Virus record (IMG/VR): IMGVR_UViG_3300048598_000596
Location: 1-37,887 of that record
DNA length: 37,887 nucleotides
Source: a virus
Taxonomy: Duplodnaviria; Caudoviricetes
Strand: one strand, 5' to 3'
In this document: one piece after another, positions 1-37,887 of the stretch
Position numbering within the stretch: the first letter of the stretch is position 1
Layout of the letters: each line of letters opens with the position of its first letter
The notes under the pieces: generated by a model
Told to the model about the DNA's origin: nothing
Seen by the model: the letters and a program-made list of their open reading frames with translations, nothing else
The model's database searches: none
Translations under genes and position numbers: made by a program

Positions 1-369
1 TTATTGATTGTCAGACTTATACATTTCAAATAGTTTTTCGAGATCGCCACACGAAATGTTTAACTGCAACATCGATTTAAAAACATCGGGCAACTCTTTG
101 TGAATAAAATCGTTACGGCGCATATCAAGGGCTTTTACCTGTCCGCCTTCGGCCACAAAATATCCCACACCGCGCTTGTTGTAAATAATTTCGCGCTCCT
201 GCAAATAAGTGAACGAACGCATGGCTGTATTTGGATTAACTTCCAGTAGCACAGCTATTTCGCGTACCGACGGTATTTTGTCGTTTTCCTTCCACTCGCC
301 GCTTATAATGTTGTTACAGAAATAATCGGATATTTGCAAGTAAATAGGTTGTTTATCAGTAAATTCCAT
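1..369 (-). CDS. GntR family (YtrA-like) transcriptional regulator
   Basis: PIYLQI...IPSVREIAVLLEVNPNTAMRSF...RGVGYFV winged-helix signature; short 122 aa; last gene of an ABC operon. Confidence 0.93.
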   Translation of the reverse strand: MEFTDKQPIYLQISDYFCNNIISGEWKENDKIPSVREIAVLLEVNPNTAMRSFTYLQEREIIYNKRGVGYFVAEGGQVKALDMRRNDFIHKELPDVFKSMLQLNISCGDLEKLFEMYKSDNQ

Positions 370-370
370 A

Positions 371-1138
371 TCAAACCTGCCTTTCTTTTAAACTGAAATA
401 AGATACTACCAGAAAAAACGGAGCGGTGAATCCCCAAAAAAGAACTTTAGCAATGGTTGGCATGTAATCTGAAAATAGGGCAACAGCATCCAAACTAAGG
501 TTGTTGGGTCCCACATTCAATTGCGTAGTATCCAATCCGTTGAAAACAATTTTCATCAGCAAGCCAACGTACAGAGCCAGTACAAAACCGGCCAGAATAA
601 GCGTACCTAAGGTCTTGAAAAAGTTGTTCTTACGAAAAGAAATAGCGCCTAATAAAAACATAGGTTGAATAACCATGTAAATGGCATACATGTGTAATAA
701 TTTGGTATTGAATAAATTAAACAATTGTACCGAATGCCCAAAAAACAAAGCGCCAATAATAATAAGTATCACATTGACAATGAATATACTAACAATTGCA
801 GCCGCTAAATACATCACCGACGAAGTGAACCAAGCAACAGCAAGTTTTTCGGTAATCGTAGCCGGAAGTGTCAGAAACATAAAGCTTTGCTGAGGCTTAT
901 TGAGCTCTACAAAAATATTGCTGGTAAAAATTATCCCGCCAAGCATAACCACAGGCAAAAGCTGGGCAAAAAAAGTTTGCGAATTTAGCGATAATGGGTT
1001 ATTATACAATATGATAGCATTTAAGAATACAAAAATTCCGATAAAACACCCGGCCGCAATGGCCAATCCGCGAAAATTAATAAGTATCTGACGATTAAGC
1101 AGATATCCAAAACGAGTAGGATTGAATATTTTGTTCAT
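371..1138 (-). CDS. ABC-2 type membrane protein (permease-like)
   Basis: About 6 hydrophobic segments, FLTLPATITEK motif; start moved to ATG at 1138 (MNKIFNP) to avoid overlap with the ATPase. Confidence 0.8.
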   Translation of the reverse strand: MNKIFNPTRFGYLLNRQILINFRGLAIAAGCFIGIFVFLNAIILYNNPLSLNSQTFFAQLLPVVMLGGIIFTSNIFVELNKPQQSFMFLTLPATITEKLAVAWFTSSVMYLAAAIVSIFIVNVILIIIGALFFGHSVQLFNLFNTKLLHMYAIYMVIQPMFLLGAISFRKNNFFKTLGTLILAGFVLALYVGLLMKIVFNGLDTTQLNVGPNNLSLDAVALFSDYMPTIAKVLFWGFTAPFFLVVSYFSLKERQV

Positions 1139-1142
1139 AATT

Positions 1143-1976
1143 TTAAGCATTAAAGATTTGGTTAATAGCCTGATTGTTAGAGATAACGCCATTAAACAGC
1201 AATTCGAGGTCAATTTCGGTTTCGTTGCCATTGGCCGCTTTGCGTATTACCGCTTTTCCCCCCATAACATCCTCAGCATAAACAAAATCGGCAGTATCGG
1301 TTTTCAACGCCGTACCAAAAGCCAGCTTACTGCTGATCTCAAAAGTACTTTGATAAAAAATAACCTTGCCATTGTCGAGAATAATTACATGGTCGATTAA
1401 GCTGGCCAAATCGCGTACCTGGTGGGTCGAAATCAAAATGCAGCGCTCCTCGTCCATAGATGAGGCTATCACCTTGCGAAACTGGCTTTTAGAGGGAATA
1501 TCGAGGCCGTTGGTAGGTTCGTCGAGCACCAAAATTTGCGTACGCGTGGCCAAACCAAAAGCAATGAGGAATTTCTTTTTTTGCCCAAACGACAAACGGT
1601 TGAGTTTGGAAGATGCATCTACCTGAAATTCAGATAAATAGTTTTCGAAAAGGGTAAAATCGAATTTTGGGTAAAACGGAGCATGAATTTTGGCAAACAC
1701 CAAACCGCTAAGAGCCGGTAATTCAAACTCTTCGGGGATAAGATACATTTCGCTCAACATTTCGGGCGAGCGTTCGGCCGACACCCTACCTCCTATTTTG
1801 CACAAACCCTGCTGCGGAAACAATAAACCGGTAATGTTTTTTAACAGCGTGGTTTTGCCGGCACCATTTTTACCCAACAAACCGTAAATGTTCCCCAACG
1901 GAAGGTTCAGGTTTAATTGGTCGAAAAGAACCCTGTTCTTTTTGTAACCAAAAGTTAAATTTTGAATCTCTATCAT
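1143..1976 (-). CDS. ABC transporter ATP-binding protein (YtrB-like)
   Basis: Walker A GKNGAGKTT, signature LSFGQ, Walker B LVLDEPT, H-loop ISTH; start at ATG 1976 (MIEIQNL). Confidence 0.95.
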   Translation of the reverse strand: MIEIQNLTFGYKKNRVLFDQLNLNLPLGNIYGLLGKNGAGKTTLLKNITGLLFPQQGLCKIGGRVSAERSPEMLSEMYLIPEEFELPALSGLVFAKIHAPFYPKFDFTLFENYLSEFQVDASSKLNRLSFGQKKKFLIAFGLATRTQILVLDEPTNGLDIPSKSQFRKVIASSMDEERCILISTHQVRDLASLIDHVIILDNGKVIFYQSTFEISSKLAFGTALKTDTADFVYAEDVMGGKAVIRKAANGNETEIDLELLFNGVISNNQAINQIFNA

Positions 1977-1990
1977 AGTTTTATTTATTA

Positions 1991-2022
1991 GTTTACTACA
2001 CAACTAGTACACCACAAACGTA
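1991..2022 (-). promoter_or_regulatory. Host promoter (-7 element TACGTTTG) followed by YtrA-type operator palindrome
   Basis: Minus strand TACGTTTG (2022-2015) matches Bacteroidota TAnnTTTG; imperfect palindrome GTGTACTA-N6-TAGTAAAC (2012-1991) resembles YtrA operators. Confidence 0.7.
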
Positions 2023-2162
2023 TGATATTTTTCAACTATAAAAAAATTATTGAACAATTATTTTTAGTGATGCAATGAAATTATCTTAAAATACTGATTA
2101 TAATGTGATTACAAAATAATTGCAAAACACTATCATCAATCTCATTTTACATTATAATCGCC

Positions 2163-2195
2163 AAAACGATTTGCGCACAAATCTAAAACGAATTG
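2163..2195. repeat. Two direct repeats AAAACGA(T/A)TTG, 22 bp apart; putative transposase-binding sites of the prophage end
   Basis: AAAACGATTTG 2163-2173 and AAAACGAATTG 2185-2195, between the host promoter and the last phage gene. Confidence 0.55.
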
Positions 2196-2219
2196 TACAA
2201 AAAAAATACACACACAAAG

Positions 2220-2245
2220 CAAAGGAGACAATTAAGTCTCCTTTG
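2220..2245 (-). terminator. Hairpin downstream of the methyltransferase (probable terminator)
   Basis: CAAAGGAGAC-AATTAA-GTCTCCTTTG perfect 10-bp stem. Confidence 0.6.
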
Positions 2246-2271
2246 TCGTTTAATCACTATTTAATTGCTAT

Positions 2272-3111
2272 TTAACTAACGCTTGTAACATATCGTTTAT
2301 GCAGCATAATGTCTGTATAAGTAGCCGCATAAGTAACATTAGTGCGCGCCTCGGTCTTAACTGCGTTTTTAAAAGGGTTCTCGGCTGCAAGGTTGATCTC
2401 AATCCAGTCGCACAGTTCTATTATGTTCGATTTATTGGACGTAAAATAAAAGTAAGAAGTGTCTTTTAATACCTTTAAAACATCCAAGTAATCGGCCAAC
2501 CTCCAATAATTTTTATAGGTGCTATTGTCGGTACTCAGATAGGGCGGATCAACAAAGAATACAACATCTTTATTGCCTTTGAATTTTTCAAATAAAGCCT
2601 TATAATCGTATTTTACGACCTCCAAGCCCTCTAAGTATCCTGTTGCATCGTAATCCGCTTTTTTGACGCAGTTATACATGGTTTGCTTGGAAAACTCCTC
2701 TAATGTCGTTGCGTAGTTCATCGAGAAAAGTAATGACGATGACAACGTGATATAATCAACAAACCCTGTTTTTTCTTGCTCGGTTAAGTAGTTAATTACA
2801 CGTTGCTTCATTTCATTACTTAGCTTTTTATCAACCGGGCAACCGGCTAACATTGCGCGCAAATCCGCCATCATGCGGTTTGTTTGTTGTACATGTTCAA
2901 GCCTTACATGATAGTCATCGTAATCGTTGTAAATAACACGAGCATCTGGGCGCTGATGCTTTGCTATGTGCGATAAGAAACCCGATCCGCCAAACAAATC
3001 GACAAAAATTGAGGCGTCATTATATTCATTCAATGCTTTTTTAAATTGATTCAAAAACCGGCGTTTTTGCCCCATAAACGGCAATGGCGCGGTTGTATAA
3101 ATTTTATTCAT
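2272..3111 (-). CDS. DNA adenine methyltransferase (D12/Dam-like class)
   Basis: APLPFMGQK, FVDLFGGSG (SAM motif I), NDYD, catalytic DPPY; start at ATG 3111. Confidence 0.9.
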   Translation of the reverse strand: MNKIYTTAPLPFMGQKRRFLNQFKKALNEYNDASIFVDLFGGSGFLSHIAKHQRPDARVIYNDYDDYHVRLEHVQQTNRMMADLRAMLAGCPVDKKLSNEMKQRVINYLTEQEKTGFVDYITLSSSLLFSMNYATTLEEFSKQTMYNCVKKADYDATGYLEGLEVVKYDYKALFEKFKGNKDVVFFVDPPYLSTDNSTYKNYWRLADYLDVLKVLKDTSYFYFTSNKSNIIELCDWIEINLAAENPFKNAVKTEARTNVTYAATYTDIMLHKRYVTSVS

Positions 3112-3129
3112 ATCAAAAATTAAATTTCT

Positions 3130-3275
3130 TACTTTTGTCATCTCTCAACAAAAAAAGGTGCGAACACACCAAAACAAAGGCATTTGGCCTTCGTCGTGGT
3201 GTGTTCGCACCTTAAATTTTACAGGAGGTTGAGAGCTTCTGTAATTAAGTCGGAGGCCTTTTTTACCTCCTTTTA
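3130..3275 (+). ncRNA. Putative structured RNA antisense to the methyltransferase leader (long hairpin plus pseudoknot)
   Basis: TACTTTTG -7 element at 3130-3137; 17-bp perfect stem 3155-3171/3197-3213; stem 3219-3227/3236-3244 whose loop GTTGAGAG is complementary to 3142-3149; GGAGG/CCTCC hairpin plus T-run at 3252-3274. Confidence 0.55.
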
Positions 3276-3277
3276 TT

Positions 3278-4309
3278 TTATCCTATTCGAAAACAGATAG
3301 GAAAATCGCGCAAGTACGAGCAACCTAAGGTTGAAAAAGCGAATCCAGCCACGCAGGCGGCGATGTCGTTGTAGGTTGCGCAAGTCCAGTAACTGCCTTC
3401 TGCCCCTAACGAGTTAAACTTAATCTGGTTCTTTTCGATTCTAAAAATAGGATACGAATTGTATAGTTCATTTTCCCTCGAGTCAGACAAGTCAAATGTC
3501 CCTTTTATCTCACATTCAGTCGGCAGCCACAATTTGCCCATTTCAGCGTAATTCTGCTGAGTGGGACGCTGTAAAAGCTGTGTCGCAGAGTATTTAAAGC
3601 CAAGGGCTTGTTTTTTATTAACAATGACATTTTGCAACTCAGATGGTAGCAGCTGTAAGACACCGCCCGCCGAGGCATCAGCACCATGAGGAACATTGCC
3701 GAACGCGCTAGTTGTGTAGTTATTAACGCCGTTCAAAACAGCGTATATGGCGCTGGCCAGCCACGAGCATGGTTGTAAACTTGTTCCGTTATTATTATTG
3801 GCCGGATTCCACGCCACGCGTGTATCACAAAGTTCTTCAGTAATAAAGTCGATATGATGATCTGAAGAGGTGGGCATGATATAACCCTTATGTATATACA
3901 TGTCAATACCGGCGATTACAGCCTTAAATGTTTGCTGATTAATTGTATAACCGGCCACAGTCCCGGCACTTAGGGTAAACGGAATATAATCACCAATGTT
4001 AAGCCCGGTAAAATTACCGGTCTTAATACGCGCCGACATCCACGCCCACGGGCTAGAATATTGCGCTATTTCGGTAGCGAACTGAACCTCAAGGTTTACA
4101 CCCTCGTAAGTGCCGTTGCTCAATGAACTAACTAAATTCCGTATAGCGGAATTTTCAGCGCCTTGCTTGGCTAGTAAGGTATAAAGTTCCTCCTTTGTGC
4201 CTGTATAACCTCCCGATTTAGCAATGTCATAAACCGATTTTTCAAACTTCATACTGGCCGAAATAGCCCCGCCTGAAGTTTTGGTTATTATGTTTACTCT
4301 TGTAGCCAT
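3278..4309 (-). CDS. Tail fibre / receptor-binding-like protein with C-terminal DUF6273-like (CLec-type) domain
   Basis: SVYDIAKSGGYTGTKEE fibre motif; GKLWLPTECEI, YPIF, YWTC and terminal PICFRI typical of this domain; end of tail operon. Confidence 0.6.
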   Translation of the reverse strand: MATRVNIITKTSGGAISASMKFEKSVYDIAKSGGYTGTKEELYTLLAKQGAENSAIRNLVSSLSNGTYEGVNLEVQFATEIAQYSSPWAWMSARIKTGNFTGLNIGDYIPFTLSAGTVAGYTINQQTFKAVIAGIDMYIHKGYIMPTSSDHHIDFITEELCDTRVAWNPANNNNGTSLQPCSWLASAIYAVLNGVNNYTTSAFGNVPHGADASAGGVLQLLPSELQNVIVNKKQALGFKYSATQLLQRPTQQNYAEMGKLWLPTECEIKGTFDLSDSRENELYNSYPIFRIEKNQIKFNSLGAEGSYWTCATYNDIAACVAGFAFSTLGCSYLRDFPICFRIG

Positions 4310-4659
4310 TATCTTATCACTTTCGCAAACGTTTCTGTTCCGGTTGGTACAACCTGCACGCCTTCAAGCATTCCTTCTTTGGCTATGCGTTTAAAAACGC
4401 GGAGCTTAAGTAAGCCCAGCGTTTTATTGTGCGCGCGGTCAAAGGTATAAGTTACCCTATTCGACTGCTCAGGATCGACTTTTAACGTGTTATCCGACTT
4501 TTTAAAGCTCTGTAAAACATTGTTATAGACATCTACAATGCGTATTTCAACATCAGCCAAATCATTTACCGACTCGGCATTACCTAAGTCGTCGGTAAAA
4601 ACGCTTTCGAGCTCGTAATCGCCGCCAACATAAAAGGTTTCTATTACTTTATTTTCCAT
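4309..4659 (-). CDS. Hypothetical phage protein (possible beta-sandwich fibre/baseplate adaptor)
   Basis: 116 aa, translationally coupled to the downstream gene, beta-rich. Confidence 0.5.
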   Translation of the reverse strand: MENKVIETFYVGGDYELESVFTDDLGNAESVNDLADVEIRIVDVYNNVLQSFKKSDNTLKVDPEQSNRVTYTFDRAHNKTLGLLKLRVFKRIAKEGMLEGVQVVPTGTETFAKVIR

Positions 4660-4685
4660 CGCTTTAGTTTTTTTCGAAAAACAAA

Positions 4686-4967
4686 CTACTGTTTTGGGGT
4701 TGTGTCTGTTTTTCTTGTGTTGAGCGCCGTTAACACACCGTTTATCTTTTCGAAAATAATGGCCACGGTTGACCAGTTTTTTACGGTAGGAATACGAAGC
4801 GCAATGGCCTCATAAACCATGTACACAAGGCCAACCCAAAACACAAGCCCATCCAAAATAGAGGAAGAGGCGCCGGTAGTAGCAACTGCGCTGCTGTCAA
4901 CAGATTGTGCTGTGACTACTGCGCCCGAAAGAAGTAAAAGACCAAAGAATAAGCATTTCTTTTTCAT
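4686..4967 (-). CDS. Small membrane protein with signal-peptide-like N-terminus (holin-like?)
   Basis: MKKKCLFFGLLLLSGAVVTA signal-like segment, then a TM helix ILDGLVFWVGLVYMVY. Confidence 0.55.
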   Translation of the reverse strand: MKKKCLFFGLLLLSGAVVTAQSVDSSAVATTGASSSILDGLVFWVGLVYMVYEAIALRIPTVKNWSTVAIIFEKINGVLTALNTRKTDTTPKQ

Positions 4968-4989
4968 AACTATTATATTAATAAATAAC

Positions 4990-6198
4990 TTACCAAGTTG
5001 TTAATGCAGTTCGCACCCATGTATTGGTTGCGGTACAAACATATATGTATGTTGAGGTTATGCGTACTTCACCAACCACGCCGGCATCTGTTGCCGAAGT
5101 GGGGGCAGTGTTTAATGTCGATAATTTAAATTGTGTGGATGTCACAGAGCCATCGGTTGCAAGCTTATATTTTAACACACTATTGTTGTAAAGACGCTGT
5201 TGACCAAAAGCATCAAAATCTGTATAGTAAGAATTTTTGCCCAAAATAGCAGTTCTTACAGAAGATGTTATAGATACTGAATCAAGAGCAAAAGCCTTAT
5301 AACCAATACCATCTGTATTTAAAACCCCTATATTACTAGCTACGCTTCTTCCGCCATAAATATTTAGACCATAAGAGTCCACATTAGTAGCAAAAATGTT
5401 TAAACCGTGTCCTGCACCCGATACAATTGCTGAAAAGCAAGTACCGTCAGTTACATCTGTTCTTATAGCCGTAGCATACCCACTCGCTTGGCTCCAAATA
5501 CCATAATTTGTTGAATTTTTAGTACCCAAACAAGCGTATCCACCATCGTTATTTATAAATGAACCATAAGCCGCCGTTCCTATTCCCGACACAACAATAG
5601 CTGTATCAGTACCGGAACTATAATTTCTTAGTTTTGAAGGCACGCCACCTCCAGCGGCGGATGACACTTTATTATCAACATAAGCCTTATCCACTAGCGA
5701 TCGGTTAGTATATGTAGCACTATAATCGCCTCCATATATCAATCCGTTTCCACTATTGAGGATGGTATTATTCATTGTGATAGACTGACTCCCGGCTTGA
5801 ACTCGAAAAACTTCATTATTAATACCTGAGCCTGAACTAAAGAAGGTATTATAAGACTGAGAATCACCTATTGATAGTTGACCTGCATTACCAATCGTGA
5901 TGTAGCGTTGTTCATCATTAAGGCTTCCTCCAAACGATATTGTAGAGTCATTGTCTTGGGTTAAGCCGGAACCTGCATGAATTTTACTATTTGGAGTTTC
6001 TACACCACCGGGCAATGCTGGCCAAAACGCCCATTTTTTATTTGTGACTAAACGTACGCTATCACCGTCAAACTGAGCATAAAGGGTGTCACCCTTATAG
6101 GTCATTAGTATCTTTTTGTAAGGTAGTTTGCCTACCGACTGCCCAAAAGAGTGAACAATAGGTAAAACCAAGAGTATAAGTAAAATAAGCTTTTTCAT
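4990..6198 (-). CDS. Tail-fibre-like protein with N-terminal signal peptide
   Basis: Gly/Ser/Thr-rich beta repeats, SLVDKAYVD fibre motif, C-terminal TAPTSATDAGVVGEVR..YIYVCTATNTWVR motif; start at ATG 6198 (MKKLILL). Confidence 0.6.
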   Translation of the reverse strand: MKKLILLILLVLPIVHSFGQSVGKLPYKKILMTYKGDTLYAQFDGDSVRLVTNKKWAFWPALPGGVETPNSKIHAGSGLTQDNDSTISFGGSLNDEQRYITIGNAGQLSIGDSQSYNTFFSSGSGINNEVFRVQAGSQSITMNNTILNSGNGLIYGGDYSATYTNRSLVDKAYVDNKVSSAAGGGVPSKLRNYSSGTDTAIVVSGIGTAAYGSFINNDGGYACLGTKNSTNYGIWSQASGYATAIRTDVTDGTCFSAIVSGAGHGLNIFATNVDSYGLNIYGGRSVASNIGVLNTDGIGYKAFALDSVSITSSVRTAILGKNSYYTDFDAFGQQRLYNNSVLKYKLATDGSVTSTQFKLSTLNTAPTSATDAGVVGEVRITSTYIYVCTATNTWVRTALTTW

Positions 6199-6209
6199 AA
6201 AACAAATAT

Positions 6210-6647
6210 TTAAATCCAAAAATCAAGAAGTAAAGTCCATTCACCCTCAATAGGGTTGTTGAAAGCTAGGGTTATGTCGTCTTCATCAACAATACAGAAA
6301 AGACCGGCGGTTATTTGCTCAACGCCTTCATTGTCATACAATTTTGCCGAAACATTCTTAGTTTTTTTGCCATGATTGTAGGCGTATTGATACACAGCAT
6401 CTAAATTGCTAAGTGTAATAGGTTTACTTTCGCGAACAAGCTTGCCGGCTACGGCATCCGCTGTTGCCTTAGCCTTAGCTGCTGCCGATTCAATATTATC
6501 TAAAGCCTCCGATAAGGTTTCAATGCTCGCAATCGGAATACTATCATTTACATGCCAATAGCTGTCCAACCACGCCCAAAACTGTGCCTGCGTAGGTTTC
6601 AGCTTTGTTCTGAAATATGTCTTTAAAATTTCGCGCGTTGTAGCCAT
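6210..6647 (-). CDS. Phage tail-associated protein
   Basis: LKTYFRTKLKPTQAQFWAWLDSYWH N-terminal motif common in Bacteroidota tail-fibre regions; operon position. Confidence 0.6.
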   Translation of the reverse strand: MATTREILKTYFRTKLKPTQAQFWAWLDSYWHVNDSIPIASIETLSEALDNIESAAAKAKATADAVAGKLVRESKPITLSNLDAVYQYAYNHGKKTKNVSAKLYDNEGVEQITAGLFCIVDEDDITLAFNNPIEGEWTLLLDFWI

Positions 6648-6648
6648 T

Positions 6649-7353
6649 TTAGTCGAGATTTATTGTTCCGTTAATGTATAAATCGACCTCCATACCGCCC
6701 GTTAAGGCCGTCTCAAGCTCGAATGTGAGAGGCGATAATGATACCAGTTTAAGCACATCCCAAGCGCCCCCTTGAGCGGGTGCTGTATAATACACAGGTA
6801 TGTAAATTGCAGGCGCTGTATAAATATCCAGCCCGCTAAACCCTGTAAATATGAACCGCTGTCCTGCACTACCTGTTCCGTGTGTCGAAAAAGCTATGTT
6901 CAAGCTAAGATGGTTCATTGATAAATGAACAGTCCCGTACTTTAAAGAGCCGGCAACCGTTCCATCTATCATGTAGACGGACATGCGTCTACTCTCTAGT
7001 CTGTTCTTTTTAAGCAAAGCCCAGTTTCTGATGCCAAGCGAGAATGTGGACGTGAAAACAGCCTTGTAAGTTTTTTGAATCCTCGAAGCCGTATCAACCG
7101 TAACGGTTACTGTTGATTCAACCACCTTCACGTACGTCATTTCTGCGCCACCCTCAAAAGGCATCACTTTGCCGCCGATTATCACATATCCAGGAGCCGC
7201 AACCCCGGCGGTAACCGTACAACCCGAAATGATAGCCGCTTCAGACGAAATAAGGCCGAGCTTTTCTACCTGTTCTGTTGCATTTTGCATAAACAGCAGC
7301 GCATCGGTGGTGAGCGCAAAATTATTAACACCGTCTAATGTAAGTTTGTCCAT
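6649..7353 (-). CDS. Phage tail fibre attachment/baseplate-distal protein
   Basis: IISGCTV...APGYVIIGG.VMPFEGG motif; follows baseplate genes. Confidence 0.6.
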   Translation of the reverse strand: MDKLTLDGVNNFALTTDALLFMQNATEQVEKLGLISSEAAIISGCTVTAGVAAPGYVIIGGKVMPFEGGAEMTYVKVVESTVTVTVDTASRIQKTYKAVFTSTFSLGIRNWALLKKNRLESRRMSVYMIDGTVAGSLKYGTVHLSMNHLSLNIAFSTHGTGSAGQRFIFTGFSGLDIYTAPAIYIPVYYTAPAQGGAWDVLKLVSLSPLTFELETALTGGMEVDLYINGTINLD

Positions 7354-7354
7354 T

Positions 7355-7834
7355 TTAAGCAGTTATTACTTTGTATCGTTTACCTGCCAGCTTGTAAAAG
7401 TTGACAAGCGCTTTTAATCTGTACATGTCGCTTTCGGTAATTGTAAAAGGCACAGTTACAATAAAATCGAACTCGCTACCGGCATAGGCCGAATCGTTGC
7501 TAATTACCACAGCAGGTTTCACCGAATCGGGCTGTAAAACAACAGGTTCGTTGTAAGTATCGGGCTTAAGTATGATTATACTAGCCTGCCCGCTGTCCGA
7601 AACGGTAATGCGGCGTTGGTCAACATCAAAAGTATCATTCAACACCGCCTTAACCGACCACACTTGCGAAGTATGAGCCAGTTTGTACTTAACATCCGTA
7701 TCGTAATTATATAAGGTGTTATACAACAAAACAATAGGCGAACACAACGTATATAAGAAGTTGAACAAATAGGTCTGACGTAAGAATGTCGGCAAATAGT
7801 TCAACACAAACGACTTCCAATTAATCGACATCAT
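7355..7834 (-). CDS. Baseplate wedge protein (gpI-like)
   Basis: LPTFLR, DFIVTVP, LVNFYKLAGKRY motifs; follows J-like gene. Confidence 0.65.
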   Translation of the reverse strand: MMSINWKSFVLNYLPTFLRQTYLFNFLYTLCSPIVLLYNTLYNYDTDVKYKLAHTSQVWSVKAVLNDTFDVDQRRITVSDSGQASIIILKPDTYNEPVVLQPDSVKPAVVISNDSAYAGSEFDFIVTVPFTITESDMYRLKALVNFYKLAGKRYKVITA

Positions 7835-8660
7835 AAGCCCTATATTTAAGTGTTAATGTTGAGACAGTTAAATAACCGAAGTACGGTATTGTTTTACCGT
7901 CTACGTCTGCAAAGTCATTCTCGCCGTAACGGGTTTGGCACGATAGAATAACAGGCACTTTAATGCCGTTAACCACCTGCAAAGAGTCGACCAGCGAGGT
8001 TGGTACAAACACGCCGTTAAAGGGCAGGCTTTTGATGAACGAGCTAATAGCCTCGCGCGCAGGCTCTATGCTGTTATCAGTAAGTAGTTTACCTTCACTA
8101 TCGAGCACCAGCGGGTCGTACCAAATGTCCATAATCAAAACAAGGTCGTCTCCTGGTCCGGTGACAATGTTTAGCCGAACCCCACAATCCTTAATCAAAC
8201 CCATGTATATCTTAAATAGCGCTAATTGCGTATCGCTCAACGCGCCCAAGCCTTCGCCGGCGGTCACCGCTGTTTTAAGTGTTACAACGCCCGCGTTTTC
8301 CGAGACCGCCGCATTAGTAACTATTTGCGCAGCAGTATCTATTGTATCGTAACTGCCTGTATTTTCATTTAATTCATATCCGTATTGAAACGCTTTAGCC
8401 TGATTAACATACCATTGTTTGTTGTGAGTTAAGCGTTTGTCTAAGGCCGCATCCACATCACTTTTGAGCGTATCAAAAAGCAATTCAACTACATGAATAG
8501 CCGAGGCAATGATGTAAAAGAATATGCTTTCGACGCTTAATTTCGAAAAGTTATCGTCAAACGAATCGCCCGGCGTAAAGCCATAGATGCCCGCCAATGT
8601 TTCGTTTGCCATAAATTCCGTGGCTATTGCTGTTTTTATGGTTGCTGTTGTTCGTGCCAT
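7821..8660 (-). CDS. Baseplate J-like protein
   Basis: WY..AKAFQYG, IKDCGVR, LPFNG..LVDSLQ motifs; position in baseplate module. Confidence 0.7.
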   Translation of the reverse strand: MARTTATIKTAIATEFMANETLAGIYGFTPGDSFDDNFSKLSVESIFFYIIASAIHVVELLFDTLKSDVDAALDKRLTHNKQWYVNQAKAFQYGYELNENTGSYDTIDTAAQIVTNAAVSENAGVVTLKTAVTAGEGLGALSDTQLALFKIYMGLIKDCGVRLNIVTGPGDDLVLIMDIWYDPLVLDSEGKLLTDNSIEPAREAISSFIKSLPFNGVFVPTSLVDSLQVVNGIKVPVILSCQTRYGENDFADVDGKTIPYFGYLTVSTLTLKYRAYDVD

Positions 8661-8661
8661 G

Positions 8662-8943
8662 TTATTGTACTATAAAGTCTACGTCTATACCCCAGTAATC
8701 AATACCTTCAAAAATTAAATCGGCGGCGGTTACGGCTGTGGCGGGTTTTATCTCATTTGTATCAAAATAGCTAACCGTTTTTTTATCCGTTACAGCCGGC
8801 AGGTTAAGTAATTGACCGGGAACTAATTCGTCAGTAATAGACAAACCGTTGGCGATAGCTAAATCGTACACAGACTCGGCCGTACCGCAATGTTGTATCG
8901 CAATATCCAGCAAACTTTGTCCTTGTTTTACTTTAACTGTCAT
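8662..8943 (-). CDS. LysM-domain baseplate protein
   Basis: VKQGQSLLDIAIQHCG...LAIANGL...LVPGQLL LysM pattern. Confidence 0.8.
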   Translation of the reverse strand: MTVKVKQGQSLLDIAIQHCGTAESVYDLAIANGLSITDELVPGQLLNLPAVTDKKTVSYFDTNEIKPATAVTAADLIFEGIDYWGIDVDFIVQ

Positions 8944-9229
8944 AATCTGCTTTTATATTGAGTTCATCGCCCGATATGGTTAATTCGCTCACCTTCATGC
9001 CGTCGCGCGCCAACTCTTCGCGTATGGTTCGTTTCCAGCCCAGCACATCATCATCGTTAGCCATGTCGTCGATTCCGGCGCCCATCATCGGATTTTCTTT
9101 CAATTCTCCTTTATGGGCTTTTAAGATGATGTATTGATTTTGATACAAGGTATTTCCGACAGACAAATGCCCGTTAACGATAGCTAACTCACCATCCGAA
9201 TTTAACTGTATGCCTATCTTTTTACTCAT
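8933..9229 (-). CDS. Baseplate gp25/gpW-like protein
   Basis: KGELKENPMMGAG motif, 98 aa, baseplate position. Confidence 0.65.
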   Translation of the reverse strand: MSKKIGIQLNSDGELAIVNGHLSVGNTLYQNQYIILKAHKGELKENPMMGAGIDDMANDDDVLGWKRTIREELARDGMKVSELTISGDELNIKADYDS

Positions 9230-9231
9230 TA

Positions 9232-9750
9232 TTAATGTTTTACCGTCGTATCTTCCATATCCTCAATACTGATGCTTTTGCCCGTCATAGCCGTATTGTA
9301 GCTTGTTGCTCCGGCCGATCCGGCTGCAGCTGTGCCCGCGCCAATGGCAGAAAAAGCGGCGGGCAAGGCTGCATGGATTGATTCAACATATTGTTTAAGC
9401 GAATCAATGTTATTTTTAAGCTCCTCGATCTTAACCAATCCGCCCAGGCTGCCACCGTTTATGGCTATTGATTCAATTTCGGAATATTGTATAACTGCCA
9501 AATCGCGCTTTTCGCCCGTACCCAAATCGGCTACTAAAACGATGCTTCCAACAACCGGTGTTATCAATATATTTTTTGTGCTGTCGCCTTCAACGGCAAC
9601 AAGTCTTACATCCGTTAATTGCAGCGTGCCGTGCTTTACCTCGCACAGTTTGCCGTTCACACTTACCACTTCGGCGGTAAAAATTAGCGCTTGCCGCACG
9701 CCGGCAATGGTTTGTATTGCTTCACGTATTTGTCGGCTCTTGCTACTCAT
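9232..9750 (-). CDS. Baseplate spike-like protein (OB-fold N-terminus)
   Basis: AEVVSV..CEV, PVVGSIVLV OB-fold motif, NGG..GGLVKI. Confidence 0.6.
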   Translation of the reverse strand: MSSKSRQIREAIQTIAGVRQALIFTAEVVSVNGKLCEVKHGTLQLTDVRLVAVEGDSTKNILITPVVGSIVLVADLGTGEKRDLAVIQYSEIESIAINGGSLGGLVKIEELKNNIDSLKQYVESIHAALPAAFSAIGAGTAAAGSAGATSYNTAMTGKSISIEDMEDTTVKH

Positions 9751-10708
9751 CATTTAGTTTTTTACCCGGTTTCACAATACGCTTACCTCCATCTTTCGAA
9801 AATTCTGTTTTCACCTCGAGCACATAATAAGCACCGTCTTTGTATTCGTAATCCTTATCCTTAATGGTTATTCGGTATCCGGCATCGCAATAAGGTATTA
9901 ACCAACCCGTGAAACTTCCTTCATAACCTGTATATACTTTTTGTTTAAGCACCTCGTTGGCTTTATTTTGCAACGATGTTTTATTACTTACTCCCGGTAT
10001 TTTAATGCTCATACGGTCTCCGCCTGTTATGCCGGCCTCAACCTTAATCACTTTTCCATCAGCGCCTTTGCCCTCAACCTCTATCAGCCATTTTCGTTCG
10101 CTGGCTTTCAGGTATTTTAAATCTGTTCCCTCACGATCAATGTTTTTGGCAAAATCATAATTGGCCGTTCCGAATATCTCGGTGTACTGCGGATGAACAT
10201 GCAATACATTGTCTTTTAAGTAAATATTCGGGTTGGCTTCCTCCTGTATTTTTTTAAGCACATCGTAACCCGTTGCGCCGCTTATGGTAAACTTATCATA
10301 AGTAAAATCGTAATCGCACGACACTTTAAAATCTAGCCCTAAGGCTTTATGTATATAGCTGATGAGTTCTTTAACTGTTTTATTTTTAAGCTCTATATTG
10401 TCGAGCGGTTTACGATACAAAAACAAAGCATCCTCGCAGTTCAATTTTATCGAACCGCCGTCGGTCGATACACTCTCCAGGTAACCTTCAAATTCAGAGA
10501 CCAGATTGTCGTCATAACCTAATTGAATAGTGACAGCATCGCCGCGTTGTATTTTATCTTCAACCTCGAGTGTTTTATTATATGCCGTTCCCGGTAAGGT
10601 AATTACAGCCGTATCGGCTAGCATCTCTACCGAGCGCGTGATCACGCAGCTTTCGAGCATGAGCAGCCGAAACTTGCCTATTGTAATATGCCATACCATT
10701 TTGTACAT
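9743..10708 (-). CDS. Baseplate hub protein (gpD/Mu gp44-like)
   Basis: LADTAVITLP, LGYD...FEGY, GYEGSFTGWLIP motifs. Confidence 0.75.
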   Translation of the reverse strand: MYKMVWHITIGKFRLLMLESCVITRSVEMLADTAVITLPGTAYNKTLEVEDKIQRGDAVTIQLGYDDNLVSEFEGYLESVSTDGGSIKLNCEDALFLYRKPLDNIELKNKTVKELISYIHKALGLDFKVSCDYDFTYDKFTISGATGYDVLKKIQEEANPNIYLKDNVLHVHPQYTEIFGTANYDFAKNIDREGTDLKYLKASERKWLIEVEGKGADGKVIKVEAGITGGDRMSIKIPGVSNKTSLQNKANEVLKQKVYTGYEGSFTGWLIPYCDAGYRITIKDKDYEYKDGAYYVLEVKTEFSKDGGKRIVKPGKKLNDE

Positions 10709-11322
10709 TACTTATTCTCTTCTATTAACTGAAACAAATCGTCGCTCCACGCCTTAATTACAAAACTTTGATTCTCTTCGCCTTTGGTATGCGGAAAGTC
10801 AAAATCGTAAATAGCCAGACGTGTTATATCCATATAATTGTTAAGCAAATCGTTGGTTACGCCAACACCAGTCTTGCCCTGCTCGCATATTTCGCGAAGT
10901 TTTTTAATCAAAACTTTCAATTCATCAGCCGTATCGGCTATCAATATTCCCGAAATAGTAATACTCCAATCGTCCTGACTCCAATATTCTTTTACCGACC
11001 CGCGCTTTTCGCTTTTAGCCACGTAGCGTCGTGTGATCAGGTTTTTGCCCGATAAACTTATAACCGGATCAACCGGCAGCGTAAACTCCTCATTGCTAGT
11101 GTCGAGCTTTAAGCGCAGCGGCATGCACCAGTTCACTTCGGCAATGGCTTTGAGTCCGGCATTTAAGCGCGATTGCAATTCGGCATCAGCTTCTATGCGC
11201 TCGCCAGACTTTACCGTTACCGTTTCTCGAAAAGGCAATATTGGCGGAATAGCAAACCCGGCTGCAACCTGCATCCTTAATGCCAGCGATGTTTCGTCGT
11301 ATAATGTTTGTACCGGATCCAC
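10708..11322 (-). CDS. DUF6046-like tail protein (tube initiator-like)
   Basis: GSVKEYWSQDDWSITISG and QSFVIKAWSD motifs; downstream of tape measure; GTG start. Confidence 0.65.
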   Translation of the reverse strand: MDPVQTLYDETSLALRMQVAAGFAIPPILPFRETVTVKSGERIEADAELQSRLNAGLKAIAEVNWCMPLRLKLDTSNEEFTLPVDPVISLSGKNLITRRYVAKSEKRGSVKEYWSQDDWSITISGILIADTADELKVLIKKLREICEQGKTGVGVTNDLLNNYMDITRLAIYDFDFPHTKGEENQSFVIKAWSDDLFQLIEENK

Positions 11323-11329
11323 TTTCTTA

Positions 11330-11414
11330 GTTGTTTGTTGTTTGTTGTTTGTTGCTCGTTGTCAATGTCTGTTGTCTTAATTAGCACATTAGCACATTGT
11401 ATAATTAGCACATT
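11330..11414. repeat. Short tandem 7-mer (TGTTTGT) and 8-mer (ATTAGCAC) intergenic repeats
   Basis: Directly visible between tape measure and next gene. Confidence 0.7.
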
Positions 11415-11415
11415 A

Positions 11416-13176
11416 TCACCCTGCACTTTGCGCGGCAAACAACACCCTCAGTAATATTTCTTCAACCTGTGCCTCCATATCGCGGGCATTTTCTTTTACA
11501 CCGCCCTGAAACACTATATTTTCAACCATCTTACCCAAGTGAATGGATATTTGCGTGCTGCGGCTGCCGCCTGAAGCTACTGCACTGGTTGTTGACTTGT
11601 TTTTTCCTGTACTTGTTGCATCCGCCGAAGCGGCATCGCCTGTTTCATTTGACACTGTAGAGGTAGCCGATTGTGGTGTTGCCAGATTAAGGTTTTTTCT
11701 CAGCGTAGCCAGATAAGCCTCACCTCGTCCGGCCAGTTTCCCCATTCCTGGTATGTTCGACAAAAGCCCTAATAGTTGTTGAATCGGATAAAGCACCGCA
11801 TCAATTAAAACAACACCAATTCTTTTAAGTCCGCCTAATATTCCATCTGATGTAAAGGCTTGAACGATAGAATCCCAGTTGTTTTTTAATGCCATTATCA
11901 TATTAACTATTAAGCCCAGAGGTCCCATCAAAAACAGCAGTGTTGCACCCCATTTGTCGTAAGCTTTCACCGCCGCCCAAACCAAACCAACCAAAATGGC
12001 AATAGCTGCTATAATTAAACCAATTGGATTTGCATCCATCGCTATATTTAACAGCCATTGAGCTCCCGTCCATATTTTTGTAGCAAGCGTGGCTACACCG
12101 GAAGCAATCGCAGCCGCATTGGATGCAATTGCTATTGCTGCTATCGAAGCTATAAGACCGATGATAATAGGATTACCTTCTTTAATTTCTTTAGCCAACC
12201 AGTTAATTGCTGTAGCCACAACACCAACTAAAAAGCCAAACAGATTTAGGGCAGGGATAAGAACAGGTGAGATAAGGTCAAACAAGCCTAAGCCAATCCG
12301 TTTCAAGTTATCAAAAGATGTACTTAACCGGCCTCCGACCGTATTTGCTATTTTATCGGTCATCCCGTAAAATTGGCCTCCGGGTCCTGTGGCATGCTGA
12401 AATGCAGCGGTGACCATATCGGCCGATATTTTACCTTGCTCCATTTCCTTTCTAAGCTCAGCCATCGACTTTCCTGTCATTTTCGTCAACTCATTAAGTG
12501 GGTTAAACCCTACATTTACAAGTTGTAACAAATCCTGTCCTTGCATTTTCCCCGCACTCGAAATTTGAGAAAAGGCAAGTACCATGCTGTTCATTTTGTT
12601 AGCATCACCCATAGCAATGTCGCCAAGCATTTTCATACTTGGAAGTACTTTTTCTTGTGCAATACCAAAAGCAAGCATAGTTTTTGCGTTGTCTAGCAAC
12701 GCGGGCGATTCGTAAGGTGAGGTATCGCCGTATTGTTTGATTGCCTCAACCATTTTAGTTGCCCGCTCGTGTGAACCAAGCAGTACATCAAAGGCAACAC
12801 TTGTTTTTTCTGCCTCTATGCCTAATTTAGAAACAACACCTATACCCGCAGCGGCGATGGCAATTGGATTCAATAAAAGGTCACCACCCGGAATTTGGCC
12901 TATTAGTCCTTTTAAACCTCCTCCGCGCCCAACGTTTTGAAGCTTCGTAACTTTTTGTTCTGTAAGCTCTAGCTCTCTGTTTAAGCGCCTTAGCTCTGAT
13001 ATTGAGGTAGCCGAATCGCGTGCAATGCGCAAGTTTTGCCCGTGAGCCTCCAAATGACCGATTGTTGTCGAGAGTTTATCGGCATTGGTTCTGACCTGAG
13101 TAAATTCACGTCCAATTTTTTCGAGCGTGGATGCAGTCCTGTCTTTCAATGATATAACAAGTTCCAATGCGGTCAT
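11416..13176 (-). CDS. Tail tape measure protein
   Basis: FDVLLGS, LGDIAMGD, GKMQGQDLLQL, hydrophobic NPIGLII repeats. Confidence 0.92.
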   Translation of the reverse strand: MTALELVISLKDRTASTLEKIGREFTQVRTNADKLSTTIGHLEAHGQNLRIARDSATSISELRRLNRELELTEQKVTKLQNVGRGGGLKGLIGQIPGGDLLLNPIAIAAAGIGVVSKLGIEAEKTSVAFDVLLGSHERATKMVEAIKQYGDTSPYESPALLDNAKTMLAFGIAQEKVLPSMKMLGDIAMGDANKMNSMVLAFSQISSAGKMQGQDLLQLVNVGFNPLNELTKMTGKSMAELRKEMEQGKISADMVTAAFQHATGPGGQFYGMTDKIANTVGGRLSTSFDNLKRIGLGLFDLISPVLIPALNLFGFLVGVVATAINWLAKEIKEGNPIIIGLIASIAAIAIASNAAAIASGVATLATKIWTGAQWLLNIAMDANPIGLIIAAIAILVGLVWAAVKAYDKWGATLLFLMGPLGLIVNMIMALKNNWDSIVQAFTSDGILGGLKRIGVVLIDAVLYPIQQLLGLLSNIPGMGKLAGRGEAYLATLRKNLNLATPQSATSTVSNETGDAASADATSTGKNKSTTSAVASGGSRSTQISIHLGKMVENIVFQGGVKENARDMEAQVEEILLRVLFAAQSAG

Positions 13177-13183
13177 TTACACT

Positions 13184-13405
13184 CTATTTTTTTACTTCTT
13201 TCGATTCAAGATATCTGTATAACCAGATGTCCATTACTGTTTCGCACCATACAATATCATCAAGTTGCTCGGGATATATCTGTTTTGCATAATAACGAAT
13301 AATAGAGTTACCACCCATTATCGTTATGTCTTTGATATATTTTTCAGCTTCAGCCTTATCGGCTCCATCTACAAAATGTGCGATATATCCCTTTAAGCGT
13401 TTTTT
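13184..13405 (-). CDS. -1 frameshift extension of tail assembly chaperone (gpGT-like)
   Basis: A-AAA-AAC slippery site at 13405-13399; -1 frame open to TAG at 13184 (..RLKGYIAHF...IIRYYAKQIYPEQLDDIVW...), ending just before the tape measure ATG. Confidence 0.8.
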   Translation of the reverse strand, partial: KKRLKGYIAHFVDGADKAEAEKYIKDITIMGGNSIIRYYAKQIYPEQLDDIVWCETVMDIWLYRYLESKEVKK

Positions 13406-13935
13406 ACACTTAGGGTATGTTTTTCTCGTAATTTTTTAAGCACCTGCAAAACAGGCATGTGGTAGTCGAGTTGCTTTTCGTCGAGAATTTCCTCGTCGCC
13501 ATCAATCCACATTCTTTTTAACAGACTCTGTGCATCGGCAAAGGCAAGTTTTTCAGGATTATTTCGTTCCGCTTCCGTTTGCATTTCAATAGTGATTGGG
13601 CGCAACTTGCAGCTTTTTTCTAATACCGTTACTTTGAAGGCATTACCTTCCTTTTCGATTGTTGCCTCGGAATAACTTACAAACTCATCAATAACATCGG
13701 CAACATCCTCCAAATAAGGAGATTGGATTAACTCACGGTCGCCGCCTACAAAACAGTTTGTAGCCATTGCAACCTTAAACTGTGTAGCACTTTTTTCAAG
13801 TGCCTTGGAGGCAAACCTCCAAATTTTCATATCCGGCTTGCGGAAATAAGCCGTTAAATTGCCTGTCGATATTACTTTCAACTCCCCGAATTTTGCCTTC
13901 AGCTCATCGAGGTTTATTTCTTTTTTCTCTGCCAT
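13393..13935 (-). CDS. Tail assembly chaperone (gpG-like)
   Basis: Between tube and tape measure; AYFRKPD, CFVGGD / WIDGDEEI duplicated motifs; ends VKNA at slippery site. Confidence 0.8.
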   Translation of the reverse strand: MAEKKEINLDELKAKFGELKVISTGNLTAYFRKPDMKIWRFASKALEKSATQFKVAMATNCFVGGDRELIQSPYLEDVADVIDEFVSYSEATIEKEGNAFKVTVLEKSCKLRPITIEMQTEAERNNPEKLAFADAQSLLKRMWIDGDEEILDEKQLDYHMPVLQVLKKLREKHTLSVKNA

Positions 13936-13989
13936 TTCAATACTGATTAATCAATGATTAAATACTAATAAAACGCCTTGTCTCTGTTT

Positions 13990-14019
13990 CCCTCCCCTTA
14001 GGGGAGGGTTAGGGAGGGG
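13990..14019. repeat. REP-like purine/pyrimidine palindromic element
   Basis: CCCTCCCC-TTA-GGGGAGGG-TTA-GGGAGGGG. Confidence 0.6.
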
Positions 14020-14436
14020 TTATGCCACCTGAGGCTTTTTGCGCAAGAAGATAAAAGGCAATTTCACCTCCATAAATTTGTCTCCTTGCTTCATTTCTTT
14101 GCTTTCTTCGGTAAACTGAATACCCTGCAACACATCGGTAATTAACACATCGCCGTTACCGGGGTTACCGTATGCCACTACTGCATCAAGCTGCAAACTC
14201 AATATTGAGCCGTCTTTGGCATTAGCGATAAGGGTTTCAAGTTCCGACTGCAAACAAGTAAGCTCACCTTCGTAACTTCTGTTTCCTTTCTGAATTTTCA
14301 ACGGGTCTTTGCCTTTGCCGTACACGGCTTCTTTTTCCTGCTTGGTGGTATATTTAATGCCACGAAAGCCTACTATATCTTTGCCTCCTAAAACAAATGT
14401 CAAGTCGGCAAATTCATATTCTCTACTGTCAAACAT
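14020..14436 (-). CDS. Tail tube protein
   Basis: REYEFAD, YGKG..P..IQKGNRSYEGEL, KQGDKFMEV motifs; directly after sheath. Confidence 0.85.
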   Translation of the reverse strand: MFDSREYEFADLTFVLGGKDIVGFRGIKYTTKQEKEAVYGKGKDPLKIQKGNRSYEGELTCLQSELETLIANAKDGSILSLQLDAVVAYGNPGNGDVLITDVLQGIQFTEESKEMKQGDKFMEVKLPFIFLRKKPQVA

Positions 14437-14438
14437 GA

Positions 14439-15644
14439 TTAATCGGTTAATGAGGTTTTAAATCCAAGATACACATTGATATACTTCTTGTAACCGTATG
14501 GTTTTACCGAAAGATTTGCCCCAAATTCAGAGCCGCTTACAATGTTTTGTTTCGGGTTAATGTAGCATTTAACACCGGTGTCTGTCGGGTCATCGGGGTC
14601 TGTTCCAAGATTTTTGTTTACGGTCATACTGTTTTCAATAGCCGTTTCTACCTGATTTTGAATACTTTTACAGCTCGAATGCGGCATGTAACCTTCGGAG
14701 GTTACCGGAACTTCGTCCTGCAGCTCTTCAACTAGTGTTTTGTAAGCAATTCTGTAAGCTTTATCAATTACCCGGCGACGCGGAATAACAGCATAATCGT
14801 CGCTATCGGCTGTGGCAAGTCTATCCTCAGCTACAAAATAGCCCGACTTACCGGTTATCGTTCGAAACGTGATAAAACCTTTGCCATCAATTACATCCGG
14901 GTTACCGTTTTCGGCAGCTACACTACCGATGTAGAACAAATCGGTGTTCAACGCCCCGGTTTTTACCCTCGAGGCTTTTCGTTGTACAGGCACAGCGGCC
15001 AAACGTCCGGCTATGGTTCCCACACTGGCAGCCACAGAGCCGCTTACGGTATCGCCAATTACTACGCCTACACGGTTATCCGTGCGCGTGGTTAAATCGG
15101 GTAAATCGGTAGCTGTGCCGGAATAATGCCGTCCTTCCAAAAGCGCAAAACAAGGCGCATATTTATCGGTTGTTGCCCACTCGCAGGCTTCCTGAGCCTT
15201 AGTTATAGCAGCAACACAATCAGCGTCCAAGCCGGTGGCAATTGTTGCGGTGTAGGCCGACGGATCGGCTTTGGCTACCATCACAAAGTTAATCGCCCCA
15301 TTAGCAGCGGTAATCAATGCCGGAAAATAGGGCTTTGTTTTGTCGAGCATATCGGCCATTGTAACGGTTTTGGCCACGCCGTAAATCCACAGATAAGTAC
15401 CATTTGGGGCTTCGTTATAAAAATCGTAAACGGCTTTATACAACGAAATGTTAACATCGTCGGCCGAATCGGTAACACCCAAATTTGCCAAATCGGCGAG
15501 GCTGCTTATCTGGTAAGCTTTGCTAAGCTCGAATTTGCCCGTTACGGCAACAGCCGATGCCAGCAAACCTACCACGGCATCGTCCGACGGCGAAACGCCG
15601 CCTAGGTTGCCGTTTTCAAAATATATCTTAACTCTTGAGAGCAT
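14439..15644 (-). CDS. Contractile tail sheath protein (DUF2586-like)
   Basis: DFYNEA, GRLAAVPVQR, GFITFR..GKSGYF, RRVIDKAYR, PYGY.KYI motifs. Confidence 0.88.
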   Translation of the reverse strand: MLSRVKIYFENGNLGGVSPSDDAVVGLLASAVAVTGKFELSKAYQISSLADLANLGVTDSADDVNISLYKAVYDFYNEAPNGTYLWIYGVAKTVTMADMLDKTKPYFPALITAANGAINFVMVAKADPSAYTATIATGLDADCVAAITKAQEACEWATTDKYAPCFALLEGRHYSGTATDLPDLTTRTDNRVGVVIGDTVSGSVAASVGTIAGRLAAVPVQRKASRVKTGALNTDLFYIGSVAAENGNPDVIDGKGFITFRTITGKSGYFVAEDRLATADSDDYAVIPRRRVIDKAYRIAYKTLVEELQDEVPVTSEGYMPHSSCKSIQNQVETAIENSMTVNKNLGTDPDDPTDTGVKCYINPKQNIVSGSEFGANLSVKPYGYKKYINVYLGFKTSLTD

Positions 15645-15647
15645 AGT

Positions 15648-16196
15648 TTATTTGATTTTAAATAAGTATGTAAATTGTGCGCCCCGATTAACCAAACTGA
15701 TATTCAATTGCATAGCATCCTTTTTTCGCACCCATGCTAAGCTTGCACCTATGCCAAGCTTTCCTCCAAAATACGACACCGAAGGTCCTGCAAGCCATTG
15801 TGGCGAAGGGGAGACAGTAGTTGTATTATATGTAACGGCCTGCGCGCGTAGGTTTTGAATCTGAACATCGCGACTGTTAATCCTATTTTCAGTAATATTC
15901 TCATCGAGAATCAAAATCACAGAGGTGTCGCGAATTGTATCGCGATAGCTCACACGTTCAAAGTGTTTAGCGATAATAGAGGCTGTATCAACTATCATTT
16001 TCCCGGTATCAGGAAAATGGTCAACAGAAACGGGTGTCGGAGTCTTAACATAGACAAAGTACGGCTGCGAATCACCTTTAATAAAAACAGTATCGCTTAC
16101 GTTTACCGTTGCGGGCTCTGATTTTCGTGTTTGGTCAAAATATACATATCCTATAAAAACCAACAACACAAGCGTTAAAGGAAGCCATGTTTTCAT
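15648..16196 (-). CDS. Putative spanin-like lysis protein
   Basis: N-terminal TM, DTV/DTI repeats, C-terminal amphipathic beta strands; follows endolysin. Confidence 0.5.
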   Translation of the reverse strand: MKTWLPLTLVLLVFIGYVYFDQTRKSEPATVNVSDTVFIKGDSQPYFVYVKTPTPVSVDHFPDTGKMIVDTASIIAKHFERVSYRDTIRDTSVILILDENITENRINSRDVQIQNLRAQAVTYNTTTVSPSPQWLAGPSVSYFGGKLGIGASLAWVRKKDAMQLNISLVNRGAQFTYLFKIK

Positions 16197-16594
16197 TGGA
16201 TTGTGATATAAACCGTTTCACCTGAATTAATTGCACCCTCTATTTGTGACATCAAATGTTTAAATGTGACAACAGAGTTAATAACCTTACCTTTAACCTT
16301 ATTTTCGCCAACAAGAATGCAGCCGTGTGTGTCTTCAGCAGTATTGCCATTATGAATCATAATACCACTAAAATCAGGAACATTGACCAGATAAGGCATT
16401 GTTTTTTTGAACCTTGAGGAATGCGACAATATGATTTTATAACGTCCGGCAGGAATTGCCGTTTCGCCCCAAACTTTTTCCCCTTCTGGTCGTACTTGGT
16501 CTTCAATTGTATCGCAATAGTAAATGCCATCTACATAGAGCTTACCTATAGTATAATCAGGTTTTAAGGCTATTCTTTTTACTTCAATCTCCAT
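16193..16594 (-). CDS. Putative endolysin, DUF5675 family (L,D-transpeptidase-like fold)
   Basis: TIGKLY..G..CDTIED, TAIPAGRY, GIMIHNGNTAEDTHGCILVG. Confidence 0.8.
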   Translation of the reverse strand: MEIEVKRIALKPDYTIGKLYVDGIYYCDTIEDQVRPEGEKVWGETAIPAGRYKIILSHSSRFKKTMPYLVNVPDFSGIMIHNGNTAEDTHGCILVGENKVKGKVINSVVTFKHLMSQIEGAINSGETVYITIQ

Positions 16595-16895
16595 TTGTTG
16601 TATTTTGAGATTTTCTAAAATATTTTAATTCGTTATCCAACTTTCGGTTAAGCTTAGTGAGCTTTTCGACTTCCTCTCTTAACTTAGCTATTTCCTCCCG
16701 CGACTTGGCTATTTCTTCGCGCGCTTTGGCTAATTCAGCCTGAACCTCCGAAAGCGCATCTTTATACAAGTCTACAACCCGCTGCGCCACTTCAACTTCA
16801 GTCAGTTTCGTTTCTGCTTTATTCTTTTTTCGAGTGAAAAAATAAGTCAGTAACCCGGATACAATAGAGGCAATTAAAATAAGCCAGTCTTTCAT
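16584..16895 (-). CDS. Single-TM coiled-coil protein (holin-like)
   Basis: N-terminal TM then RKK and heptad coiled coil; first gene of lysis cassette. Confidence 0.55.
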   Translation of the reverse strand: MKDWLILIASIVSGLLTYFFTRKKNKAETKLTEVEVAQRVVDLYKDALSEVQAELAKAREEIAKSREEIAKLREEVEKLTKLNRKLDNELKYFRKSQNTTNGD

Positions 16896-16915
16896 CGAGA
16901 GAGGTTTGTTTTATC

Positions 16916-16949
16916 AAAACTCCAAGGTTTTCAACACCTTGGAGTTTTT
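16916..16949 (-). terminator. Intrinsic terminator-like hairpin after capsid gene
   Basis: AAAACTCCAAGGT...ACCTTGGAGTTTT inverted repeat. Confidence 0.65.
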
Positions 16950-16958
16950 AGGTTAAAT

Positions 16959-18371
16959 CTAGGAAGCAGCTCTGGTAATCAATACTGTATAGGTCTTCGT
17001 TGCATCACCGTCGGCACTGGTTACGGCTACGGTAATAATGTTTTCACCTACAGCTAAGTTGCGCGAGGCCGAAGCGACTCCGCTAGTTAGCGTTGTAGAA
17101 CCTAACTTAATCACCTGTCCGGTTTGTGCGTGAGTAGCCGTTACGGTTGTAGTTGCTACAGCATTAGCCACGGCCACAGTATAATTAACAGTAGCTGCAT
17201 CAAATGCGGGAACTAAAGCTCCGGCACTTACTGCAAGTCCGGCAAGGTCTGCCGATCCGGCTGCCACAGCAGCGGCGCGACCGTCGTACAGTACAATGTC
17301 TTCGCCAAATACTATGTTGGTGTCAGCCTTCATCAACATTTTGAAGAAATACTTTTCGCCTGCGTTGGTAAGCTTGTCAATCTGAATAGCTTCAGCATCG
17401 TCGGCAAGGGCTACGCCAGCCCAAAAATTAGAGTCAATACCTGTTGAGGTAACGGCTGCAACAATTACATCTTCCGGCCAATCTGCCAAAGAGACAACTT
17501 GAATGCCTTTAAACCTTTCGGGATTCATATTGGTATAATCAACCCCTTTCATTGGTTGATTAGTCAACACATACTCATACGATTCAGCATCACGTACCGA
17601 CATAAAAAACTTCAGGTTCGGATTCTTACGTATCGCCTTAGGGAGCGCTCTGCGAACCAATTTCATTTTTGCAAGAATATTCGATTCTGTCAGGGTTTCT
17701 GGGCTTGCAATACTAACCACATCATTGTCAGCAGCTATACGGGTTAATATACCGTCGAAATACTTTCCTTCGGTGTTGGCTGTATACTTGCCGTTGATAT
17801 AGTGATCTCCCAATTCAAAGTCGACCACTTTGGCCAATTCGGCGAGCAACTGACTTTGAATCTCGGGTGGTAATTCGGCAAACACCAGGTTACCTGTAGT
17901 CTGAAATGGCCGCCATATAGACTCGAAGGCACGCGGATTGAATGTGGTAAACGCCATAAAATCTTTTGGCTCCAGATATTTTTCATCTATCGTAAATGTT
18001 CCGTTCGAATCCTCTTCAGTAGGTTGCTCTTTTCGTGTCTGCAACATCTTACCCGCCTTAAGCCTCGGTATCGAAAATTTCTTGGTAACATTAGGTTGTA
18101 AGTGTATATGCCCGCCCGCAACAATTTCGTTTCCGGTTGTGGCTCGCACAAGCAACTGTTCTAAGACTTCGCCTGCGTAGGCCGAAGTAATAACTACATC
18201 TTGCAATACACCTTGCATTGGTTTAACAAACATGGCTACGGCACTAATACCAAGCATTACCGATACCACAACAGCGGCATCTAAGCCGGAAGCGTAGGCA
18301 AATACGTTGCCTAAAATAACATTGATAAGTATCGCAAAAAGAAGCGATAAAATGAGTTTTGTCTTTTTCAT
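16959..18371 (-). CDS. Major capsid protein with hydrophobic N-terminal leader and C-terminal cadherin-like beta-sandwich
   Basis: Follows protease/scaffold; YAGEVLEQLL, YFDGILTRI, YFFKMLMKAD; C-terminal LVPAFDAATVNYTV...TKTYTVLITRA. Confidence 0.8.
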   Translation of the reverse strand: MKKTKLILSLLFAILINVILGNVFAYASGLDAAVVVSVMLGISAVAMFVKPMQGVLQDVVITSAYAGEVLEQLLVRATTGNEIVAGGHIHLQPNVTKKFSIPRLKAGKMLQTRKEQPTEEDSNGTFTIDEKYLEPKDFMAFTTFNPRAFESIWRPFQTTGNLVFAELPPEIQSQLLAELAKVVDFELGDHYINGKYTANTEGKYFDGILTRIAADNDVVSIASPETLTESNILAKMKLVRRALPKAIRKNPNLKFFMSVRDAESYEYVLTNQPMKGVDYTNMNPERFKGIQVVSLADWPEDVIVAAVTSTGIDSNFWAGVALADDAEAIQIDKLTNAGEKYFFKMLMKADTNIVFGEDIVLYDGRAAAVAAGSADLAGLAVSAGALVPAFDAATVNYTVAVANAVATTTVTATHAQTGQVIKLGSTTLTSGVASASRNLAVGENIITVAVTSADGDATKTYTVLITRAAS

Positions 18372-18374
18372 TGA

Positions 18375-19433
18375 TTAGCGTTTTTTAGCGTTAACAGTTG
18401 CGTCAATCTCGGCCTGACGTTTAGACCAGGCACTTTCGGGCGCGCCACTCCCTTGGTTAATTACAGCGGCTGCCCTTTTAAAAGGTTTCAGGCTGTTGAT
18501 GAATTTCGTACCTTCCTCTCGGTTGGCTTTGAGCATAGCTTTTACGGCAGGCTTTTGGTCTGCGGTTAGCTTGTTTTCGAGTACGGCAGCTTCAATTAAG
18601 GCATCGTCTTCGGCATCAATTGTCTGCTGTTCTTTTTGCTTGAAACCATCCACCTCGGTCTGAAGTGTTGTTATTTTACCGTCCTTTTCGGCGGCTGCGG
18701 TTTCGGCAGCGGTTTTAGCCGCATTCATTTCTTCTATTTTAGCTATCACCTCTGCCTCTGTGGCAGTTTCGGGAAGGCCAAGTTTTTTGCGAACATCTTT
18801 GTCCATATTCTCGTCACTATTAAATTGATTGATAACTTTGTTTATGTAATATTGATAAACCTCCTTAGGCGCAAGGTTTATATCAATAGGGTCGGAATCG
18901 TAAATACTGTCAATAAGCTTAAGACGAAGGCATTCGTCGGCAGTAAGCCAATGGTCTTGACCATCAAAATAAGTAGCGTTAACCTCTTCGGGCGTTAAGC
19001 CCATCTTTTTAGCATAAATACCTACCAAGTCGTCCTGCAGCGATTTGGCCAAGTCGAGGGCATTTTGTATTTCAGTAGGTGTGCCCCAAGTACCGCCTTG
19101 AACGGTATGCAGCATCATGCGCGAATATTTACCCATGTGCACGGGTTTACCGCATGCACAAAGTACCGAGGCCATCGAGGCAGCTACACCGTCAATGTAC
19201 AATTCAACATTAGCCTGCGTATCTCGTAAAGCACTAAACATAGCTATGCCTTCCAGAATATCACCACCATTTGAGCAAATGCGCACATCGGTCTTCTTAC
19301 CTGTATATGCCGCCTGCATCAATTGCGATACTATGTCTTTAGCTGACACATCCCACGGCGAAATATCGCCGTAAATGAGAATGGCATCGCTTTCTTTTCC
19401 CGGTATTATATTTCTGACTATTGTCTTAGGCAT
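18375..19433 (-). CDS. ClpP-type prohead protease fused to scaffold
   Basis: IYGDI, ICSNGG, GVAASMAS (catalytic Ser), MMLH, WLTADEC; Ala/Glu/Lys-rich helical C-terminal third. Confidence 0.9.
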   Translation of the reverse strand: MPKTIVRNIIPGKESDAILIYGDISPWDVSAKDIVSQLMQAAYTGKKTDVRICSNGGDILEGIAMFSALRDTQANVELYIDGVAASMASVLCACGKPVHMGKYSRMMLHTVQGGTWGTPTEIQNALDLAKSLQDDLVGIYAKKMGLTPEEVNATYFDGQDHWLTADECLRLKLIDSIYDSDPIDINLAPKEVYQYYINKVINQFNSDENMDKDVRKKLGLPETATEAEVIAKIEEMNAAKTAAETAAAEKDGKITTLQTEVDGFKQKEQQTIDAEDDALIEAAVLENKLTADQKPAVKAMLKANREEGTKFINSLKPFKRAAAVINQGSGAPESAWSKRQAEIDATVNAKKR

Positions 19434-19469
19434 GCTGTCTGTTTTTCGTGTGAAAATTGAAATTCATGG

Positions 19470-19580
19470 CAAACATATCCGGTCATTTACGCCTTTCAAA
19501 ATAGTTGTGCAAGGATGACATAAAATTGTGTCATCCTTGCACAACCGTTACTGCAAAACCATTGTTATCAGCCACTTTTG
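19470..19580. promoter_or_regulatory. Divergent late promoters flanking a 17-bp perfect inverted repeat
   Basis: Minus TATGTTTG (19477-19470), plus CACTTTTG (19573-19580), IR GTTGTGCAAGGATGACA 19504-19520 / 19529-19545. Confidence 0.7.
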
Positions 19581-19597
19581 CACAAAAGGTGATTACT

Positions 19598-20098
19598 ATG
19601 GCAATGAAGAATGCAGAAAAAAAAGAATGGGCTAAGCTGCTCTTTACAAAAGAAAACCTCACACAAAAAGAAATCGCGGCCAAGGTTGGCGTCAGCGTTC
19701 AAACCTTGTGCAAATGGGTTAAAGAAGAGGGTTGGGAACGGCTTAAAACTTCTATATTAATGACCAAAGAAGAGGAACTTCGCCGTCTTTATGAACAATT
19801 ATCGGAGCTCAACAAGCACATTAAAGAGGTTGGCAATCCAGTTCTTGACCCTATAAAAACAAAAGAAAACGGCGAACCTGTATACAATTACACTAGGTAC
19901 GCCACAGCTTCGCAATCCGATACTATTGCAAAACTGGCCGCCGCTATTCGTTCGCTCGAAACTGAAACCTCATTAGCCGACATCATTAGTGTAGGACGCA
20001 AATTCATCAACTTTCTAAGGCCTATCGATATCGACAAAACAAAAGAGTTTACCTCGCTTTTCGATGCTTTTATTAAAGATTCCGCTAAAAAGGCTTAA
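19598..20098 (+). CDS. Terminase small subunit-like HTH protein (DUF1804 / Mu gp27-like)
   Basis: LTQKEIAAKVGVSVQTLCKWVKEEGWE HTH; directly before large terminase; start ATG 19598. Confidence 0.75.
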   Translation: MAMKNAEKKEWAKLLFTKENLTQKEIAAKVGVSVQTLCKWVKEEGWERLKTSILMTKEEELRRLYEQLSELNKHIKEVGNPVLDPIKTKENGEPVYNYTRYATASQSDTIAKLAAAIRSLETETSLADIISVGRKFINFLRPIDIDKTKEFTSLFDAFIKDSAKKA

Positions 20099-20099
20099 C

Positions 20100-21638
20100 A
20101 TGAAACAAATAGACAGACAAGCCCTGCGCGAATGGGATGAGCTGAGAGAGGCTATTTTATCGAGTACTACGGTCGACTTTAACGAATCGGCTGCCGACAA
20201 GCTTAAACGCATTGCACGACTCGAAGCACATGACGAGGAATGGTTTAAATACTATTTTCCGAACTATGCCAGCGCCGAACCTGCCCCTTTCCATAAAAAG
20301 GCAACAAAGCGGGTAATGAGCAACCCCGAATTTTACGAAGCCCGTCCGTGGAGCCGTGAGCTTGCTAAAAGTACGCGCACCATGATGGAAGTGCTTAAGC
20401 TTACACTTACAGGCAAAAAGCGCAATGTTATTCTTACCAGCAACTCATACGACAATGCTGAACGTTTAATCACGCCCTACAAAATAAATCTCGAAAGCAA
20501 CCAGCGCATTATCAACGATTACGGTACGCAGGAACAGCTCGGTCATTGGGAAGCGGGCGAATTTCTCACCCGCAAAGGCGTTGCTTTTCGTGCCATTGGA
20601 GCCGGACAGTCGCCGCGTGGTACACGCAACGAAGCCATTCGCCCCGATGTTATCCTGGTCGACGATTTCGACACCGACGAGGATTGCCGTAATCCCGAAC
20701 TGGTTAAGAAAAAATGGGATTGGTTGGAACAAGCCTTAATACCTACGCGCTCCATTTCGGTACCACTGCTCATCATATTTTGCGGCAATATAATAGCAAA
20801 AGATTGCTGTATGTTACGCGCCATTCAAAAGGCTGATTATTATGAAATAGTCAATATTCGCGACATAAATAGCCTATCGACTTGGCCGACTAAAAATACC
20901 GAGGCGCATATTGATCGTGTTCTCTCTATTATTAGTTGGGCATCGGCACAAAAGGAATATTTTAATAATCCTATTTCGGAAGGAACTGTGTTCAAAGAAA
21001 TGACATGGGGTAAAGTTCCGCCCTTAAAAAGCTTTCGTTTTTTGGTTGCCTACGGCGACCCTGCGCCTTCTAACAAAGAAGCCAAAGGCAAAACGGGTGC
21101 CTGTTACAAATCTTTATTTTTATTAGGGGCGTTAAATGGTAAAATATATGTAATTACCGGTTTTCTTCAGCATGTAAAAAATGCCGAATATGTTCAATGG
21201 TATTATGATATAGATAATTACGTAAAAGGTAAAACCCAAGTCTATAACTATATTGAAAACAACAGCCTTCAAGACCCTTTTTTTGAACAAGTTTTCAAAC
21301 CCCTATTTCACGAGGCTTATAAAGCAAACGGCAAATGGATAGGAATAAATCCGGACGCCCGAAAAAAGCCCGAAAAATTTGCACGTATAGAAGGAAACCT
21401 AGAACCTCTTAACAGGGTGGGAAACCTTATACTCAACGAAGAAGAAAAAACAAATCCACACATGCAACGTCTCGAGGAACAATTCAAGTCTATTGATCCA
21501 ACATTATCAGCCTTATGCGACGGTCCCGACGCCGTTGAAGGGGGCTGGTTTATTATCAATCAGAAAGCCAATTCAATGCAACCTACCGACACCATTAAAG
21601 CAACCACGTTACGTAACAAAAATAAACACAGATACTAA
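20100..21638 (+). CDS. Terminase large subunit
   Basis: PFH, SRELAKST Walker A variant, RPDVILVDD Walker B, YGDPA and DGPDA nuclease motifs; start ATG 20100. Confidence 0.9.
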   Translation: MKQIDRQALREWDELREAILSSTTVDFNESAADKLKRIARLEAHDEEWFKYYFPNYASAEPAPFHKKATKRVMSNPEFYEARPWSRELAKSTRTMMEVLKLTLTGKKRNVILTSNSYDNAERLITPYKINLESNQRIINDYGTQEQLGHWEAGEFLTRKGVAFRAIGAGQSPRGTRNEAIRPDVILVDDFDTDEDCRNPELVKKKWDWLEQALIPTRSISVPLLIIFCGNIIAKDCCMLRAIQKADYYEIVNIRDINSLSTWPTKNTEAHIDRVLSIISWASAQKEYFNNPISEGTVFKEMTWGKVPPLKSFRFLVAYGDPAPSNKEAKGKTGACYKSLFLLGALNGKIYVITGFLQHVKNAEYVQWYYDIDNYVKGKTQVYNYIENNSLQDPFFEQVFKPLFHEAYKANGKWIGINPDARKKPEKFARIEGNLEPLNRVGNLILNEEEKTNPHMQRLEEQFKSIDPTLSALCDGPDAVEGGWFIINQKANSMQPTDTIKATTLRNKNKHRY

Positions 21639-22069
21639 TGAACAATTTCATAGATATAAAAGACTACGATGCCACAGTGCATCGCGACATTTTAGACTCG
21701 CTCACGCGTCAGGACGATGCCATTATCGAAATTTGCGAAGACCGCGCCGTGGCCGAGATGAAAAGTTACTTAGCCAAACGCTTTGATACCAACACCATTT
21801 TTGCCGCTACGGGCAGCGACCGCCATCCGCTTGTGTTAATGTTCGCCCTCGATATTTCTGTGTATCATATTTTTTGTGTCCACAATCCGCAAAAGTTAAG
21901 TCAAAACAGAAAAGACAGATACGACCGCGCAGTAACCTGGTTAAAAGATGTTGTCCGCCCTTCCGATCCGCTGCCCGTTGAGGGCTTGCCGCTAAAATCC
22001 GAAGCCGAGATAACCAAGCAAATGCCTTATGCTATGACCAGTAACCCTAAACGTATTAATCATTATTAA
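21638..22069 (+). CDS. Head-tail adaptor, DUF1320 / Mu gp36-like
   Basis: AEMKSYL..RFD, LDISVYH, RYDRAVTWLK. Confidence 0.82.
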   Translation: MNNFIDIKDYDATVHRDILDSLTRQDDAIIEICEDRAVAEMKSYLAKRFDTNTIFAATGSDRHPLVLMFALDISVYHIFCVHNPQKLSQNRKDRYDRAVTWLKDVVRPSDPLPVEGLPLKSEAEITKQMPYAMTSNPKRINHY

Positions 22070-22070
22070 A

Positions 22071-23342
22071 ATGGCAACAACAAAAGAAACTGCAATACAG
22101 AAACTTATCTACACTCAGATAAAACGCCAAAATCTCGACATTTCAAACTGGCGAAAGGCGTTAAAAGCTGCTGAGCAAAAAGCCGAATATCACCCGCGCC
22201 GTTACTCGTTGTACGACATTTACAATGAGATAATACTTGACACACATTTGTCGTCGGTGATAGATAAGCGAAAAAAGGCAATATTAAACGCGCGTATTGA
22301 ATTTGTTCGCAATGGCGTGCCAGACGAAAAAATAAACGAACAATTGCGCTCACCTTGGTTTCTGCGTTTTCTTAACGACCTGCTAGACACTGAGTATTGG
22401 GGATTCTCTGTATTTCAATTCTTTAACGACGCAACTGGCTGGATTAATTACGACCTCATTCCGCGTAAGCATGTATCGCCGGAGGAAGGCTTAATTCTTC
22501 GCCGGCAAGAGGACTCTTCAGGCGAACTTTTCGAATCGTTTCCGAATCTTGTTACAATAGGCAATCAATACGACCTTGGCCTGTTGAACAAAATCGCACC
22601 AATGGCCATTTACAAACGTAACTGCATGGCCGACCTTGCACAGTATTCAGAGCTTTACGGGCAACCGATTAAGGAGGCAACCTACGACGGATTGGATGAA
22701 ACAATTCGCGAAAAACTGTTAACCGACCTGACCGAAATAGGCTCGTCGCCTGTAATCATTCACCCCGACGGAACAAAAATAAACATTTTAGACACCCTCG
22801 GAAAAGGAACTACAACCACGCTGTTTCAGACCTGTATTAACCTTTACGACCAGCAAATTTCAAAAGCGATTTTGGGTAATGTTTTAACTACCGATTCCGG
22901 CGCAAACGGAAGTCGGTCGCTGGGCGAGGTGCAACAGGAAAGCGAAGTTCAAAAACAAGAAGCCGACCGCATTTTTGTACTTAATACGCTCAACTACAAT
23001 TTAGCAGACATCTTTAACACCTTAGGATTCAATACACAAGGAGGCTTGTTTTCGTTTGTGAAAAACGAAAACATAGACCTGACTACTGCTATTGAGATAG
23101 ACATGAAATTGTCGAATCTTGGCGTGCCACTCGATGACGATTATTTCTATACCACTTACGGTCGCCCGAAACCCGCTAATTACGATGCGCTGAAAAGCGA
23201 AATGAAGGCAAAACAAGTACAACAACAGCAACCCACTTTCAGCAACAAAGCGGACGAACCTTATTTTTCGGGTTCTAAAAAAACGCATCTCAATGCTAAG
23301 CCGAAAAACATCTGGCAAAAGGGTGCCGATTTTTTCGGTTAA
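22071..23342 (+). CDS. Portal protein, DUF935 / Mu gp29-like
   Basis: DTHLSSVIDKRK, ELYGQP, QISKAILGNVLTT, SRSLGEV. Confidence 0.9.
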   Translation: MATTKETAIQKLIYTQIKRQNLDISNWRKALKAAEQKAEYHPRRYSLYDIYNEIILDTHLSSVIDKRKKAILNARIEFVRNGVPDEKINEQLRSPWFLRFLNDLLDTEYWGFSVFQFFNDATGWINYDLIPRKHVSPEEGLILRRQEDSSGELFESFPNLVTIGNQYDLGLLNKIAPMAIYKRNCMADLAQYSELYGQPIKEATYDGLDETIREKLLTDLTEIGSSPVIIHPDGTKINILDTLGKGTTTTLFQTCINLYDQQISKAILGNVLTTDSGANGSRSLGEVQQESEVQKQEADRIFVLNTLNYNLADIFNTLGFNTQGGLFSFVKNENIDLTTAIEIDMKLSNLGVPLDDDYFYTTYGRPKPANYDALKSEMKAKQVQQQQPTFSNKADEPYFSGSKKTHLNAKPKNIWQKGADFFG

Positions 23343-23359
23343 GCCCTCCACGCGAGGGC
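23330..23359 (+). other. Putative -1 programmed ribosomal frameshift signal (portal to MuF)
   Basis: T-TTT-TTC at 23330-23336, 6-nt spacer, GCCCTC-CACGC-GAGGGC hairpin 23343-23359; -1 frame open into MuF. Confidence 0.78.
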
Positions 23360-24655
23360 ATTACAGCAAAAATTGACAAGCTTTACGCGCAAACCTGCAC
23401 GCATTGTGCCGGTATTCAGGTTTTTAATGTGGCGGGCGACAACCCGTTTTCGGACATCGGTGCAGAGCTGTTTGAGCATGTTTTAAAAAACATATACCAG
23501 GAGCGTGTTGACGTTAAGAACGAAATAGAACCGAACTTGTTCTTTTCGGCCTTCAATCTTTTCGACGATGCCGTAAAACAAGCGTTTGGGCAAGTGGAAT
23601 GGGGACAACCCAATTACGAATTTGTAAACGAGTTACGGCACAACAATGCGGTGTTTTCCGCCTTTCGCGCGCATGCACAAGCCAATGAACTGGCAAAGCA
23701 GCTGCTCGACGAAAACGACAAGCTGAAATCGTTCTCAAAATTCAAAACCGATTGCGCGCCTGTGCTCGAAAAATGGAACGTAAACCATTTAAAAACAGAG
23801 TACAACACAGCCGTTATACGTGCGCGTGCGGCTGCTAAATGGAAAGACTTTGAGCGCGATGCAGACCTGTACCCGAACCTGATGTGGCTACCCTCAACCA
23901 GTGCCGAGCAACGGCCTTATCATCAACCGTTTTACGGCAAAATATGGCCTATCAACGATCCGTTTTGGAGCACCAATTATCCGGGTAACTTGTGGAACTG
24001 CAAGTGCGGCATAACCAATACCGACAGCAAGCCCACGGGCAAAGGTGTTGAAGCTGATTACAAGCCTGCCGACGGGCTCGACGGTAATCCGGGGAAAACA
24101 GCCAAATTGTTTTCGGATAAACACCCTTATATAGCCGATGCCGACAAAGGGGTACGTAAGCTGGCTGAGCAAAAAGCCAATGAAATAGTGCCGTTACCCG
24201 AAACCTATAAAGGCAAAAAAGGAGGTTACCTCAATATCGTTCCGCAAAACGGAGCAGAGGCCGCCAAAAATTTAAAAACGTACAAAATAATGGCAGATAA
24301 TGGCGGTCAATATGAGCTAATTAAACCTATTAACAACGAGAAAGGCAAAAAAAATCCCGATGCATTAAATAGGCGTACAGGTAAACTTTCGGATGCTAAA
24401 CATCCTGTTACTGATAAAGGAATAAATGCAATTCAAAATTCGATAAAGGAAGCCTCACGTCAGGGGGTGAGCGAGGTAGTAATAAGACTGGATATGAATT
24501 ACAGTGTGCGTTCTATTTTCGAAGGTTTTAAAGCAGCCTTACAGGGTAATAGAGCCAGCAGTATTGAGACAATTATTCTTATACGCAAAAACAAAAAACC
24601 GATGTATTTTAAAACCGAAGAGTTGAGGGCATTCTTTAAAAGAAAACAAGGCTAA
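23336..24655 (+). CDS. MuF (Mu gp30-like) minor head protein with C-terminal CdiA-like PD-(D/E)xK nuclease domain, probably made as a portal fusion
   Basis: HLKTEYNTA, YPNLMW, RPYH, DPFW..YPGNLWNCKC MuF motifs; C-terminal KNPDA...SDAK...IQNSIKEASRQG..VVI; frame open from the slippery site (ORF track start 23429 is GTG). Confidence 0.82.
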   Translation, partial: RLSPPREGITAKIDKLYAQTCTHCAGIQVFNVAGDNPFSDIGAELFEHVLKNIYQERVDVKNEIEPNLFFSAFNLFDDAVKQAFGQVEWGQPNYEFVNELRHNNAVFSAFRAHAQANELAKQLLDENDKLKSFSKFKTDCAPVLEKWNVNHLKTEYNTAVIRARAAAKWKDFERDADLYPNLMWLPSTSAEQRPYHQPFYGKIWPINDPFWSTNYPGNLWNCKCGITNTDSKPTGKGVEADYKPADGLDGNPGKTAKLFSDKHPYIADADKGVRKLAEQKANEIVPLPETYKGKKGGYLNIVPQNGAEAAKNLKTYKIMADNGGQYELIKPINNEKGKKNPDALNRRTGKLSDAKHPVTDKGINAIQNSIKEASRQGVSEVVIRLDMNYSVRSIFEGFKAALQGNRASSIETIILIRKNKKPMYFKTEELRAFFKRKQG

Positions 24656-24715
24656 TACTAAAAGTACCAGCCTGTTTGGGGGAGTGATGTCGGTTGCCCG
24701 AATTACATCTCTCCG
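24640..24715 (-). ncRNA. Putative ~80-nt sRNA: tRNA acceptor-stem-like minihelix ending C-CCA, then intrinsic terminator
   Basis: TATCTTTG -7 element 24727-24720; GGAG-A-GAUGU/ACAUC-A-CUCC stem capped by CGG-GCAA-CCG; CCCA; terminator AGGCUGGUACU/AGUAUUAGCCU plus U-run. Confidence 0.6.
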
Positions 24716-24778
24716 TGTGCAAAGATACAACATAAATTCTTTAATTCTCTAACTACTTCATTCTTTAACTTCTTAGCT

Positions 24779-25339
24779 ATGACTCCCGAAGAATTTAGTA
24801 ATGCACTCATGCGCGCAATTCCTTCAATAAAGGAATATGCAGCGCAGGAGTTTCCGCGCAGGGCGCTAAAAATAGGCATCGACCATTTTCAGAACAACTT
24901 TCGCAAAGGCGGGTTTGTAAACGGCGGGTTGCATCCGTGGCCAAAGGCAAAACGGCAAACGGGCGGTAAATATGCCCTCAACAACTACGGCACGCTGCTA
25001 AGTGCACGTAACGAACTGTTCAACAGCATCGGCGGTATTACACGCTCCGGACAGGCAGTAATTAGGGTTGACAAAGAGTACGCGCAGATACACAACGATG
25101 GCGGTACCATTAATCATCCCGGGGGTACGGCCTATTTTTCGAAAAGCGGTAGAGCCGTGTTTGTGAAAAACGAAACCGCAGCGCGGTATCAGAGCCTGCA
25201 TTTAAAACCGATGAAACGCACCGCGCCGCATAAGATAACTATCCCCAAACGGCAGTTTATTGGTGAGAGCATTGAGCTCAACGATGCCCTTTCGGCTCAG
25301 GTAGAAAAAGATTTTTTACGGATTTTAAACTTCGATTAA
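24779..25339 (+). CDS. Phage virion morphogenesis protein (Mu gpG/gp31-like)
   Basis: FQNNFRKGGF, YAQIHNDGG, IPKRQFIG. Confidence 0.85.
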   Translation: MTPEEFSNALMRAIPSIKEYAAQEFPRRALKIGIDHFQNNFRKGGFVNGGLHPWPKAKRQTGGKYALNNYGTLLSARNELFNSIGGITRSGQAVIRVDKEYAQIHNDGGTINHPGGTAYFSKSGRAVFVKNETAARYQSLHLKPMKRTAPHKITIPKRQFIGESIELNDALSAQVEKDFLRILNFD

Positions 25340-25353
25340 ACAGTATTTAAACG

Positions 25354-25884
25354 ATGGAAACATTATTCATTTCTATTCAAAAGCGCATTGAAGACACACA
25401 GCCCGACATGGCTATGATTGACGAAGATTACGGTCAATTACAATCGCCCGACGAAGACGGTTATCCTGTTGTTTTTCCGTGCGTGTTAATCAACGTTCAG
25501 CAAGTGGATTGGAGCGACGCCTCGCGCGGCATGCAAATGGGCGACAGTGCCCGTATTGTGATTAAATTGGCGATAGATTGTTACGACGATACGCACAACA
25601 AAAGCTATACACAAACAAAAGCTTATGAGCGCATGATGGCAGCTAAAGAGCTACACAAGCAGCTACAGCGTTTTGCCGGCAAAATAATTACCGACGACGA
25701 CGGAAACATACTCGACAACCACTTTTCGCCGCTCACCCGAATACAGAGCCGGCAATACGCCCTGCCCGGCGGTATAAAGGTTTACGAAACCACTTACACA
25801 ACCGCCATTACCGACCGCAGTTGCGTGCCCGAGTTGGATACCGTGCCCAAACCAAAGATAAAGATTAGCGCTTCTTTTAAATAA
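25354..25884 (+). CDS. Tail terminator / head-tail completion protein (gp37-like)
   Basis: IDEDYGQL..YPVVFPCVLI, IKVYETTY; end of packaging operon. Confidence 0.65.
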   Translation: METLFISIQKRIEDTQPDMAMIDEDYGQLQSPDEDGYPVVFPCVLINVQQVDWSDASRGMQMGDSARIVIKLAIDCYDDTHNKSYTQTKAYERMMAAKELHKQLQRFAGKIITDDDGNILDNHFSPLTRIQSRQYALPGGIKVYETTYTTAITDRSCVPELDTVPKPKIKISASFK

Positions 25885-25889
25885 GAAAC

Positions 25890-25915
25890 GCCCGGTGGTG
25901 TGCCGGGCTTTTGTT
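25890..25915 (+). terminator. Intrinsic terminator of packaging operon
   Basis: GCCCGG-TGGTGTG-CCGGGC followed by TTTTGTTG. Confidence 0.7.
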
Positions 25916-25933
25916 GTTTTTTACATTGATGTA

Positions 25934-26362
25934 TTACTCTGTAAAATGAAACTCGATTAACTTCCAGTTTTTACCATCCGTGTAATCACCTCCCTTATAT
26001 TGCAATTTTGCATAATAATTAGACCGAACAGTGGCTCCAAATTCATTTTGACTATCAACATACGATTTTAATATGAAAACACTATCCGCTGTAGACCATG
26101 TTCCTGCCGACTCCAAAGGGAAATTGGCAGAAGACGGCGACTTAAGGTTTTCTTTAACAAACTCTTTTGCAAAGAAATAAGCTTTATCCGAAAGCTGCTC
26201 TTTAGTCGGACCCGAAAAAGCCGAAAATATTATAGCAATTAATACTATTGCCAAAACACCAATAATAGAAAAAGTAGCGACTTTCGCCTCCTTGGGCTGA
26301 TCCTTATAAGGAACTTTTGCTCGTTCCTCCTTACTCAATTTTTTAAATTCTGAATACTTCAT
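25934..26362 (-). CDS. Single-pass membrane protein (moron-like)
   Basis: TM segment, then LKSPSSANFP and YVDSQNEFGA motifs; start ATG 26362. Confidence 0.65.
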   Translation of the reverse strand: MKYSEFKKLSKEERAKVPYKDQPKEAKVATFSIIGVLAIVLIAIIFSAFSGPTKEQLSDKAYFFAKEFVKENLKSPSSANFPLESAGTWSTADSVFILKSYVDSQNEFGATVRSNYYAKLQYKGGDYTDGKNWKLIEFHFTE

Positions 26363-26486
26363 TTTGTTGATTGATTTAATTCGTTTAAAACTACACAAAC
26401 CATTCAGAAAAACCAAAAGGTTTATTCAAAAACAACAGGCGAGCTGTTGTGCCATCGTTACTGATGCTAATCGGTTCAGCGTGCAC

Positions 26487-27077
26487 TCATTCCCGAAAGC
26501 CGTTCGCCAAATTCTCGCCTGCATTGTTTCTATTTTGCTGTTCAATAAATTCAAGAACCCCGACAATAGCCAAATATGTTGCTTCTAAAAGAGAGTCAGC
26601 TTGACAGAGTGGAAATCTATTAAACCTAACCATCACTTGTCCGGTTTCTGTATTTAAAGCCCCAAACGTTCGAAGAGTTATATACTCTTTATCTATTTCT
26701 AACTTAAGAACTTTTTCCAAAACAGGCATTAGCCAATCCCAAGATGAAGAAAATAGGCAATGTTCTGGTAATATTCGTCCGGTTTGAAACATAGGTTTTG
26801 GGTAAGTGAAACCTAAATTAGTAAAAAAATCATCATCCATGAAGAGACCCAATAAAATAGAATTTCTATGACTGAGTCCATTTTTAATGGAAACCGCATT
26901 ATTCCATTCGTTAACGGCATCCGTCTTTTTTGACCACGGAAATGTGCTAAACCATGCTCCAGTTCCTAAATATTTAGCTTCACAGTCTTTACATATAAGA
27001 ATAAAATACTGTGTATCACTCTCAAAAACAGGCGTCTTACCGCAATTCGAGCAGGGTTGTATTTCTTGTGTTTTCAT
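26487..27077 (-). CDS. Lar-like zinc-finger protein with second domain
   Basis: PCSNCG...ICKDC, AVNEWN (Lar-like); SSWDWLMPVLEK second domain. Confidence 0.6.
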   Translation of the reverse strand: MKTQEIQPCSNCGKTPVFESDTQYFILICKDCEAKYLGTGAWFSTFPWSKKTDAVNEWNNAVSIKNGLSHRNSILLGLFMDDDFFTNLGFTYPKPMFQTGRILPEHCLFSSSWDWLMPVLEKVLKLEIDKEYITLRTFGALNTETGQVMVRFNRFPLCQADSLLEATYLAIVGVLEFIEQQNRNNAGENLANGFRE

Positions 27078-27126
27078 CTTTTAAAACAATAGTAATAATA
27101 CAATATAATTTTATCTCAATAAATTG

Positions 27127-27156
27127 TTGCATTTTAATTCTAAATACCTAGATTTG
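27127..27156 (+). promoter_or_regulatory. Bacteroidota sigma-70 promoter
   Basis: TTG (27127-27129), 19 nt, TAGATTTG (27149-27156). Confidence 0.6.
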
Positions 27157-27231
27157 TGGTATCTATTTTACTACGTCGATAAAAGACACTTTTCTCGAAA
27201 TTTGACTGCAATCTTATTTCGGCAAGAATTC

Positions 27232-27262
27232 ACCCGAACCTGTTAAGCGGTTCGGGTTTTTT
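27232..27262 (+). terminator. Leader terminator/attenuator hairpin
   Basis: ACCCGAACC-TGTTAAGC-GGTTCGGGT plus T-run. Confidence 0.7.
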
Positions 27263-27325
27263 GTTCCACAAGCTTAACGGGAGTCTCCGTCCTTAACCGA
27301 GAAGAAAGGAGGTGTCATCCTTAAT

Positions 27326-27448
27326 ATGACTAGTAAAATAGAAAATGGAGTCGAATACCGTTTAGTTATTTGCAGATACATTAGACGGTGTGGTAAAAAA
27401 ATTTACCCTAAAAACGCTAAGTTTTTTCGCTTTTGGGTAAAGGCGTAA
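27326..27448 (+). CDS. 40-aa basic small protein (not in ORF track)
   Basis: MTSKIENGVEYRLVICRYIRRCGKKIYPKNAKFFRFWVKA; strong SD AAAGGAGGTG at 27305-27314; own promoter and terminator. Confidence 0.75.
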   Translation: MTSKIENGVEYRLVICRYIRRCGKKIYPKNAKFFRFWVKA

Positions 27449-27468
27449 AGCTAACCTATGACTTCTTT

Positions 27469-27510
27469 GAATAAAGTGGGAATTGTGGACTCCCACTTTA
27501 TTCTTTTTTC
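27469..27510 (+). terminator. Intrinsic (probably bidirectional) terminator
   Basis: GAATAAAGTGGGA...TCCCACTTTATTC plus T-run, between convergent genes. Confidence 0.75.
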
Positions 27511-28408
27511 ATGCAGCCTCCTCCAATAATTTAATTTCTTCGCTCGATCTGTTTTCAGGTCGCTTTTTGCGGATGCGTGCCACCTCGGCGGCTATGGCTT
27601 TTTCTTTGTATTCGGCCGAGGCGCGCAAAGTATCTTTTAACTTACTTTCAATTTCAGCAAGAGAGTTTTTAAGTTTTGCAATCTCACTTTGACTAACTTT
27701 GTTTTGATCATTAGTGTCGGCAAAGTCAGTTGTAAGCTGAATAAAGTCACATTCGAGTAACTTGTATTTTTCATTTACATCATCAAAGTTACTTTTCAAA
27801 TCGTTGTAGTTACTTTCCGCTTTCAACCTCTCAGTTTCGGAAACAAAAAAGTCACCCATAAGACTATCAATCTTACCTTGAAGTAACTTTTCGTTTTCGC
27901 GAGTTACTTTGTAGTCTGTAGTCAATTTTTCATAGTTACCTTTAACAGCAAGCAACTCACCTTTAGTTTCATTCAAGTTACTTTCAAGCGCCTTATTCTT
28001 ACTTTCGAGTAACTGTTTATCCAGCTCCTTGCCCGAGTGCTGCTCTGCGTTAATCTGTCCCAGCGAATAAGTTATAAGACCTGAAAACAGCGATAAAAAC
28101 ACACTCATTGCAAAGCGAACCGGATTAGCCAGCAAAGTGTCGGCGTGCGATAAATTAAACCCGCAAAACACCAGTGCAATGTCAAACAGAGGAAATACAA
28201 CTGTAAGCCAGTTGCGCTTTGAAAGCCGCATAATAAGCACCGTTACCACCGAAAAGGCCACGGCGCCTACTATGCCAAAATACATATCAAGGGCGGCATG
28301 TTCGTCGAACATGTACTGCAGCGATTTTGTATTGATGTACGACAGCTCTGCTACCATAAACAGCAGCGCGATGCCTACGCCCGTTTTAGAAAGGAATTTG
28401 TCTATCAT
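27509..28408 (-). CDS. Multi-TM membrane protein with C-terminal coiled coil
   Basis: Four hydrophobic helices then heptad repeats. Confidence 0.7.
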   Translation of the reverse strand: MIDKFLSKTGVGIALLFMVAELSYINTKSLQYMFDEHAALDMYFGIVGAVAFSVVTVLIMRLSKRNWLTVVFPLFDIALVFCGFNLSHADTLLANPVRFAMSVFLSLFSGLITYSLGQINAEQHSGKELDKQLLESKNKALESNLNETKGELLAVKGNYEKLTTDYKVTRENEKLLQGKIDSLMGDFFVSETERLKAESNYNDLKSNFDDVNEKYKLLECDFIQLTTDFADTNDQNKVSQSEIAKLKNSLAEIESKLKDTLRASAEYKEKAIAAEVARIRKKRPENRSSEEIKLLEEAA

Positions 28409-28602
28409 AATGTAAGTTCTTTTAATTCTTTTTTAGCGTTTTCTTTTAAATACCGGTAGTAGGTTCGTTTGCTGATCCGGTAACGTGGATAGATAATGTC
28501 GTTGTACACAAACTCCTGCGATACGCCACGCCGGGTGTGTTCGAGGGTTACGGTTTGTATGTCAACAATTCGGGTTAATATGTTTTTTCGGTTGTAGGCC
28601 AC
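28405..28602 (-). CDS. Small HTH protein, candidate late-gene activator
   Basis: IYPRYRISKRTYYRYL HTH-like C-terminus; GTG start; distal early operon. Confidence 0.55.
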   Translation of the reverse strand: MAYNRKNILTRIVDIQTVTLEHTRRGVSQEFVYNDIIYPRYRISKRTYYRYLKENAKKELKELTL

Positions 28603-28621
28603 GCGCTTAAGAAAAAGTTGT

Positions 28622-28682
28622 TACCTTTGACTTGTCTAGGGTCAGAGGGGCTTTCGTGTGTTTGCGCGGAGCCTCTTTTTTT
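28622..28682 (+). ncRNA. Putative ~45-nt antisense RNA (promoter plus terminator)
   Basis: TACCTTTG at 28622-28629, hairpin 28646-28676 with G-U pairs on the plus strand, T7 run. Confidence 0.45.
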
Positions 28683-28938
28683 ATGCCAAATTTTTAGTTA
28701 AATCGGCTATTAATTCTTCTTTCGAGGCGTAAAAAACAGTTTCGGGCATGTAGTCGTTACTGGGTGTATGTAGCGCATCAAAAAGGGCGTAGCTATGATT
28801 ACAAGTTATCCTGCCTCCTACACTAACCAAATACTCAAGAGTGTTTCTCGTTCCGATTGTTCCTTCAGCTATTTTATTGTCTTTCATGTAATAAACCTTC
28901 TGACCGATTTTATATTTATGTTCCATCTCAGTTTTCAA
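28681..28938 (-). CDS. Hypothetical phage protein (SH3-like)
   Basis: KYKIGQKVYY ... FYASKEELI pattern; in early operon. Confidence 0.6.
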   Translation of the reverse strand: MKTEMEHKYKIGQKVYYMKDNKIAEGTIGTRNTLEYLVSVGGRITCNHSYALFDALHTPSNDYMPETVFYASKEELIADLTKNLA

Positions 28939-29152
28939 TTAGTTCGTACGACTGTGGGTATTGTTTTACAATATTCTTAATAGCATCAACGCACATTTGC
29001 TTTGTATTGTAGCTATTATTGTCGGCAAAAAACTTGCGCCAATTCTCGCGCATGTATGCTGATATATAGAACTTTCGAGAGCGCAAGTCTACCTGCGGCC
29101 TTAATTTTATTTTATCTAATTCACTCATTTTCTTTAAGTTATTAATTGTCAT
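28928..29152 (-). CDS. Hypothetical phage protein
   Basis: Fills operon between coupled neighbours; start uncertain (29152 or 29128). Confidence 0.45.
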   Translation of the reverse strand: MTINNLKKMSELDKIKLRPQVDLRSRKFYISAYMRENWRKFFADNNSYNTKQMCVDAIKNIVKQYPQSYELIEN

Positions 29153-29288
29153 CCTCGCGAAAACCTTCAATCATAGCCGATAATTCGCGGAGCTTTTCCC
29201 AATCCTTTGAACTCTTTATTCGCTGCCGTTGCAAGGCGCGCTGCTGTCGTAGCAGCGCGTTGTAGCAGCGTCGTTGCTCGCGTGTCAT
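29142..29288 (-). CDS. Hypothetical 48-aa phage protein
   Basis: MTREQRRCYN...; ATG overlaps the upstream stop. Confidence 0.45.
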   Translation of the reverse strand: MTREQRRCYNALLRQQRALQRQRIKSSKDWEKLRELSAMIEGFREDDN

Positions 29289-29572
29289 AGCACAATTTCG
29301 GTTAAATCGAGCGCATCGGCTATTTGTATTTCGAGGTTTCCGCCGCGACTGTCGTATGCATCCGGAAAAATGAAATAAGCATCGCAACTTACCAACGCAG
29401 CAATACATTTACGCATCGCCAAGCACCAGTTATCCTCGGTTTCAGGAATAAGCTTAATGGGGTTTACAACCTCCATTCCGCCCGCTGTAAACAACTCTTC
29501 AACCTTGTTAAATTTAGCCTCTACCGCCTCGCGTTCGAGGCCGGTTACCTTACCAATTAGATATACTTTCAT
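29285..29572 (-). CDS. DUF4406 / nucleoside 2-deoxyribosyltransferase-like protein
   Basis: KVYLIGKVTG, VVNP, CDA, SRGGNLE. Confidence 0.85.
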   Translation of the reverse strand: MKVYLIGKVTGLEREAVEAKFNKVEELFTAGGMEVVNPIKLIPETEDNWCLAMRKCIAALVSCDAYFIFPDAYDSRGGNLEIQIADALDLTEIVL

Positions 29573-30420
29573 GCTAAGTCAATTAAAGCGTTTCTAATTT
29601 TCCGGTTTGTTTTAGCCTTCTTTTTTAGCTTCTTAAGAGCCTCGTTGCGGATGAAATAAACATACTCGCGACTTATACCCAAATCCCGCGCGATGTCGGT
29701 ATCAATTTGACAGAATTCGCGACCAATTCCATACGTGCGAATAATTATATCAACCTCTCGTTCAGTTATATATCGCAAAAGCGTTTCTTTAACGCGACTT
29801 GGGTTGTTATATTCAACCGCATTGTTAAACAAAAGAATATCTGCCAGCGATGTGTTTTCGCTTTCGTCGCTACATTTGTCAATGTGCGTTACCGCTGTGC
29901 TACGGTTGGCAAGGTCGACACGCTGAACAGCAAAACCGAGTAAACTCGCAGCCTCCGGAAAGGTTAACATTATGCCGCTTTCGGCATAACAGCGGTCGAT
30001 GTAAGCCCTGCATTTGTTCAACTCGCTTGACGACTGCCCCGGAAGGCGTATTAAGCGCGAATCCTGATTAACGTACTTGAGTATTTCCATACGTATGTAC
30101 CACACCGCAAAAGAGATAAACTTGAGTCCTCGCGAAGGGTCAAAACGCTCGGCTGCCTGTATCAATCCGCAGTTGCCGACTTGTATTAAGTCGCACAATT
30201 CCACTGACCTATGCTGATACTGTTTAGCCACAGACACAACAAACCGCGCAGCACTTTTAATGAGCTTTTCGCGACTGGCCGCATCGCCGGCAGCGGCCAG
30301 CTCTGCAATGCGTACTTCGTCGGCGGCTGTAAGCACCTCACATTGCCGCATATCATTCATATACTTTTCTATATAACCGGTTCTAACGGTTATGTTTTCT
30401 GTTATTTTTAGTTGTCGCAT
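29569..30420 (-). CDS. Phage-encoded sigma-70 (RpoD/SigA-like) factor
   Basis: MRQLKIT N-terminus like the Bacteroidota primary sigma; RFVVSVAKQY, DLIQVGNCGL..AAERFD..RGLKFISFAVWYIR; region 4 HTH IARDLGISREYV. Confidence 0.88.
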   Translation of the reverse strand: MRQLKITENITVRTGYIEKYMNDMRQCEVLTAADEVRIAELAAAGDAASREKLIKSAARFVVSVAKQYQHRSVELCDLIQVGNCGLIQAAERFDPSRGLKFISFAVWYIRMEILKYVNQDSRLIRLPGQSSSELNKCRAYIDRCYAESGIMLTFPEAASLLGFAVQRVDLANRSTAVTHIDKCSDESENTSLADILLFNNAVEYNNPSRVKETLLRYITEREVDIIIRTYGIGREFCQIDTDIARDLGISREYVYFIRNEALKKLKKKAKTNRKIRNALIDLA

Positions 30421-30473
30421 TTTAGTGAGAGTTAAATACTATTTAATCGTTGTTTAAGGCTTGCAAGCTTGTT

Positions 30474-30516
30474 CCCTCCGACGGTTTCGAACCGCAGCAT
30501 CGCGCCGGGCGGAGGG
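30474..30516 (-). other. tRNA-like acceptor stem plus T-arm element in the sigma gene leader
   Basis: Minus strand CCCTCCG...GCGG-TTCGAAA-CCGT-CGGAGGG. Confidence 0.5.
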
Positions 30517-30523
30517 TTTGTTA

Positions 30524-30985
30524 TTAAGAAAAGCACGGAATTGGCATCCAGTGCGTTGGTATTTGGTTCTCGGCTTTAGAATCGAGAAACCCGTTGTCAT
30601 CCTTATTACTGTCTCGATGATAATAATCAGTAATACAACTGCAAAAGGCTGAACACCACACATGGCCTCCGTCCAAAAAACCTATCCTTATTCCTTTTGG
30701 ATTATAGTCCTCGTCAATCCATTCTTTATTAAATAGCAGAACTTCATATAACAGTCCCGGCAGCTTATCTTCAACAGAAATCCAATTGTTGTTCGAGATG
30801 ATACTTTTATTGTAAACATCATATTCGCCGTTGTTTGACCATGACTCTAAAAAACCTCTGTCTATCAATAAATCCGGAAGATTTTTAAGTTCCATCTCGA
30901 TCAGATCTGTTTCAACAGTAACTACCTGACCTTTTTTTTCGCCTGCGCAAAGAAGCACATGCCAAAGTATTTTTTGGCTTTCCAT
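30524..30985 (-). CDS. DUF551-domain phage protein
   Basis: WISVEDKLP ... PTHWMPIP. Confidence 0.8.
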   Translation of the reverse strand: MESQKILWHVLLCAGEKKGQVVTVETDLIEMELKNLPDLLIDRGFLESWSNNGEYDVYNKSIISNNNWISVEDKLPGLLYEVLLFNKEWIDEDYNPKGIRIGFLDGGHVWCSAFCSCITDYYHRDSNKDDNGFLDSKAENQIPTHWMPIPCFS

Positions 30986-30986
30986 C

Positions 30987-31580
30987 TTATATATTACTAA
31001 AATTCAGTTCAATACCTGTATATTCTCCGTTTTCGCTCTTTTGCCATACGCGCACGTAGCGTTTGCTGTTGTTGCGACTTATTGAGCCTTTTATCAGTTC
31101 CATTGCTTCGAGCCATTTAGGATGTGTTATTTTCAGTTCAAAAAGACCCAAAACGCGCTTCACGTCCATACTGCCTTTGCGGGTTTGGAAGGCCGCGTTA
31201 ACTATCTGTTGTATATCACTATTGGCACCTGTTGTGATTTCGGCCAGGTATTCTCTGATTTTTGCCTGCGCGATTTGTATCTGATCGTCAAACTCAACGC
31301 GATCCTGTACATTGACTTCTATTTTCAGCTTCTTATCGAACGATGTAAGACTGTAGTTGCCCTTGCCTTGCGAGCGCACACCGTTTTTAATCAACTGATC
31401 TTCAAAAAACACATCGCAATCGGCCAACATGTCTTTCTTCAAAGTGTCGAGCTGTTCGCTAAGCTTAATTGCTTTAGCTACATATTTTTGAACTATTTTT
31501 TCGCGTTCCTTATCTATTGCCGGAACGTAAACGGCCGGAACTTCGAGGCCTTCAGCGTTATACCATTTCTTTGCTGCCAT
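30987..31580 (-). CDS. DUF3164 family protein (Mu-like early gene)
   Basis: KGNYSLTSFD..KIE, FDDQIQIAQAKI, W..AMELI, IELNFS. Confidence 0.82.
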   Translation of the reverse strand: MAAKKWYNAEGLEVPAVYVPAIDKEREKIVQKYVAKAIKLSEQLDTLKKDMLADCDVFFEDQLIKNGVRSQGKGNYSLTSFDKKLKIEVNVQDRVEFDDQIQIAQAKIREYLAEITTGANSDIQQIVNAAFQTRKGSMDVKRVLGLFELKITHPKWLEAMELIKGSISRNNSKRYVRVWQKSENGEYTGIELNFSNI

Positions 31581-31584
31581 TTTC

Positions 31585-31788
31585 TTAAATATTTATGTAA
31601 TTGTTTTCTAATTGTTTGCGTAAATCACTCAGTGCGTTTATTTTCGCCTGATAGCGTTTAACTCCTACATCATCGCCGGTTTGAAAAAGGAATTCTTTTG
31701 TATTTTGATATTCTGTAGTTTGCTTTTCTATTAGTGCAATGACAGGTTTGACCTGCATTTGCTTTATTGCTTTGATAATACCAAACAT
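31585..31788 (-). CDS. Hypothetical phage protein
   Basis: 67 aa helical, fits operon. Confidence 0.5.
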   Translation of the reverse strand: MFGIIKAIKQMQVKPVIALIEKQTTEYQNTKEFLFQTGDDVGVKRYQAKINALSDLRKQLENNYINI

Positions 31789-32012
31789 GCCGCCGTCTTT
31801 TTAGGATAAATTGATACTGTTGTTTCGCGCTTAATGTCAATAATACCAGCGCCATAGCAGAGCGGACAAACATCGTTGTGTCCTTGAATATCGCCGTTGT
31901 GAGGGCTCTCATAGTCGAGAACCCAATACAGGCCTGTTCCATGACAATTACCACAAACTTCAGTTGTGTCGTTGTGATATTTTTTTTCGAAAGTTTTAGT
32001 TGATTGCTCCAT
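31764..32012 (-). CDS. DnaJ-type zinc-finger small protein
   Basis: CGNCHGTG ... CPLCYGAG. Confidence 0.7.
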   Translation of the reverse strand: MEQSTKTFEKKYHNDTTEVCGNCHGTGLYWVLDYESPHNGDIQGHNDVCPLCYGAGIIDIKRETTVSIYPKKTAACLVLSKQ

Positions 32013-32145
32013 TTTGCTGTTTATTAAGTATTTCTATTGTTCTGTTGTACTCCTCTCTATTCGCAGCCCAAAACTGGTTTGTCTCATCGTGACAGCGAAA
32101 CCAGTGTTCGAGGTCGAGCTTTTTTTGTTTGTAATTGATTGGCAT
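31996..32145 (-). CDS. Hypothetical 49-aa protein (not in ORF track)
   Basis: MPINYKQKKLDLEHWFRCH...; fills the gap and overlaps the next start. Confidence 0.5.
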   Translation of the reverse strand: MPINYKQKKLDLEHWFRCHDETNQFWAANREEYNRTIEILNKQQNGAIN

Positions 32146-32156
32146 AAGGCGTTAGT

Positions 32157-32627
32157 TTAGTACCGAAATTCAGTATTTAAATAAATAAGAGCCATATCGG
32201 TATTGAGAGGAACCTCTTTAAACCAATGATACCAGGAGTAAGGGCTAAGACCATCGTTTGTGGCTACCACATCGAGCGGAATGCTTTTACCATCAACCAG
32301 CGCCATTCCTTTTACTGTCTCACCCGAGAGCGTGAGCTCTGTAATCTGAAATAGAGCCACATCCACCTGCCCTTTTTTGAGCTGTAAAAATTCAACCTGC
32401 TGAGACCGACGAGGTTTACCCGCCCACTGCCGGAGTGATAACACCGCCTCGCCGGCGTTTACTTTATCAATTTTCTTTTTCCAATAACCATAATTGAGCC
32501 TGATTGTATGTTCTTTGATGCCTATACCGCCTTCTTTTTTTATTTTTCGTTTGAAAAAAGATTCAGACCCGTGCTCCGGATGTTTAGCCGGAAAATGTTT
32601 ACTTATTATTATTACGTATGTTTTCAT
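32157..32627 (-). CDS. ASCH/PUA-like domain protein
   Basis: KEHTIR, LSLRQWAGKP, VATNDGL..WF. Confidence 0.65.
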   Translation of the reverse strand: MKTYVIIISKHFPAKHPEHGSESFFKRKIKKEGGIGIKEHTIRLNYGYWKKKIDKVNAGEAVLSLRQWAGKPRRSQQVEFLQLKKGQVDVALFQITELTLSGETVKGMALVDGKSIPLDVVATNDGLSPYSWYHWFKEVPLNTDMALIYLNTEFRY

Positions 32628-32643
32628 ATAGTCCTGTTTTTTA

Positions 32644-33108
32644 TTAGTTTAAAGAGGTTTGAACGTCTATAAGCTCAGAGGCTACAAGCTCAATACGCCT
32701 TGCCGCCTTTGCTTTTTTGATAAAACCATTGTACAGGTCTTGTAACCGCGGTATCGGTATATCGTTGAACGACTTATAATCGCCTGCAGCTTGCAGAGCT
32801 ATACCTTTAATATATTCGATACTCGAATTATGATTGATAGCATCAAGGTATCCACCAATGGAGGCTATCACGCGCTTGCGCCACATATCAGCCTTAGCAT
32901 CGTTGGGTTTACGCGGCATCATACACTGCATTAGCGTAATAGCCTCGAGCAACTGTTCAATATCCAATTGAATTGAACTATCCACGCCAAAGCTTTGCAA
33001 AAAACTGCGGTAATGCTCTTCGCCCATGTTTATTGTAGCTTTCAGTATATGAATCTGTTGAACCAAAGCTTTTCTGTAAGCTTGCTGTTTTTCTGTCAAT
33101 TGTTTCAT
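32644..33108 (-). CDS. GemA-like (Mu gp16 / DUF1018) regulatory protein
   Basis: QIHIL...EEHYRSFL...SSIQLDIEQL; start ATG 33108. Confidence 0.6.
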   Translation of the reverse strand: MKQLTEKQQAYRKALVQQIHILKATINMGEEHYRSFLQSFGVDSSIQLDIEQLLEAITLMQCMMPRKPNDAKADMWRKRVIASIGGYLDAINHNSSIEYIKGIALQAAGDYKSFNDIPIPRLQDLYNGFIKKAKAARRIELVASELIDVQTSLN

Positions 33109-33119
33109 AGCTGTATGTT

Positions 33120-33836
33120 TTAATTGTTTACAATATTCTGCCCCCAGTACAGGGCTGCTTTTTCTTCGTCGATAGTAAGTGTACCGCCGGGGCATCTGCC
33201 CGAAACCATGCAGGCTAAACCTTTAACCCGCACTTTGATTTTAGCTAGTTTGCTAGCCAGCTTAGCCACCGCGGTATAAGGCTCGTTGCGCTCCTCATGC
33301 GCTACGCATACAAAAAGCTTATCGTGATGTTTCGCAACTAGTTTGCGGAATATGCCATTTTTCAATTCGTCGGCGTAAATGGTAAGATTGTCGAGAAATA
33401 CGATTTTAGGGGCTTGCTTTTTACTTAGCAGCTGGTCGAGTTCTTCAATTGGAATGTATTCCATAAACAGTAATCGACGATTACCTATATCAAACTTCAC
33501 ACGTTGTAAAGTTTCTTTAATAGATAAGCTCATGCCTTCCTCTGCACTGATATACAACACCTTTTCGAAGTCTGTCAGGTATTCGGCCAGTTTGAGGCTA
33601 AACCAAGTTTTGCCGTTTTTTTCAATACCATACACCAACCAAATGCCTGTCGTTTCAGGTGTTCCCATAACCTTTAGCCATTCATCAGTAAAAGCGAAGG
33701 TTTTGTATTTCTTCTGAAATATCTTAGACGCTGTACGTGCGCGCGTTGCTTTAACCTCAATTATTTTTGAATTTTGTTTTGTAGTTGCAGTGCTGGTAGG
33801 AGCCGTTTGTTCGCATGTTGTTTCAATCTGTTCCAT
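33120..33836 (-). CDS. RecA/Sms-like P-loop ATPase
   Basis: GIEKNGKT, VLYISAEEG, IVFLDN. Confidence 0.8.
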   Translation of the reverse strand: MEQIETTCEQTAPTSTATTKQNSKIIEVKATRARTASKIFQKKYKTFAFTDEWLKVMGTPETTGIWLVYGIEKNGKTWFSLKLAEYLTDFEKVLYISAEEGMSLSIKETLQRVKFDIGNRRLLFMEYIPIEELDQLLSKKQAPKIVFLDNLTIYADELKNGIFRKLVAKHHDKLFVCVAHEERNEPYTAVAKLASKLAKIKVRVKGLACMVSGRCPGGTLTIDEEKAALYWGQNIVNN

Positions 33837-33839
33837 CGC

Positions 33840-34736
33840 TTAAGAATTGAGAATTAACAACGATTCGGCGCGGCGCAAATCGCCAAACACGGCGCCATTG
33901 TCAGAGCGTAAGCATTTCAATACTAAAGTTTCTATGTCTATTTGAGCAGAAGCGTTAACAGCCAACACATCGCGAAGCATTTTTTTGTAGAACGAAAGCT
34001 TTTCGTTGCGTTCTACAGGGATTAGCGTTGTGTATCTTTTTGAGAATCGGCTAAACATAGCCCTGTAGCCTACCTTTTTGCTGTTGATTCCGCGTTCTAT
34101 TTTTTCTTGCAGCGAATCGTCGCCAATCTGGTACCAGCCGCAAATATTTTCGGTAGCATCAACCAGTTCGAGCAGTTCCATGTGTGCGTTATATTCGAGG
34201 TATCCGGCATCGTCGATAATGATGAGCGGCTTTTCGAGTATTTGCAAGTAATATTTGAGGTTGTTTTTTACGTCCGAATACTTTCCGGCTTCGTCTATAC
34301 CTATTGTTTTTGCTATAAGGCGGATAAATTGTTGTTTGGTTTTGGCCTGTTTAGCATCAACATAGAATACATTTTTAAGCGTACGGGCTAAGTATTTAGC
34401 CGAAAACGTTTTACCGATACCGCAATCGTCCACGCAAATTTTGCCTTTTGAGTATTCTTTGCAGAAAATAATATCTTCCTCAATCACATTAAACACCTCG
34501 GTGCGAGCCATTTTCCATTTACGTTCGTTTACCGTTACACCGAGCGAGCGGCCAAGTGATAAATATTGCGCATCGCTGAGAATGCGGTCGCGTTCGCCGT
34601 TTTTGAGTCGGCTATAAATAGCTGCCGACAACCCATTTTTGCGGGCAAAGGCGGCATCCGAGCCGTCATAGTTGTCGCGGCTCTCTAAGAGTGCATCAAC
34701 TACCTTGTTTTTAAAATCATTGTTTAATAGTAACAT
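33840..34736 (-). CDS. MuB-like AAA+ transposition ATPase
   Basis: N-terminal HTH, DDCGIGKT Walker A, IIIDDAG Walker B; directly after transposase. Confidence 0.82.
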   Translation of the reverse strand: MLLLNNDFKNKVVDALLESRDNYDGSDAAFARKNGLSAAIYSRLKNGERDRILSDAQYLSLGRSLGVTVNERKWKMARTEVFNVIEEDIIFCKEYSKGKICVDDCGIGKTFSAKYLARTLKNVFYVDAKQAKTKQQFIRLIAKTIGIDEAGKYSDVKNNLKYYLQILEKPLIIIDDAGYLEYNAHMELLELVDATENICGWYQIGDDSLQEKIERGINSKKVGYRAMFSRFSKRYTTLIPVERNEKLSFYKKMLRDVLAVNASAQIDIETLVLKCLRSDNGAVFGDLRRAESLLILNS

Positions 34737-34747
34737 CTTGTTTTGTT

Positions 34748-36784
34748 TTAGAATCTGTCTTTAATATCTCGTTTAAATGATGTTTCAATAGGAATTAAAT
34801 CGTCATCGGGCTCTGCCAGTTCTTCTCCGGTTTCGAAATTTCGGTTCTCAGTAAGGCTTGCGGTATTTGGTCTCGATATTTTAAAGTTGTCGTTAAGTGT
34901 AACCTTGCGGTTGTCAATCACTATAACATTGTCAATCAGTTTCTTTTGTCGCGAGGCGTAGCCGTCTATTGTTGCTACATATTTACTCATCAGTTCGCGG
35001 GCTTTTGTGTCCTCGTCGGTCATTTCGATGCGGGCACGGGCGTAACTTGGTTTTGGCAAAGCCTCGCAAACAAGTTGGCTATTGATGTAAACCAGGGCCT
35101 TAATGATGCTTCCGTCGTTACCGTCGAGCCAGTAAACATCAACATTTTGCCCCTCAACCTTTTGCATTAAACCTATAAGCTTTTCGCCTGTATATATTTG
35201 GCCTTCGTCGCCAAGTAACCACTCACGGTTTTGTAGTTTAAGGATTCCGGCATGTACCGATGTTTGTGTTTTGTAGCCCAAATAAGGCAGAATGGCCTTG
35301 TAATTGGTTGGGCGCAGGTTGGGGTTTTGCCTTTCCATAAATACTTCCCAGCGTGTTTTATCTTTATGCACACTGTGCGGCATGTTGTTCCAAGTTTCAA
35401 TGTCTTTCAAACACATATCAACCAGCAAATCGTAAGGAACAAACGGAACCTTGTCGCTGCTTGCCTGATTGCTCTCGCTCATGGCAAACGGACGGGCAAT
35501 CCAGCCCTCGTGTTTCTTTTCAATACCGTAACGCAATTGTCTCCAATATGCCTCGCAACGTTTAGCGCGGGCGTTGTTTGCTTCAACGCGCACATACTGA
35601 AACATGCTGCCTTCTTTTAAAAAGGTGTCTGTAAATGAGCTATTCAAAGAACTTTCGCACTCAATTTCGGCAGGTAGATTTAAGCCCCATTCGGCATAAT
35701 TGCGAACCATTTGGCGGTAAAAATCCAGTATAATACCGTCTTTAGATTTACCGTAAACCCATGTGGTAAGGGCTTCGCTACCAAGGTCAACACCATTGTA
35801 AAACCAAATACGCGAACCTTTTGCATATTCAAACGGCGGCTGACGGTCATCGACCGAAATAATGCTTCCGGCAAATTGCGGTTGATCTAAGCTGTGAGCC
35901 GGACGGTATTTAGCCATCAAAGTTTGACGGTTGCCGCTACGTTTAGCCTCTGTGGCAATTGCATTTCCCCAATCTTTTAGATAATTATAAATAGTAGAGC
36001 GACTTAGCGCCTTAAATTCTGAAGGATTGTATATTTCTCCGGTCTTTTCGTTAATGAGCTCAACCGCTCCGGCCAAAAACGCTGCATATTGGTTCGAAAT
36101 GTCTTCGTAGTTGGGTTTAAATGACTGCGTACCAAACATATTGTTAAGCACAGCCAGCGTTTTATCGTTAAGTTTAGCCGGATTTTTATTGCCTTTGTTG
36201 GTATTTAACAGACCAATAAGGCCGCCTTCGGTGTAGCGCGCAAAACGTTCTTTAAACCGTCGCACTTCCGCTGGTAGCGTGTGCTCCACGCCCCAGCGTT
36301 TAAGTAGTATCGGATTAAAACTAATTGCGTCGTTACAAAGACTTTGCATAATATTTACTTCTCTTAATTTTCCGTTTTTGCTTAGTATTTCATGCTCGCG
36401 GGCGGCTTTCAGCTGTTCAATTGCCCGCCACATGCAACCATTGGTTATATAAGTTTCGAGCGTTTCTTTGCGTATATAATCGCCATCGTCGTATCGAAAT
36501 CCTGTATATAAATCAACTATCTCCTGGCTTCGTTCGTAGTATCTTAGCACCGGATGTTCACATTTTCTTGGGTCTCCGAGTTCCTCCTGTATTTTGCGCG
36601 GAAGCGAATCGAAATCAACTAGAAAATCATGTCCGTAACCGCCGTATTGAGCTCGCCTTACACCATAGCCTCTTTGCTCAGCTCTGAAAATTGCAAGTTT
36701 CAAAGCATTATAGGAGGGGTAAAAAGCGGGGATCAACTCCTCTTTGGTTACTACTATTATGTTATTTCTCCAGATGCTAGGCAT
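34748..36784 (-). CDS. MuA-like DDE transposase
   Basis: SVDDRQ, EIECESS, AKRCEAYW acidic triad, WNNMPH; 678 aa; first large early gene. Confidence 0.85.
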   Translation of the reverse strand: MPSIWRNNIIVVTKEELIPAFYPSYNALKLAIFRAEQRGYGVRRAQYGGYGHDFLVDFDSLPRKIQEELGDPRKCEHPVLRYYERSQEIVDLYTGFRYDDGDYIRKETLETYITNGCMWRAIEQLKAAREHEILSKNGKLREVNIMQSLCNDAISFNPILLKRWGVEHTLPAEVRRFKERFARYTEGGLIGLLNTNKGNKNPAKLNDKTLAVLNNMFGTQSFKPNYEDISNQYAAFLAGAVELINEKTGEIYNPSEFKALSRSTIYNYLKDWGNAIATEAKRSGNRQTLMAKYRPAHSLDQPQFAGSIISVDDRQPPFEYAKGSRIWFYNGVDLGSEALTTWVYGKSKDGIILDFYRQMVRNYAEWGLNLPAEIECESSLNSSFTDTFLKEGSMFQYVRVEANNARAKRCEAYWRQLRYGIEKKHEGWIARPFAMSESNQASSDKVPFVPYDLLVDMCLKDIETWNNMPHSVHKDKTRWEVFMERQNPNLRPTNYKAILPYLGYKTQTSVHAGILKLQNREWLLGDEGQIYTGEKLIGLMQKVEGQNVDVYWLDGNDGSIIKALVYINSQLVCEALPKPSYARARIEMTDEDTKARELMSKYVATIDGYASRQKKLIDNVIVIDNRKVTLNDNFKISRPNTASLTENRNFETGEELAEPDDDLIPIETSFKRDIKDRF

Positions 36785-36811
36785 TGTTCAGTGAGCTATT
36801 ATGGCTATTGC

Positions 36812-37033
36812 TTATTGATTGCTTAGAGCGTCGTCAATAAAATCTTTACACTTATTTAAAAGCGACTCACGCGCTTGCACCACACTTACAAGCGCATCCA
36901 TAACAGCTTTATATTTTTTTGAATTTGGCCGCCTTGAAATGACTGAAGCATTTCGGGGACTAATGCTGAGCATTGTTCCAACCGTTTTCCAGTCTCCGTC
37001 TTGTTTTTTTTTGATGGCTGTTAAATAATCCAT
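36812..37033 (-). CDS. Ner/Cro-like small DNA-binding protein
   Basis: GDWKTVGTMLSISPRNA HTH-like; divergent from repressor; start ATG 37033. Confidence 0.6.
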   Translation of the reverse strand: MDYLTAIKKKQDGDWKTVGTMLSISPRNASVISRRPNSKKYKAVMDALVSVVQARESLLNKCKDFIDDALSNQ

Positions 37034-37127
37034 AAAATGTGTACTTTTGTTTCCTTCGTGCAACAAAACTAATCCAAGCAAATTGGAATTACAAATAAAA
37101 TGGAATAATAATTACAATTAAAATGGA
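37029..37127. promoter_or_regulatory. Lysis/lysogeny switch: face-to-face promoters and operator-like repeats
   Basis: Plus TACTTTTG 37042-37049, minus TAGTTTTG 37071-37064; T(C/A)CAA-N5-(T/A)TGGA at 37073, 37090, 37113. Confidence 0.6.
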
Positions 37128-37887
37128 TTTTTCTGAAAGGATAAAGCAATATCGCAAAGAAAAAGGGCTCACCCAGAAAGAACTCGCCGATATTATTGGC
37201 GTGAAACACACCGCTTTATCTAATTGGGAGACCAACATTGCAAAACCTGATATTGATACAATTATTAAATTATCCAATTATTTTGGAATTTCAATTGACA
37301 ACTTGGTTTTAGGTGTAGAATCAAATAAAATAATAGCACAGAATATTATTCAGGAACAACAGGCGGATTACAACTTAGCACCTGACAATAAAAGCTATAT
37401 ACCCATCACTGATATAAATGCAGCCGCTGGCTCTGGCTGGTTTAATGGCGATAATATTACCACTATTGATAAAATTTGCTTACCGAACAATCTTCTTAGA
37501 GGTGGTACTTATTTAGCTGTAAGAATTAAAGGCGATAGTATGAGCCCGACGCTTCAAGATGGAGGTTTTTTAATTATTCGACTATTAGATAGAACAGAAT
37601 GGGCACACATGCCAAACGAGCATGTTTATGTTGTTTCAGACCGCGAGGGTAAAACATTTGCAAAAAGGCTAAAAAATAGATATCAGAAGGGTTTCTATGT
37701 TTTAATGTCCGACAACCCAGATAAGGCTTCTTATCCAAATTTCAACTTCCAACTTGAGGATATAAATAGTATTTGGCACGCCGAATGGTATCTCAGTGCA
37801 CGTATGCCAAATATTCACGATCAATATTATTCCAGACTTCAACGACTTGAGGATATAATAGAGGATATTCAACGAAAAATAACATAA
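37123..37887 (+). CDS. CI-like repressor (XRE HTH plus S24 peptidase)
   Basis: LTQKELADIIGV...LSNWE HTH; AAAG cleavage site, IKGDSMSP Ser, AKRL Lys. Confidence 0.93.
   Translation: MDFSERIKQYRKEKGLTQKELADIIGVKHTALSNWETNIAKPDIDTIIKLSNYFGISIDNLVLGVESNKIIAQNIIQEQQADYNLAPDNKSYIPITDINAAAGSGWFNGDNITTIDKICLPNNLLRGGTYLAVRIKGDSMSPTLQDGGFLIIRLLDRTEWAHMPNEHVYVVSDREGKTFAKRLKNRYQKGFYVLMSDNPDKASYPNFNFQLEDINSIWHAEWYLSARMPNIHDQYYSRLQRLEDIIEDIQRKIT

Follow-up and report, generated by a model that had tools for sequence, protein, structure and literature searches.

The DNA analyzed here, referred to as the window (37,887 nt at its full length), is a virus record of a Mu-like phage, IMGVR_UViG_3300048598_000596. 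Its plus-strand head module runs in the order terminase, Mu gp36-like adaptor, portal (22071-23342), MuF, and neck. Among the matches listed, the nearest relatives of the portal come from Bacteroidales genomes and from hankyphage-type phages. On the minus strand, the window also encodes a sigma-70 family factor of the phage (29569-30420; Pfam regions r1.2, r2, and r4) and a probable major capsid protein with an in-frame C-terminal cadherin-like domain (16959-18371). The features at and beyond the portal-MuF junction are the following.

22071..23342, plus strand: Mu-type portal gene, frame-0 product of 423 aa (48 kDa); Portal_Mu PF06074, E 6.5e-76; phrog_113
23330..23336, plus strand: slippery heptamer T TTT TTC in portal phase, from the sequence; T TTT TTY in 75/75 clusters of homologs
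23337..23342, plus strand: 6-nt spacer formed by the last portal codon and the TAA stop, from the sequence; stem at offset 6 in 74/75 clusters
23343..23359, plus strand: putative stimulatory hairpin of 6 bp with a 5-nt loop; -11.4 kcal/mol, z -4.2; pair types vary in homologs
23336..24655, plus strand: -1 frame extension with MuF and a C-terminal tail, an open frame of 439 aa past the Phe-Phe pair; Phage_Mu_F, PF04233, E 1.7e-10
23375..23386, plus strand: N-terminal [ND]-x-L-Y motif conserved in MuF, preceding the only canonical start codon; Tyr in 68/70 aligned proteins
23429..23431, plus strand: GTG, the gene-caller start, 15 codons past the conserved motif
23777..24010, plus strand: Phage_Mu_F core match (PF04233), residues 150-227 of P0002, 42 bits against a cut-off of 29.6
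24182..24652, plus strand: C-terminal domain with a predicted PD-(D/E)xK nuclease fold, CdiA-CT-like, a predicted antibacterial toxin; pLDDT 88.9; 4g6v_A
24649..24673, minus strand: terminator-like hairpin of a candidate antisense small RNA, 11 pairs plus a T tail, overlapping the MuF stop
24720..24727, minus strand: -7 promoter-like box TAnnTTTG facing back toward MuF, a position shared with MuF relatives

A first-pass annotation of this DNA had proposed a -1 frameshift here, and its reading of the letters is borne out: the portal ends in GAT TTT TTC GGT TAA, and the heptamer, the 6-nt spacer, and the GC-rich hairpin GCCCTC-CACGC-GAGGGC all lie where it had placed them. The -1 frame, open from 23300 to 24655, runs into MuF with the translation that had been given, and the predicted fusion does come to 861 aa (422 portal residues plus 439), or ~98 kDa compared with 48 kDa for the portal alone. 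MuF had also been said to have no ATG near its start; indeed, the first ATG, GTG, or TTG past the slip site is the GTG at 23429. The combination of heptamer, 6 nt, and stem occurs once in the window, compared with 0.01 expected. When the hairpin was folded as a 26-mer, to which the z of -4.2 applies, none of 200 shuffles was equally stable, and the 64-nt fold around the junction is unexceptional (z -0.8). An alternative fold that places the T-run in a loop is present in the window and was rejected, since upstream structure is not conserved. A search of 23000-25000 against Rfam matched nothing. Just past the junction lies a CxxC motif (23396-23407); Cys-rich motifs recur at this place in many homologs and may form a metal site in the linker.

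For comparison with relatives, we collected 255 loci, consisting of the window and 254 loci retrieved from viral, genome, metagenome, and phage collections by searching with the portal or an alignment of it. The best 80 matches per collection search were kept, and the set is therefore tilted toward close relatives. Portal and MuF occupy separate frames in 242 loci and are fused in frame in 3, and 10 loci are cut by a contig end. MuF stands in the -1 phase in 239/242 split loci, counting one (L155) that looks like a damaged copy. The three off-phase loci (L124, L148, and L245) have an apparent single-base indel near the junction, with the heptamer and hairpin still there. Clustering at 90% portal identity gave 82 clusters: 75 with the -1 phase and a T-type site, fF4, the three off-phase copies, and the three fusions. 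These clusters are related to one another, and the counts given below are not counts of independent events.

This shared phase bears on the suspicion that the locus derives from an in-frame fusion that has been broken, or from an assembly error, a reading favored by the existence of in-frame fusions of nearly equal length (859 and 863 aa). An independent contig (850 nt, 34 substitutions) covers 23288-24137 and is gap-free across the junction, so that the junction in the window is not an assembly slip. As this contig has no indel at the junction and 239/242 split loci keep the phase, we regard a broken fusion or assembly error as refuted, with a negligible probability.

To avoid circularity, the slip site was defined by the protein, as the last Phe-Phe pair no more than 20 codons from the portal stop; such a pair was found in 75/75 clusters. 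The codon before it ends in T in all 75 (18 expected), across nine different codons, and the first Phe is TTT in 74/75 (25 expected, given that TTT makes up 33% of core Phe codons). The full form T TTT TTY stands at the site in 74/75, compared with ~6 clusters expected from codon usage; the exceptional cluster has three Phe, with the heptamer one codon earlier. Inside portal cores, which served as the control, this form is seen in only 1/33 Phe-Phe pairs, and 29,779 codons contain just 2 in-frame heptamers.

The stem is similarly fixed in place. At least five Watson-Crick pairs begin exactly 6 nt past the heptamer in 74/75 clusters, compared with 0-5 clusters at offsets 0-2 and 9-15; this offset profile serves as the control because the 3' arm was picked by best complementarity. 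Loop lengths run from 3 to 17 nt, and the types of base pair differ among clusters at positions 1 and 3-8 (pair 5, for example, is C-G in 61 clusters, T-A in 6, and G-C in 6). In eight clusters, including the window, the portal stop lies before or within the hairpin, so frame-0 coding cannot maintain the hairpin there. Thus, nucleotide-level conservation, the comparison that the first-pass annotation had put forward, is seen for the phase, the heptamer, the 6-nt spacer, and the hairpin alike.

In a pattern-first scan, viral contigs were searched for the window's junction pattern alone, which returned at least 105 loci. Among the matches listed, 76/80 fully flanked ones are portal ends, including one duplicate of the window itself, and MuF follows in the -1 frame in 75. 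The junction signal is also carried by hankyphage, a widespread gut phage for which lysogens are available. A portal query from Elizabethkingia found no viral relatives.

Alternatively, MuF might initiate alone, at GTG 23429 or at a non-canonical ATT (23360 or 23372), with the hairpin merely tuning re-initiation and the T-run being a Phe-Phe motif. We consider this improbable. The Phe-Phe helix is indeed partly a protein motif, because fused forms keep it, but such a motif leaves unexplained the silent T before it and the use of TTT over the commoner TTC. The GTG has an A at -3, and an A at this position is important for initiation in Bacteroidota; a start there, however, would leave out the conserved [ND]xLY motif, which is seen in in-frame portal-MuF fusions too, and GTG 23429 is probably not the main MuF start. 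As for ATT, gene calls place an N-terminal Met near its position in P0126 and P0127, the nearest MuF relatives among the proteins compared, but at a comparable junction (L341) the ATT does not lie in frame.

Across the 75 clusters, the first 20 codons past the slip site contain an ATG in 33, only GTG or TTG in 14, only CTG in 26, and none of these in 2, the window being one of the two. Extended to 25 codons, ATG, GTG, and TTG are absent in 28/75, which speaks against an own start as the general route. The nearby ATG in 33/75 clusters speaks for it and means that free MuF may be made additionally, co-existing with the fusion, in those phages. Ordinary starts are also found in a Flavobacterium subclade and in four Mu-like phages outside Bacteroidota (D3112, Mushu, 3927AP2, and RS138); in the latter, the junction carries a start codon and lacks a heptamer. 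The Flavobacterium junctions had been considered as a second, +1 type of recoding, which we rejected: an in-frame ATG is found 65-77 nt upstream of the portal stop in each of the 12 loci, and the overlap is therefore an ordinary one. In the virion proteomics of hankyphage, MuF gave 3 peptides and the portal 20 in a 250-85 kDa slice that also contained small proteins such as Gam and the adaptor, so that the slice does not separate a fusion from free MuF by size (PMC12135933, S6 Table).

Altogether, we read the junction as a programmed -1 ribosomal frameshift from the portal into MuF, with a probability of about 0.9. The junction shows the heptamer, the 3' structure 5-9 nt downstream, the open coding -1 frame, and the selection beyond the protein that mark such sites. 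Heptamers of the H_HH.U_UU.Y class are among the most efficient, as measured in E. coli and not in Bacteroidota (PMC4066793, available part). According to the proposed mechanism, the hairpin would stall ribosomes while two tRNA-Phe sit on UUU UUC; a minority of these ribosomes would move back by one base, escape the portal stop, and produce the 861-aa portal-MuF-nuclease fusion, with non-slipping ribosomes making the 423-aa portal. Both forms would co-assemble in one ring, in which MuF would be attached, inside the head, to just a subset of the subunits, their number being set by the slip rate; the nuclease tail could be set free by proteolysis or be active in place. We infer that frameshifting occurs in vivo, with an efficiency and a ring stoichiometry deduced in the same way, and it would be the main route to MuF in the window.

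Other slippery sequences occupy the same junction elsewhere. In a phylum sample of 401 genomes, 53 had a Portal_Mu match and 59 loci were analyzed. With MuF in the -1 phase, 4 of these are T-type, 8 have A AAA AAG/A, 1 has A AAT TTT, and 1 has G GGA AAG; the remainder comprise 1 fused locus, 14 with other phases or ordinary starts, 29 without MuF by profile, and 1 without a portal. Further non-T heptamers were found at the portal-MuF junction in viral contigs, and hairpins are weak or missing at some A-type sites. The G GGA AAG at the portal junctions of L344 and L262 is, we assume, the same heptamer as that of lambda G/GT. L387 (and L402) have an A12 run at the portal end in place of the T-type heptamer, and MuF stands in the -1 phase.

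The in-frame fusions appear to have a slip site of their own. In a set of 39 fused loci (28 clusters; linker windows set by eye), the linker holds an A9-11 run in 24/28 clusters, and no A run longer than 8 occurs elsewhere in 22,027 codons. Lys-Lys-Lys is written entirely with AAA in 23/24 linker cases, compared with 0/6 elsewhere, AAA being 71% of Lys codons. A slip in either direction in the fused lineages reaches a stop within 14 codons, and these runs are likely slippage sites that give a short portal. Loci with such linker runs include L255-L304, L383, L388, and L395. Two of the other four fused clusters have G GGA AAG or A AAT TTT plus a hairpin. All three Porphyromonas phages examined (L013, L508, and L509) are fused, yet they keep T TTT TTC and a hairpin near portal codon 421; the outcome would be inverted, as a -1 shift would meet a stop 21 codons on.

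The fused forms are scattered on the portal tree, with 11 changes on a quick tree that supports scatter only, and fusions represented by a single record could be sequencing errors. The fF4 locus is split and has an A9 run, and a 98% identical record is fused and has A10; the difference is either a sequencing error or a real variant. Since the fused lineages keep a slip site, selection presumably acts for both a short and a long portal, which supports, short of showing, the idea of a mixed ring. Two portal isoforms, made by a slip into MuF or out of an in-frame fusion, appear to be a general rule of this phage group.

Long A runs also raise the possibility of an extra U inserted by RNA polymerase slipping on the T-run, with the fusion arising by transcriptional realignment, which we judge still less probable than an independent MuF start. 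The A9-12 runs at the junction of fused lineages and of a few split ones have the length at which bacterial polymerase slips (PMC5009743, available part), and a weak 5-pair stem precedes the T-run in the window. However, the run is merely T6 in 68/75 clusters and is phased to codons, and no 5' stem is conserved (upstream median z -0.2). The conserved stem instead follows the run on its 3' side, at a constant distance of 6 nt, and would be untranscribed while the polymerase sits on the run, which argues against polymerase slippage. The hallmarks of transcriptional slippage, a run of about nine or more A/T or a 5' nascent stem, do not characterize the T-type sites and are seen in the in-frame fused relatives.

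The frame reached by the proposed -1 shift ends in the putative toxin. The first-pass annotation had spoken of MuF and its toxin, and a toxin-like nuclease fold is what structure prediction gives for the MuF tail (model of residues 285-441 of the -1 frame, pLDDT 88.9). Its top structural match is 4g6v, a CdiA-CT of Burkholderia pseudomallei (E 5.6e-5; Z 11.7, the next being 6.4; rmsd 3.1; 121 aligned), which we take to be a tRNase. The PD...DxK residues P59, D60, D71, and K73 are invariant in 12 sequences, and the Pfam CdiA_C score of the tail is 24.7, below the cut-off of 26.6. MuF homologs swap tails: among 70, LPD3 was found in 17, a papain-fold deamidase in 11, and CdiA_C in 6. Based on the modeled fold, the tail is probably an antibacterial nuclease. 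No downstream immunity ORF is present in the window, where the next gene lies 123 nt away and no plus-strand ORF of at least 40 aa intervenes.

Beyond MuF, the minus strand holds a candidate small RNA gene (24640-24727) consisting of the promoter-like box, a folded body of ~75 nt, and the terminator, facing back over the MuF stop; the 79-nt fold has z -5.6. The box agrees with what we take to be the Bacteroidota -7 promoter consensus. Such a minus-strand box lies 30-115 nt past the stop in 43/47 MuFs with a non-deamidase tail and in 0/8 tailless ones, with a background of 19/1085 windows. At the deamidase-type loci (12/12; 11 assigned by Pfam or likeness and one by length and layout), it is ~240 nt away, past a minus-strand ORF of 75-128 aa. 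These layouts suggest an antitoxin slot downstream of MuF that may be occupied by a protein or an RNA. In L110 and L119, the minus strand of such units, 10-40 nt past the MuF stop, holds a tRNA T-loop-like motif, possibly a decoy for a tRNase tail.

The portal-MuF junction resembles several known systems. In the tail assembly chaperone G/GT of lambda and long-tailed phages, a -1 shift near the end of the upstream ORF gives a minority C-terminally extended product (PMC5009743, available part). Here, in contrast, the shift would join the portal to MuF, using T TTT TTC followed by a tight 3' hairpin, and would yield a component of the virion. Frameshift-extended structural proteins, in which a short and a long form co-assemble, include the T7 capsid protein gp10B and, reportedly, major capsid and tail proteins of Lactobacillus phage A2 and Listeria PSA. 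Those extensions lengthen a high-copy shell or tube, whereas a whole MuF with its nuclease would be placed on the portal here. SPP1 gp7 binds the portal and is present in 1-2 copies per capsid. In polymorphic MuF toxins, the MuF gene likewise directly follows the portal and has a variable C-terminal toxin domain (PMC5576092; Bxa, PMC11699363; Apk2, PMC10083569; all available parts, Bxa and Apk2 compared by description); these are treated there as free proteins with a downstream immunity ORF, which the window does not have. Covalent portal-MuF fusions exist as single ORFs in Microbacterium phage clusters EA3, EA5, EA8, and EB and are described as plain fusions in the available part of PMC7302621, whereas the join here would be made by recoding, and the Bacteroidota in-frame fusions keep a slip site. 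Finally, an X XXY YYZ heptamer with a 3' structure is shared with dnaX tau/gamma and IS3-family orfA/orfB, U_UUU_UUC is in use by IS elements, and the fused lineages resemble dnaX in their logic, slipping there being what yields the short product (in Thermus, through slippage of the polymerase) (PMC4066793 and PMC5009743, available parts). Unlike dnaX and IS3-family (IS911-type) sites, the portal-MuF junction has no upstream Shine-Dalgarno-like stimulator, with such a motif before the heptamer in only 9/75 clusters.

A full-text literature search, which missed most subscription papers, found no description of a portal-MuF frameshift or of a recoded phage portal gene. The word "frameshift" is absent from the available parts of PMC5576092, PMC11699363, and PMC10083569 (main texts), PMC6199706, PMC12135933, and bioRxiv 10.64898/2026.05.11.724261, and is used for other genes in those of PMC10367356, PMC7302621, and PMC10299305; "portal" is absent from the available parts of PMC4066793, PMC5009743, and PMC3711429. 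The junction carries a textbook frameshift signal at a place where we found none described.

If the frameshift is true, the annotated starts of the MuF genes in this phage group are wrong or arbitrary. Portal-MuF recoding would explain how low-copy MuF arrives at the portal vertex, and how phage-borne toxins are loaded, named as an open question in the available part of PMC10083569. A wider picture, to which we give slightly under even odds, is that Bacteroidota Mu-like phages build a mosaic portal of two isoforms and have repeatedly switched recoding devices (four heptamer types and A9-11 runs). Their toxins would then be synthesized already attached to the portal, in an amount governed by the slip rate, and be set free in the head or upon infection, with nuclease-type tails checked by an antisense-strand RNA rather than an immunity protein.

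Follow-up and report, generated by a model that had tools for sequence, protein, structure and literature searches.

How is a nuclease joined to a phage head protein held in check where no immunity gene stands next to it? In the available text of Jamet et al., 2017 (PMC5576092), 89.4% of 191 MuF toxins are followed by small immunity ORFs, and the accessible part of PMC11699363 reports protein immunity for the MuF toxins Bxa and Apk2; there and in the corresponding part of PMC12254948, what MuF toxins do in the phage cycle is described as unknown. The locus described here shares with those systems a MuF domain next to portal/terminase and a variable C-terminal toxin domain, but it differs from them in having a convergent non-coding element in the immunity slot and no conserved immunity ORF. 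Nuclease-tailed MuF proteins without such an ORF previously had no evident safeguard. The element is real, and it is one member of an uncatalogued family; standing behind a MuF toxin that lacks the immunity ORF normal for such loci, it would act in the manner of a type III antitoxin. A sequence-only reading had proposed as much, with a small RNA resembling a tRNA minihelix as the antitoxin to a virion-borne tRNase.

Locus and toxin

The window, i.e. the whole 37,887-nucleotide stretch that was analysed, is the same as the provirus record. Pfam identifies genes for a Mu-type portal, gp36, MuF, a transposase region and GemA, and relatives are located in Bacteroidota genomes. The features on which the argument turns are as follows:

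22071-23342 (+), Mu-type portal protein (PF06074; Pfam E 6.5e-76)
23330-23359 (+), predicted signal for -1 frameshifting (T TTT TTC, then a GC hairpin), end of the portal gene
23429-24199 (+), MuF (PF04233; Pfam) minor head protein part; frame also open upstream to the portal slippery site
24200-24655 (+), predicted tRNase toxin, a C-terminal PD-(D/E)xK nuclease domain, CdiA_C-like
24638-24677 (-), terminator-like hairpin plus U-run, overlapping the toxin stop codon (fold z -5.08)
24677-24680 (-), tail C-C-C-(A), its conserved part being the first two C (tail counts over 31 loci)
24681-24714 (-), hairpin 1, acceptor/minihelix-like: 4 bp, A.A mismatch, G-C (folding, alignment)
24720-24727 (-), TAnnTTTG promoter-like octamer, TATCTTTG, position conserved in homologues
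24779-25339 (+), virion morphogenesis gene, next after the toxin, weakly Phage_tail_S-like (PF05069, E 0.003)

The gene following the toxin encodes 186 aa and is structural, by its weak Pfam match to PF05069, rather than a small immunity ORF; its relatives come after the toxin in most prophage loci.

The ORF at 23429-24655 combines a MuF match (Pfam E 1.6e-10) with a weak match to CdiA_C (PF18451; E 4.5e-5, 24 bits, under the 26.6 cut-off). An AlphaFold2 model of the last 151 residues of the toxin has a mean pLDDT of 91, and its sole Foldseek match under E 0.001 is 4G6V, the CdiA-CT of B. pseudomallei 1026b (E 1.4e-4), a modest match with TM 0.55/0.62, rmsd 5.3 and 19% identity. The catalytic motif PD...D-x-K is intact in 35/35 close relatives. 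A PDB sequence search with the toxin profile gave no meaningful match, and tblastn of 50,697 phage records gave none. According to the available text of PMC9086364, CdiA-CT1026b, the nearest solved relative, cleaves tRNA-Ala in the acceptor stem and requires Mg2+ alone, and the same superfamily also includes a T-loop tRNase and two DNases. The PD-(D/E)xK fold and the acidic plus lysine catalytic motif are common to the CdiA-CT/CdiI 1026b system (4G6V, PF18451) and the window toxin; unlike the latter, CdiA-CT1026b, at 19% identity, is delivered by two-partner secretion and blocked by a protein, CdiI. The modelled fold agrees with the earlier claim of an acceptor-stem nuclease, and from 4G6V alone we infer that the window nuclease would cut tRNA acceptor ends.

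The tails of MuF proteins vary among relatives: L093, with 45% MuF identity, has a different tail and a different element. In sequencing run X1, a contig from a related strain covers MuF (23288-24137) at depth 22 and stops at the start of the nuclease domain, for which the contig (24328-24478) has a depth of 3; this hints weakly at other toxin tails in other strains.

The element in the window

All of the letters that the sequence-only reading assigned to the minus-strand element are present where it placed them. The GGAG-A-GAUG...CAUC-A-CUCC hairpin lies at 24714-24681 (-), with a 13-nt uninterrupted 3' arm and a bulge in the 5' arm; CCC follows at 24680-24678 and A at 24677. The terminator hairpin spans 24677-24644 (-), with its U-run reaching 24638, and does lie over the toxin stop codon, the overlap being the last 18 nt of the toxin ORF, stop included. 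It had been described as 11 bp; the minimum free energy structure gives 15 bp with a bulge, and in that structure the terminator stem opens with the A of the window 'CCA', so that the RNA would have no free 3' end there unless it were processed.

The minus strand from 24715 to 24635 (81 nt) folds into two hairpins linked by CCC at -30.4 kcal/mol (z -4.89), equalled by none of 200 shuffles; the plus strand of the same 81 nt gives -25.9 kcal/mol (z -3.14). A GNRA loop and G-U pairs fitting one strand only had been offered as the guide to orientation, a point that does not hold, as hairpin 1 alone gives -14.5 vs -14.6 and the strands are equal. It is the promoter, the U-run and the homologues that fix the minus strand as the sense strand, and the minus strand folds better than the plus in 27/27 homologues tested. 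TAnnTTTG, which we take to be the Bacteroidota -7 promoter element, is not enriched in the window (34 found vs 44 expected); since the octamer is common by chance, its weight rests on its fixed position in the homologues.

Rfam, at E up to 5 over window positions 23000-26000, has no match at the element. ARAGORN finds no tRNA anywhere in the window and no cloverleaf, and the loop of hairpin 1 has no T-loop sequence or consensus. A peptide reading was considered and rejected: the 64-aa minus-strand ORF begins upstream of the promoter, the AUG inside the predicted RNA is immediately followed by UAA, and plus-strand ORFs in the gap are unrelated from locus to locus.

Elsewhere in the window, a terminator-like hairpin at 25883-25951 (-) gives a sub-threshold match to OrzO-P (Rfam E 0.22), with a second TATCTTTG close to it at 25853-25860 (-), and the prophage has its own sigma-70-family factor (29569-30420, minus strand; regions 1.2, 2 and 4).

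Conservation and covariation in close relatives

Four scans yielded 48 loci; with 13 duplicates set aside, 35 distinct loci encode a related MuF–CdiA_C nuclease, and one of them, L001, is identical to the window. The promoter and stem looked for behind MuF-CdiA loci do recur, the minus-strand promoter motif in 35/35, at 62-178 nt beyond the toxin stop and ending in TTTG in 34 and TTCG in 1, and the stem core in 31/35. This core, found by a detector rule of a 4-bp stem beginning with G, a mismatch and then C, consists of the 4-bp stem, the mismatch, a G-C pair, a tail C-C-N and then a terminator; it was unparsed in L029, L030, L042 and L043. In the homologues, as in the window, a hairpin with a U-run comes after hairpin 1.

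A MAFFT alignment that included the flanks slipped in register, giving a consensus for the terminator only, and was replaced by one of 24 of the 31 loci, seven near-duplicates being omitted, cut from stem end to stem end. Here 98.7% of 158 cells are paired, versus 43-65% in slid controls, a figure that leans toward structure because the rows were selected and trimmed by the pairing rule. Both-sided changes occur at 5 of the 7 pairs, in 34 cells as against 9.2 in shuffles (0/500 as high), the informative ones lying at pair 2 (GC/UA/UG) and pair 3 (AU/GC/UA/UG). The top G-C pair and the next C are invariant in the 24 aligned loci. Position 5 is mismatched in 31/31 loci, as the detector required, and the mismatch noted in the window as A-A varies in its letters (AA 12, AG 8, CU 6, GA 3, GG 2).

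In the tails of the 31 loci, C is found at +1 in 31, at +2 in 30 and at +3 in 20 (with U in 5, G in 4 and A in 2), and A at +4 in 15; after toxins are merged at 70% identity, the corresponding counts are 21, 20, 14 and 13 of 21 clusters. Of the conserved N-CCA that the sequence-only reading expected, half is therefore borne out: CC is conserved (30/31 loci), and CCA is merely its commonest form, with NCCA in 11/31 loci and 10/21 clusters. For comparison with the proposed 12-13-bp helix, the 3' arm is 12-14 nt in 16/27, 9-10 nt in 6 and 16-20 nt in 5. The GNRA tetraloop is local to the window, since loop length in the family varies between 3 and 8 nt.

In a tree of 56 toxin domains, whose deep branches are weak, the window type forms a 24-row clade (95/90) which spans Dysgonomonas, Capnocytophaga, Prevotellaceae and Odoribacter with one RNA type; RNA type thus tracks toxin clade across host families. 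Toxin and element are also found together without MuF, Capnocytophaga loci included. Loci L012, L013 and L044-L048 have a stand-alone toxin plus element of a Capnocytophaga type with an extra 5' hairpin, and in six of these seven a C.U mismatch replaces the purine mismatch.

These data on conservation and clade-coupling, with toxin and element moving as a unit, would also suit an RNA that serves an active RNP as partner, cofactor or built-in substrate, riding in the head and guiding, activating or timing the nuclease. We consider this quite improbable: with no immunity protein evident at the locus, an intact nuclease needs some restraint, and the nearest solved relative needs only Mg2+ (PMC9086364, available text).

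A covariance model, R1, was built from the close family and is weak. Of the close loci held out, it picked up 7 (E 4e-6 to 0.23); L029, L030, L042 and L043 escaped it, there was one chance-level match elsewhere, and it detected 2 of 5 genomes known to carry the element. Applied to 121 genomes, this weak model found no copy apart from a toxin gene, both of its matches being training loci; a genome match that had looked new was dropped as a blind confirmation on proving identical to training locus L016. The result bears on another proposal, in which the RNA is a decoy for host factors such as tRNA-targeting defence nucleases or tRNA-end sensors, with some other restraint on the nuclease. In the accessible part of PMC11555353, a role for phage tRNAs against tRNA-cutting defences is reported; on the other side, the type of RNA goes with the toxin clade whatever the host family, and R1, weak as it is, found no copy away from a toxin gene in the 121 genomes, and we regard the proposal as very improbable.

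Which tRNA end the element may resemble

The host comparison was with one Dysgonomonas genome, for which 38 distinct tRNA genes are listed. The serine-like start seen by the sequence-only reading stands as far as GGAGAGAUG is the 5' start of Dysgonomonas tRNA-Ser(TGA) (GGAGAGATG); it does not extend to the family, as the GGAG/CUCC top is present in 8/21 clusters. Specific mimicry of tRNA-Ser was rejected, given that C always follows the stem where the host tRNA-Ser has G73, and an Ala-specific mimic is unsupported, with G3.U70 in 0/24 aligned loci.

Among the listed Dysgonomonas tRNAs, C73 is found in tRNA-His only, together with a G before position 1. If the top pair is read as G-1:C73, the conserved CC becomes 74-75 and position 76 is free, and the common shape of 8 bp, one 5' bulge and 5 bp (L004, L015, L016, L017, L020 and L039, for example) is that of the His acceptor plus T stem. 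The exact GGUG/CACC top occurs in 10/31 loci and 3/21 clusters. The top G-C followed by CC, and in 16/27 a 3' arm of 12-14 nt, recall a tRNA-His acceptor or minihelix; unlike these, the element is without a T-loop consensus or a conserved terminal A, and it has a fixed mismatch and a covalently attached terminator hairpin. The register of the sequence-only reading, C73 C74 C75 A76, is also possible and has the backing of L135 and L139, in which U-CCA comes after a 4-bp stem and an A.A mismatch. A tRNA-His-like register fits at least as well, and in the window clade it is the one we favour; if right, it would point to tRNA-His as the target of the nuclease.

Elements behind distant nucleases

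Pfam and profile searches of sampled genomes, with three viral scans, gave a distant set of 64 loci in 45 clusters, 40 of which have the promoter motif. Among these 40 promoter clusters, CC lies at +2+3 (N-C-C right after the stem) in 17, three unparsed ones being counted as misses, compared with a CC background of 7% (binomial p 4e-10, relatedness ignored); CC is at +1+2 only in 6/40 and in neither register in 17/40, and NCCA is seen in 4/40. Many distant toxins have a GGU/ACC-U-CC RNA type.

The hairpin begins exactly 4 nt past the octamer in 24 of 32 promoter-proximal hairpins, in a fold with the first 3 bases masked and with which unmasked folds concur; this spacing suggests that the first G is the 5' end of the RNA. 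When 27 of the 32 hairpins were scored, L104, L124, L132, L152 and L157 being omitted, 13/27 agreed with a host tRNA at 8-9 of the 9 positions of stem top and discriminator, versus 7.3 in column shuffles, the permutation p of 0.003 ignoring relatedness in a set where Cys-like RNAs dominate and independent events are few. Examples matching at 9/9 are Gly at L139 and Cys at L175, L180 and L190.

A 75-nt tRNA-Tyr-like gene (L152:1933-2007, minus strand; Rfam 40.1 bits) is convergent with a MuF-CdiA_C gene. Its anticodon stem is mispaired and its cloverleaf present, and the Dysgonomonas host-type tRNA-Tyr has 84 nt; a scan with the L152 toxin gave no viral relatives. L157 and L159 (G458:C19) are tandem stand-alone modules of nuclease plus element with no MuF. 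At L147 (G705:C412), the nuclease gene is frameshifted with promoter and terminator retained, and hairpin 1 is unlike those of the intact relatives L132 and L133.

In the RNA-seq comparison, six runs contain part of the region; four were examined, all as contigs, and only one is surely RNA. That run has a 151-nt contig at 24629-24779, extending beyond the predicted 5' end, and another at 24857-25007, at depth 2. The contigs say nothing for or against a discrete small RNA. That no transcript was seen, in one sure RNA run and in contigs, and that the octamer is frequent by chance would both suit a locus with no functional RNA, where a terminator accompanies an incidental promoter-like motif and hairpin, or where the conserved stretch is a DNA-level site of cassette exchange. 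The double-sided covariation, the strand bias (27/27) and the 4-nt octamer spacing (24/32) argue otherwise, and we hold this to be the least probable of the readings weighed here.

The immunity slot and the antisense alternative

The gap downstream of the toxin holds no conserved small ORF in the 18 loci examined. The proposal that an RNA takes the place of the immunity gene is upheld in so far as a convergent, covarying, RNA-like element occupies the slot. As a control, the best 30 of 59 MuF matches were compared, 15 with nuclease tails (7 PBECR2 above the cut-off, 1 weak PBECR3, 1 weak CdiA_C and 6 PD-(D/E)xK-like by eye) and 15 with other tails. Behind the nuclease-tailed MuF genes the gap is 101-186 nt in 13/15, and 2/15 have no co-oriented ORF within 600 nt; behind the others it is at most 21 nt in 9/15 and 60-311 nt in 6/15. 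L105 is a doubtful member of this control because the frame chosen gave no MuF match. Folding z-scores behind MuF genes overlap, and do not cleanly separate nuclease from non-nuclease tails.

By eye, and with z-scores mixed, the gap behind PBECR2-tailed MuF holds a convergent structured stretch of different sequence, which broadens the phenomenon and shows that it extends past acceptor mimics; a structured RNA downstream of a nuclease need not imply tRNA mimicry, and antisense control as a general scheme might account for it. In such a scheme, akin to type I, the RNA would pair in cis with late mRNA reading through the toxin 3' end and the intergenic region and trigger its decay, hairpin 1 being a stabilising 5' stem and CC a pairing toehold. 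The layout is convergent, the RNA in the window overlaps the last 18 nt of the toxin ORF, and a late transcript running into the co-oriented next gene would be complementary to the whole of it; the convergent stretches of the PBECR2 nuclease family add to this. Such complementarity is automatic, though, and would not fix the top G-C, the position of the mismatch, the following G-C and the CC, nor would it explain the tRNA-specific stem tops and the tRNA-like gene of L152. In L008 and L031, a further hairpin separates hairpin 1 from the stop, 73-76 nt away. Antisense action would presumably also fail to explain how the cell is protected when lytic growth requires synthesis of the fusion protein. 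On balance we find this explanation unlikely, if the strongest rival to mimicry.

The PBECR2-group gaps also stand as an observation in their own right. In seven MuF-PBECR2 loci (L100, L102, L113, L115, L116, L123 and L129) and L101 they measure 139-186 nt, L100 being without a co-oriented gene, and their convergent structured stretches have short motifs in common; seven were scanned with no Rfam match. They are likely to be a second RNA family. Behind the PD-(D/E)xK-like MuF tails of L103, L104, L107 and L108 lies a third convergent structured family, in which a terminal helix surrounds two inner hairpins of common sequence.

Comparison with known systems

The window element resembles type I antitoxins and other counter-transcribed RNAs as a convergent two-hairpin small RNA over a toxin 3' end; 18 nt of the ORF are overlapped in the window, and the whole element is antisense to any read-through. 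It differs in having conserved position-specific bases that antisense pairing does not explain, and no Rfam match. Type I toxins are mostly small membrane peptides. With the type III systems toxIN, cptIN and tenpIN the proposed likeness is that of a structured RNA which would bind and inhibit a nuclease toxin. The available text of PMC12283969 describes their RNAs as tandem pseudoknot repeats upstream of the toxin and co-transcribed with it; the window element lacks a layout with repeats and terminator ahead of the toxin on its own strand, being a single stem-loop, downstream, on the opposite strand and paired with an unrelated nuclease. The window has no ToxN-, CptN- or TenpN-type Pfam match and no catalogued antitoxin RNA in Rfam.

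A full-text literature search, with most subscription papers and supplements outside its reach, brought up no description of such an RNA. The main text of PMC5576092 has 0 occurrences of 'Bacteroid' and 'antisense', and its supplementary tables could list such loci; 'noncoding' and 'ncRNA' are absent from the accessible part of PMC5512222, as are 'small RNA' and 'non-coding' from that of bioRxiv 10.64898/2026.08.28.747851.

A proposed tRNA-mimic antitoxin and the predicted portal frameshift

The conserved covarying element, the fold resembling an acceptor-stem tRNase and the recurring N-C-C tails lend the sequence-only reading partial support. Judged from sequence, a type-III-like RNA antitoxin acting on the MuF nuclease by tRNA acceptor-end mimicry has, we think, an even chance of being correct. 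On this account, a small RNA of ~75 nt would be made from its own backward-facing promoter, starting at or near the first G; the promoter would fire independently of the late operon, and the RNA would be present in the lysogen and during head assembly. It would bind the active site of the nuclease by imitating a tRNA acceptor end without being chargeable itself, the nuclease reading the stem, the mismatch and the CC, and the variable base after CC and the attached terminator preventing aminoacylation. The lysogen and the phage-producing cell would be protected; a few portal-MuF-nuclease fusions, made by frameshifting, would be packaged in the head, and in a new host without the RNA the delivered nuclease would cut tRNA.

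A wider proposal seems possible to us, though its chances fall somewhat short of even: an overlooked layer of RNA immunity in which each virion-borne MuF tRNase has a convergent RNA copying the acceptor end of its target tRNA (His-, Cys-, Gly- or other-like, with a full tRNA-like gene in one case), other RNA families serve the PBECR nucleases, and the portal frameshift sets the dose of toxin in the head. The decoy sequence would then reveal the toxin's target tRNA, providing a rule by which toxin specificity might be read off adjacent non-coding sequence. If the mimicry is true, this would be an RNA antitoxin acting by tRNA substrate mimicry, unlike the pseudoknot repeats of type III; even if the RNA acts as antisense, it belongs to an RNA family that is uncatalogued and widespread among the prophages of Bacteroidota from gut, mouth and environment. 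At ~75 nt and 150 aa, RNA and domain form a pair compact enough to be tested directly.

The frameshift signal that formed part of the module first proposed is conserved, with T TTT TTC in the portal frame and a GC hairpin in 22/23 loci. Reading on in the -1 frame leads into MuF-toxin at 7 loci, including the window type; another 13 encode the portal-MuF-toxin fusion in the zero frame and meet a -1 stop within 12-32 codons; two signal-bearing loci are irregular in frame arrangement. As far as can be told from sequence, this supports programmed frameshifting that would make both portal and fusion. The same slippery signal appears with opposite logic, as the -1 shift would yield the fusion at some loci and the short portal at others.
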